Origin: Centroscyllium fabricii
Lineage: Eukaryota
DNA length: 64,000 nucleotides
Direction: 5' to 3'
Assembly: GCA_051313645.2 (NCBI GenBank)
Contig: JBNRSN020000003.1
Location: forward strand, 10,726,001 to 10,790,000
This document shows, piece by piece, positions 1-64,000 of the stretch. Within the stretch, counting starts at the first letter, position 1; every line of letters begins with the position of its first letter. The notes beneath the pieces were generated by a model. It was not told the DNA's origin, did no database searches, and worked only from the letters and a program-made list of their open reading frames with translations. The position numbers and the translations under genes were made by a program.

Positions 1-165
1 AAAAAATATTTGGACCAGCACATGAAGGACCATAACATACAGGGTTATGGGCCAGGTGCGGGCAAATGGGGTTAGTATAGCGAGGAGTTTCCTGGGCCGG
101 TGCGGACTGGATGGGCCGAATGGCCCTTATCCGCACTGTAAAATTTCTATGATTCTATGATTCTA
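1..165 (+). mobile_element. CR1 LINE 3' end fragment
   Basis: GATGGGCCGAATGGCC hairpin and (ATTCTATG)n tail typical of CR1 3' termini. Confidence 0.75.
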
Positions 166-285
166 AGGCAAGCAAAATGACGTGCATTTCTATGAAATCC
201 ATCAAGTCATGCCAACATTGAGTGTTTGATCCATCCATACATTCCCAACCATTACCACTGTATTAGCAAGTGCTTAATACTTCAC

Positions 286-390
286 CTTCAAGGTCCTCAT
301 CTCTCGCCTTGTCGGCAAGTTCAGAGGAAGAAACACTTTCTCGACATAAAGCACAGTCTTCCAGTGCAGGGCTTCTCAGCGGCTGGTCAC
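286..390 (-). CDS. ZFYVE28: ZFYVE28/Lst2 internal exon (105 nt, phase 1-1), just upstream of the FYVE domain exons
   Basis: Minus strand tttattccag|GTGACCAG...CTTGAAG|gtgaag; translates (G)[34 protein letters not shown], matching the Lst2 [14 protein letters not shown]...SSSELA segment; phase joins the 3453-3569 exon. Confidence 0.93.
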
Positions 391-819
391 CTGGAATAAA
401 GCAGCCAATGGCATTGGAGCAAACCCATGTATTAACACTGCTAAACTCAATTACTTGCTTTTCTGGTCGAATATTTAAACTCAGAAGAGGTCTTTACTGC
501 TAATGTTATCCAAAGTCCAAGTTTTCCCATTGGTTAACCTACAAGCTTGTTGCAAAGAGTCTGCGCAATTTACCATCTTTGTACCTGCTTCCTCCACAAG
601 TTGCCCATTTAATTTATGGCTGGCTTTGGGAGATCAGCGGTAGGGTAAGAGGCATTTTCCACTACTCATTCGCTTACAACTGGCTTCGCCCCCCGCCATC
701 ACCCCATCCCATTATTTGGATCGCAACAAATGCTGGCTTGGTCAGCGACGCCCAGATCCCATAAGCGAGTAAGAAACAAACATGTGGGAACTAGGTCAAG
801 TGAAGTTTGCAAAAATTTT

Positions 820-1571
820 GGGCCACAAATTAGCCGTGGAGCCTTCGTGCGAGTGCAGGGCTCCTAGTTACACTTACCCTGCACTTTTGCCGTTTTGAAA
901 TTCTACGATGTGAACTCCCGAGTTGTACGGCTGCTTCAGGCTCTATGCGAGCTGCTGGTGCAACTCAACGGCGCAATTAGTGCAAGATAGCGCACGAGAC
1001 CACGTGATCGGCAGGGAGCCAATCAATGGAAGCAATCCTCCATTCAAACTTACACAGAGAAATCTGTGTAACTTTTGAAAAGGAAGAGCTTCAAAAACAC
1101 ATCTAAACACAAATATAAAATTTAAAAACACCCAATTTTTTAACAATACTCTAACTAACATAAATTACCTATTTTAAAGAAACAATAAAAATTTAGAATT
1201 TTTTTTTACAGTCTTTAACTGGCCTAAAATAATACATACCTGTCTTTGAAGTTAATTTTTTTTAAAAACCTGTAAAAACACTTAAATTCTATAATACTTA
1301 CCTGCTAAAAATGGGTGGTTACGTCTGATATTTTTAAGTGTATAATCTTCCATACTTACCCCGATAAAAAAGTCAGAAAAAAATGGGAGTCCACTGCGCA
1401 CCTCCTGGTGCGCAGGCGAACGCGATCCATCTCGCAGCAGCTCTCGACCCCCCGCTGGATGCCTTCGGAATGGCAGGGAGCAACCGGAAACGGCTGCTAC
1501 CTGCGATTCGGAGCTTAGGTGCGCTAACACCCGGCTCCAAAACCTCCTGCGCTCATCGGAAGCATTGGCCC
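820..1571. mobile_element. Non-autonomous DNA transposon (PIF/Harbinger-like), copy 1
   Basis: Imperfect GGGCC(A)..ATT termini; about 750 bp similar in inverted orientation to 16334-17088; no coding capacity. Confidence 0.65.
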
Positions 1572-2047
1572 AATAAAAGTTTTTTAAAAAATGTTCAGCC
1601 AGTCGTTTTGCAGCAACTGAAGCAAGTGAGGAATGTGCATCGTCAGCAACAGCAATATCTTTACAACCAGGCCTTGCGGAAGAAAGGAATGCCATTGCCC
1701 GCTGCCCAAGATTGCCTCAGCATCCTTTGGACCACTGGAGAGGGGAAGCTTCTTACACCATGACCCAGTGTAGCATAAAAGGCAAGGATGGACTTGCTCC
1801 CTGTGGGAACCCCACTAGTTAAAGGTGCCCTCTTGCAATGGCTCTTAGTTAAGGCAGTTAAGCCGCACAAACGGGTTTGCTCATGACTGAAACCATACAA
1901 TTTCCATATTGATTCATAAATTATTGGAGGGGTGCTCCTATTCCAATTACTTATGCCGCCAACAGAAATTATTTATGTAGATTTGGAAAAATGCTTTATT
2001 GAACTTTACGTGGCTTAATACTGATTCAGGTTGCTGAAAATCATGTA

Positions 2048-3270
2048 TAGCCACACTATAGGAAGGATGTGATTGCTTTGGAGAGGGTGCAGAGGAGATT
2101 CACCAGGATGTTACCTGGGCCGGAGCGCTTCAGCTATGAAGAAAGACTGGACAGGCTGGGGTTGTTTTCCTTGGAGCAGAGAAGGCTGAGGGGGGGGGGG
2201 GACCTGATTGAGGTGTACAAAATTATGAGGGGCGTAGATAGGAAGGAACTTTTTCCCTCAGTAGAGGGGTCAATAACAAGGGGGCATAGTTTCAAGGTAA
2301 GGGGCGGGAGGTTTAGCGGGGATTTGAGGGAAAACCTTTTTCACCCAGAGGGTGGTTGGAATCTGGAACTCACTGCCTGAAAGGGTGGTAGAGGCAGGAA
2401 CCCTCACAACATTCAAGAAGCATTTGGATGAGCACTTGAAATGCCACAGCATACAAGGCTACGGACATCATGGTACATCAGTCACTGAAGGTGGGAATGC
2501 AAGTGCAGCAGGCGGTCAAGAAAGCAAATGGCATGTTGGCCTTCATAGCAAGGGGATTTGAGTACAGGAGTAGGGAGGTGTTGCTACAGTTGTACAGGGC
2601 CTTGGTGAGGCCACACCTGGAGTATTGTGTGCAGTTTTGGTCTCCTAACTTGAGGAAGGACATTCTTGCTATTGAGAGAGTGCAGCGAAGGTTCACTAGA
2701 TTGATTCCTGGGATGGCCGGACTGACATATCAGGAAAGACTGGATCAACTGAACTTGTATCCTCGAGTTCAGAAGAATGAGGGGGGATCTTATAGAGACG
2801 TTTAAAATCCTGACTGGTTTAGACAAGTTAGATGCGGGCAAAATGTTTCCAATGTTAGGGAAGACTAGAACCAGGGGTCACAGTCTAAGGATAAAGGGGA
2901 GGCCATTTAAGACTGAGATGAGGAGGAACTTCTTCACCCAGAGAGTGGTGAATCTGTGGAATTCTCTGCCACAGAAGGTTGTTGAGGCCAGTTCACTAAA
3001 TATATTCAAAAGGGAGTTAGATATAATACTCACAACTAGGGGGATCAAGGGGTATGGCGAGAAAGCAGGAATGGGGTACTGAGGTAGCATGTTCAGCCAT
3101 GAACGCATTAAATGGCGGTGCAGGCTCGAAGGACCGAATGGTCTACTCCTGCACCTATTTTCTATGTTTCTATGTTTCCATGGACCAAATGCTGGAAAAT
3201 GGGATTAGATGGCCGGCGCGGACGCGATGGGCCGAAGGGCCTCTTTCTGTGCTGTATAACTCTATGACTA
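2048..3270 (+). mobile_element. Two nested 5'-truncated CR1 LINEs (younger copy about 2467-3178 inserted in the 3' end of an older one)
   Basis: ORF2 C-terminal peptides LERVQRRFTRMLPG, RPHLEYCVQFWSP, RTRGHSL, FFTQRVVNLWNSLP; two different 3' tails; host tail resumes at about 3179. Confidence 0.9.
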
Positions 3271-3452
3271 TAAAGAATGTTTCAATTTCAGTAGCCACTG
3301 CTGGATTACGAAGTGCATTTTAGAAATATGTTATACTGTCTAGGAAAATATACCTAAACTCTGGAACACTCTGCAGGTCAGTCAGCATCGGCTCAGAGAA
3401 CAGACAAGTTAATGTTTCAGGTGTAAATCCTTCATCAAAATTGGCTCATTAC

Positions 3453-3569
3453 CTTTCTTTTCTGTCCTGCTGCCCTCGTATTCAAACTTGGTTGCCATGA
3501 CCTCGAACAGAGTTTTAAGGATGCTTCGCAGGTCACTTGCATAGTTAGTTTGCAGCTGATCAGCAACAC
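3453..3569 (-). CDS. ZFYVE28: ZFYVE28/Lst2 internal exon (117 nt, phase 1-1)
   Basis: aacatag|GTGTTGCT...AAGAAAG|gtaatg; encodes (G)[38 protein letters not shown], the conserved Lst2 motif. Confidence 0.96.
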
Positions 3570-4517
3570 CTATGTTTTGAGAGAGAGAGAGGGTGTGTTT
3601 AAAAAAAAAAATTAAAGCAAAAATAACCTTCTGCCCATGGACTCGTAAAATAAAGAACGTGTCCCATCTTGCATCCCCACCAGCCCCCACAACTTCTTCC
3701 TGATCAAATAAAAGTATAGGTTATCTGCCAATTTGTAATTTTCTACCTGTGACATTTGTCACTGATTCCACCAGTGCAATGGATCCATCACGATAACCCT
3801 GTTATTTAAAATGTCACACATGCATTTTTTCGGGAGGGTGGGGGCGGGGGGTGGGGAAGGGTGTGTTGCGATCCAATTTACAATCTAGTCGATACAGCTC
3901 CAAGGAGCAATCCAATGCAGCAGCGGAACATAAATTAAATTTGCGGATCACAAGCTAAACAACAGCTTCAATTTATATAGCACTGCCAACACAGAAAATA
4001 ATGTCCAAGTGTGAGTGCAGGTTTTAGATCAACAGGTTGCTGCCACTGGCCGTATAGCAATATGCAGGGAGAATGAACAGTGGCGTCAAACATAAATCAA
4101 GTTTCTGAAGGTCTGTGGGGAAGAACGTGATGAGAATGCATGCAACACAGTCCTCTCTCCGGCAATAAAAGGTAACATTTTCGATGTTATTCTGGAGTTT
4201 AATAGGATTTCATATTGTTTCTTCTGAAAGATGATGTTAGCTGACCTCCACACATGTCGTGTGAAAGGGAAGGTGGGTGATGGTTTTCCAAACAGATTAC
4301 AAATGGTACAAGAAAGATAACTCTCATCAGGCAGGTTAGGTTGCACAACAAATGCTTTGTGCCCATCGTCTGGTACCCACAACTGCAGGCAGAGGTGAAA
4401 ATATCTTGCTTTGGACGAGGATTAGTCCTTGTGAAGGCTCCGGCAGCTAAAGAAAACGGCAACAGTCGACTCCGGATAGCTTTATGAAAATGTGAGAATG
4501 CCCCACCAACTGCAATA

Positions 4518-5175
4518 CAGGTTGAAGTTCGTTAATCCAGCACGGGCAGGACCAGGCCCGTACTGGACAAGTGAAATCCCGAACGATTGAAGTTTCGGCG
4601 AGCGCATGTGCAGACCATTCAAAATGGCCGCCGCGAAAGGCCGGCGGCCATTTCGAGTGGTCTGTGCATGTGCTGATCGTTCAGGGAGGCTCGGAGAGGC
4701 TCGCAGCGGCCAGGCTCGCAGCGGCCAGGCTCGGGGAGGCTCGCAGCGGGCAGGCTCGCAGCAGCCAGGCTCGGGGAGGCTCGCAGCGGCCAGGCTCGGG
4801 AAAGCTCGCAGCGGCCAGGCTCGGGGAGGCTCGCAGCGGCCAGGCTCGGGGAGGCTCGCAGCGGCCAGGCTCGGGAAAGCTCGCAGCGGCCAGGCTCGGG
4901 GAGGCTCGCAGCGGCCAGGCTCGGGGAGGCTCGCAGCGGCCAGGCTCGGGGAGGCTCGCAGCGGCCAGGCTCGGGGAGGCTCGCAGCGGCCAGGCTCGGG
5001 GAGGCTCGCAGCGGCCAGGCTCGGCCATTGTGAATGATCTGCGCATGTGCAGATCATTCACCGAAGCATCAATCGCGGTGGCCATTTTGCACATGCACAT
5101 GGCAGTCGGGGAAATTATTGCCGGACGTTCGAAGTTGCCGGTTTTTAGGGTGCCAGGTTAACGAACTTCAACCTG
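4518..5175. mobile_element. Tc1/mariner (pogo/Tigger-like) MITE with internal 25-bp tandem array
   Basis: TA|CAGGTTGAAGTTCGTTAA...TTAACGAACTTCAACCTG|TA (TIR plus TA TSD); array of GCTCGCAGCGGCCAGGCTCGGGGAG units at about 4690-5025. Confidence 0.88.
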
Positions 5176-6083
5176 TACAAGATGTTCCCTTGAAAACACC
5201 ACAATCACAGCATATCCTGCTTTCAGTAGCAGTGCATGAAAGGCGGCCATCTAACCAACCCTGACTGATGAGTTGCAGCCATACCCACAAAGATGCCAAT
5301 CATTTCTATGGACCCTGGCAATGACTGTGGGAACTGTTTTCTCGAGGTTTAGGCAGTAGGCTATCCCATCGGCTGCAAGAATCCGGAGCACAGAGCTGGC
5401 ACATGCGATGATGGGAATAGCTGACGCTTAGCTCCACCTTTTCCTCAGCAATCTGCAAGGCTGTCTGTTGGGAATAGTCCCCTCGAGTATCAGAGGGCAA
5501 TCCTCCTCAGGCAGCAACAGCTCCACTTCAACAGGCAAAGAGGGAATTGAGTGCTGGGCTGCTCAGTCACACACTGCAGACTCTTCTATTTCTGCACACC
5601 TCCTCTTGGAGCTCGGCTCCTTCAGCTTTGGCAATGGCTGCTGGGTTGAAATGCCTTCTGAGGCTCTCCAAGAGCACTCGGAATTTTGGCCTCCTATTGT
5701 GGCACCAACCTTTAATTATTCCCAGCCCTTATATTTCACTTGTATGCGATTCTTCACTGCCATTCGCCCGCTCTTTATATCTGTCCGAACCCACATCTGA
5801 AGTTACACTAATGAGCGGATCTAGGAAAATAGGGAGTAAACAGCCCATTTCCATGTAAACTTCTCCAAAATCTGCCAATTGCTATTCTTGCAGTAGTTAC
5901 ACCCAAAACAAAGAAAATCTAGACTACAGGGTTCAATTTGGTTGTTGGAGGTCAATCATCTTAGCCCCGGGATATCGCTGCAGGAGTTCCTCAGGGCAGT
6001 GTCCTAGGCCCAACCATCTTCAGCTGCTTCATCAATGACCTTCCCTCCGTCATAAGGTCAGAAGTGGGGATGTTCGCTGATGA

Positions 6084-7418
6084 GTCATAGAGTTTTACAG
6101 CACAGAAAGAGGCCCTTCGGCCCATTGCGTCCGTGCCGGCCATCAAGCCCTGTCTATTCTAAAATGATAGCAAAATACTGCGGATAGGGTGGGATATGTG
6201 TCGGTGCAGGCTCGAGAGGGATCGAGGGATATGGGGAGAAGGCAGGGACAGGGTGCTGAGTTTGGATGATCAGCCATGATTTCATTGAATGGCGGAGCAG
6301 GCTCGAAGGGCCGAATGGCCGACTCCTATCTTCTATGTTTCTATGTTTACTGCGGATGCTGGAAATCTGAAATAACAACAGAAAACGCTGGAGAAACTCA
6401 GCAGGCCAGGCAGCATCGGTGGAGAGAGGAGCAGAGTTGACGTTTCAGGTCGATGACCTTTTTTCAAAACTGGAGAGGCCAGGAGGGGAGCTAAATTTTA
6501 AAGCATTTGGTCCATAACCTTGTATGCTATGGCATTTCAAGTGCTCATCCAAATGCTTCTTGTTGTGAGGGTTCCTGCCTCTGCAACCCTTTCAGGCAGT
6601 GAGTTCCAGATCCCAACTACCCTCTAGGTGAAAAAGTTCTTCCTCAAATCCCCTCTAAACCTCCTGCCCCTGACCTTGAATCTATGCCCCCTGGTTACTG
6701 ACCCCTCTACTAAGGGGAAAAGTTCCTTTCTATGTACCCTATCTACGCCCCTCATAACTTTCACGTCCTCCCCACTCAGCCTTCTCTGCTCCAAGGAAAA
6801 CAACCCCAGCCTGTCCAGTCTTTCTTCGTAGCTGAAGCGCTCCAGCCCAGGTAACATCCTGGTGAATCTCCTCTGCACCCTCTCCAAAGCAATCACATCC
6901 TTCCTATAGTGTGGCGACCAGAACTGCACACAGTACTCCAGCTGTGGCCTTACCATCGTTTTGTACAGCTCCATCATAACCTCCCTGCTCTTATATTCTA
7001 TGCCTCAGCTAAAGGCGGGAAGTATCCCATATGCCGTTTTACCCACCTTATCTACCTGTCCTGCTGCCTTCAGGGATCTATGTACATGCACACCAAGGTC
7101 CCTCTGAACCTCCGTCTTTCCTCGGGTCTTACCATTCATTGTGTATTCCCTTGCCTTGTGAGTCCTTCCTTCCAAAATGCATCACCTCACACCTTTCAAG
7201 GTTAAATTCCATTTGCCACTGCTCCGCCCATCTGACCAACCCATCTATATCGTCCTGCAGACTGAGGCTTCCCTCTTCGCTATTTACCACTCCACCAATT
7301 TTCGTGTCATCAGCGAACTTACTGATCATACCTTTTACATTCATATCCAAATCATTAATGTAGACTACAAACAGCAAGGGACCCAGCACTGATCCCTGCG
7401 GTACCCTGCTGGACACAG
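6084..7418 (-). mobile_element. CR1 LINE fragment containing a nested Penelope pLTR and a SINE 3' piece (about 6165-6505)
   Basis: [31 protein letters not shown] on minus strand; TACTGCGGA duplication flanks the nested SINE piece. Confidence 0.88.
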
Positions 7419-7786
7419 CGTTCAGTGCCATTTGCAACTCCTCAGATGAAGCAGTCCATGCCCGCATGCAGCAAGAGCTGGATGACATTCAGGCTTGGGC
7501 CGATAAGTGGCAAGTAACATTCGTGCCACACAAGTGCTAGGCAAGGACTATCTCCAACAAGCGAGTGTGTCTAACCACGGCATTACCATCACCAAGAACC
7601 CCACCATCAACATTCTGGGGGTCACCATTGACCAGAACCTTAACTGGACCAGTCACAAATACTGTGGCTACAAGAGCAAGTCAGAGACTGGGTATTCTGT
7701 GGCGAGTGTCTGACCTCCTGAATCCTCAAAGCCTTTCCACCTTCTACAAGGCACAAGTGTGACGGAATACTCTCCATTTGCCTGGA

Positions 7787-8139
7787 CGACACGGTGGTGC
7801 ACTGCTGCCTCGCAATAAGGAGCTCCTGGGTTCGAATCCTGCTTGGTCTGGGACCTCTCTGCGTGGAGTTTGCATGTTCTCCCTGTGTTCGTGTGGGTTT
7901 CCTCCGGGTACTCCGGTTTCCTCCCACCACCCAAAGACATGCAGGTTAGGTGAATTGGAGATACTAAAAAATTAGTATGTGTGTGAGGTATAGTTCTTAG
8001 AGTTGGGGGTGTCGGGGGATATGGGGAGAGCGTAGGAGGGGGGTGCTCGGTTTGGATGATCAGCCATGAACTCATTGAATGGCGAAGCAAGCTCAAAGGG
8101 CCGAATGGCCTACTCCTGCTCCTATCTTGTGTGTTTGTG
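7787..8139 (+). mobile_element. V-SINE (HE1-related variant subfamily)
   Basis: tRNA-like head, V-domain GTGGAGTTTGCA...GGTTTCCTCCGGGT.CTCCGGTTTCCTCCCAC, CR1-type tail; second copy at about 60825-61200. Confidence 0.85.
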
Positions 8140-8827
8140 AGTTGCAACAACACTCAAGAAGCTCAACACCATCCAGGACAAAGCAGCCCGCTTATTTGGC
8201 ACCATCCACCACCTTAAACGCCGACTCCCTCCACCACCGGCGTACCGTGGCTGCAGTGTACGCCATCTGCAAGATGTACTGCAGCAACTCGCCAAGGCTT
8301 CTTTGGCAGCAACACCCAAACCCACGACCTCTTCCACTTAGAAGGACAAGGGCAGCAGGTGCACGGGAACACCACCACGTCCGAGTCACACACCATCCTG
8401 ACTTGGAAATATATCGCTGTTCTTTCATCGTCGCTGGGTCAAAATCCTGGAACTCCCTCCTGAACAGCACTGTAGGAGTATCTTCACCACACAGTCTGCA
8501 GCGGTTCAAGGCAGCGGCTCACCACTACCTTCTCAAGGGCGATTAGGGGTGGGCAATAAATGCTGGCCTTGCCAGGGATGCCCACACCCCAGGAACAAAA
8601 ATGTTTTTTTTAATGAGATCAAACCTGGGTAACTTGTGCAGGAGCGAAAAAATCGGCAGGACCGATTTGAACAATATGGTATCTTTTACTCAACAGTCCA
8701 ACAAAAGCAAATAATGGTGCAGCTGTGATGCAGTACATTAATATATTGGGGGGGGGGGGGGGGGGGTGGAGAAAGTAAACAACACAGGAAAGGAGGGGGC
8801 AAAACATGGGCAATGCCATAGGTCAAT

Positions 8828-9204
8828 GGGCGGCACGGTGGCATAGTGGTTAGCACTGTTGCCTCACAGCTCTGGAGACCCGGGTTCAAATCCGGCCTCG
8901 GGTGACTATCTGTGTGGAGTTTGCACATTCTCCCCGTGTCTGCGTGGGTTTCCTCCGGGTGCTCCGGTTTCCTCCCTCAGTCCAAAGATATGCGGGTTAG
9001 GTTGATTGGCCAGGATAAATTGACCCTTAGTGTTAGGGGGATTGAATATGTGGGGTTACGGGGATAGGGTGGGATATGTGTCGGTGCAGGCTCGATAGGG
9101 ATCGAGGGATATGGGGACAAGGCAGGGACAGGGTACTGGGTTTGGATGATCAGCTCGAAGGGCCGAATGGCCTACTCCTGCTCCTATCTTCTATGTTTCT
9201 ATGT
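8828..9204 (+). mobile_element. HE1-type V-SINE
   Basis: GGGCGGCACGGTGGC head, V-domain, CR1-derived tail ending (TTCTATGT)n. Confidence 0.92.
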
Positions 9205-9879
9205 CTGCAAGGTTATCTGATATTGAGTTTTGACTGACTAGCAAATACTAATGTAATATTTTTGCAATACTGTACACTATAGCTTCCCTTTGGGTAGTTA
9301 GCACAGTCATTTTGAAGTTAGGGCAGGGTGTCCCCAGGGCTGCATCAATATTTGCAAGGGACCCTTCACACACACGTTCAAAAACAACTGCTCTAACCAG
9401 CAGTTCTGAAGCACTGTAGGACAGTGAGTATGAAAGCAGACTTCTCCTGATATAGTTAGAATTACGGGACAAAAATCAAAACACATTTCCTCTTTAATTT
9501 CACCTTATTCGCCCTGGTGAAAGTTGTTTCAAGCACAGGTAAACTTAACTGGTGTGAAAAGAAAGGGTAGTGGGACAACAGATTCCTTCAACACCAATGC
9601 GAAGGAGGAAGGATTTCCAAAAGGTAATGGAAAGGTCGTCTGGCACCATGAAGCACACAGTCAGTGAGTTATGATCGGATTAGGAAATAGAAACTTCTGC
9701 CCGATAATCTACCAAGCCATTATTTTCTGCTTTTGATAACCAATTCCAGACAAGCATGGCTGTTTAACTGATCACCTCACCTTTGCCTATGAGCTACCTG
9801 CCAGGGTGCCTCCTCCTCCCATTCTTAAAGGTCATTACTGTACATTTATCCATATTAAAGTCCAACTGTTTCTTAGCTC

Positions 9880-10203
9880 GGGGGGGGGGGGGGGGAAAGA
9901 GAGAGAGGGGGGAAGAGAGAGGGGGGAGAGAGAGGGGGGGGAAGAGAGAGGGGGGGAAGAGAGAGGGGGGGGAAGAGAGAGGGGGGGGAAGAGAGAGGGG
10001 GGGAAGAGAGAGGGGGGGAGAGAGAGGGGGGGGAGAGAGGGGGGAGAGAGGGGGGGAGAGAGGGGGGGAGAGAGGGGGGGAGAGAGAGAGGGGGGGGGAG
10101 AGAGAGGGGGGGGAGAGAGAGGGGGGGAGAGAGAGTGGGGGAGAGAGAGTGTGGGGGAGAGAGAGTGGGGGTGGGGGGGGAGAGAGGGGGGGGGGGGAAG
10201 AGA
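9880..10203. repeat. Polypurine (G-run/GA) low-complexity tract directly next to the exon donor site
   Basis: About 320 nt almost entirely G and A on plus strand; the overlapping ORFs are artefacts. Confidence 0.95.
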
Positions 10204-10211
10204 GCAGATAC

Positions 10212-10375
10212 CTGCGATGCACACGAAAAGTCTGTGAATAAGATCGCTGCTGCTATGGAATCGGGCCCGGATCTTTTCTCTTGTGGCAACTTTGGCAGCC
10301 AGAAGCGCAAGCTGGATCTCCTCTTGATCGACATCCTCGGAGGTGTAGGAACTTGTAGATAGACTGCCAACAGGG
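10212..10375 (-). CDS. ZFYVE28: ZFYVE28/Lst2 internal exon (164 nt, phase 2-1)
   Basis: ttttacag|CCCTGTT...ATCGCAG|gtatct; encodes (S)[54 protein letters not shown](G), matching Lst2 [21 protein letters not shown]. Confidence 0.96.
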
Positions 10376-10536
10376 CTGTAAAAACAGAGCATTTGTTAAT
10401 GCTGGCAAAGCTGAAAAGACCAGATTATGCCACCGTGCCGCCCTGAAGTTGATCATCCACCAGGTGAGGCAGATAGAACTTTGACTGAAAGTCTCAGCTG
10501 GACAGTGCCTCACAGTGCACTTCCCTCAATAATTAA

Positions 10537-11288
10537 GAGTCATAGAGTTATACAGCACAAAAAGAGGCCCTTCGGCCCATCACGTCCGTGCCGGCCATCA
10601 AGCCCTGTCTATTCTAATCCCATTTTCCAGCACTTGGTCCGTAGCCTTGCATGCTATGGCGTTTCAAGTGCTCATCTAAATGCTTCTTGAATGTTGTGAG
10701 GGTTCCTGCCTCTAACACCTTTCAGGCAGTGAGTTCCAGATTCCAACCACCCTCTGGGTGAAAAGTTCTTCCTCAAATCCCCTCTAAACCTCCCGCCCCT
10801 TACCTTGAAACTATGCCCCCTTTTTATTGACCCCTCTATTAAGGGGAAAAGTTCCTTTCTATCTACCTTATCTATGCCCCTCATAATTGTGTACACCTCA
10901 ATCAGGTCCCCCCTCAGCCTTCTCTGCTCCAGGGAAAACAACCCCAGCCTGTCCAGTCTCCTTCATAGCTGAAGCGCTCCAGCCCAGCTAACATCCTGGT
11001 GAATCTCCTCTGCACCCTCTCCAAAGCAATCACATCCTTCCTATAGTGTGGTGACCAGAACTGCACACAGTACTCCAGCTGTGGCCTTACCAGCGTTTTG
11101 TACAGCTCCACCATAACCTCCCTGCTCTTATATTCTATGCCTCGGCTAATGAAGGCAAGTATGCCATATGCCTTTTTAACCACCTTATCTACCTGTCCTG
11201 CTGCCTTCAGGGATCTATGTACATGCACACCAAGGTCCCTCTGATCCTCTGTATTTCCTAGGCTCTTAGCATTCATTGTGTATTCCCA
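10537..11288 (-). mobile_element. CR1 LINE 3' fragment
   Basis: RDLGVHVH, RPQLEYCVQFWSP and RLRGDLIEVY peptides plus 3' tail. Confidence 0.9.
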
Positions 11289-11589
11289 TCATTTTCAGCT
11301 AATGAACTAACCTTTTTTAAAATTGTGAATCTTTCACGCCAAGTTATCTCAGTTCTTCAGGCTACAACCTCTGCCTCAGAGAGGTGTAATGGCTTATTCC
11401 AAGAGTTTTACCAATGCCCTTTCTAACCAATCACGAGGAGGCATGAGCTATCATCCAGACGCCCCATCCATGCTGAATGGCCTATGGACACTCACAAAAT
11501 AAGCTTACGCAAAGAATGACCATTGAGCACAGCTGTCAACACTTGTACACTGTACTCACAACATTAAATCAATGGCATTAGGGGAGCAA

Positions 11590-11975
11590 TGCCTCGATTT
11601 TAAAATTCTTATCTTTGGTTTTCAAATCCCTCCATGGCCTCGCCCCCTCCCTATCTCTGTAAACTTCTCCAGCACCCCCACCCCCAAGATATCTGCACTC
11701 CTAATTCTGTCCTCTTGAGCATCCCTGATGTTAATCACGCAACCATTGGTGGCCGTGCCTTCAGCTGCCAAGGTGCTAAAGCTCTGGAATTCTCTGCCTA
11801 AACCTCTCCGCCTGTCTTTCCTCCTTTAAGAAGCTCCTTAAAACCTGACTCTTTCAACAGCTCTAATTTATCCTTATGCGGCTCGGTGTCAAATTTTGCC
11901 TTGTAACACTCCTGTGAAGCACCATGGGACGTTTGACTACGTTAAAGGCGCCATATAAACACAAGTAGTTGTTGA
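11590..11975 (+). mobile_element. L2-type LINE 3' end
   Basis: FKIL..FKSLHGLAPPYL, GGRAFS and LWNSLP-like remnants; GTGAAGC...AAAGGCGC.ATATAAA tail. Confidence 0.7.
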
Positions 11976-13799
11976 TATTTAAAAAAAGCTACTGACCAAT
12001 AGACAAGAACTTGAATCACTGTGTTCAGCAGATGTTAGATGGCTTTATACTCCTTTGATCAATTCTTCACCAACACTACCTGGCACCCTACACTTACAGC
12101 CCGCACTCTTAAGATCTCTCAAGCCAATATTTTATTTGGTTTTCCGGCAGGCACTTGTATTTTTGTGACCTTGCACCATCTCCTCTTGCCCCCTCCTATT
12201 TTTGCTACGTATTCTGAAGCCATGGCAGCACATGTCTGAACAAAGCTAATAATTAAATGAAAGGGTTGTAGCTGCTTGCCCAGGGAATTGTTTCTTTAAA
12301 TAATTTGTAATTGTAAGCTGCACCTCAGGTTTTCTTGTAACGGTAAGTCTCTAACTTAGTTTTACTCCCAGAAACTGTGCCAGAATCGGAACACTTTTTA
12401 AATAGCTCTGGTTCTTCGAATATTTCTTTCCCCCAGCACAGTATGTACTTATTAATGACTGTACATTAACTAAATTGGATAGTTCTTATAATTGTTACAC
12501 TTCTTTATTGCTCTACTAAAAGTACTAATTGAGCAACCTGCATTGATCAAAAATTCAATATTGTACAACCCCAACATTAATAGGGTGGGATATGTGTTGG
12601 TGCAGGCTCGATAGTGATCGCGTGATATGGGGAGAGGGCAGGGGCGGGGTACTGGGATTGGATGATCAGCCATGATCTCATTGAATGGCGGTGCAGGCTC
12701 GAAGGGCCTACTCCTGCTCCTAGTTTCTATGTTTCTAATCATTTGTATTGTGAAAATGTGCGTAAATGAGTGGATGATGCATTACAGTACAATTCTAACT
12801 GACTCCGTCACCCCATTTGCTCTGTGCACTACAACAGGAAACTAATCCCCAAAGTGCCGTACCAAGAAGATTACACTTAGGGATCACATTCATTACACTA
12901 ATGGAACATTACTCTTCTAAAAGGTGATATTCCAGCTCTGCGTTAAGGCTTTTTCCTTAGCTTGCTGTTTTACTTTGCCACTAGGTAATTACCACAGACC
13001 CAACAGTAGTGTTTGAATATTAGCATTGCAAAATCATATTTGACGTGACTGGAATCAAGTTTTTTTTCCCCAATTCACAGTAAAATGTTTCAACGAATGG
13101 TGGTGTCAAAAAATAGGGTTAACAAAAAAATACTCTAGTTCCAGAAATTGAGTGAAATTATAGTATGACAAATTGCTAGTAATTTTTATTCTGCAGACTG
13201 GCTAGCTTTCAATAAAAAACTGAAATGACTGGCTGCAGATGTAATGAAGAAATGAAAGCTTAGTGCGGAGGAATTCTGGGTTGGTAATAAAGTGAAAAAG
13301 GTTGGAACACGGAATCCCAAAGCACTGCAGACTTGCATATTTATTTTAAAGCTGTACTGGATTTTGCACTTGAAAAGCAAAGGTTAAGACAGAAACAACA
13401 ATATACAATTGGAGAACATTCAGGTGTAAAAGCAACACTGACAAACCTATTAAGATACTGAACCAGTAGCAAAGGTGTGATGGAAACTGTTTCACAGGTT
13501 TGAAATAGAAGGGCAATGTTGCGACTATAGTGTGCTGTGAAACTGCATTTAATAAATCTGGTAATTTGCAAGTGGCCATGAAAGTTGCCAGACTGTAGTT
13601 AAAAACTCAATTGGTTCACTTATGCCCTGGCAAGCAAGAGACCGGCCACCCTGACCCAGTCTGGATAACATCTTACATGCGACTCCAGTTACAATTATGC
13701 AGCTGACTCTTATTACCCTCTGAAATGGCCAAGTAAGCCAGGTTGAATACCAATTGCTACTATGAAGGCACCCCACCACTGCCATCTCAGGACAACTTT

Positions 13800-15790
13800 T
13801 AAAAAATTCGTTCTTGGGATGCGGGCGTCACTGGCAAGGCCAGCATTTCTTGCCCATCCCCAATTGCCCTCGAGAAGGTGGTGGTGAGCCGCCTTCTTGA
13901 ACCGCTGCAGTCCGTGTGGTGAAGGTGCTCCTAACAGTGCGGTTAGGTAGGGAGTTAAAGGATTTTGACCCGGCGGCAATGAAGGATCGGCGATATATTT
14001 CCAAGTCAGGATGCTGTGTGACTTGGAGGGGACCTTGCAGGGAGTCGCTTACCATAGAAAGTCACCTGGTCCAGATGGCTTGCATCCCAGGCTGCTAAGG
14101 GAATTGAGGGAGGAGATAGCAGAAGGGCTCGCCACAATTTTCCAATCTTCGAGATGCGGGGGAGGTGCCTGAGGATTGGACAGTGGCAAATGTGACACTA
14201 TTGTTCAAGAAAGGGTGGAAGGACAATCCTAGTAACTACAGGCCGGTCAGTTTAACATCAGTGGTGGGTAAAGTTTTAGAAACAATAATCAAGGAAAAAA
14301 TTAATGGGCACTTGGAGAGGTTTAAGCTATTTAAGGAGAGTCAACGCGGATTTGTAAAAGGCAGATCGTGTTTGACTAACCTAACTGAATTTTTTGATGA
14401 AAACAGGGAGGATTGATGAAGGGAATGCAATGAATGTTGTCTACATGGATTTTCGTAAGGCGTTTGACAAAGTATCACATAGAAGGCTGGTTAACAAAGT
14501 TGAGGCTCATAGAATAGGCAGCTTGGATAAGGAATTGGCTTAAGGATAGAAAACAGCAAGTTGTGGTAAATGGCTGTTTTTCAGACTGGAGGGTGGTAGA
14601 CAGTGGTGTTCCGCAAGGGTCAGTGCTCGGGCCACTGCTTTTTCTGATATAAATGACCTGGATATTGGAAGAGAGTAGAATTTCTAACTTTGCCGATGAC
14701 ACCAAACTTGGGGGGGGGGGGGGGGCAAAATGAGGATGACACCAATCGACTGAAACAGGACATAGAAAGGCTAGCAGAATGGGATGATAAGTGGCAGATG
14801 CAATTTAATACAGAGAAATGTGAGGTGATGCATTTTGGCAGAAGAAATAAACTTGCAGGGCTACGGGGATAGAGCAGGGGAATGAGACTGACTGGATCGC
14901 TCTACAGAGAGCTGGCACGGACTCGATGGGCCGAATGGCCTCCTTCTGTGCTGTCATGACTATGACTCTCTAGGTGCTTCTATGTACCTGCTGCTCATGT
15001 CCTTCTAAGTGGAAGAGGTCGCGGGATTTTGAGGTGCTTTCGATGAAGCTTTGGCGAATTGCTGCAGTGCATCTTGTAGATGGTACACACTGCAGCCACA
15101 GTGCGCCGATGATGGAGGGATTTAATGTTTAAGGTGGTGGATGGGGTGCCAATCAAGTGGGCTGCTTTGGCCTGGATGGTGTTGAGCTTCTTGAATGTTG
15201 TTGGAGCGGCACTCATCCAGGCAAGTGGAGAGTATTCCATCGCACTCCTGGTTGTGCCTTGAAGATGGTAAAAAGGCTTTGGCGAGTCAGGTGGTGAGAC
15301 ACTCACCGCAGAATACCCAGCCTCTGCCCTGCTCCTGCAGCCACAGTATGTGTGTGGCTGATCCAATTAAGTTTCTGGTCAATGGTGACCCCCAGGATGT
15401 TGATGGGGGTGGAATTCGGCGATGGTAATGCCGTTGAATGTCAAGTGGCGGTGGTTACACTCTCATGTTGGAGGTAAGTCATTGCCTGGCAATTATGTGG
15501 TACGAATGTTACTTGCCATTTATTAGCCCAAGCCTGAATGTCGTCCAGGTCTTGTTGCATGCTGGCATGGACTGCTCCATTATCTGAGGAGATGCGAATG
15601 GAGCCAAATAGTGTGCAATCATCAGCAAACATCCCCACTTCTGAAATTATGACGGAGGGAAGGTCATTGATGAAGCAGCTGAAGATGGTTGGGCCTAGGA
15701 CACTGCCTTGAGGAACTCCTGCAGCGATGTCCTGGGGCTGAGATGATTAGTCTCTAACAGCCACGAACATCTTCCTTCCAGCTAGGTATG
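13800..15790 (-). mobile_element. Non-CR1 LINE fragment (same family as 5930-8600) split by a plus-strand CR1 at about 14058-14970
   Basis: MFADDCT and MEYSPLAWMSAAPTT on minus strand; PEDW.VANV, NYRPVSLTSVVGK and GFVKGRSCLTNL on plus strand. Confidence 0.8.
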
Positions 15791-16333
15791 ACACAAGCCA
15801 GTGGTGAGTTTTCCCACTGAGGTGGACAATTAAATTTGGCCTTGCCAGTGTTGCCCAGATCCAGAGAACAAATAATGAATTTGAAAGAAAGCAGGAGAAA
15901 GTTCACTGGACATGGGAAGTGAGGAAGTTTGTGCTGATTTAGTGGAGAATGGGCGGAGGCTGGGATTGACACACAATTAGAGCAAAGTAGAATGAACTTT
16001 ACTTGGGACTGTTCAACTCTGACATTGGGTGCCAAGGAATACTCGTTCCTCAGCACCAACACCCCATGATGTAACTTTTTTGGAATTCTTAAAAACGATT
16101 GATAAGTAGGAAACAGTGGATATCTTTCCTGAGGATAACCCAACTAAAGGCTGTCTTGTGACTTAAATTCTTCACTGAACCCAATAAATGAGCATCATTT
16201 GCAAACGTCCAACATTTGCCAATCCCAGATAAGCTACAGATTTTAAAGACTACTTCCTATTCTGCCCTTTTCTTTGTGCTTATGCTCCAAAGGAAAGAAA
16301 TCCAATTACAACTAAGGACTCGGTCACAATAAT

Positions 16334-17088
16334 GGGCCAGAATTTCCGATGAGCGCAGGAGGTTTTTGAGCCGGGTGTTAGCGCACCCGAGCTCCGAATC
16401 GCAGGGAGCTCCGTTTCCAGCTGCTACCTTCAATTTCGATGGCGGCCAACGGGGGGTCGCGAGCTGCTGTGAGCTGGATCGCGTTCGCCTGCGCACCAGG
16501 AGGTGCGCAGTGCACTTCCGAGTTTTTTCCGAGTTTTTTTATCAGGGTAAGTATTGAAGATTTTACACTTAAAAATCATCAGACGTAAGCACCCGTTTTT
16601 AGCAGGTAAGTCTTTATTTTATCGAATTTAAGTATTGTTTTTACAGGTTTTAAAATTTTAAAGACAGGTAAGTATTCTTTTAGGCCAGTTAAAGACTAAA
16701 TTTTTATTCTAAATTTTTATTTTTTCTTTAAAATAGGTAATTTATGTTAGTTAGAGTATTGTTAAAAAAATATGGTGTTTTTTTAATTTAATTTTTGTGT
16801 TTAGATGTGTTTTTGAAGCTCTTCCTTTTCAAAACATACACAGATTTCTCCGTGTAAGTTATGAGTGGAGGATTGCTTCCACTGATTGGCTCCCTGCCGA
16901 TCACGTGGTCCTATGCGATATCTCGCGCTAACTGCGCCGTTGAGTTGCACCAGCAGGTCGCTTAGAACTTTCACCAGCTGTACAACTCGGGAGTTCACAT
17001 CGTAGAATTTCAAAACGGCAAAAGTGCAGGGTAAGTGTAACTTGGAGCCTTGCACTCGCAGGAAAGCTCCAAGGCTAATTTCTGGGCC
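16334..17088. mobile_element. Non-autonomous DNA transposon (PIF/Harbinger-like), copy 2
   Basis: AAT|GGGCCAGAATTT...AATTTCTGGGCC|AAT: short TIRs with 3-bp TSD; inverted homolog of 820-1571. Confidence 0.72.
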
Positions 17089-17527
17089 AATGTTTCATAG
17101 ATTAAGTGGCAGGCAGTGCTTCGGCCCAAGAGCAGGTGTCGAGTTATTTCCCATCTTCTTAATGGGCAGTCAAGGTTGCTGCTCCTTTCTACCAGCTAGC
17201 AACAGTGACAGCAGTCCACACAAATTATTTAGCAGTTTACAGTGGTATCATTTCTTCTTCAGAGCACAAGTTTGTGTAGGATGGAGCAAAACTGATTGTA
17301 TTCAGTATCGAGGTACTATTGTATACCAAAGTTAATAGCATGACTGAGTTTCTGGAAGCTGTGCGCCAAGGATCAACTGGCAATTCTGACTGAAAAGCAG
17401 GGGGGAAAAAGGAGGAACTAAGCTAGGAACTCCAGATCAAATCGCTACATCAATTTTTGGGACCAGGTGAGGGATGGAACAGCCAGTTAAGCACTCGGTG
17501 CTCCCCCGTCAGGTATAGGGTGGGATA

Positions 17528-17920
17528 TAGAAACACAGAAACATAGAAACTAGGAGCAGGAGTAGGCCATTCGGCCCTTCGAGCCTGCTCCGCCATTCAA
17601 TGAGATCATGGCTGATCATCCAAACCCAGTACCTCGCCCCTGCCCTCTCCCCATATCCCTATCGAGCCTCCATCAACACTTATCCCACCCTATCCCCGTA
17701 ACCCCACATATTGAATCCCCCTAACACTAAGGGTCAATTTATCCTGGCCAATCAACCTAACCCGCACATCTTTGGACTGTGGGAGGAAACCGGAGCACCC
17801 GGAGGAAACCCACGCAGACACGGGGAGAATGTGCAAACTCCACACAGATAGGACCCGAGGCTGGATTTGAACCCGGGTCTCCAGTGCTGTGAGACAACAG
17901 TGCTAACCACTGTGCCACCC
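17528..17920 (-). mobile_element. HE1-type V-SINE inserted into an oppositely oriented partial HE1 (about 17510-18070)
   Basis: Near-full reverse-complement SINE; host copy reads TAGGGTGGGATAT | ATGTGTCAGTGCAGG across the insertion. Confidence 0.88.
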
Positions 17921-18132
17921 ATGTGTCAGTGCAGGCTCAACAGGGATATGGGGACGGGGCAAGGACAGGGTGCTGTGTTTGGATGATCAGCCATGATCGC
18001 ATTGAATGGCGGAGCAGGCTCGAAGGGCCGAATGGCCTACTCCTGCTCCTATCTTCTATGTTTCTATGTATACCACAATCAGATGCAGAGTAAAGCTTCC
18101 TCTGCTGTGCCCCAATGTTATTTAATTCCAAC

Positions 18133-18400
18133 ACGATAGCAAAATACTGCGGATGCTGGAAATCTGAAATAACAGAAAACGCTGGAAAAACTTAGCAGGC
18201 CAGGCAGCATCGGTGGAGAGAGAAACAGAGTTGACGTTTCAGGTCGATGACCTTTCTTCAAAACTGGAGAAGCCGGGAGGGGAGATAGATTTTAAAGCTT
18301 GTGGGGGCTGGGGAAAGGGGGAGGCTGGGGGGGGGGTGGCTAAAAGAACAAAGGAAAGATCAGCGACAGGCTGGAAGGCTGGGCAGATAAAAGAACCAAA
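18133..18400 (-). mobile_element. Penelope-like family B 3' end/pLTR
   Basis: GCAAAATACTGCGGATGCTGGAAATC...GTTGACGTTTCAGGTCGATGACCTTTC shared with the GIY-YIG-bearing copies at 37123-39170 and 52720-54010. Confidence 0.75.
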
Positions 18401-19159
18401 CTGAGATCCCTTCGAAGAGAAGAGCAGAACTTCTTCAACCCTGTTGTGCATGTGTGCGAATTTTTCCCATTTCCAACACCAGCCACCCTTATGACCAAGA
18501 GTGGTGATTTGGGTGCCAATTTGAAATGAATTATAGGTAGTTATATGCTGCACACCTTCAACCATTGGGAACCAGGCTAAAATTGACTCAACTCATTTTG
18601 GGCAGAGCCCTGAGCTACATCAAATTCCTAAAAGGTGACTGGCACAGCTAGCCTAACACCGCCCATAAACATCATTTCCACAAGGATGGCTGGTGTGGGA
18701 TATTGAAAAAGTTCACACTGATGTGCTCATGAGGAAATAGTTAAGTCACTTTATTGGGGTAGAAAAGTAGCAACATCCATCTCTCTGTATCTGTGCTACA
18801 TCGTAATTGGGAGTACTCAATATTTACACTGAGCACCAAATATGGAAAAATGGTCCAAAGTCTTGGCACTGATTAGTACAAAAATGTATAAAAAGGTATG
18901 AAGGAAAAGAATGCGTCAAGTCACTTACGGGATATGTAGATCACAGGGCTTGACATAACACTAATGCTTTGATATCGATTACCAACAAGAAATAGGAGCA
19001 ACAAAAACAAAAAGTAGCCCACAGTTTTGATCAATGGCCTTAGTTGGTTTTGTGGGAAACGGCACTTCCCCACTCTTTAAAATCAATAAAACGTCGAAAG
19101 ATTGTGGAGCAAGCTTTAACAGGTCTTGATTCGGTTAAATCCAAACAAGACTAACTCAC

Positions 19160-19275
19160 AAAAAAGGCGCAAAACCGCAAAGCATCATGGGGCTTTTGAC
19201 TGACAGCCCGCAGGACCAATCAGGAAACGGAACTGTTGATCCAACTACCCAATGGGGAAACAGGGGCGGGACCAA
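19160..19275. promoter_or_regulatory. Promoter-like motif cluster (two CCAAT boxes and a GC box)
   Basis: CCAAT at 19216 and 19249, GGGGCGGGAC at 19263-19272 in otherwise AT-rich sequence; function not shown. Confidence 0.3.
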
Positions 19276-20016
19276 CTCTGGAATGTGGATTCCAACATCC
19301 AGGGGAGACCAGAGTGTCTCCCCCTCGTGGCTCTGCTACAGTGTCGAGCTCACAGTAAAAATAAAAATTACATTTTTTAAATCCTGAAGAGTAAAACTAA
19401 AATCCATAAATGGTATTTCCCCATCCCTCATGCAGAAAGAGCTTAACAGTTTCATGCATAAAATGCTCCTCTAAAGAGCTCAGCTCCGTATTGACTGAGG
19501 CCAACAGTGAAATATCTGAAAGCTAGGTACCAGACTGGTTGCTCAGTAAAGCAGCGGATTGTCACATGCTTGCGGCTCATATGACCAAGAGTGGTAATTT
19601 TGGTGCCAATTTGAAATGAAGTGTGTGTAGTTATATGCTGTACACCCTTAACCATTGGGAACCCGGCTTCAACCCACAACTGTGTTCAGTCTTGCCAGTG
19701 CAAACCCAATTTTCACTTGCTGTTATTTCTTCAGTTTGAACAGAACAATCCCTAAACGAGTTTAAGAAACAAAACAATTTAGAGAGGACAAGCCCGCTTT
19801 CTCTGCAGACTAAATAGAGGGATTCAAAATCCTAGGCAAGACAAAACTTATAAAACTAACGTTCATTAAAAAAAGGTCTTCTCATCTCAGGAGTTTGACT
19901 GAAAACATCCAGTGCGCGGAAACTCCTCTGTAGATATAGTTAATGCAGAATTAATTCCAGGAGAGTAAGCAATCTTACAGGCCAGTGCCAAAGAGAAACT
20001 CAGAAGTTCAATATTA

Positions 20017-20648
20017 CAGGTTGAGCACCGGTAATCCGGCACCCGATGGTCCGGCACCTTCAGTGGTTCGGCACGAATTGAAACCGGTGGTCTGCAGTTT
20101 GCGGAGCAGCCGCTCGACGGCGCCACCGTTTCCCGCAAAGGGTGGGCGAGCACTGAAGGTGTCGGGTGTTTGGGTTGCTGCTTTTTTAGGTCCTGCAAGT
20201 GTTCTATCCCCGGGCTCCCTCCCGGGGAGTGTTCTATCCCCGGGCTCCCTCCCGGGGAGTGTTCTGCCCGCGCGCTCCGGGCCCCGGGGAGTGTTCTATC
20301 CCATGGCTCCCTCCCGGGGAGTGCTCTGCCCGCACGCTCCGGAACCCGGGGAGTGTTCTGCCCGCGCGCTCCGGAACCCGGGGAGTGTTCTGCCTGCGCG
20401 TTCTGGGCCCCGGGGCGTGCTCTGCCCGCGCGCTCCGGGCCCTGGGGAGTGTTCTGCCCGCGCGCTCCGGGCCCCGGGGAGTGTTCTGCCTGTGCGCTCC
20501 GGGCCCCGGGGAGTGTTCTGCCCGTGCGCTCCGGGCCCCGGGGAGTGTTCTGCCTGCACGCTCCCCCCAAACCTTCAGTGGTTCGGAATTTTCAATGGTC
20601 CAGCACCGGCCTGGTCCCGAGGGTGCCCGATTACTGGTGCTCAACCTG
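20017..20648. mobile_element. Tc1/mariner-type MITE with internal about 32-bp GC-rich tandem array
   Basis: TA|CAGGTTGAGCACCGGTAATC...GATTACTGGTGCTCAACCTG|TG; unit CCCCGGGGAGTGTTCTGCCCGCGCGCTCCGGG at about 20200-20565. Confidence 0.85.
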
Positions 20649-21192
20649 TGTATAAATAAATTAGGCAATGTTCCTCCTCTGTTCTCTCGCCCCGCTCTCA
20701 CTATTGAAGTGAATGGAAGTGGTACAGATTAACCCCATTAGCTGGACTCCATCTGGGGTAGCTTCGCTATTTTCAGGCTTCAGATGCCAAAATAAGTTCC
20801 TCTTTGGCACGGCTCAGCACAAAAGGAAAGAGGGGGCAGGAACAAAAATGTTGCATACATATTACACAACTCAACACAATATTAAGACGTAGTTATCTTG
20901 TGCCAACTGGTAGCCAAAGCAATAAAAAGCAACCCAAAGTTTGATTAATTACCTCAGGTAGTATTTTTCTAACAGCTGTTTGGTGTCAATGACGTGCCTT
21001 TATAGATACAAACACAGGCAGACAAATAACTGAATCAAAAAGGATTCCTAATCACAGGAGTGCATGCATCGCCGTGGGAGCCCAGCCAGACTGAAGATTC
21101 TTCCAGTAGCACCTAATTAAGACTAGAACACACACACACACACAGTTCACCTTACTCACGGCTGCAGGTACTTTTTTCTGAAGTCTCATTAC

Positions 21193-21297
21193 CTCGGAGT
21201 ATATGTGCTGGAAAGACTACAGGTTGTGACAGAAACACTCTCACAGTCACTGCTGGATATGGAGCTGATGGGGGAATCTTGGATGGGATCTTGAGAA
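21193..21297 (-). CDS. ZFYVE28: ZFYVE28/Lst2 Ser-rich internal exon (105 nt, phase 2-2)
   Basis: ggtttcag|TTCTCAAG...CTCCGAG|gtaatg; open frame SQDPIQDSPISSISSSDCESVSVTTCSLSSTYTP(S) whose phase joins the 10212-10375 exon exactly and continues its Ser-rich composition. Confidence 0.85.
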
Positions 21298-21890
21298 CTG
21301 AAACCACATTAATGAAAACACAAGGTAAGTAAACTTAGAAAGCAACGTTTCACAGCCACAGCAAGACCTAAACCAAAAGAAAAACATATGCAACTGTGCA
21401 AATAACAAATGAAACAAAAGTCTCAGCACAGTAAAGAATACAATCTCAAATCGCAAGAAGATGAACGCATGAGCTTGCAAAGAGTGGACAGTTTTACTGA
21501 TTGATGAAAGTCAAGTCTGCTGCAGTGAAAAGGAACAGTGCAAAACACTCTCTCTTCCAGTGTGCATGAAGGAGAGAAAACCATTAAACTGGTTCTGAAA
21601 TTGGAAACCATGTAAACAGAACAAAAGGTTCTCGGATTTTTCCTGCAGAACAGGTTACTTCAGTGAGTTAGCGTTTCCTTCAGCTGTCCGCAGCAACCTG
21701 TTCAGCTGTCTGCACTTGCATGTGAAACCAATTGAAGAAACCTAGAATTATAGAAGAGCACCTTTTGTCTGAATATCATGTTCTTTAGCTATCCAAAGGT
21801 TTGCGTTGATCAATATAGGGCATGTTAAATGCAAAACATACAAAATTGGCTGATGAGAAAAGACCAGCTGGTCCCATCAAGCCTGCCCCA

Positions 21891-22290
21891 CACCATGAGG
21901 CATAGTGGTTCGCACTGTTGCCTCACAGCACTGGAGACCCGGGTTCAAATCCAGCCTCGGGTGACTATCTGTGTGGAGTTTGCACATTCTCCCCGTGTCT
22001 GCGTGGGTTTCCTCCGGGTGCTCCGGTTTCCTCCCACAGTCCAAAGATGTGCGGGTTAGGTTGATTGGCCAGGATAAATTGACCCTTAGTGTTAGGGGGA
22101 TTGAATATGTGGGGTTACGGGGATAGGGTGGGATATGTGTCGGTGCAGGTTCGATAGGGATCGAGGGATATGGGGACAAGGCAGGGACAGGGTACTGGGT
22201 TTGGATGATCAGCCATGATCTCATTGAATGGCGGAGCAGGCTCGAAGGGCCGAATGGCCTACTCCTGCTCCTATCTTCTATGTTTCTATG
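21891..22290 (+). mobile_element. HE1-type V-SINE
   Basis: Head, V-domain and tail as at 8828. Confidence 0.9.
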
Positions 22291-22567
22291 ACGTGCTGGA
22301 GCATCACAACTAAACACTTCTTTCCTCCAGTTATGTAATCTCCTGGGAGAGGCAAAAAATAAGACCGACCCATGGCCAATAAGGAGAAAAAATACTCTGG
22401 AAAATTCCTCTCCGATCCCTTCAGGCAATCAAAACCAGTCCAGGAGATCACACGGAACAAGCATTATCTATAAAGACACTTACCTTTTACACTGTTATAT
22501 TGTCTATACAAAGCAATATAATTTACCATCCCTTGTCAATTCCCCACCCCTGCCAACTGAACACATG

Positions 22568-23500
22568 AGCATAAGAAATAGGAGCAGGAGTCGGCCATTT
22601 GACCCCTCAAGCCTGCTCTGCCATTCAATAAAATTATGGCTGATCTTCTACCTCAACTCCACTTTCCTGCACTAACACATACCCCTTGATACCCTTAATA
22701 TCCAAAAATCTATCGATCTCTGCCTTGAACATACCCAATGACTGAGCCTCCATGGCCCTCTGGGGTAGAGAATTCCAAAGATTCACCACCCTCTGAGTGA
22801 AGAAATTTCTCCTCATCTCAGTCCTAAATGGCCGACCCCTTATTCTGAGACTGTGACCCCTGGTTCTCCCCAACCAAGGGGAACATCCTCCCTGCATCTA
22901 CCCTGTAAGAATTTTGTATGTTTCAATGAGATCACCTCTCATTCACCAGAGAATATAGGCCTGGTCTACTCAATAGGACAATCCCCCCGATCCCAGGAAC
23001 CAGTCTGGTGAACCTTTGTTGCACTCCCTCTATGGAAAGTATATCCTTCCTTAGGTAAGGAGACCAAAACTGTACACAATACTCCAGGTGTGGTATCTCT
23101 CACCAGGGCCCTATATAATTGCAGCAAGACGTCTTTACTCTTACACTCAAATCCTCTTATAATAAAGTTAAACAAATTAAAATTGAGGTTAGGATCAGAT
23201 CAGCCATGATCTTGTTAAATGGCGGAGCAGGCTCGAGGGGCCGATTGGCCTACTCCTGCTCCTATTTCTTATGTTCTTAAAGGTCAACATACCATTTGCT
23301 TTCCTAATTGCTTGCTGTACCTGCATGTTAACTTTCAGTGATTCGTGTACAAGGACACCCAGGTCCCTCTGAACACCAACATTTCCCAATCTCTCACCAT
23401 TTAAAAAATACTCTGCTTTTCTATTTTTCCTACCAAAGTGGATAACTTCACATTTCTCCACATTATATTCCATTTGCCATGTTCTTGTCCACTCACTTAG
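22568..23500 (-). mobile_element. Degraded CR1 LINE 3' fragment
   Basis: KCEVIHFG, QRDLGVLVH, RTRGHSL and FFTQRVVNLWNSLP peptides. Confidence 0.88.
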
Positions 23501-24729
23501 TGACTGAAATTACTCACTGGGAGCGCCCCGAGAATGCATCTGTAACCCAGATATTTTAGTTCGTTTATCAGAAATTCATAGAAACATAGAAGATAGGAGC
23601 AGGAGTCAGCCATTCAGCCCCTCCTGATCACTGATCAGAGCACATCACTGTGAGCTGGTCAATTTTACAGCAAGAAAGGCAGATTTTGGGTTGGGTGCAG
23701 AAAAGTAAAGTAACTGGCAAAAGAGGGAAGATGTTTTTTTTTTTATTTTTTAAACACAGCAAGTTGTTATGCTCTGGAGTTAATACTGTACCTGAAAGGA
23801 TGGTCGAAGCAGATTCAAAAGTAACTTTCAAAAGGTAATTGAATAAAATCTTGAAGGGGAAAAATGGCCTCCTTCAGTGCTGTATCATTCTACGATTCTA
23901 TGAAAATACAGAAGCTCAATGCCAATAGAAAGATGAATATTAAGACCTAATTCCACTTGTTGGTATTAACTCAGAACTACAAAGCGTGATCAGGTGCAGT
24001 TCAGCAACAGGAACTGGGCTAACATGGCGAGTTCGCAACTTCCACAGGGGCAAGGGCCCAATCCAAGTCCGCGATATTGACCCCGAGCTTCTGGTCACTT
24101 GTTGTTTTAGTTCTCCGCCCCACTCCCACCTCTGTGTCCTCGGCTTCCTGCACTGTTCCAATGAAGTGGAGGTGCCGGTATTGGACTGGGGTGGACAAAT
24201 GCATTAAGTCACACAGCACCAGGTTATAGTCCAACAATTTTATTTGAAATCACAAGCTTTCGGAGCGCTGCTCCTTCCTCAGGTGTAAGAGAAATTCATC
24301 TAAACACAGCATATATACACGAGAGAGCAGTGTAATCTTTCCAACATCACACCTCATACGTTACAGGAAAGGATGCCCTCCGGAGCATGGTACATCAGCG
24401 AGACCATGCAGACACTACGACAACGGATGAACAGACACCGCACAACAATCGCCAGGCAGGAGTGTTCCCTCCCAGTCGGGGAACACTTCAGCAATCAAGG
24501 GCATTCAGCCTCCGATCTTCGGGTAAGCATTCTCCAAGGTGGCCTTCGAGACACACGACAACGCAAAATCGTCGAGCAGAGGCTGATAGCCAAGTTCCGC
24601 ACTCATGAGCACGGTCTCAACCGTGATATTTGCTTCATGTCGCGCTACATGTAACCCCACCTGACGTAGAGTCAGCCAGACTCGAGTCGTCTTTGGCTTG
24701 TTCTCACTACACAAATGTTGCTGCGATCT

Positions 24730-25018
24730 TGTGGTAACCCTTTTATGTCTGTTCTACCACTGTATCATTATGGCTAATAATGGGCTGTGCAGATGTTAGG
24801 CACAGCCCTGTATACTGTGACACTGTTGGGAGCCAGGTCAGCCACACCTCCAACTCCTCCCCCAGGTGAGGCCCGTTATAGGTGAGATCTGACCGAGGCT
24901 CCTTCATTCCTGTACTGAAGTTCGTTCCGGAGGTTAGCTCCATTCTTAGCAATTAAAAGCCTTTAGTTTCGGTAACTACTCGTCGACTCTTTTAATCGAA
25001 GGTATTGACGATACGTCA
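24730..25018 (+). repeat. 5' LTR
   Basis: Matches 29169-29457 except two adjacent substitutions by eye; ATTAAA poly(A) signal at 24952-24957. Confidence 0.97.
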
Positions 25019-25043
25019 ATTTTAATTGCTAACTATTTTTAAA

Positions 25044-26351
25044 ATGGAGAGCAGCGCAGTTAAACCTGAGAAGTTGGACATCAGTCCCCAGGACCCTGCC
25101 GCTGCCGCCACGTACGAACACTGGTTCGGCCTCCTGGAGGCCTACATGGACGCCGCCAAGGCTACAACGGACAGGAACAAGCTGCATGTCCTACGATCGA
25201 GGATCTCCAGCAGGGTATTCACCCTCATCAGGAACGCCTCATCATACGTATCGGCTGTACGAATTCTGAAAAAATGTTACGAGCGCCCGGTCCATTCGGT
25301 CTACGCCCGACATGTGCTTGCGACCAGATCTCAGCTACCGGGTGAGTCCAATGAGCAGTTCGAGCAAGCGCTCCTGGCCCTGGTACGGGTCTGTGGCTGC
25401 AAAGGCACTACAGCTGAAGAGGAGGCAGAACTCCTCGTTCGGGACGCCTACGTTACAGGACTGAGGTGTGTGGAAGCCCGCCAGCGGCTACTAGAGAAAG
25501 ACGATTTAACCCTCGAGGAGGCGACTAAGATAGCCAAATCAGTAGAGGGGGCCCGAAGCAAGTTACAGGCGTACAGCGGCACTAACCCGCAAGCCTACAA
25601 CATATGGGCCGCGCCACAACAGGCCCAGGCCTGGGCGCAACGGGCCGAGGCCCCCACGATGGCCGCGACGGCCACTAAAGACAAGCGCTGCTACTTCTGC
25701 AGCCAGGGACTGCACCCAAGAGCGAAATGCCCAGCCAGGACAGCAACCTGCGAGAAATGTGCGAAGAAGGGACACTACACTAAGGCCTGCAGATCAGCTC
25801 CAGCAGCGCCCAACTCAAGGTACAACAGTGCAGCCTGTGAGAGCACCGACAGACACCAGGTAAGCTGCAATAGCAGCGCGATCCAGCGACGGTACGGGGG
25901 TAGACAACAAGCGCCCCCATCCCGATGCGGCAAAGGCCGGCCAAGCGCGACCCCCCAACGCGGCCGGCTGCGTGCGAATCACGGGCACCGCCAACCCGAC
26001 CAGCGCGGCCCGCTGCGTGCGAATCACGGGCACTGCCAACCCGATCACCGCGGTCCGCTGCGTGCGAATCACGGGCGCCGCCAGCGCGTCCACAGTGCCC
26101 CACCATGTGCGTCCCCTCGGAAACGCCATTTTGTACTCAGGGCCCCTCCATGTGCGAGCCAGGGGCGACGCCATCTTGTATCCAGGGCCCCTCCATGTGC
26201 GAGCCAGGGGCGCCGCCATCTTGTATCCAGGGCCCCACCATGTGCGAGCCAGGGGCGCCGCCATCTTGTGCGCAGCCCCGATCAGCAGGGGCTGCGGCAA
26301 CCAGAATCAGAGTTAGCCAGGGCAGGCCCCATACCCTGTCTAACTCCATAA
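25044..26351 (+). pseudogene. Gypsy gag
   Basis: ATG at 25044 (MESSAVKPEKL); RSQLPGES..F...L motif, RDAYVTGL, knuckles CYFCSQGLHPRAKC and CEKCAKKGHYTKAC. Confidence 0.9.
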
Positions 26352-29110
26352 TGCCGATTAACATTAATAACTACACTGTCGACTGCCTTTTCGACACAGG
26401 CAGCACTGAGAGTTTCGTTCACCCCGATACAGTGCGGCGCTGCGGACTGCAGGTCCTGCCCACTAACTACCAAGTCTCCCTAGCTTCACAGTCCCACACA
26501 GCGGACGTCACCGGCTACTGCTCCATCACGCTCACCGTCAAGGGGCGCGTGTACCGTAATTTTAAATTGAATATCCTCCAACAGTTGTGTGCCCCAGCCT
26601 TACTAGGTTTGGATTTCCAGTGCCACTTCAGGAGTGTGACAATGGAGTTCGGCGGGACCTTACCCCCCCTCACCGTCAGTAGCCAGGACAATCTCCCCCC
26701 AAAGCGGAGCCCGGCCTGCGGCCTCTCCACCCTGAAAATCGACCCCCCCTCGCTGTTCGCCAACCTCGATCCGAAGTGCAAACCCATTGCCACTAAGAGT
26801 CGGCGGTACAGTGAGGGGGATCGCACGTTCATCAGGTCGGAGGTCGGGCGGATGCTGAAGGAGGGGATAATTGAAGCCAGCACCAGCCCCTGGCGTGCCC
26901 AAGTTGTAGTGGTGAAGTCTGGCGAAAAACAGCGGCTGGTTATCGATTACAGCCAGACTATCAACCACTACACCGGGCTCGACGCCTACCCCCTTCCCCG
27001 CATCTCGGAAATGGTCAATCAGATCGCCCAGTACAAGGTGTTTTCTACGATCGACCTTAAATTGGCGTTATCACCAACTCCCGATTCGGAAAGCCGACCG
27101 CCCCTACACCGCCTTCGAGGTGAACGGTCGGCTCTACCACTTCCTCCGGGTCCCCTTTGGCGTGACCAACGGGGTGTCAGTGTTCCAACGAGAGATGGAC
27201 CGTATGGTTGACCAAAACGACTTGCAGGCCACTTTCCCTTACCTGGACAACGTGACCATCTGCGGCCACGACCAGCAGGACCACGATGCCAATCTGGCCA
27301 AATTTCTTGCCACGGCGGACAAGCTGGACCTTACGTATAACAAGGACAAATGTGTCTTTAATACAGCCCGGCTCGCCATCCTCGGATACGTGGTGGAGAA
27401 CAGGCTCCTCGGCCCCGACCCACAGCGTATGCGACCCCTGCAAGAACTGCCCCTACCTCACAACCCCAAAGCCTTGAGGAGATGTCTAGGATTTTTCTCC
27501 TATTATGCACAATGGGTCCCACAGTTCGCAGATAAGGCTAGACCACTCCTGAAGGCTGCCGTCTTCCCCCTTTCTGTAGAAGCCCAAACGGCATTCGCAA
27601 GGATAAAGGAAGATATTATCAAGGCGACCATGCTCGCTGTTGATGAATCCATCCCTTTCCAGGTGGGGAGCGACGCTTCGGACTTTGCCCTTGCTGCCAC
27701 CCTGAATCAGGCAGGCAGGCCCGTAGCGTTTTTCTCCCGCACCTTACAGGGACCCGAAACTCGCCACTCTGCAGTGGAAAAGGAGGCCCAGGCCATCGTG
27801 GAGGCCGTGCGCTACTGGCGTCATTACCTGGCCGGTAAGCGTTTTACCCTGCTCACCGACCAACGGTCGGTCGCGTTTATGTTTAACAATAAACTACGGG
27901 GTAAAATCAAGAATGATAAGATCCTGCGGTGGCGGATCGAACTCTCGACTTACTAGTACGGCATTCTTTACCGCCCAGGCAAACTCAACGAACCCCCGGA
28001 CGCACTGTCCAGGGGAACGTGCGCCAGTGCCCAGCTAGACCGGCTGAAGGACCTCCACGACCGCCTTTGCCACCCGGGTGTCACTAGACTCGCCCACTTC
28101 GTCAAATCCCGTAGCCTCCCCTACTCCATCACGGAGATCAAGGCTATGACCCGAGAGTGCCCTGTCTGCGCCGAGTGCAAACCCCACTTTTTCCGGCCAG
28201 ACACGGCGCACCTCATTAAGGCCACCCGCCCCTTTGAACGTCTCAGCGTGGACTTCAAAGGCCCCCTCCCATCCACCGACCGCAACTCATACTTCCTCAC
28301 GGTAGTGGATGAGTTCTCCCGCTTCCCCTTCGCCTTTCCCTGCCCAGACATGACGAGCGCAACGGTGATCAAACACTTCACCACGCTGTTTGCCATCTTC
28401 GGTCTCCCCAGCTACATCCATAGCGACCGGGGGGGGTCATCGTTCATGAGCGATGAACTGCGCCAGTTTCTGCTGCAGAGAGGGGTTGCCACGAGCAGAA
28501 CGACCAGTTATAACCCCCGGGGGAACGGCCAGGTAGAAAGGGAGAATGGGATCATTTGGAAGGCGGTCACCCTGGCTCTGAAGTCCAGAGGCCTTCCAGT
28601 GGCCCATTGGCAGGCAGTCCTCCCAGACACGCTGCACTCTATACGCTCTCTATTATGTACTGCCACCCCGCACGATCTGATTTTCTCTTTCAACAGGAGG
28701 TCGACTTCGGGGACAGCTCTTCCTCCATGGCTGACGACTCCGGGGCCGGTTTTGCTTAGAAGGCATGTCCGGAGCCACAAGATGGACCTCCTGGTGGACA
28801 AGGTACAGCTCCTACACGCAAACCCGCACTACGCCTTTGTGCAGTTCCCGGACGGGCGTGAGGACACCGTGTCCATCAGGGACCTGGCTCCCGCAGGAAG
28901 CACCAACGCAGAGCCCCCGGCCGGCCAGCAGGCCGATCAACCACCAGACACACGATGGCCCCTGAGTTTCCCCGACTACGACCCGGACCAACCGAGCCCA
29001 CCGCCACCCGAAGCCACTGTGCCGGCAGACGCGGGCGATTCGACCCAGGAGGCACCACCACCAGAGCGCCGGCGATCCTCCAGGCAGACACGACCACCGG
29101 ACAGACTTAT
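26317..29110 (+). pseudogene. Gypsy pol (protease, RT, RNase H, integrase), disrupted
   Basis: LFDTGS; DAYPLPRI, PFGVTNG, YLDN; SDAS, EKEA, TDQRS; HDRLCH..CPVC, VDFKG, HSDRG, VERENG; +1 frameshift at about 27068 and in-frame TAG at 27954. Confidence 0.93.
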
Positions 29111-29168
29111 TGTGAACTGTTCGACCCATTCACCCCCCCCGGACTCAAAGTTTTTAAGAAGGGGTGAA

Positions 29169-29457
29169 TGTGGTAACCCTTTTATGTCTGTTCTACCACT
29201 GTATCATTATGGCTAATAATGGGCTGTGCAGATGTTAGGCACAGCCCTGTATACTGTGACACTGTTGGGAGCCAGGTCAGCCACACCTCCAACTCCTCCC
29301 CCAGGTGAGGCCCGTTATAGGTGAGATCTGACCGAGGCTCCTTCATTCCTGTACTGAAGTTCGTTCCGGAGCGTAGCTCCATTCTTAGCAATTAAAAGCC
29401 TTTAGTTTCGGTAACTACTCGTCGACTCTTTTAATCGAAGGTATTGACGATACGTCA
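29169..29457 (+). repeat. 3' LTR
   Basis: Direct repeat of 24730-25018. Confidence 0.97.
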
Positions 29458-29709
29458 GATCTCCAGTAAGGAAAATCTTTTTTTTTTTTTTTTTTTTTAA
29501 ACATTCGGTGGGTTTTCACACGGACACCAGACTGCAACATTTGACCCTTTGTGACTGCACCTCATTGATCTCAGACTGGTGCCTGATTAATATGTTAAAA
29601 TATGTTAAAACACCTTTGTTCGCTTTGTATGTCTCTCTGCTGAGGTATGATATTGGAAAGATTACACTGCTCTCTCTCGGATATGCTGTGTTTAGATGAA
29701 TTTCTGTTA

Positions 29710-29744
29710 CACCTGATGAAGGAGCAGCGCTCCGAAAGCTTGTG
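29710..29744 (+). ncRNA. Minimal hammerhead ribozyme-like motif in Penelope family A pLTR
   Basis: CAC-CTGATGA-A-GGAGC-AGC-GCTCC-GAAA-GCTT-GTG: conserved core, 5-bp stem II, palindromic AAGCTT in place of stem III; activity not demonstrated. Confidence 0.7.
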
Positions 29745-30123
29745 ATTTCAAATAAAACTGTTGGACTATAACCTGGTGTTGAGACTTCTTTCATTTGTTC
29801 CAATGAAGCTTGAGGAACAGCACCTCATCGTTTGATTAGGCACTTGACAACCGTCCGGACTCAATGAGTTGAACAATTTCAGATCATAAGCACTGCTCCC
29901 ATTGTTTTCGGACAGCAGGTACTGGGAATGGTTCTGCGGTTGCCATTTATAGTTCCTCTAGACCCATCTTTAATTTCTTTACTTGTCCCATTACCACCCC
30001 CTTTTTGCCTCGCACCATCATCCCTTGTGCCAGTTAATCACTCCAGCCTTCCACTCCATCACACACCTTCCCTTTTGTTCTTTCTTTTCTTCCCAGCTTT
30101 TCCTGGCTCTGCACTTGCTTAAA

Positions 30124-30950
30124 ATAGAAACATAGAAGATAGGAGCAGGAGTAGGCCATTCGGCCCTTCGAGCCTGCTCCGCCATTCAATGAGATCACGG
30201 CTGATCTTTGGCTGAGATCATGGCTGATCTTTCAAGTTCAGTACCCCGTCCCCGCCTTCTCTCCGTAACCCTTAATCCCTTTAGCCTGAATAAATATATC
30301 CAATTCCCTCTTAAATATATTTAATGAACTGGCCTCCACTGCCCTCTGTGGCAAGGAATTCCACAGGCTCACCACTCTCTGGGTGAAGAAATTCTTGCTC
30401 ATATCTGTCCTAAATGGTTTACCCCTTATCCTTAGACTGTGGCCCCTGGTTCTGGACTCCCCCACTATTGGAAACATTCTTTCTGAATCTAACCTGTCCA
30501 GGCCTGTCAGAATTTTATATGTTTCGATGAGATCCCCTCTCAATCTTCTAAACTCCAGCGAGTACAAGCTCAAACTACACAATCTCTCCTCGTAGGTCAT
30601 TCCTGCCATTCCAGGTATCATCCTGGTGAATCGCCGCTGCACTCCTTCCATGGCAAGAACATCCTTCCTCAGATGAGGCGACCAAAACTGTACACAATAC
30701 TCAAGGTGTGGTCTCACCAGTGCCTTGTACAGCTGTAGTAAGGTATCCTTATTCCTATACTCGAACCCTCTTGATATGAAGGCCAACATACCATTTGCCT
30801 TCTTAACCGCCTGTTGCACCTGCATGCTCGCCCTCAGTGACTGGTGCACAAGAACACCCAGGTCTCTCTGCACTTCCCCATCTCCCAATCTATTGCCATT
30901 TAAATAATAATCTGCCCTCCTGTTTTTGCCCCCTCACATTTATCCACATA
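30124..30950 (-). mobile_element. CR1 LINE 3' fragment inserted in a Penelope family B remnant
   Basis: 216-aa uninterrupted ORF2 C-terminus (30238-30888) plus tail. Confidence 0.93.
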
Positions 30951-30979
30951 AAATCTGTCACATCTCTTAACATTTCCCA

Positions 30980-31014
30980 ATTCTGATGAAAGGTCATCGA
31001 CCTGAAATGTTAAC
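30980..31014 (+). ncRNA. Minimal hammerhead ribozyme-like motif in Penelope family B pLTR
   Basis: CTGATGA-A-AGGTC-ATC-GACCT-GAAA-TGTTAAC; other copies show GAAACGTT. Confidence 0.6.
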
Positions 31015-31151
31015 TGTTTCTCTCTCCACAGATGCTGCCCAACCTGCTGAGTGTTTTCCAGCATTTTGTGTTTTGATTTCAGATTTCCCAGCTTCCGCAG
31101 TATTCCAATCTAATCCCATGCTGCTCCAATGCACCTACTGGCAGCTGGTTA

Positions 31152-31748
31152 AGGCCCTGTCACACCTAGACGTTTTAGCCAGTGTATGCAAATTTGGCTA
31201 AAACGCTGGGTTACGTCGGATACGGTATGGGTACGTTATGCATACGTTACGAGAACGCTGGCATACGCTGGGCATACGTCGTTGTACTTCGAGTAAGTCG
31301 AGATTTTTTGAGTATGCACAAAAAATCTCGACGTATCCTGCGTATGATTCACACGTTCCGCATACGCTGGCCATACGTTGTAGGCACGTTAGGCGATCGT
31401 TGAACACACTTTACCTGTGCCCCTGTCATGCCCTGTCACACCTTGACGATTTAAGCGAGCGTATGCCAACGTATCAAAATTTATCTAAAACGTCGGCGAT
31501 ACGCTGCCGCGCGCTATGCATACGTTAGACTATCGTTGGGCATAAGTTGTGAACGCCGACAACACGCTAAGCATTCGTTGGTATAAGTTATCTGTAAGTT
31601 ATCGATACGTTCTGTGTACGTTACTAATACGTTATGCATACGTTATGAATACGCTATTATACGCCCAAAACTGAAAAAAAAGTCAAAAGTTCAGCGTTTT
31701 AGCCAAATTTGCATACGCTGGCTAAAACGTCTAGGTGTGACAGGGCCT
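31152..31748. mobile_element. PIF/Harbinger MITE
   Basis: TTA|AGGCCCTGTCACACCTAGACG...CGTCTAGGTGTGACAGGGCCT|TTA; about 57-bp near-perfect TIRs, TTA TSD, CpG-rich interior. Confidence 0.92.
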
Positions 31749-32683
31749 TTACACAGCGGAATTGGTCGAGGTCTGGCAACTAGTTAGGAGTGGTGGTGAG
31801 GAAGTGGGATGGAAACAGCTTCTCGAAAATGAACAGTAACCTGGACTAGTTATCTGAACAGAATTATTTTCTTGGCCATGAATTCCCACCATCATTTGCA
31901 GAGATCCCCACATAAACATATTTTAACTGTAAATATTGACTCTGAATGCAACTGTGCACAATTTACAGGAATACAATTACTGCAATAGGTTTTGCACAGG
32001 TTAAGCATTTACTTTTGCAGACTATATAATCCACAATAAAAGTTTCATAGCCCTTTAAAGCACAGGGCTGAATACACACAGACTGAGATTTTTTTGTCAC
32101 TTCAATAATAAATTATCCATCAGCAGCTACAGTCAAGGGTTATCCTGCCCAGAAAGAGGAAAAAGGAAACTCGGTTAACTGCCTCTATAGTGGTTTGACT
32201 ACTGTATAAAATACTCTAGTTATAAGAACATAAGAAATAGGAGCAGGAGTAGGCCAATCGGCCCCTCGAGCCTGCTCCGCCATTCAACAAGATCATGGCT
32301 GATCTGATCCTAACCTCAATTTTATTTTTACTCTCCACCCCGCCCAGACCCATGTGATCTCCCGGGAGAGGCGAAGAAACCAGATTAAAAAACCCAGTAG
32401 CCAATGTGGGAGAAAAAAAATCAGGAAAATTCCTCTCCGACCCATCTAGGCGATCGAAAACTGGTCCAGGAGATCACATGGCCGATCTGAACCAAGCCTC
32501 ACGTCCACTTACCTGCCCGCTCACCATAACCCCTAAGTCCCTTTAATTCCAGGAAACTGTCTATCTCAGTTTTAAATTTATTCAAAGTAGTAGCATCCAC
32601 AGCTCTCTGGGGCAGCAAATTCCACAGCCCCACCACCCTCTGAGTGAAGAGGTTTCTCCTCATCTCAGTTTTGAAATGGCAGC

Positions 32684-34149
32684 CAGTGTTGGCCGTGAGC
32701 GCGCTAAATGAGCGCGCGTTCACGAGCGCGTTCACATTTTCGTGAACGCGGAACGAGCGCGCTCTTTCCCAGCAGCCTGAGCGAAAACATGAGCGTCGCT
32801 CGTTTTGGAGGGAGTGAGCGGCGCTCTTCACGAGTCTGAATCGCTGCTGCCTGGGTCGGCGTCTCCAAGCCATCGGGACGGTAAGTGTCTCTGTCTGCAC
32901 TGAGTGCTGCGGGGCAAAATCTCTCTCTCTCTCTGCACTGAGTGCTGCGGGGCAAAATCTCTCTCTCTCTGCACTGAGTGTTGCGGGGCAAAATCTCTCT
33001 CTCTCTCTCTGCACTGAGTGCTGCGGGGCAAAATCTCTCTCTCTCTCTGCACTGACTGCTCTGCGGGGCAAAATCTCTCTCTCTCTCTCTGCACTGACTG
33101 CTCTGCGGGGCAAAATCTCTCTCTCTCTGCACTGACTGCTCTGCGGGGCAAAATCTCTCTCTCTCTCTCTGCACTGACTGCTCTGCGGGGCAAAATCTCT
33201 CTCTCTCTGCACTGACTGCTCTGCGGGGCAAAATCTCTCTCTCTCTGCACTGACTGCTCTGCGGGGCAAAATCTCTCTCTCTCTGCACTGACTGCTCTGC
33301 GGGGCAAAATCTCTCTCTCTCTCTCTGCACTGACTGCTCTGCGGGGCAAAATCTCTCTCTCTCTCTCTCTCTGCACTGACTGCTCTGCGGGGCAAAATCT
33401 CTCTCTTTCTCTCTCTGCACTGGGTGCTCTGCGGGGCAAAATCTCTCTCTCTCTCTCCTTTTTAGAAAGATAGGAGCAGGAGTAGGCCATTCAGCCCTTC
33501 AAGCCTGCTCCACCATTCAATGAGATCATGGCTGATCATCCAAACCCTGTAACCCGCCCCTGCCCTCTCCCCATATCCCTCACCAACACATATCCCACCC
33601 TATTCCCATATATTCAATCTCCCTAACACTAAGGGTAAATTTATCCTGGCCAATCAACCTAACCCTGCACAATCAACCTAACCCTGCACAATCAACCTAA
33701 CCCTGCACATCTTTGGACTGTGGGAGGAAACCGGAGCACCCGGAGGAAACCCACGCAGACACGGGGAGAATGTGCAAACTCCACACAGATAGTACCCAAG
33801 GCTGGATTTGAACCCGGGTCTCCAGTGCTGTGAGACAGCAGTGCTAAGCACTGTGCCACCGTGCCGCCCTATATACTCAGCCTGTGTATATGCATACAGA
33901 CAGTTCTCTATATCGGATATTTGTTCCTCCTGCTTCATAATTTGCATTGAGGATGTTCTATTGAAAAATAATAGCTCGGGGCAGCGCATTAGAAGAAAAG
34001 AAAAAAAAAAACGAACTTTGAACTAGTTCATTTTTGAGCTGCGAACTTAAGTTCAAAATTCAGAACTATGAACTTGAACTAGTTCATTTTAAAATGATTG
34101 AACTGAACTTTGAGCTAGCTCTTGTTAAGTGTGAACTTTCCCAACACTG
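32684..34149. mobile_element. Non-autonomous hAT element, composite (minisatellite plus HE1 SINE at about 33463-33869), copy 1
   Basis: CAGTGTTGG...CCAACACTG TIRs; 8-bp TSD ATGGCAGC (32676-32683 and 34150-34157); subterminal GAGCGC and GAACT/AGTTC repeats. Confidence 0.93.
32895..33457. repeat. Minisatellite GCACTGA(C/G)TGC(TC)TGCGGGGCAAAA(TC)n, about 14 units
   Basis: Direct reading; unit length varies with the embedded TC microsatellite. Confidence 0.95.
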
Positions 34150-36165
34150 ATGGCAGCCCCTTATTTTAAGATTATACCCCCTAGTCCTAGTTTCACCCAC
34201 CATTGGAAACATCCTCACCGCATCCAACCGATCAAGCCCTCTCACAATCTTATATGTTTCAATAAGATCGCCTCTCATTCTTCTGAACTCCATTGAGTAG
34301 AGGCCCAATCTACTCAGCCTCTCGTCATATGTTAGCCCCCTCATCCCCGGAATTAACCTAGTGAACCTTCTCTGCACTGCCTCGAGAGCAAGTATGTCCT
34401 TTCTTAAATATGGATACCAGAACTGCACGCAGTATTCCAGGTGTGGTCTCACCAATACCCTGTACAACTGCAAGACCTCCCTGCTTTTATACTCAATCCC
34501 CTTAGCAATAAAAGCCAACATTCCGTTGGCCTTCCTGACCACCTGCTGCACCTGCATATTAACTTTTTGTGTTTCCTGCACCATGACCCCCAGATCCCTT
34601 TGCACTGAAGTACTTATTATTTGTAAGAATCACTGCAATGCTTCCACTGGCTCACAAACTTACCAGATGAGTCACAAAAGTTGCTGAATTCCCTCATCGC
34701 AGGGTAACGCGAATAGCTACGAAATCTAAAGTCGCAGCGACCATATAATTAACCACCAATTAACATACAAATTCAGTACTTGTGATAGTAAGTCTGGGCT
34801 GGGAAAGGGAGTGGACATTTCACAGATCGAGTACATTTAAGGACAATGTAAAATGGTGGACAAACTCTGCTGTGCCGCAAGAGTTTCTCAAAATTTGAAA
34901 GTGACACTAACCGAATGGAGAGTCAAGTTTGAGAAAATGCAAGGGATGGAATGCTGTGTTATATATTTGCTGCAAGAAAATTAAGGCATGTCAAAGAACC
35001 AAAAAGGTAAGATACCCTCCAATTTTAATTTGGATCACATTACATTTTCCACTTTTTTTCTCAGCTCTAGGTCATGCTCGTGAATGGGAAGACTCCGCCA
35101 GTGCTGCTCTTCAATTGATAGTTGAGCGGCGTGCAAGACTGACCCCAAAGGTGCCATTCGCCCTTGTCCCCCGGAGGAAAGCTCCTCGACCCATCTAAAG
35201 TTGTATGAGAGAGATCAGGGACTATCGAGAGGTAGAGATCAGTGGAAGGTGGGTTCAGCTCTGCACTTCACCACTCTACAGTGCAGTCCATTACACTAAA
35301 CCATCCCACTACTGCCCCAGATTCTTTTCAGTTTTGAAGTGCACATTTGACACAATGCCACTCCAAATTGTTTCTGGTACCTGCTGTCTGGCTAATAAGG
35401 GTTCCCACCTGCTTTTGTCATTTGTCTAATGTCCAGGGAGGGGCCATCACACCGCAGTAAGGGGGGAGGGGCCATCACACCGCAGTAAGGGGGGTGGGGG
35501 GGAGGAAGGGTTAGTGGGAATTTCCAAAGTCAAACTGGCTCCAAGATGATTGAAGTTTGGAACCAAATCAATCCTTAAACGAGTCAGCAATCGGCAGTCA
35601 TGTGCCAGGCAGCTCCGCAGGACAGTACCCCAGGGCACTGTTGTGGTTTCAGTCAGCCTAACACTTTGAAAGGACCTGGGGCTGGGAGTATTTCCACGAT
35701 ACACCAAGTAACCATGCAAGTCAGTGCTCCAACAGTGTGGGTGATCCCAGCTGGATAAGCAGCAAGATACAACCAGTGCTGTGTGTAGCAGGCGGTGTCG
35801 TTTCACTCGTTAAACTCGGGGCGTGCTTGGAGAGTCCTGCCAACCTGCATCTACACTCTGGATTTAGATAAGCGGGGCATGTCACTCCTTGGAGGAAGTG
35901 TGTACTCCATATCATGCAAACAAACACTTGTATATTTCTCAGTAGCTTGATTTGGAGACATTTGAGCATGGTGCGAGTCAGACAGATGGTTTTCTGACAG
36001 TCAGACACTCAGCTGACATTAGAAAGTGGTGCAGTTAAACCTAAATCTTGCTCCTGACCCAGCTTATTAAATTTACACTATTTCCTATTTAGCACCAACT
36101 GCATTACATTGCACAGCTGCCAGTCATCTGCCCGATTACATGTCTGCTCAGAATGTCCTGTACCC

Positions 36166-36515
36166 CAGTGGTCCCCAGCCGCCGGTCCGCGGGACAGTTT
36201 TGCCGCTCCGCGGAAGGTTCTGTGAATCGGCGCATGCGCAGATCATTCGCCGACGGTCCGCGGCAGGGTCTCTGAATCGGCGCATGCGCAGATCAATTGC
36301 CGACGGGCCGCGGCAGGGTCTGTGAATCGGCGCATGCGCAGATCATTCGCCGACGGAAGACGTTTAACGAGGCACAGACGGAAGACAGCACTCCCCCCCC
36401 CGGTCAGTCAAAAAAACTCCGCCAGCACCCACCACCCCCCCCACCCACCCCGGGTCCGTGAAAAAATTGACAAGCCCAAAATGGGCCGCGGTCCCAAAAA
36501 GGTTGGGGACCCCTG
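36166..36515. mobile_element. hAT (Charlie-like) MITE
   Basis: CAGTGGTCCCCA...TGGGGACCCCTG termini; 8-bp TSD CTGTACCC; three internal TGAATCGGCGCATGCGCAGATCA repeats. Confidence 0.9.
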
Positions 36516-36699
36516 CTGTACCCCATGCAACGATCTATTGCAAAGTTCTGTTGTGCTCACATTGGGCTCAGAGCAAGCGGAGACCACTCCAGTTGCACAA
36601 TAGATCAGCCCAACTGGTTTGAGAATTGTGAAGTACTGAATTTTCAACCCCAGTGTGCACAGATGGTCAACTGTACCATAACATCAGATGTCAATAATG

Positions 36700-37110
36700 G
36701 GTGTCAGTCGTGGCTCAGTTGGTAGCACTCTCATTTTTGAATCAGAAGATTGTCAGTTTAAGTCCCACTCCAGAGGCTTGAGCACATAAAGGCCAGTGCA
36801 GTACTGAAGGAGTGCGGCACTGTCAGGACGAGATGTTAAACTGAGGCCCCCGTCTGCTCGGTCAGGTGGGCATGAAATGCCCCATGGCACAATTTTGAAG
36901 TAGTGCAGGGGAGTTCTCCCCGGTGCCCTGGCCAATATTTACCCCTCAAACATGAATAAAAATCAGATTATCCGGTCCTCATCACATTGCTGTTTCTGGG
37001 AGTTTGCTGTGCGCAAATCGGCTGCCGTGTTTCCTACATTACAACAGCCACTACAGTTCAAAAAGTACTGTAAAGCGCTTTGGGCGTCTCGAGGTCATGA
37101 AAGGCACTAC
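36700..37110 (+). mobile_element. SacSINE1-like Deu-SINE
   Basis: tRNA-like head TGGCTCAGTTGGTAGCAC...GTTTAAGTCCC; Deu-domain-like GAGATGTTAAACTGAGGCCCC...CCCATGGCAC...CCCGGTG.CCTGGCCAA. Confidence 0.75.
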
Positions 37111-37122
37111 AAAAATAAAAAT

Positions 37123-39170
37123 ACGATCGCAAAGTACTGCGGATGCTGGAAATCCAAAAAAACGGAAAACGCTGGAGAAACTCAGCAGGCCCGGCAGCAT
37201 CGGTGGAGAGAGAAGCAGAGTCAACGTTTCAGGTCAATGACCTTTCTTTAGAACTGGAGAAACCGGGAGGGGGGGGGGGACAGATTTTAAAGCTTGTGGG
37301 GGCTGGGGAAAGGGGGAGGGGGGCTGAAAGAACAAAGGAAAGATCATCAACAGGCTAGAAGGCGGAGGAGATAAGAGACAGTGAGAGACATTAGGAGAAA
37401 TTGAAGGAACACAGGATGGCTCTGGATAGGTGTGAATGGCTCTGGCAGAGTAAAGAAAAAAGAAAAAAGCCCAGACGAAAGATTGGAAAATGTGGTAGGG
37501 GCCAAGATTATGATCTAAAATTGTTGAACTCTACTTTTAGTCCAGAGGGCTGCAGAGTGCCGAAGCGAAAGGTGAGGTGCTGTTCCTCGAGTTTACACTG
37601 AGCTTCCGTGGAACAATGCAACAGGCCACAGACAGTGAGGTCTGAATGGGAGTGGAGTGGAGAATTAAAGTGACAGGCCACCGGGAGCTCGGGGTCCCCC
37701 TTACGGGCTGAACGGAGATGTTCCGCAAAGCGGTCAACCAATCTACGGTTGGTCTCACCGATGTAGAGGAGACCACATCGTGAGCAGCAAATACAGTATA
37801 CTAGATTGCAGGAAGTACACGTAAATCACTGTTTCACCTGGAAGGGGTGTTTGGGGTCCTCGACAGTGGGAAGGGGGGAGGTGTAAGGGCAGGTGTTGCA
37901 TCTCCTGCGCTTGCACGGTAAGGTGCCGGGCGAAGGGGTGCTGGGGGTGGTAGAGGAGTGGACTAGGGTGTCGCGGAGGGAGCTGTTCCTACGGAATGCT
38001 GAAAGGGGAGGTGATACGAAAATGTGTTTGGAGGTGGGATCACGCTGGAGGTGGCGGAAAATGATACGTTGAATGTGGAGGCTGGTGGGGTGATAGGTGA
38101 GGACAAGGGTAACTCTATCGTGGTTCCGGGAGGGAGGGGCATCTGCTCAGACGATGTCACCTTCCAAATCAGTGCTTCCGACATGTCTTCCTTTTTCCTC
38201 AACCGACGATTCCCCTCTACTGTGGTCGACACGGCCCTCGGCCGTGTCTGTTCTATCTCCTGCACTTCTGCCCCTCCCTCCCGGAACCACAATAGAGCTC
38301 CACTTGTACTCAGCGTGATCCCACCACAAAATGCATCTTCCCATCACCTCCCCTGTCAGCATTCCGTAGGGACCGCTCCCTCCGCAACACCCTAGTCCAC
38401 TCCTCTACCACCCCTTCGCCCGGCACCTTACCGTGCAAGCGCAGGAGATGCAACACCTGCCCTTATACCTCCCCCCCACCCCCCCGCCTTCCCACTGTCC
38501 AGGGCCCCCAAACACCCCTTTCAGGTGAAACAGCGATTTACGTGTACTTCCTGCAATTTAGTATACTGTATTCGCTGCTCACGATGTGGTCTCCTCTACA
38601 TTGGGGAGGCCAAACGCAGATTTGACCGCTTTGCGGAACACCTCCATTCAGTCCGTAAGGGGGACCCCGAGCTCCTGGTGGCCTGTCACTTTAATTCTCC
38701 ACTCTACTCCACTTCTAACCTCACTGTCCGTGGCCTGTTGCATTGTTCCATGGAAGCCCAGCGTAAACTCGAGGAACAGCACCTCATCTTTTGCTTAGGC
38801 ACTCTACAGCCTTCTGGACGAAACATAGAGTTCAACAATTTTAGATCATAACCTCGGCCCCTACCACATATATATATATTTACTCTGCCAGAGCCGTTCA
38901 CACCTATCCAGAGCCATCCTGCGTTTCTTAAATTTTTCCGAATGTCTCTCACTGTCTCTTTTCTCCCCCACCTTCTAGCCTGTTGCTGATCTTTCCTTTG
39001 TTCTTTCAGCCGCGCCCCCCCCCCCCCTTTCCCCAGCCCCCACAAGCTTTAAAATCTACCCCCTCTCTCGGTTTCTCCAGTTTTGAAGAAAGGTCATCGA
39101 CCTTAAGCGTTAACTCTGTTTCTCCACCGATGCTGCTTGGCCTGCTGAGTTTCTCCATCATTTTCTGTTA
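37123..39170. mobile_element. Penelope-like family B element with long inverted duplication
   Basis: GIY-YIG peptide (LVYCIRCSRCGLLYIGE..RR..RFAEH...VACHFNS...G.N.EF) on plus strand 38525-38851 and on minus strand 37508-37830; pLTR at both ends; TACAAAAATA.AAAT duplicated at flanks. Confidence 0.88.
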
Positions 39171-39321
39171 TTACAAAAATACAAATCTTTCTTTCATTCT
39201 TATTCATAGCAAATCAGGTTGGAGAAATTTAATTTCAACTTTTTCTGGATGATTTGATAGCAGATCATGTCTGCCAGTGTCTGGGTCAGGGAGCTACCAA
39301 CCAACTGACTAGCACATTACA

Positions 39322-39716
39322 GCGGCAGAGTGGTTAGTACTGTTGCCTTACAGCACTGGAGACCCGGGTTCAAATCCAGCCTCGGGTGACTATGTGTGTG
39401 GATTTTGCACATTCTCCCCGTGTCTGCGTGGGTTTCCTCCGGGTGCTCTGGTTTCCTCCCACAGTCCAAAGATGTGCGGGTTAGGTTGATTGGCCATGAA
39501 TAATTGACCCTTAGTGTTAGGGGGATTGAATATGTGGGGTTACGGGGATAGGGTGGGTTATGTGTCGGTGCAGGCTTGATAGGGATCGAGGGATATGGGG
39601 AGAAGGCAGGGACAGGGTACTGGGTTTGGATGATCAGCCATGATCTCATTGAATGGCGGAGCAGGCTCGAAGGGCCGAATGGCCTACTCCTGCTCCTATC
39701 TTCTATGTTTCTATGT
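39322..39716 (+). mobile_element. HE1-type V-SINE
   Basis: Head, V-domain and CR1-type tail. Confidence 0.9.
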
Positions 39717-40460
39717 TACTCAGCAATTGGACTGCTTGGGAAAATGATTTAAAAAATCTTTTGGACGGCACTGGAAAGGCTGCATTTCTTAACCATGTCC
39801 TGAAAAGGTGCTTCGCAATTCTGTTTTATTTACAACTGAGTGGTCACTTCAGAGAACTTAGTTAAACATAGCGTGGGACAAATGTGTGCAGGCCAGAACA
39901 GCTTGAAGTGGCAGGCTAGTTACTCTGAAGGGCACTAGTCAGTCAGTTGGGTTTTCATGGCCAGCAGGCAGCTTTCTGGTGTAAGCCCACGAATGACCAG
40001 ATTTGCATTGGAAGGAATTGAACTCTCAACCTCGAGGTTTCCAATCCAGTACAGAAACTACTGCACCAGCACAAGCCAATAATCAGTGCGAAGGCGGCCA
40101 CTTGAAGTACGCTCATTGACATCATTAAGAGCAGCAGAGATGCAGGAACTGATCTGGGGAACACTGATTGCACTATCTAATTAGAACTATTATTGATAAG
40201 TGCCCTCTGTAGACAATTCATCAGCTAATTTACAATCTCCTTACTGATCCTCGAGCTTCACTTTAACACAAGTCCTCTCATGGGGGATTTTATCAAGCAT
40301 GTTCCAAAAGTCAAAAATATATCACCAAGTATATTGCTGCTCACAAACCTAGTTACTACAATAAGAACTACAATAAATATATAAGGCATGACCTCCCTTT
40401 CATCAACCCTTAGATCTATTGCCTTTTCTCTCAGATAATGTACCTGAGACAATATATTGC

Positions 40461-40669
40461 CAATTGTAAGAAGTCACACAACACCAGGTTATAGTCCAAC
40501 AGTTTTATTTGAAATCACAAGCTTTCGGAGCGCTGCTCCTTCCTGAGGAAGGAGCTGCGCTCCGAAAGCTTGTGATTTCAAATAAAACTGTTGGGACTAT
40601 AACCTGGTGTTGTGTGACTTCTTACAATTGTCCACCCCAGTCCAACACCGGCACCTCCGCATCATGGCT
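40461..40669. mobile_element. Minimal palindromic Penelope family A pLTR element
   Basis: 170-bp near-perfect palindrome 40461-40630 centred on the hammerhead core; 15-bp duplication ACAATATATTGCCAA at 40449-40463 and 40670-40684. Confidence 0.85.
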
Positions 40670-41439
40670 ACAATATATTGCCAAGACAGATGCTGAACTT
40701 TGATAAGTATAGGAGAACTACCTGGCAGTAGGACAAATATATACTCATAATAAAATGTTATTATTTGCAGTTGGTGCTTGGTTCAGTGTCGACACAGATG
40801 ACACTCAGGAGCTCTATTAGTGTCTCAGCTGCCATGCTCAGACTCCACGGTGCGCAAAGCCTGAGAGCAGGAAGCACCCAACAGACCAGTCCTGACAAAA
40901 GGTCGTCGACCTGAAACGTTGACTCTGTTCCTCTCTCCACCGATGCTGCCTGGCCTGCTGAGTTTTTCCAGCGTTTTTCTGTTGTTATTCCCAACAGCCA
41001 CAAGTGTCTGGAGTAGACGTGACTGCTATTAGTGGAATTAAAAAAATACTTGACTTCAAATTTATTTTGGGAAATACCACATAGAAGGGAGAAAACTTTT
41101 GAGCCTACCCTGGATTAATCCATTATAATGTGGCGGGTCCACATCCCACTGTAGATATCTGTATATAATACTCATGTATATAATTCTCCCCAACAGGTTC
41201 CTAACACCCTCCGGCAATTCAACCAGGGTGTTAGGCACAAATGCAATTGTAATGTATCCTTTACAGGTACAGGGTTCTGGGCGGGCTTTTGTGCTCAGTG
41301 TTGATTTGGAGTTTGGAAGTAAAAGACCTGTTGTGAACCTTTCCTCCGTGTGGGCTCCCTCATTTTGATAGGAAAACTCGCTCTCCTGCAATAAGTCTAT
41401 TCCCCCTAGGGTCCATTACAGTTTGTTTCTACCATTTCC

Positions 41440-41997
41440 TTGGAGTACTGTGTGCAGTTTTGGTCGCCTCATCTGAGGAAGGATGTTCTTGCCATTGAAG
41501 GAGTGCAGCGAAGATTCACCAGGCTGATACCCGGGATGGCAGGAATGACGTATGGGGAGAGATTGAGTCGATTGGGCTTATACTCACTGGAGTTCAGACG
41601 CTCGAGAGGGGATCTCATCGAAAGCTATAAAATTCTGTCAGGCCTGGACAGACTGGAGGCAGGAAGGATGTTCCCGATGGTCGGCGAGTCCAGAACCAGG
41701 GGCCATTGTCTAAGGATAAGGGGAAAGCCATTTAGGACTGAGATGAGGGGGAATTTCTTCACCCAGAGAGTGGTGAACCTGTGGAATTCTCTGCCACAGA
41801 GGGCGGTGGAGGCCGGTTCATTGAATATATTCAAGAAGGAGTTGGATATATTTCTTCAGGCTGAAGGGATCAAGGGATATGGGGGGAAGGCAGGGACAGG
41901 GTACTGAATCTGAAAGATCAGTCATGATCGCATTGAATGGCGGAGCAGGCTCGAAGGGCCGAATGGCCGACTCCTGCTCCTATCTTCCATGTTTTAT
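41440..41997 (+). mobile_element. CR1 LINE 3' fragment
   Basis: LEYCVQFWSP to GYGGKAGTGY plus tail. Confidence 0.92.
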
Positions 41998-42947
41998 ACG
42001 TGTGACAGTTTCGGATGAAAGAAACTGATCTAATGCAAACATGGACAACCTTATCTGCTGATGAAAGAACATAATTAATAACAGTAACAACTTGTGGCAC
42101 ACATCAAATGCTTCAGCTAGCTCTTTTTTTAAAGCAATTCCAATAAGAAATGGGTATGTAGAGGGGAGGAAAACTTTCCCAGACTTCAGAAGGTACGAGT
42201 TCATTTGCAATTTTCTTGTTGGCGCCATTAACTGGTCTAGTTAGCACTGCAAATACAGACCACACAGGAATTTTTCTCATGAAGTAAAGAAAGCGAAGAG
42301 AAGGAAAAAACGAGAAATGACAGAATGAAAAAGTTGCACTAGTATAGTGCCTCCTCCCATCTCAAAGCAAATGTAAGAAGTCACACAACACCAGCTTATA
42401 GTCCAACAGCTTTATTTGACATCACAAGCTTTCGGAGCGCTGCTCCTTCGTCAGGTGAAGTGGAGAGATGCATATAGGCACAGCGTATATAGTCAGAGAT
42501 GTGCCAAAATGCATCTCTTCACTTCACCTGATGAAGGAGGAGCGCTCCGAAAGCTTGTGATTTCAAATAAAACTGTTGGACGAAAACCTGGTGTTGTGTG
42601 ACTGCTTAGGGGCCCTTCACAATTGTCAACATTTTCACAAGTGTACACCCCCCGGCAGTGTACACCAAAAATGTTGATTTTTTCCAACATCATCCATTGA
42701 ATTTAATTAGCACAGGGAGGTTTAGAAAGGAACCAGAGTGACTGCAGACTCATCAGGGAGATCCTCGTTACTCAGAGTCACTGTCTGCGGTCATGGGCCG
42801 GGGGGCCGGCGGCCTTGTGTGTTGATGGAACTTCAGATCTGTAAAAATCAGCACAAGATGACAGTAAACACACTGACTGACCAGCCGCACAGCAATCCCC
42901 ATCCCCGGCCCTGGCCCCGGCTCCTCCGGGAGGACAAACCTCAACCA

Positions 42948-45800
42948 TAGATGATAGGAGCAGGAGTAGGCCATTCGGCCCTTCGAGCCTGCTCCGCCAT
43001 TCAATGAGATCATGGCTGATCCTTCAGTTCAGTATCCCGTCCCTGCCTTCTCTCCGTAACCTTTAACCCCTTTTGCCTGCAGAAATATATCTAATTCCCT
43101 CTTAAATATGTTTAATGAGCTGGCGTCCACTGCCCTCTGTGGCAGTGAGTTCCACAGGTTCACCACTCTCTGGGTGAAGAAATTCCTCCTCATCTCTGTC
43201 CTAAATGGTTTAGCCCTTATCCTTAAACTGTGTCCCCTAGTTCTATACTCTCCTGCCATCGGAAACATTCCTTCTGCATCTAGTCTGTCCAGGCCTGTCA
43301 GAATTTTATATGTTTCTATGAGATCCCCTCTCAATCTTCTAAACTCCAGTGTGTACATCCCCAAACTACATAGTCTCTCCTCATAGGTCATTCCTGCCAT
43401 TCCTGGTATCAGCCTGGTGAATCGCCGCTGCACTCCTTCCATGGCAAGAACATCCTTCCTCAGATGAGGCGACCAAAACTGCACACAGTACTCGAGGTGT
43501 GGTCTCACCAGTGCCCTGTACAGCTGTAGTAAGGTGTCCTTGTTCCTGTATTCTAACCCTTTTGATATGAAGGCCAGCATACCATTTGCCTTCCTGACCG
43601 CCTGTTGCACCTGCATGCTCGCCTTCAATGACTGGTGCACAAGAACACCCAGGTCTCGCTGTACTTCCCCATCTCCCAATCTATTGCCATTTAAATAATA
43701 ATTTGCCCTCCCGTTTTTGCCCCCAAGGTGGATAACTTCACACTTATCCACATTATAGTGCATTTGCCATGTATCTGCCCAGTCCCCCAATTTGTCCAAA
43801 TCGCTTTGGAGCTTCCTGATCCCCTCCTCTGAGCCTACCCCCCCTCCTAGTTTAGTGTCGTCTGCGAATTTGGAGATGCTGCATCCGATTCCCTGATCTA
43901 GGTCATTAATATAAATTGTGAACAGCTGGGGACCCAGAACAGATCCCTGAGGTACCCCACTTGTTACTGCCTGCCATTCAGAAAATGAGCCGTTTATTCC
44001 AACTCTCTGTTTTCTATCTGCCAGCCAGTTCTCTATCCACGTCAATACTTTTCCCCTTATCCCATGCGCCTTGATTTTACATGCTAATCTTTTATGTGGG
44101 ACCTTATCGAAGGCTTTTTGGAAGTCCAGGTACACCACATCTACTGGCTCTCCCCCATCTATTTTACCAGTTACTTCCTCAAAGAATTCCAACAGATTCG
44201 TCAAGCACGATTTACCTTTTGTAAATCCATGTTGACTCTGTCCTATCCTGTCCCCATTTGCCAAGTGCTCTGCTATTACATCCTTAATGATGGACTCCAA
44301 CATTTTGCCCACCACCGATGTAAGGCTTACAGGTCTGTAATTACCCGCTTTCTCCCTACCCCCCTTTTTAAATAGTGGGGTAACGTCAGCTACCCTCCAA
44401 TCCATGGGCACTGTTCCCGAGTCTATCGAATTCTGGAAAATTATCCTTAACGCCTCTGCTATCTCTAGGGCCACCTCCTTGAGTACCCTAGGATGCATGT
44501 TATCAGGCCCTGGGGATTTGTCAGCCTTTAGTCCCTTTAGCTTCCCCAACACCATATCCTTAGAGATATTGATTTTTGTCAGTTCCTCCCTTGCAATTGT
44601 CCCTATGGTTCCCGATATCTCAGGGAGGTTTTTTGTGTCTTCCTTTGTGAAGACAGACCCAAAATATGCATTTAATTGGTCTGCCATTTCCTTATTTCCC
44701 ATTATATATTCCCCAGAATCTGACCGTAATGGACCGACTTTGGATTTCACCAGTCTTTTCCTCTTAATATACTTGTAAAAGCTTTTGGAGTTAGTTTTTA
44801 TGTTTGCCGCCAGCTTACTTTCGTACGCTATTTTTCCCCTCCTGATTAATCCCTTTGCCCTCCTTTGTTGTATCCTAAACTGTTCCCAATCTTCAGGTCT
44901 GGTGCTTTTTTTTGGCTATTTTATATGCTCTTTCTTTGGATTTTATGCTGTCCCTAATTTCCCCTGTTATCCACGGTTGAGTCACCTTTTTAGATTTCTT
45001 TTTATGCCAGATTGGTATAAACAATTTCTGCAATTCTGCCATTCTGTCTTTAAATGCTTGCCATTGTTTATCCACCGCCAGTCCCCCCAGAAACGCTGCC
45101 CAATCAGACTTACTTAATTCCCGTCTCATGGCATCATAATTCCCCTTATTTAAATTCAGGACCTTAGTCTCTGAGTCAGTTTCTTCGCTCTCCATTGCGA
45201 GTGAGAATTCGATCATGTTATGATCGCTCTGACCCAAGGGTCCCCGTACAACAAGATTACTAATTAGTCCCTTCTCATTGCACAGTACCCAGTCCAAGAT
45301 AGCCTGATCCCGAGTTGCTTCCTCGACATATTGAACCGCGGCAGCAAGGCCCAAGGCGCAGCCCGACCGCATTTGGATGAGCACTTGAGATGTCATAGCA
45401 TACAAGGCTACGGACCAAGTGCTGGAAAATGGGATTAGAATAGAAAGGGCTTGATGGCCGGCGCGGACATGATGGGCCGAAGGGTCTCTTTCTGTGCTGT
45501 AAAGCTCTATGGGCGAGTTTCCCACCCAGAATGTTGATGCCCCTTCGGTTCAGGTGCAAGCCGTCCCGGTCATACAGATCCCACCTTCCCCAGAACGATC
45601 CCCAATTGTCCACGAAACTCATGCCCTCCCTTCTGCACCAATCCTGTAGCCACGCGTTTATTCTCATTCTTTTTTTGTTTTTCCACTCCCTATCCCGTGG
45701 CACTGGTAGGATCCCAGAAATCGTGGCATTATTCGTTTTGTCTCTCAGTTTCCTTCCTAGTTCCTTAAATTCCTGCCTTATGTCTTCCTCCTTTTTCCTC
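42948..45800 (-). mobile_element. Young CR1 LINE: uninterrupted 573-aa RT/C-terminal ORF2 segment (43029-44750), partial EN region and ORF1 esterase remnant
   Basis: [56 protein letters not shown]; ORF1 NAWL..WC...G..F...W...DGLHLN at 45510-45703. Confidence 0.95.
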
Positions 45801-46037
45801 CCTATATATTTTGGTGATAGTGAAAAAAATCGGAGATTTGAACGCGATCTCTCCAGCTCTCAGAGCTCTCGCAGCTCTCGACATCGCGTTCAAATTGCCG
45901 ATTTTTTTCACTATCACCAAAATATATAAAAACCTTCACATTTACAACCTGTAAGACCACAAACAAATATCTCCAAAGGAATTTTTTTTTAATTACCTTT
46001 AAACCTGTTTTTTTCACTTCTCAAACCGGCGGAATTT

Positions 46038-46685
46038 CAATCAAGTTCAATTTTATTTGTCATTGTACAGCGAACAAACACCATACAACGAAATGCTTAC
46101 TGCTACCCAACACACCGTGCAACAACAACAACAACCGCGCAACAATTAAGCTGCCCGGCGCGAACGAGCCCGCGAGACGTCAGCCATCCTTCGGCGCCAT
46201 CATCGTGGATCCCGTTCCTGCTCTGGCCACTCAACCATTGGTAAAATTGTCCTCTCTCGCCCAGTCAATTCGCTCTGCCACTGTTCCTTCCGTGGCCACT
46301 CTCAGCCCGACTCCCCGAATCCACGGAGCTCCGAACTCCGGGCACAGCGTCCTGAGGCCTGAAGCCTAGCCCTCTCCGAGTGCCCCATCCCAGCTCCCCT
46401 GAGCTCCGAACTCCAGCGCTCAACGCAGGCTCCCCGGAGCTCCAGCGTTCGACGCAGGCTCCCCGGAACGCCAAGCCAAGGCCGTCCCGACACCCCGGAG
46501 GTCCGAACTCTGGACCGAGGCCGAACTGATGCGGCGTCCTGGGGCTGAACTGTGCCCCGCATCTCACCGGCTCTCACCCGGCGCCGCCGACGTCAAATGG
46601 CGGTCGACCAGAACGGATTGACTCCACGAAGAGGAGTCGAGGTACAGCCGCCCGATGGCGGCCATCCTGCCAGAACCGGAACCGG
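46038..46685 (-). mobile_element. Probable non-autonomous Rex1/Babar-type retroelement
   Basis: Minus strand begins GGTTCTGGCAGGATGGCCGCC and ends TACAATGACAAATAAAATTGAACTTGA; GC-rich non-coding body. Confidence 0.45.
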
Positions 46686-48569
46686 AACCCAAATTTTTTT
46701 TATTTTTAAAATCGACATTTAAACGAAAAAAAAGCGTACGGACAAGTCGGACCCCCTCCCCCCCAGCGTACGGTTTGTACGCTCGTGAAAATGTTGATAA
46801 TTGTGAAGGGCCCCTTACATTTGTCCACCCCAGTCCAACACTGGCATCTCCACATCACATTGCAAAGCAGTTCACATACAAATTACCTTGAAGTACACTT
46901 ACTACTTAAATCAGATAATCTTGCAGCACAGGAGGTGGCCATTTGGCCCATCATGCCTGTGATTGCTCTTTGAAAGAGCAATCTAATTAGTTCCACACCT
47001 CTGCAATTTTTTCCCTTTTTAAGTATACATCCAATTCCCTTTTGAAAGCTACTATTGAATCTCCTTCCACCACCTCTTCAAGAAGTGCATTCCAGGTCAC
47101 AACTCAAGAAACCTCTCTCCCCTGGCTTTTTTGCCCATTACCTTAAATCTGTGTCCTCTGGTTACCGACCCACCCACCAGTGGAAACAGTTGCGCCTTAT
47201 TTACTTTGGTTAAACATTTTGCGCACAATGAGATGAACGACCAGTTAATCTGTTTTTGGAGGTGTTAATGAGGGAGGAATGTGGGACAGGACACTGGGAA
47301 AGCTCCCCATTCTTCTTTGAACAACAAGTACTTGACCACAAATAATGCAGCAATACTTTCCCCATTCAGTCCAGATAACATGTTCAAGTCTTGGAGTAAA
47401 GCTGTATTTAATAAAATTCAATGCTCGGTGTGATTCGTGTTTTATCTTTAAACTTGTTACGCATTACATTTTTGAACATTAACAGCTAGAAAGTACAATT
47501 AATATTCAAATAAATAGAATTTTATAGAACACGAGGTGGCCATTCAGCTGCACTCATACCCCATCCGTTTAGTTCAATTCCCTTTTTCTGCAGCTTTAAA
47601 AAAATCAAATGAATCCACTTCACTTTTAAATGCGATTACCGATTCTGCACCTAGTTTCTCATAGGAATTGAAAGTCCTTACAAGCCTCCGCACAAAAACG
47701 TTCTCCTAACCCTTCATTATTTGACGGTGATCTTAAATTTATGTCCAATAGTTAGTGACTCGGTGCTTCCTTATCGACAAAACCGTGGCCAAAGAAGAAA
47801 GTGGATACGCCAACTTTAATAGCAACACTGGACTCCAATAGCCAACCGCAAAGAACATTTATGGGGGAGATCACAGGCTATTAAACAAATGGTTTCAATA
47901 GCTTTTAATTGAGTTTCACTCTCAGTTTATGACACGAGATTAGTCATGTTGCAATCTAGGCTTTGTTCTCTATAAATTAGTCAAATAATGGGCTTCTAAC
48001 TCACACTTGTGAAAGCGATCTTCACAATGCACCAGTTTCTCTGAATTTTCTAGCTTTATTCTATTAAATCTCTAACCTGCTCATCAATCAGCCAATGAGG
48101 ACAAACTACACTAAGTGGCAACCTGCAGTTGAATTCTGGTAACAAATCTGCAGGGGCCTGATGAAATCCGTGGGTCATTTTTCCATGAGCAAATGCTTTT
48201 TGTCTAGTCTTCCCTCTTTTGACAAAGATGCACTTTAATAAAACCATTAAGCTTTCAATAGTAAAAAGACGAAGGGAACCTAAACGCAAATAGTAATTGA
48301 TAGCTTTATTTCTGTAGCCAAGATGTTGCATGCAGAAAACTTAGGGCAAATCCTGCTTCTTTTCTCTCTTTCCGCCTTCCTTTGTGTTCTTGGCCCTTCA
48401 GGCTGACTTCATGGTGTCAGATGTTACGAATATCACATCAATACTTTACTCCAGCTCGGTCTTCAAAATTACATGTCATTACACAGAGCACAGAAACAAG
48501 CTATTCAGCCAAACTGGTCTACGCTGGTGTTAATGCTCCATACGAAGCTCCTCCCATGGTACTGCATCT

Positions 48570-49440
48570 CAGAAACATAGAAGATAGGAGCAGGAGTAGG
48601 CCATTCAGCCCTTCGAGCCTGCTCCGCCATTCAATGAGATCATGGCTGATCTTTAGCAAGCTAGTACCCCGTCCCTACCTTTTCTCCGTAACCTTTAATC
48701 CCTTTAGCTTGAAGAAATATATCCAATTCCCTCTTGAATATGTTTAATGAACTGGCCTCCACCGCCCTCTGTGGCAAGGAATTCCACAGGCCCACCACTC
48801 TGAGTGAAGAAATTCTTCCTCATGTCTGTCCTAAATGGCTTACCCCTTATTCTTAGACCGTGGCCCCTGGTTCTGGACTCCCCCGCCATTGGAAACATTC
48901 TCTCTGAATCTAACCTGTCCAGACCTTTCAGAATTTTATACGTCTCAATGAGATCGCCTCTCAATCTTCTAAACTCCAACGAGTACAAGCCCAGACTACA
49001 TAATCTCTCCTCGTAGGTCATTCCTGCCATTCCAGGAATCAGCCTGGTGAAACGCCGCTGCACTCCTTCCATGGCAAGAACATCCTTCCTCAGGCGAGGC
49101 GACCAGAACTGTACACAATACTGAAGGTGTGGTCTCACCAGTGCCTTGTACAGCTGTAGTAAGGTATCCTTATTCCTATACTTGAACCCTCTTGATATGA
49201 AGGCCAACACACCATTTGCCTTCTTAACCGCCTGCTGCACCTGCGTGCTCGCCTTCAGCGACTGGTGCACAAGAACACCCAGGTCTCTTTGCACCTCCCC
49301 ATCTCCCAATCTATTGCCATTCAAATAATAATCTGCCCTCCTGTTTTTGCCCCCAAAGTGGATAACCTCACATTTATCCACATTATAGTGCATCTGCCAT
49401 CTATCTGCCCAGTCCCCCAACTTATCCAAATCGCCCTGTA
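48570..49440 (-). mobile_element. CR1 LINE 3' fragment
   Basis: WADRWQM, RDLGVLVH, RPHLQYCVQFWSP and tail. Confidence 0.92.
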
Positions 49441-50061
49441 CATATATATGCCATCTCACCCTATCTGGAGACCGAACGCAGATTGGGCGACCGCTTTGCG
49501 GAACACCTCTGTTCAGACTGCAGCGGTTCAAGGCGGCGGCTCACCACCAACTTCTCAAGGGCAATTAGGGATGGGCACTAAATGCAACGCCAGCGACGCC
49601 CACATAAAAAAAAAAGTCCATAAGAGTGACCCCAAGGTTCCGGTTGCCTGACACTTTAATTCTCCGCTCCACTCCCACTCTATCCTCGGCCTCTTGCACT
49701 GTTCCAATGAAGCTCACCGTCAGCGCGAGGAACAGCACCTCATCTTTCGATCAGGCACTTTACAGCCTTCTGGACTCAACATTGAGCTCCACAATTTCAG
49801 ACTGTAACCCCTGCCCCCATTTTTCAGGCAGCTGTTGATGATTCTGCCATCCCCCATTTGCAGCATTTGACCACTCCTACCTCCTATCCTAGCACAGACC
49901 GTTCCTTCAATTCCTCCCTCCCCCTCCTTTCCCCGTCTCTGCACCTGCTTAAAATCGGTTACATCGCTCACATTTTCCAGTTCTGATGAAGGGTCACAGA
50001 CTTGAAACGTTAACTCTTGCTTGTCTCTCCACGGACGCTGCCTGGCCTGCCGCGTGCTTTC

Positions 50062-50516
50062 TGTGGTGTATGTACATTGTGAGATGCTTGATTATCATTG
50101 GGCACTACTTTGTGCGGCGTCAGTACATTGCAGTACTGCGGTTCACCACTCATGTATATATGTAAGCGCGAGGAGCGCCACAAGTCAGTTCCAGATTTTA
50201 CTATGACTAGTGATGTGACAAAAGCGACTTACACATCAAATACGTTAAGCAAAGTTTTAATCAGCTATTTACAGAGTTGAGAGTTTTAACATATTTACAT
50301 AGAGAAGCATTATCTCAGACTGAATAGTAGCAGAATTTATACTACTACACAGGAAGTGACATGTACAGGAAGTGATGTCACTGGAAGTTCATAAGCAGAG
50401 TTCATCCGACTTCCTGCCGGAAGTCTCAATATCATTACAACTAGTAAACATCACCTTGAGTTGTACCTTAAACGTCGAGTCTGTCGTTATTAATCCTAGA
50501 TAGCGCTGACTTAACA
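50062..50516 (+). mobile_element. Solo LTR (outer)
   Basis: TGTGG...TAACA termini with 5-bp TSD CTTTC (50057-50061 and 50517-50521); host pLTR is contiguous once it is removed. Confidence 0.8.
50211..50439 (-). mobile_element. Solo LTR (inner, nested)
   Basis: TG...CA termini, 5-bp TSD ACTAG (50206-50210 and 50440-50444); ATTAAA on minus strand. Confidence 0.78.
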
Positions 50517-50724
50517 CTTTCAGCATTTTCTGTTGTTATTTCTGATTTCCAGCATCCGCAGTATTTTGCTATTGTACATATCCTCCTATTCCTTTCTCCC
50601 TCATGTGTTTATCTAACTTCCCCTGAAAGGCATCTATGTTATTCACCTCAACCACTCCCTGTGGTAGCGACTTCCACATTCTCACCACTCTCTGGTCAAA
50701 GAAATTCCCTCTTGAATGATTAGT

Positions 50725-51818
50725 CATGATGTGGAGGTGCCAGTGTTGGACTGGGATGGACAATTGCAAGAAGTCATACAACACCAGGTTATAGTCCAAC
50801 AGTTTTATTTTAAATCACAAGCTTTCGGAGCTTCTGCCCCTTCGTCAGGATGAACGGACACCGCACAACAATCGCCAGGCAGGAATGTTCCCTCCCAGTC
50901 GAGGAACATTTCAGCAGTGAAGGACATTCAGCCTCCGATCTTTGGGTAAGCATTCTCCAAGGCGGCCTTCGAGACACACGACAACGCAAAATCGTCGAGC
51001 AGAGGCTGATAGCCAAATTCCGCACCCATGAGGACGGTCTCAACCGGGATATTGGCTTCATGTCACGCTACATGTGACCCTGCCTGACGTAGAGTCATCC
51101 AGACTAGGGACATCTTTGTCTTGTAAGGAAATTCCTTAAAAAAAAAAATCAGTGTGTTTTGCAGCATTTGACCCCCTGCGACTGTGCCTCATTGCTCTCA
51201 GACTGATATGTTAAAATATGTTAATACGCCTTTGTGTGCTCTGTCTATCTCTGCTAAGGTGAGATGTGGGAGAGATCGGATTTCTCCCTTCCTCCCACAG
51301 AGGTACGCCTCGAAACAGCTGAACCAGGGCGGCACGGTGGTTAGCACTGTTGCCTTACAGCACTGGAGACCCGGGTTCAAATCCAGCCTCGGGTACTATC
51401 TGTGTGGAGTTTGCACATTCTCCCCGTGTCTGCATGGGTTTCCTCCGGGTGCTCCGGTTTCCTCCCACAGTCCAAAGATGTGCGGGTTAGGTTGATTGGC
51501 CAGGATAAATTGACCCTTAGTGTTAGGGGGATTGAATATGTGGGGTTACGGGGATAGGGTGGGATATGTGGCTCGATAGGAATCGAGGGATATGGGGAGA
51601 AGGCAGGGACAGGGTGCTGGGTTTGGATGATCAGCCATGATCTCATTGAATGGCGGAGTAGGCTCAAAGGGCCGAATGGCCTACTCCTGCTCCTATCTTC
51701 TATGTTTCTATGTGCGTTAAGTCAGTCTCTCTTTCACCTGACGAAGGGGCATAAGCTCCGAAAGCTTGTGATTTAAGATAAAACTGTTGGACTATAACCT
51801 GGTGTTGTGTGACTTTTT
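50725..51818 (+). mobile_element. Penelope-like family A element (inverted pLTR, GIY-YIG C-terminus, pLTR) with HE1 SINE inserted at 51327-51712
   Basis: MNGHRTTIARQ...GLNRDIGFMSRYM; hammerhead-like motifs at about 50816-50849 (minus) and 51735-51770 (plus). Confidence 0.85.
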
Positions 51819-52089
51819 GAATTATTAGTGACTGTGGTGAAATAAGTCTTATAAGTATACCTCATTCTACCTGTGTATAGTTCCCTATTGTAATCTATTG
51901 CAACCCTGCGGTTTTCCTGGTTGGTCAGGAATGCTGTGTTCACTCTGTTGTGCCATTGATTGTCCAGATCTGTGACCTCGCCCCTGGCTCCGCCTCCTTG
52001 TTCAGTCCGAGAAGCCATTTCTGTAAGGCAACATGTGGCTCCAGTGCGGTCCAGTTCTAAGCTATTAAAAGCCAACTGTTTGAGTTATA

Positions 52090-52333
52090 ACATAGAAACA
52101 TAGAAGATAGGAGCAGGAGTAGGCCATTCGGCCCTTCGAGCCTGCTCCGCCATTCAATGAGATCATGGCTGATCATCCAAACCCAGTACCCTGTCCCTGC
52201 CTTCTCCCATATCCCTTGATCCCTATCGAGTCCGCACCGACACATATCCCACCCCATCCCCGTATCCCCACATATTTAATCCCCCTAACACTAAGGGTCA
52301 ATTTATCCTGGCCAATCAACCTAACCCGCACAT
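52090..52333 (-). mobile_element. 5'-truncated HE1-type SINE
   Basis: Reverse complement of SINE 3' half and tail. Confidence 0.85.
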
Positions 52334-52719
52334 AACGACCTGTCTCAGTCTCTATTTAAGGCACATCAGTGACCATCTTCTATTTATGGCCCCCACAAGT
52401 GGAAACATCACGTGTCAGCTCACTCATGCATGTGCAATTAAATGGAGGCCAGGTTTACAGCACCACATGTCGGTTGTTTACCAGAGACCCCAGAGTACAA
52501 AGTAGTGTAAAGATATCCTCAGTCAAGCTCAGATTAGGGACTTGCCCTACGTGAAGTTAAGGGCCACCTTTAGGTTACACTGCTATGTGGAACATTGCAT
52601 TAGATCACACTTACTGTCCCATCAGGCTGCCACCTGCATGTGTACAACGACAGACACTGAACAGAATTAAATTAGGATAATGAACCATCAATAAATGAAC
52701 AATGAAACGTGCAATAATA

Positions 52720-54010
52720 CAATAGCAAAATACTGTGGATGCTGGAAATCTGAAATAACAGAAAACGCTGGAAAAACTCAGCGGGCCAGGGCAACATCCG
52801 TGGAGGGAGAAACAGAGTCGATGTTTCAGGTCGAAGACCTTTCGTCAGAACTGAGGAAAAAAGCAGGAAATGAAACAGATTAAAAAGCCAGTTTGGGGGC
52901 TGGGAAATGGGGGAGGGGATGAAAGAACAAAAGGGAAGGTCAGTGAGGTGAAGAGACAGAGAGAGATATTCAAGGTGAGACAAGCTGGTAATAGGACAGG
53001 TGAAGAAACAAAGGATGGCTCTAGATGAAGTGTGAAATGCGTTGGCAGAGTGAGAGACCGCTGCCATGTGGGAGAGAAAAAAAGGAAAAGGCACAAACCA
53101 AAAGCGTGGATAAAAAAATATATAAAAATATGATCGGGGCCGAGGTTATGATCTGAAATTGTTGAACTTGATATCGAGTCCGGAAGGCTGTGAAGTGTCC
53201 AATCGGAAGATGAGGTGTTGTTCCTCGAGCTGAGCTTCATTGGAACAATGCAAGAGGCCGAGGACGGTGAGGTCTGAGTGGGAATGGAGCGGTGACTTGA
53301 AATGACGGGCGACCAGAAGCTCGGGGTCACCCTTACGGACTGAACGGAGGAGTTCCACAAAGCGGTCACCCAATGTAGAGGAGACCGTATTGTGAGCAGC
53401 GAATACAGTATACTAGATTGCAAGAAGTACAAGTAAATCGCTGTTTCACCTGGAAGGGGTGTTTGGGGCCCTGGACAGTGGGAAGGGGGGTAGGTATAAG
53501 GGCAGGTGTTGCATGTCCTGCGCTTGCACGGGAAGGTGCTGGGCAAAGTGGAAGGGGTGCTGGGGGTGATAGAGGAGTGGACTAGGGTGCCTCAGAGGGA
53601 GTGGTCCCTAGGGAATGCTGAAAGGGGAGGGGAAGATGCGTTTGGTGGCGGGATCATGTTGGGAGGTGGCGGAAATGGCGGAGGATGATCCGTTGAATGT
53701 GGAGGCTGGTGGGGTGAAAGGTGAGGACGAGGGGAACCCTATCATGGTTCCGAGAGGGTGGGGCAGAAGTGCAGGAGATAGAACGGACGCAGTCGAGGGC
53801 CATGTCAACCACAGTAGAGGGGAATCCTCGGTTGAGGAAAAAAGAAGACGTCGGAAGCACTGGTATGGAAGGTGGTATCGTCAGAGCAGATGCAGCGGAA
53901 ACAGAAAAACTGGGAAAATGGAATAGAGTCCTTACAGGAGGTGGGGTGGGAGGAAGTGTCGTCCAGGTAGCTGTGGGAGTCAGTGGGCTTGTAGTGAATG
54001 TTGGTCAATG
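52720..54010 (-). mobile_element. Penelope-like family B element, RT thumb/linker to GIY-YIG and pLTR
   Basis: TNIHYKPTDSHSYL...SSHP.SCKDSIPFSQF.., FLNRGFP, RVPLVLTFHP, GDRF.E.L.S...VA.HF; CTGACGAAAGGTCTTCGACCTGAAAC on minus strand at about 52823-52848. Confidence 0.88.
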
Positions 54011-54699
54011 AAATGCGCAGTTGGCTTGGAGGGGCAAATGGCCATTTGATAATGAACACCCAGTTTAAAATGTGGCATCATGGAGTTTAAAATCAGATGT
54101 AGTCACTCACCAGTTGCTCTTGGTTTAAATGCTGAATATTCAGGAAAACCACATGGAGATAGAGTTATCCATTTACTGCTTGCTCGCGTAAAACCGCAGC
54201 CGTATTTTCCTTTGAAGTCCCTTACTTCAAAGCGTGGATGTGAAAACGTGGTTAGACATTCCAAAATTATACCCACAAACCTAATTGCCCGATTACATAT
54301 TTTGAACCCAAAATGCAAGGTTTCTGTCCTGCCAGCAGCACTTTGATGTGCACAATTTAATTGCTTATTGCTGCAAGGAACACTAAATAACTCTTGTATA
54401 AATTCACATGCCTAGACTGGTTCACTATTCCCATCCTTCAGAAATGCTGATCGCAGTTACCCTCCAATTTTAAACATTAATTTTCTTTACATTTAGCAGG
54501 TCTGCCAATGTCGACTTCGAATCTGACTTGGCCCACTGCACCTTCACGTCAAGAAAGTTACCATTTTAATTTGGCAAGCCCATGCTGCTAGATAATGAAA
54601 CATCCGATTACGCACAATGACCTTAACATATAATATTCTGATCTGGTCAGTAGACGAGGGTGTCTTCCTGTCCGTTACTTGGTACCACAGGATGGATTA

Positions 54700-55010
54700 G
54701 GGCGGCACGGTGGCATAGCGGTTAGCACTGTTGTCTCACAGCACTGGGGGCCCGGGTTCAAATCCAGCCTCGGGTAACTGTCTGTGTGGAGTTTGCACAT
54801 TCTCCCCATGTCTGCGTGGGTTTCCTCCGGGTGCTCCGGTTTCCTCCCACAGTCCAAAGATGTGCGGGTTAGGTTGACTGGCCAGGATAAATTGACCCTT
54901 AGTGTTAAGGGGATTAAATATGTGGGGTTACGGGGATAGGGTGGGGTGTGTGTCGGTGCAGGCTCGATGGGCCGAAATGGCCTCTATCTGCACTGTAGGG
55001 ATTCTATGAT
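54700..55010 (+). mobile_element. HE1-type V-SINE with an alternative CR1 tail
   Basis: Standard head and V-domain; tail GATGGGCCGAAATGGCC...CTGTAGGGATTCTATGATT. Confidence 0.88.
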
Positions 55011-55783
55011 TAACCACAACAAGCACTCAAGGCTGTCTCACCCCACTCAAGTCCTCGTACACCATGTATAAATCTGTTAGAATTGGAGTCTCCCATGAAT
55101 ACCTGTGTCAGTGCAAAAATAGTATAAGCGCATACACTGTAACCTCTGGTTCTGCTCGAGTGTTATATCTGTATACCCTCAGAGTGACACATCAGTGGCA
55201 GTGAGAATTTACAGTACAATACATACAAAACCTGAAGTTTCCTGAATAGGTTAATTTTATGCACTAACTACTGCAGAGGACTTTTCTTGGCCGATTTTCC
55301 TTTAGCAGTACGAAGCGAACGCACTAATTCTCATTACTAAAAGAAAGGTATATGGCATTGAACAAAGTCTGTGAAATCTTGACATCCGAGAGGGATGGAC
55401 AAACGACATGAGTGGACGGTGGACATGTAGAAACTAATGTGAAGATCTACCCAGGGCAGTCTACAGGTTAGATGGTCTCTCGCTTCATGCTGCCAGAAAG
55501 CATTGCTTTAATGTGCAATCCCATGCCAGCATAAAACCTGTATATGAAATGTACACTGCTGCGTATGTGCTGGAATGCCTTTTGCGTTCTTGCACAAAAT
55601 TTGCAAGTATAAACAGGGTATGAGAGAACTAGTTTTAATTTCATCTTGGGTGTTAGCTGTGCCTCAGTGGGTAGCACTTTTCCTATGAGTCAGAAGGTTG
55701 CGGGTTCAAGTCCCACTCCAGAGACTTGAGCACAAAATCAAGGCTGCACTGTTGGAGGTGCCATCTTTCACATGAGACATTAA

Positions 55784-57730
55784 CATAGAAGATAGGAGCA
55801 GGAGTCGGCCATTCGGCCCCTCGAGCCTGCTCCGCCATTCAGTGAGATCATGGCTGATCATCCAAACCCAGTATCCTGTCCCTGCCCTCTCCCCATATCC
55901 CTTGATCCCTCTAGCCTTACGAAATACATCCAGCTCCTTCTTGAATATATTCAATGAACTAGCCTCCACCGCCCTCTGTGGCAGAGAGTTCCACAGGTTC
56001 ACCACTCTCTGGGTGAAGAAATCCCTCCTCATCTCTGTCCTAAATGAGTTACCCCTTATCCTTGGACTATGACCCCTGGTTCTGGACTCTCCGATCATCG
56101 GGAACATTCTTCCTGCATCAAGTTTGTCCAGACCAGTTCGAATTTTATACGTTTCGATGAGATCCCCCCTGAATCTTCTAAACTCCAGAGAGTACAAACC
56201 CAGTCTACCCAGTCTCTCCTCATACGTCATTCCTGCCATCCCAGGTATCAGCCTGGTGAATCTTCTCTGCATTCCCTCCATGGCAAGAACGTCCTTCCTT
56301 AGATAAGGAGACCAAAATTGCACACAGTACTCAAGGTGTGGTCTCACCAAGGCCCTGTACAACTGCAGCAAGACCTCCCTGTTCCTGTACTCAAACCCTT
56401 TCGCTATGAAGGCCAACATACCATTTGCCTTCTTAACCGCCTGCTGCACCTGCATGCTCACCTTCAGTGACTGGTGCACAAGGACACCCAGGTCTCATTG
56501 TACTTCCCCTTCTCCCAATCTATTGCCATTCAGATAATAGTAGGCATTTCTGTTTTTGCCCCCAAAGTGGATAACCTCGCATTTATCCACATTATACTGC
56601 ATCTGCCACGTCTCAGCCCACTCGCCCAACCTGTCCAAATCATCCTGGGGCTTCCTGGTATCCTCCTCGAAGCACACACGCCCTCTCAGCTTTGTGTCAT
56701 CTGCAAACTTGGAGACATTACATTTAGTTCCCTTTTCTAAATCATTAATGTATATTGTAAATAGCTGGGGTCCCAGGACCGATCCCTGCGGTACCCCACT
56801 AGTCACTGCCTGCCACTCGGAAAAAGACCCATTTACTCCTACTCTCTGCTTTCTGTCTGCCAACCAATTCTCAATCCAAGTCAATACCTTGCCCCCAATC
56901 CCATGTGCCCTAACTTTACATGCTAATCTCTTGTGCGGGACCTTGTCGAACACCTTTTGAAAGTCTAAGTACACCACATCTACTGGTTCTCCCTGATCAA
57001 TTTTCCCAGTTACATCTTCAAAAAATTCCAGTAGATTAGTCAAGCACGATTTACCTTTTGTAAATCCATGTTGACTTTGTCCGATCCTGCCACTGATTTT
57101 CAAGTGCTCAGCTATTACATCCTTTATTATGGACTCCAGCATCTTCCCCACTACTGATGTCAGGCTTACTGGTCTGTAATTTCCCGCTTTCTCCCGACCA
57201 CCCTTTTTGAATAGTGGGGTGACATTAGCCACCCTCCAATCCATGGGTACAATTCCAGATTCCATCGATTGCTGGAAGATAATCAGTAATGCATCCACTA
57301 TTTCTAGGGCCACTTCCTTAAGTACCCTAGGATGTAGATTATCAGGCCCTGGGGATTTATCGGCCTTTAATCCCATCAATTTCCCTCACACCATTTCCCT
57401 GCAAATACGGATTTCTTTCAGTTCCTCCCTTTCATCAAACCTTATGTTCCCCAATATCTCTGGGAGATTACTTGTTTCCTCCTTTGTGAAGACAGAATCA
57501 AAATATGCATTTAATTAGTCTGCCATTTCTTTGTTCCCCATCATCACTTCCCCTGCTTCTGACTGTAAGGGACCTACACTTGATTTCACTAATCTTTTTC
57601 TCTTCACATATCTATAAAAGCTCCTTGAGTCAGTTTTTATATTCCCTGCAAGTTTACTTTCATATTCTATTTTCCCCTTCTTAATTAATCCCATTGTCCT
57701 CCTTTGTTGAATCCTAAACTGTTCCCAATC
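55784..57730 (-). mobile_element. CR1 LINE, RT-containing 3' 1.9 kb
   Basis: ORFs 56495-57379 and 55706-56479 with all RT motifs, few lesions. Confidence 0.94.
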
Positions 57731-57737
57731 CCGAGGC

Positions 57738-58421
57738 CAGTGTTGGGAAAGTTCACACTTAACAAGAGCTAGCTCAAAGTTCAGTTCAATCATTTTTAAA
57801 TGAACTAGTTCAAGTTCATAGTTCTGAATTTTGAATTTTGAACTTAAGTTCGCAGCTCAAAAATGAACTACTTCAAAGTTCGTTTTTTTTTTCCTTTCTT
57901 CTAATGCGCTGCCCCGAGCTATTATTTTTCAATAGAACATCCTCAATGCAAATTATGAAGCAGGAGGAACAAATATCCGATATAGAGAACTGTCTGTATG
58001 CATATACACAGGCTGAGTATATAGGGCGGCACGGTGGCACAGTGCTTAGCACTGCTGTCTCACAGCACTGGAGACCCGGGTTCAAATCCAGCCTCGGGTA
58101 CTATCTGTGTGGAGTTTGCACATTCTCCCCGTGTCTGCGTGGGTTTCCTCCGGGTGCTCCGGTTTCCTCCCACAGTCCAAAGATGTGCGGGGAAGGTTGA
58201 TTGTGCAGGGTTAGGTTGATTGGCCAGGATAAATTTACCCTTAGTGTTAGGGAGATTGAATATATGGGAATAGGGTGGGATATGTGTCGGTGCGGGATCG
58301 AGGGATATGGGGAGAGGGCAGGGGCGGGTTACAGGGTTTGGATGATCAGCCATGATCTCATTGAATGGTGGAGCAGGCTTGAAGGGCTGAATGGCCGACT
58401 CCTGCTCCTATCTTTCTAAAA

Positions 58422-58461
<40 letters not shown>

Positions 58462-59243
58462 GCCCCGCAGAGCACTCAGTGCAGAGAGAGAGAGAGATTT
58501 TGCCCCGCAGAGCACTCAGTGCAGAGAGAGAGAGAGAGAGAGAGAGATTTTGCCCCGCAGAGCACTCAGTGCAGAGAGAGAGAGATTTTGCCNNNNNNNN
58601 NNNNNNNNNNNNNNNNNNNNNNNNNNNNNNNNNNNNNNNNNNNNNNNNNNNNNNNNNNNNNNNNNNNNNNNNNNNNNNNNNNNNNNNNNNNNNNNNNNNN
58701 NNNNNNNNNNNNNNNNNNNNNNNNNNNNNNNNNNNNNNNNNNNNNNNNNNNNNNNNNNNNNNNNNNNNNNNNNNNNNNNNNNNNNNNNNNNNNNNNNNNN
58801 NNNNNNNNCAGTGCAGAGAGAGAGAGAGAGATTTTGCCCCGCAGAGCATTCAGTGCAGACAGAGAGAGAGAGAGAGATTTTGCCCNNNNNNNNNNNNNNN
58901 NNNNNNNNNNNNNNNNNNNNNNNNNNNNNNNNNNNNNNNNNNNNNNNNNNNNNNNNNNNNNNNNNNNNNNNNNNNNNNNNNNNNNNNNNNNNNNNNNNNN
59001 NNNNNNNNNNNNNNNNNNNNNNNNNNNNNNNNNNNNCCCTGCAGACAGAGACACTTACCGTCCCGATGGCTTGGAGACGCCGACCCAGGCAGCAGCGATT
59101 CAGACTCGTGAAGAGCGCCGCTCACTCCCTCCAAAACGAGCGACGCTCACGTTTTCGCTCAGGCTGCTGGGAAAGAGCGCGCTCGTTCAGCGTTCACGAA
59201 AATGTGAACGCGCGCTCATTTAGCGCGCTCACGGCCAACACTG
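57738..59243. mobile_element. Non-autonomous composite hAT element, copy 2 (inverted relative to copy 1; assembly gaps 58593-58808 and 58886-59036)
   Basis: CAGTGTTGG...CCAACACTG; 8-bp TSD CCCGAGGC (57730-57737 and 59244-59251); same nested SINE (58024-58415) and minisatellite. Confidence 0.93.
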
Positions 59244-60362
59244 CCCGAGGCAGTCATCTGCCCCCTCAGATGACGCAAACGATCCCATGGCACGATTCGA
59301 ATTAGAGCAGGGGAGCTTTCCCCAGTGTCCTGGTCAACATGTATCCCTCAAAAAACATCATTAAAAAACAAATCAGCACATTGCTGTTTATGGGACCTTG
59401 CTGTGCGAACATTTTCTGCCACGTTTCCTACTTTACAACAGTGACTACACTTCAAAAGTACTTAATTGGCTGTAAAGTGCTTTGGGACATGCCGAGGTCA
59501 TTAAAAGCACTACATCAATGCAAGTCTTTTTTTCTTTCATCGAGCATCTCAGCTTACGTTAAAAGGTGCTGGGAAAGGAGGGCAAAAGGTGAAGGAGAGG
59601 TTGAATAAACACATCTTGGACAAAGGCAGCAAAAGATGTCTCTTCCTGTGTTGCTCAAGTGCACCATCTTGTAGAATCAATTAAGGAACAATAACCACAT
59701 CATCAATGGAAATTCTAATGGGGATTCAGCCCAATTCAACTACACGCATTCGGGGGAAAATACATTCAGGGTTGGGGGAATACTTGTGTACATTTATCAT
59801 CCCCCTCCCTCCTCCCTTTGCATTGCTTGGGTATTCCTGTGGCGCACACCGTCACTACCTAACCTACTCCCAGGCCTTGATCAATCTTTCTCTGAAGCCA
59901 GCCATTACAGTACATAGGATTCCATAGGATATACGGCCCAAACAGTCCATGCTGACGTTTATGCTCCACTCGAGCCTCCTCCCGTCTTTCCTCATCTAAC
60001 TCGATCAGCGTAACCCTCGATTCCCTTCTCCCTCATAGGCCTGTCCAGCCTCCCCTTAAATGTATCTCTGCTATTCGCCTCAACCACTCCCTGTGGCAGC
60101 GAGTTCCACATTCTCACCACTCTCTGGGTAAAGAAGTTTCTTCTGAATTCCCTGTTGGATTTCATGGTGACTATCTTATATTGACGGCTTCTAGTTATGC
60201 TCTTCCCCACAAGTGGAAACATTCTCTCTCTAGTCACAATATCAAAACCTTTCATAATTTTAAAGACCTCTATTAGGTCACCCCTCAGCCTTCTTTTTTC
60301 AAGAGTAAAGAGACCCAGCCTGTTCATCCTTTCCCAATATGTATACCCTTGCATTTCTGGTA

Positions 60363-60725
60363 CAGGTCCGACACCGCTAATCCGGCACCGGCGGGACTAG
60401 GCCGGTGCCAGATTAGTGAAAAATCCCAACGATTGAAGATTCGGCGAGCAAATGCGCAGAACATTCAAAATGGCCATTTTGCGCATGTGCAGCCAAGCGC
60501 GGTGGCCATTTTGCGCATGCGCGGTGACCATTTTGTGCATGCACAGGGCAAGTCGGGGAGAGGCCCGGGCATGCACAGGGCAGTCTGGAAGTCAGGGAGA
60601 GGCCCGGGCATGCGCAGCCAGGCGCGGTGGCCATTTTGCGCATGCGCAGACCAGTTGGCCGGATTCGTTCCGGACGACTGAAGTTTCCGGATTACTGGTG
60701 TCTGGATTAACGGTGCCGGACCCTG
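60363..60725. mobile_element. Tc1/mariner-type MITE related to 4518-5175
   Basis: TA|CAGGTCCGACACCGCTAATCC...GGATTAACGGTGCCGGACCCTG|TA; shares AACGATTGAAG..CGGCGAGC...CATTCAAAATGGCC with the 4518 element. Confidence 0.82.
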
Positions 60726-60824
60726 TATCATCCTTGTAAATCTTCTCTGCATCCTCTCCAGTGCCTCTCTATCTTTTTTAAAATATGGCGACCAGAACTG
60801 TACGCAGTACTCAATGGTTTATAG

Positions 60825-61200
60825 GATGACATGGTGGCGCAGTGGTTAGCACTGCTGCCTCGCAATAAGGAGCTCCTGGGTTCGAATCCTGCTTGGCCCG
60901 GGACCTCTCTGCGTGGAGTTTGCACATTCTCCCCGTGTTCGTGTGGGTTTCCTCCGGGTACTCCGGTTTCCTCCCACCACCCAAAGACGTGCAGGTTAGG
61001 TGAATTGGAGATACTAAAAATTGCCCATGAGTATGTGTGTGAGATACAGTTCTTATATTTGGGGGTGTCGGAGGATATGGGGAGAGGGTAGGAGGGGGTT
61101 GCTGGGTTTGGATGATCAGCCATGATCGCATCAAAAATGGTGGAGCAGGCTCGAAGGGCCAAATGGCCTACTCCTGCTCCAATCTCCTGCGTTTGTGTGT
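60825..61200 (+). mobile_element. V-SINE variant subfamily
   Basis: Homologous to 7787-8139. Confidence 0.85.
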
Positions 61201-61204
61201 ATCT

Positions 61205-61592
61205 AATGTTACAGTTTGACCCTTTGTGACTGCAACCTTTGATATGTTGGAAAACCTTTGATTGCTTTGATGTCCCTCAGCTGAGGTGTGATGTGAAACA
61301 ACTGGAGAGACCACATTGTTATCTCTCTCTATTTATGCTATGTTTAAATGAAACACTTAAAATATGTTAATAAGCCTTTGTGTGTCTATCTCAACTGAGG
61401 TGAGATGTGGGAGATATCAGATTTCTCTCTTCATCACACATGTGCGTTCTTTAAGTCAGCTTCTCTTTCACCTGACGAAGGGGCAGACGCTCCAAAAGCT
61501 TGTGATTTAAAATAAAACTGTTGGACTATAATCTGGTGTTGCGTGACTTCTTGCATTTGTCCACCCCAGTCCAACACCGGCACCTCCACATT
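61205..61592 (+). mobile_element. Penelope family A pLTR with mutated hammerhead motif
   Basis: CACCTGACGAAGGGGCAGACGCTCCAAAAGCTTGTG (GAAA changed to AAAA) and standard pLTR tail. Confidence 0.75.
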
Positions 61593-62334
61593 ATAAGTAA
61601 TAAGTGACCTCCCTATACTACCTACCAAAATGCAATACCTCACATTCATCTGTGTTGAACTTCATTTGACAATTATTTGCTCATTCTGCAAGTTTATTAA
61701 TGTCCTTTTGTAATTTGTTGCAGTCCTCCTCAGTATTGACTACCCCCCCCAATTTAGTGTCATATGCAAATTTAGAAAGTGTTTTTGATTCCAAAGTCTA
61801 AATCGTTAATGTAATTTGTGAACAGCAGTGGTCCCGGCACTGAACCTTGTGGAACACCACTACCCACCTTCTGCCACTGTGAATAGCTACCCTTTACTCC
61901 CAGTTTCTGTCCTGAAGCCAGCCAGCAATCCATTCTGCTACTTGTCCCGAATCCGCATTCTCCGACCTTCATTAGTCTATTATGGGGTACCTTATCGAAG
62001 GCCTTTTGAAAATCTAGATAAATTACATCTACTGCATTACCCTTGTCTAATCTCTGTTACCTCTTCAATTTTTTTTATTAAGGTTGGTCAAGCAAGATTT
62101 TCCTCTTTTAAAATCCATGCTGACTATTTATTTTTACACTTTTTGTTTCTAGATATTCTTCGATACTCTGCAGTAGCGAATCCATTATTTTTCCTACCAC
62201 CAATGTTAAGCTGACTGGTCTATAATTCCCTGAACATGTTCTGTCTCCCTTCTTAAATATAGGTATTACGTTAGCTGTCCTCAAGTCATCTGGCACTACA
62301 CCTTTTTCTAATGAATGATTAAATATGTGCAGAG

Positions 62335-64000
62335 CTCAGAGCGGCGGTGGTGGCGAGAGGATCGGCGGCAGCGGCGGTTTAAAAGGAGGCTCCCGAGACT
62401 AGGGAGACCTCAGAGCGGCGGCAGCGCCGGTTTAAAGGAGGCTCCTGAGACCAGGTAGGCGTACCAGTCTCCTAAGCTCAGTGAGGGAAAGTAGTAAAAA
62501 GTAATCGAAGTGTGATGTCACCAGAAAGCAGCGAAGTGATTCGGTGGTGAGTATTTCTTTCTTTTTAAACTTTAACTTGGTGGTTTATAGTTTCTAAGCT
62601 CTCTGTGGTGCAGCGGGGACTGTGTTTAAACCAGAGCCCTTAAAAATATCATTTAACGGTTGGGTAATTGGTGGGATTGATTAATTAATTGAAATTAAAT
62701 TAAATCCAAAGGTTAAGTCATGGCAGGGCAGTCTGGTGCCGTAGTGTGTTCCTTCTGCACTATGTGGGAAATCAGGGACACTTCCGGTGTCACTTACGAC
62801 CATGTGTGCAGGAAGTGTATCCAGCTGCAGCTACTGACAGACCACATTGCGGCGCTGGAGCTGCAAGTGGAGACATACTGGAAGATTCGTGATGCTGAGG
62901 ATGACGTGAATAGCATGTTTAGCGAGTTGGTCACACCACAGGCAAAGGCTGCTCAAGCAGAAAGGGAATTGGTGACCAACAGGCAGAGTAGTAGGCACAG
63001 GCAGGTAGTGCAGGGGCCCCTGCGGCCATCCTCCTCTAAAACTGATATATCATTTTGGATACTGATGGGAGGATGGCTTACCAGCGGAAGATAGCAGCAG
63101 CCAACTTCCTGGCACCAGGGATGGTTCTGCTGCACAGGACGGGAGGAAAGAGTGGGAGAGCTATAGTGATCGGGGATTCTATTGTAAGGGGAATAGATAG
63201 GCATTTCTGCAGCTGCAAACGAGACTCCAGGATGGTGTGTTGCCTCCCTGGTTCAAGGGTCAAGGATGTCTCAGAGCGACTGCAGAACATTTTGGAAAGG
63301 GAGGGTGAACAACTAGTTGTCGTGGTGCATATAGGTACCAACAATACAGGTAAAATGAATACGTGGCTAGAGGAATGGTGCAAGAGGGAGGGATTCAAAT
63401 TCCTGGGACATTAGAACCGGTTCTGGGGGAGGTAGGACAGTGCAAACAGGACGGTCTGCACCTGGGCAGGGCTGGGACCGATGTCCTCGGGGGAGCGTTT
63501 GCCAGTGCTCTGGGGGAGGGTTTAAACTAAAATGGCAGGGGGTTGGGAACCTGAGCGGGGAGACAGAGGAAAGGGAAACAAGGATAAAAGCAAAACACAG
63601 GAAGGAGAAAAACAAAAGTGGTAGACAGAGAAATCAAGGGTTTAAATCAAACATGGCCACAGTAAAAAAATAATTCTAAAAGATTTAAGAGCGTTAAAAA
63701 AGCAAGCCTGAAGGCTTTGTATCTTAATGCGATGAGCATTCGTAATAAGTTGGATGAATTAGCTGCGCAAATAGATGTAAACGGATATGATATGATTGGG
63801 ATAACGGAAACATGGCTCCAGGGTGACCAAGGCTGGGAGCTCAACAACCAGGGGCATTCAATATTCAGGAAAGGTAGGCAAAAAGGAAAAGGAGGTGGGG
63901 TAGCATTGCTGGTTAAAGAGGGGATTAACACAATTGTAAGGAAGGAGATTAGCTCTGATGATGTGGAATCTGTATGGGTAGAACTTAGAAGTACCAAGGG
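62335..64000 (+). mobile_element. 5' part of a CR1 LINE: 5'UTR, ORF1 (zinc finger/zipper plus SGNH esterase) and start of ORF2 endonuclease, degenerate
   Basis: CSFCTMWE...CRKC..LQLL, IVIGDSIVRG, CLPG, VHIGTN; LYLNA.SI.NK.DEL, IGITETWL, GGGVALLVK. Confidence 0.92.

Follow-up and report, generated by a model that had tools for sequence, protein, structure and literature searches.

Probable self-priming from its own LTR in a Gypsy lineage outside the Tf1/sushi group, seen from an element of Centroscyllium fabricii

How reverse transcription is primed in an LTR retrotransposon without a tRNA primer site is the question raised by a Gypsy element of Centroscyllium fabricii. The element lies in a window of 64,000 nucleotides (assembly GCA_051313645.2, contig JBNRSN020000003.1, positions 10,726,001 to 10,790,000 of the forward strand), in which all positions below are given. 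A preliminary description had pointed out that the 5' LTR is not followed by the TGG with which a tRNA primer-binding site starts, and that the leader is exactly antisense, over 13 nt, to a part of the LTR covering ATTAAA. Both statements are confirmed in the window copy: 25020-25032 (TTTTAATTGCTAA) is the exact reverse complement of 24946-24958, this is the longest exact match between leader and LTR, and the ATTAAA at 24952-24957 is the sole AATAAA or ATTAAA hexamer in the LTR. From the sequence comparisons described below, it is very probable that the element would be primed in the manner of Tf1, by a 53-nt piece of its own 5' RNA cut at 24958/24959.

The window element is a Ty3/Gypsy LTR retrotransposon, with TG..CA LTRs, a target site duplication (TSD), a polypurine tract and the order PR-RT-RH-IN (Table 1). 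Pfam finds protease, RT, RNase H and integrase in Gypsy order in this copy, and gag has two CX2CX4HX4C knuckles (~25689-25790). The two LTRs are identical at 287 of 289 positions (2 differences over 289 bp), and the coding region is broken by a frame change in a repeat tract near 25900-26200, another near 27057-27082, and a stop at 27954-27956. Between gag and protease there are six degenerate 45-nt tandem units (25972-26286), the length of which differs among copies. The family is young and abundant in the 7.2-Gb host genome, where each of the 150 gag matches that were scored is 95-100% identical. The named gag homologues are, nearest first, from rays and a shark, then from nematodes and crustaceans.

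Table 1. Features of the Gypsy element and of its predicted priming region (window coordinates)
Feature	Position	Strand	Remark
Gypsy element	24730-29457	+	young copy, coding region broken
TSD left, GATCT	24725..24729		sequence
5' LTR, 289 bp, TG...CA	24730..25018	+	
3' LTR	29169..29457	+	
TSD right, GATCT	29458..29462		matches left TSD
Polypurine tract AAGAAGGGGTGAA	29156..29168	+	directly before 3' LTR
gag-pol: two zinc knuckles, protease, RT (YLDN), RNase H, integrase	25044..29168	+	
TATA-like TTATAGG	24876..24882	+	30 nt upstream of predicted start; putative function, from sequence
Predicted transcription start, A of TCATTC (predicted primer 5' end)	24906	+	reverse copies end here
Predicted 53-nt self-primer RNA	24906..24958	+	putative
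13-nt LTR stretch pairing with primer site	24946..24958	+	ATTAAA at 24952-24957; predicted cut 24958/24959
Possible stacked stem GCCTTT (24959-24964) / GAAGGT (24998-25003)	24959..25003	+	outside this copy's minimum-energy fold
7-bp hairpin across LTR end	25004..25020	+	competes with other stems; weakly conserved
Spacer A (1 nt), then 13-nt primer-binding site	25019..25032	+	

The element is inserted inside what is probably a Penelope-like repeat (24300-24660 and 29700-29780), with inverted terminal-like sequence at both flanks; a frame at ~24390-24655 resembles the end of a GIY-YIG endonuclease. Elsewhere in the window there are minisatellite-like arrays (20198-20596 and 32882-33452; periods of 30-32 nt and 36-46 nt) and, on the minus strand, two more RT-coding frames (43029-44915 and 56495-57385), which are probably LINEs.

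The match between leader and LTR may be followed in copies and relatives of the element. In the 30 closest copies 13 nt or more are kept in 27, while two have one mismatch and one is without that part of the LTR; an accident of one copy is ruled out by these figures. Related loci were taken from other families of the host genome and from 80 metagenome-contig loci (the best 80 of 193 confirmed). Fifteen of 170 loci were left out: 2 lacked an ATG where one was expected, 8 had less than 100 nt upstream and 5 had no gag start. In 112 of the remaining 155 loci the longest exact stem that the leader can form with upstream sequence is at least 12 nt, as against 1 of 104 dinucleotide shuffles, by which a chance match is likewise ruled out.

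The pairing also keeps a fixed register. For this count 8 loci were added to the 155, and an exact stem of at least 11 nt that starts one base after a CA is found in 112 of the 163; among the other 51 loci, 11/13 is reached with mismatches by 32, of which one looks spurious by eye, while 19 remain below 11/13, several because the LTR is cut or missing. The preliminary description had looked to covariation among related elements, and the complementarity is indeed kept across families, own-LTR pairing that starts one base after the LTR-terminal CA being present in 143 of the 163 related loci. That the LTR ends at the CA was judged by eye (45 two-LTR elements examined, 32 with an LTR pair next to gag), and TSDs of 5 bp flank at least ten two-LTR elements.

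The 112 exact-stem loci fall into 27 distinct 11-nt primer ends, or about two dozen families. These 27 primer groups were chosen for pairing, and their own pairing is present by construction; the cross test is free of that choice, and in it a leader reaches 11 nt with a foreign LTR in none of 702 combinations. Every one of positions 5-11 of the helix shows all four pair types among the groups. The self-pairing primer site is a real, lineage-wide feature.

Next to the helix, the triplet that follows the paired stretch is GCC, ACC or GCT in 24 of the 27 groups, and a stacked stem of at least 4 bp is possible in 21 of 27 (21% of shuffles), although it is absent from the minimum-energy fold of the window copy. 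Two structural claims of the preliminary description stand in part. Its second hairpin, at 25004-25020, is present in the sequence with 7 bp, but it shares base 25020 with the 13-mer, lies outside the minimum-energy fold, and has a counterpart at the U5 end in only 7 of 27 primer groups versus 12% in shuffles. Its statement that the 13-bp pairing can form only at the 5' LTR is correct for the local fold and is limited to it, because the 3' LTR carries the same 13-mer, and the 3' LTR copy in full-length RNA or cDNA can pair too.

Some loci show variants of this region. Two family-2 copies (L038, L045) combine an LTR and a primer site of different subtypes, as expected from strand transfer between two RNAs. 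In a family-4 subgroup (L366, L375, L376) the primer site is extended to 18 nt by LTR-complementary bases, after which the normal leader follows. In viral contigs, no relative was found.

Half-tRNA priming is known in Copia lineages (PMC6317226, in its accessible text), and a host tRNA, a tRNA half or another small RNA might have been the primer here, with the LTR match incidental. However, TGG near the LTR end is found in 0 of 112 leaders, and the 27 different sites each follow their own LTR. The two tRNA genes in the fetched loci match the sites over 6 nt at best, and a search of Rfam gave no match above threshold, only a weak one to a miRNA model far below it. We give this explanation almost no credence.

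To place the lineage, outgroups were fetched from the same genome by Pfam families; their labels sushi-like, CsRn1-like and Mag-like are presumed from the fetching Pfam family and from RT motifs. RT-RNase H rows numbered 71, less 22 near-duplicate or partial ones, and a quick, unrooted tree was made of the remaining 49. All 36 rows of the lineage fall on a single branch (SH-aLRT 100), to which none of the 7 sushi-like, 4 Mag-like and 2 CsRn1-like rows belongs. The lineage is joined to the Mag-like rows at SH-aLRT 92 and may be sister to them, in a tree that is unrooted, carries a long-branch warning and holds only 4 Mag-like rows from one genome. Judged by its RT, the lineage belongs with none of the sushi-, Mag- and CsRn1-like elements, and sushi membership is ruled out by the separate RT branch. 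The preliminary description had called the double knuckles Mag-like: the two CX2CX4HX4C knuckles are there, but the tree places the element outside the Mag-like rows. Its statement that a chromodomain is missing agrees with Pfam, in which neither Chromo nor SH3_Tf2-1 matches the window copy or two long-frame relatives, a search that had no positive control, as the frame of the sushi-like control ends before the region. The RT catalytic motif is YLDN in the window copy (27241-27252); in 51 lineage rows it is YxDN in 33 and Y/FxDD in 9, and 9 are without a match to the search pattern.

The control elements of the same genome bear on the meaning of the register. CsRn1-like and Mag-like elements have TGG sites, and their best stems are 5-8 nt. 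The sushi-like control L199 has an 11-nt self match one base after the CA, in the same register as the lineage, and three other sushi-like elements have self matches of 7-9 nt. From these controls, the register of the lineage is taken to be that of a primer site. One element of the lineage, on the reverse strand of L198 at about 1365-6195, is itself nested in a sushi-like element.

The 5' end of the predicted primer may be read from reverse copies, in which LTR end and primer site are followed by continued reverse complement of the LTR. With this arrangement as the search pattern and its reversal as the control, 94 loci were found for family 1 and 0 for the control, and all 94 were fetched. 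In 47 of the 94 the copy ends within 2 nt of 24906 (31 exactly); the others stop 3-37 nt before that point (19), go 9-27 nt past it (3) or reach the LTR start (25). By eye, the start-site class is joined to about 15 different acceptors. About 30 of its 47 loci share one gag acceptor with 7 nt of microhomology, so that locus counts overstate the number of events; when events are counted instead (by eye), 15 of 34 fall in 5 of 211 positions (P about 5 × 10-16). At the shared acceptor, where several LTR subtypes occur, the copy mostly retains one base beyond the microhomology, and longer microhomologies (8-9 nt) further upstream are left unused.

Start predictions for the other families were fixed before the results; that of family 1 was picked from the sequence and not recorded before the search. 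In family 2, 9 of 21 reverse copies end at -1 to +2 of the family's own TCAGT start, with 5 acceptors by eye, and the rest run through (7), end in between (2) or end short (3). Two observations stand against the preferred reading of Tf1-like self-priming: in family 4, where 30 of the 32 loci found were fetched, 0 of 30 end at the predicted start (27 reach the LTR start and 3 are short), and in family 3 the number is 0 of 2, both loci running on. Run-through copies continue into the polypurine tract and 3' internal region in 3 family-1 and 8 family-4 cases.

When 21 start-site loci were checked over their full length, two LTRs and a perfect TSD were present in 15; of the rest, 4 are without a 3' LTR in the fetched stretch, 1 is without a 5' start and 1 is a tandem. 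The reverse-copy loci with two LTRs and perfect TSDs are therefore integrated products of reverse transcription. An assembly artefact as the source of the aberrant junctions is argued against by the TSDs only. A further explanation is that the reverse copies are a chromosomal product of the 13-bp inverted repeat, made there by end-joining or a template switch, and are uninformative on priming. Inverted repeats do promote such events in chromosomes, and the copies match their own adjacent LTR: subfamily markers are discordant in 1 of 47 start-site copies, a result uninformative as to a separate donor molecule. This origin is nevertheless very unlikely, considering the intact TSDs and the sharp edge at a position defined by TATA and Inr in two families that differ in sequence there; LTR-only insertions without the primer site, described below, still carry the junction of primer to DNA. 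Even if it were true, the covariation and the register would still stand.

Among the remaining unusual loci, L219, L233, L309, L311, L315, L316, L330 and L336 are integrated palindrome-like pieces of ~520 bp, consisting of an LTR and a reverse LTR with two U3 ends and a 5-bp TSD. L242-L268 are 27 head-to-tail LTR junctions with spacers of 1-25 nt, which are remnants of the polypurine tract or unrelated and are uninformative on the primer.

The predicted cut may be located by another class of loci. When the other strand is read, many loci of family 4 are LTR-only insertions, with a perfect TSD in 14 of 15 tested. In five of these the LTR goes as far as the end of the paired stretch, where a T and the U5 end in reverse follow (together 11-38 nt). 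LTR sequence is then taken up again, in four cases from the base just past the paired stretch and in one case from the base before that, and 1-2 nt are shared at the join. The same point of resumption is seen in five family-2 loci, there with microhomology of up to 5 nt; in family 1 one locus ends exactly at the predicted cut and two within 4 nt. The first junction of the family-4 insertions has the look of a primer joined to new DNA, and the second would be the end expected of complete strong-stop DNA if the RNA were cut there; a template jump between finished and aborted strong-stop DNA would yield such insertions. Other LTR-only insertions (L359, L363, L365, L377, L380, L381) stop at a CATCA within the reversed U5, which seems to have served as the end for integration, and their TSDs are perfect.

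Both classes bear on whether the primer might be some other piece of the element's RNA, such as the R copy at the 3' end of the genomic RNA or a short transcript of an LTR annealing in trans, in which case the start-site class would stem from plus-strand DNA that had paired with another RNA molecule at its 5' end. The copies that reach the LTR start (25 of 94 in family 1, 27 of 30 in family 4), the 3 and 8 run-throughs, respectively, that enter the polypurine tract and 3' internal region, and the lack of a start-site class in family 4 would all fit such a primer. Run-throughs, however, would be expected under self-priming by the 5' piece as well, through fold-back or homology transfer, and in the family-4 LTR-only insertions the sequence is taken up again at the base that follows the paired stretch, as if the template itself had been cut. 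A primer of this other kind is considered improbable. The covariation, the fixed register and the aberrant insertions with reverse primer copies support the first of the interpretations in the preliminary description, namely tRNA-independent self-priming in a different Gypsy lineage.

The preferred mechanism may be set out in steps. Transcription would start at 24906, and in the RNA 24946-24958 would pair with 25020-25032, often with the second stem stacked on the helix; the complementarity is a property of the sequence, and the RNA structure is a prediction. The RNA would then be cut at 24958/24959, by analogy with Tf1 by the RNase H of the element, and the freed 3' end would start minus-strand DNA at 25019 and copy U5 back to the cut. 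The 10-30 nt from the cut to the poly(A) site would serve the first strand transfer. Plus-strand synthesis would later copy the primer end and so regenerate the site, and, when it ran on to the primer 5' end, might give rise to the reverse copies in the genome. A point against the scheme is that a 53-nt primer with only 13 paired bases requires an early stop of the plus strand or removal of a flap.

The poly(A) signal lies at the primer end in most of the lineage: a canonical AATAAA or ATTAAA is present in 21 of the 27 primers, a variant in 2 and none in 4 (L159 re-read by eye). In the groups of L101 and L149 a canonical signal lies just downstream of the helix, in the stacked hairpin. Poly(A) cleavage typically takes place 10-30 nt after the signal. 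A bias of the signal toward the 3' end of the primer would be explained by priming alone, since the poly(A) site would then lie 10-30 nt after the cut and leave the overlap that would serve strand transfer.

The preliminary description had offered, as its other interpretation, a switch that hides the 5' poly(A) signal. In the predicted folds the hexamer is unpaired with a probability of ≤ 0.09 at the 5' end and 0.83-0.88 at the 3' end, and the leader fold has a z-score of -1.84. Because the hexamer is predicted to be paired in the 5' fold and open in the 3' fold, hiding of the 5' signal is plausible as a second role beside priming. That the helix solely hides the signal, with something else acting as primer, draws on the same fold and on the 21 of 27 primers with a canonical signal, and we consider it most unlikely: 4 of the 27 primers are without a signal and 2 have a variant, the canonical signal is downstream of the helix in L101 and L149, and masking does not need the fixed register one base after the CA, supplies no primer and leaves the reverse copies unexplained. 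Poly(A)-tailed R ends were found at none of 381 sites in 405 loci.

In the literature no report was found of self-priming in an animal Gypsy lineage other than chromoviruses; most subscription papers were outside the search. Some Repbase entry notes reportedly mention self-priming for animal Gypsy elements, which could lower the novelty. It is suggested only tentatively that an animal-wide Gypsy lineage outside the chromoviruses evolved self-priming independently, with a long capped primer ending in the poly(A) signal, with one helix that hides the 5' signal, sets the freeing cut and leaves just enough R, and with failed copies that map both primer ends.

Self-priming has so far been described for chromoviruses and predicted for one Copia lineage. 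Its presence, with a different geometry, in a large lineage of sharks, rays, crustaceans, nematodes and metagenome hosts would mean that tRNA-independent priming arose or persisted more than once. This would bear on whether hairpin priming preceded tRNA priming, a question raised in the accessible part of PMC3601003. Such elements would escape silencing aimed at tRNA primer sites, and LTR finders that require a tRNA site would miss them. The approach by genome fossils also yields exact coordinates that can be tested, the start at 24906 and the cut at 24958/24959.

The known systems may be compared from the accessible parts of the papers. Tf1 and sushi are chromoviruses whose self-primer is the RNA 5' end, in a structure of three duplexes (bioRxiv 10.1101/2022.12.06.519325), and the primer is kept in about 50% of Tf1 cDNA (PMC11042837). 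Besides Tf1/sushi, self-priming has been predicted from LTR complementarity for Tcn1 (plant) and for the Copia TAR elements Houba and Osr-1 (PMC6317226); what is known is also treated in PMC4600332, PMC8220671 and PMC2774666. The same kind of prediction is made here, and TAR is a precedent outside chromoviruses; TAR and Tcn1 differ in being plant elements of another superfamily or clade, and the parts available contain no mapping of primer length. Among animal elements, the Mag lineage (A/B/C clades, SURL) shares two CCHC knuckles, the lack of a chromodomain and a 5-bp TSD, whereas the Mag-like elements of this genome have a TGG site and a branch of their own. The Cigr-1 clade, an animal non-chromovirus Gypsy group listed for tunicates, molluscs and annelids (PMC6238403, PMC8556966, as far as accessible), has a compatible host range and is a candidate for the clade of this lineage; these texts are silent on its primer.

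In all likelihood the lineage works like Tf1 self-priming. As in Tf1, the primer site stands beside the LTR-terminal CA and is complementary to LTR RNA of the element itself, and the primer appears to be copied into the 3' end of the plus strand; a further stem may adjoin the primer helix (21 of 27 groups versus 21% of shuffles, and not in the fold of the window copy). Unlike Tf1/sushi, the lineage is without a chromodomain and has an RT branch of its own. The RNA of Tf1-type elements pairs by its extreme 5' end, which is the primer, whereas here the paired stretch would lie ~40 nt inside a primer of 53-54 nt, as counted from the predicted start; in two families the reverse copies end that far upstream of the paired stretch. 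Also unlike Tf1, the poly(A) signal is in most cases the last part of the paired stretch. The lineage is outside the Tf1/sushi group, and is distinct by the predicted long primer and the tie to the poly(A) signal.
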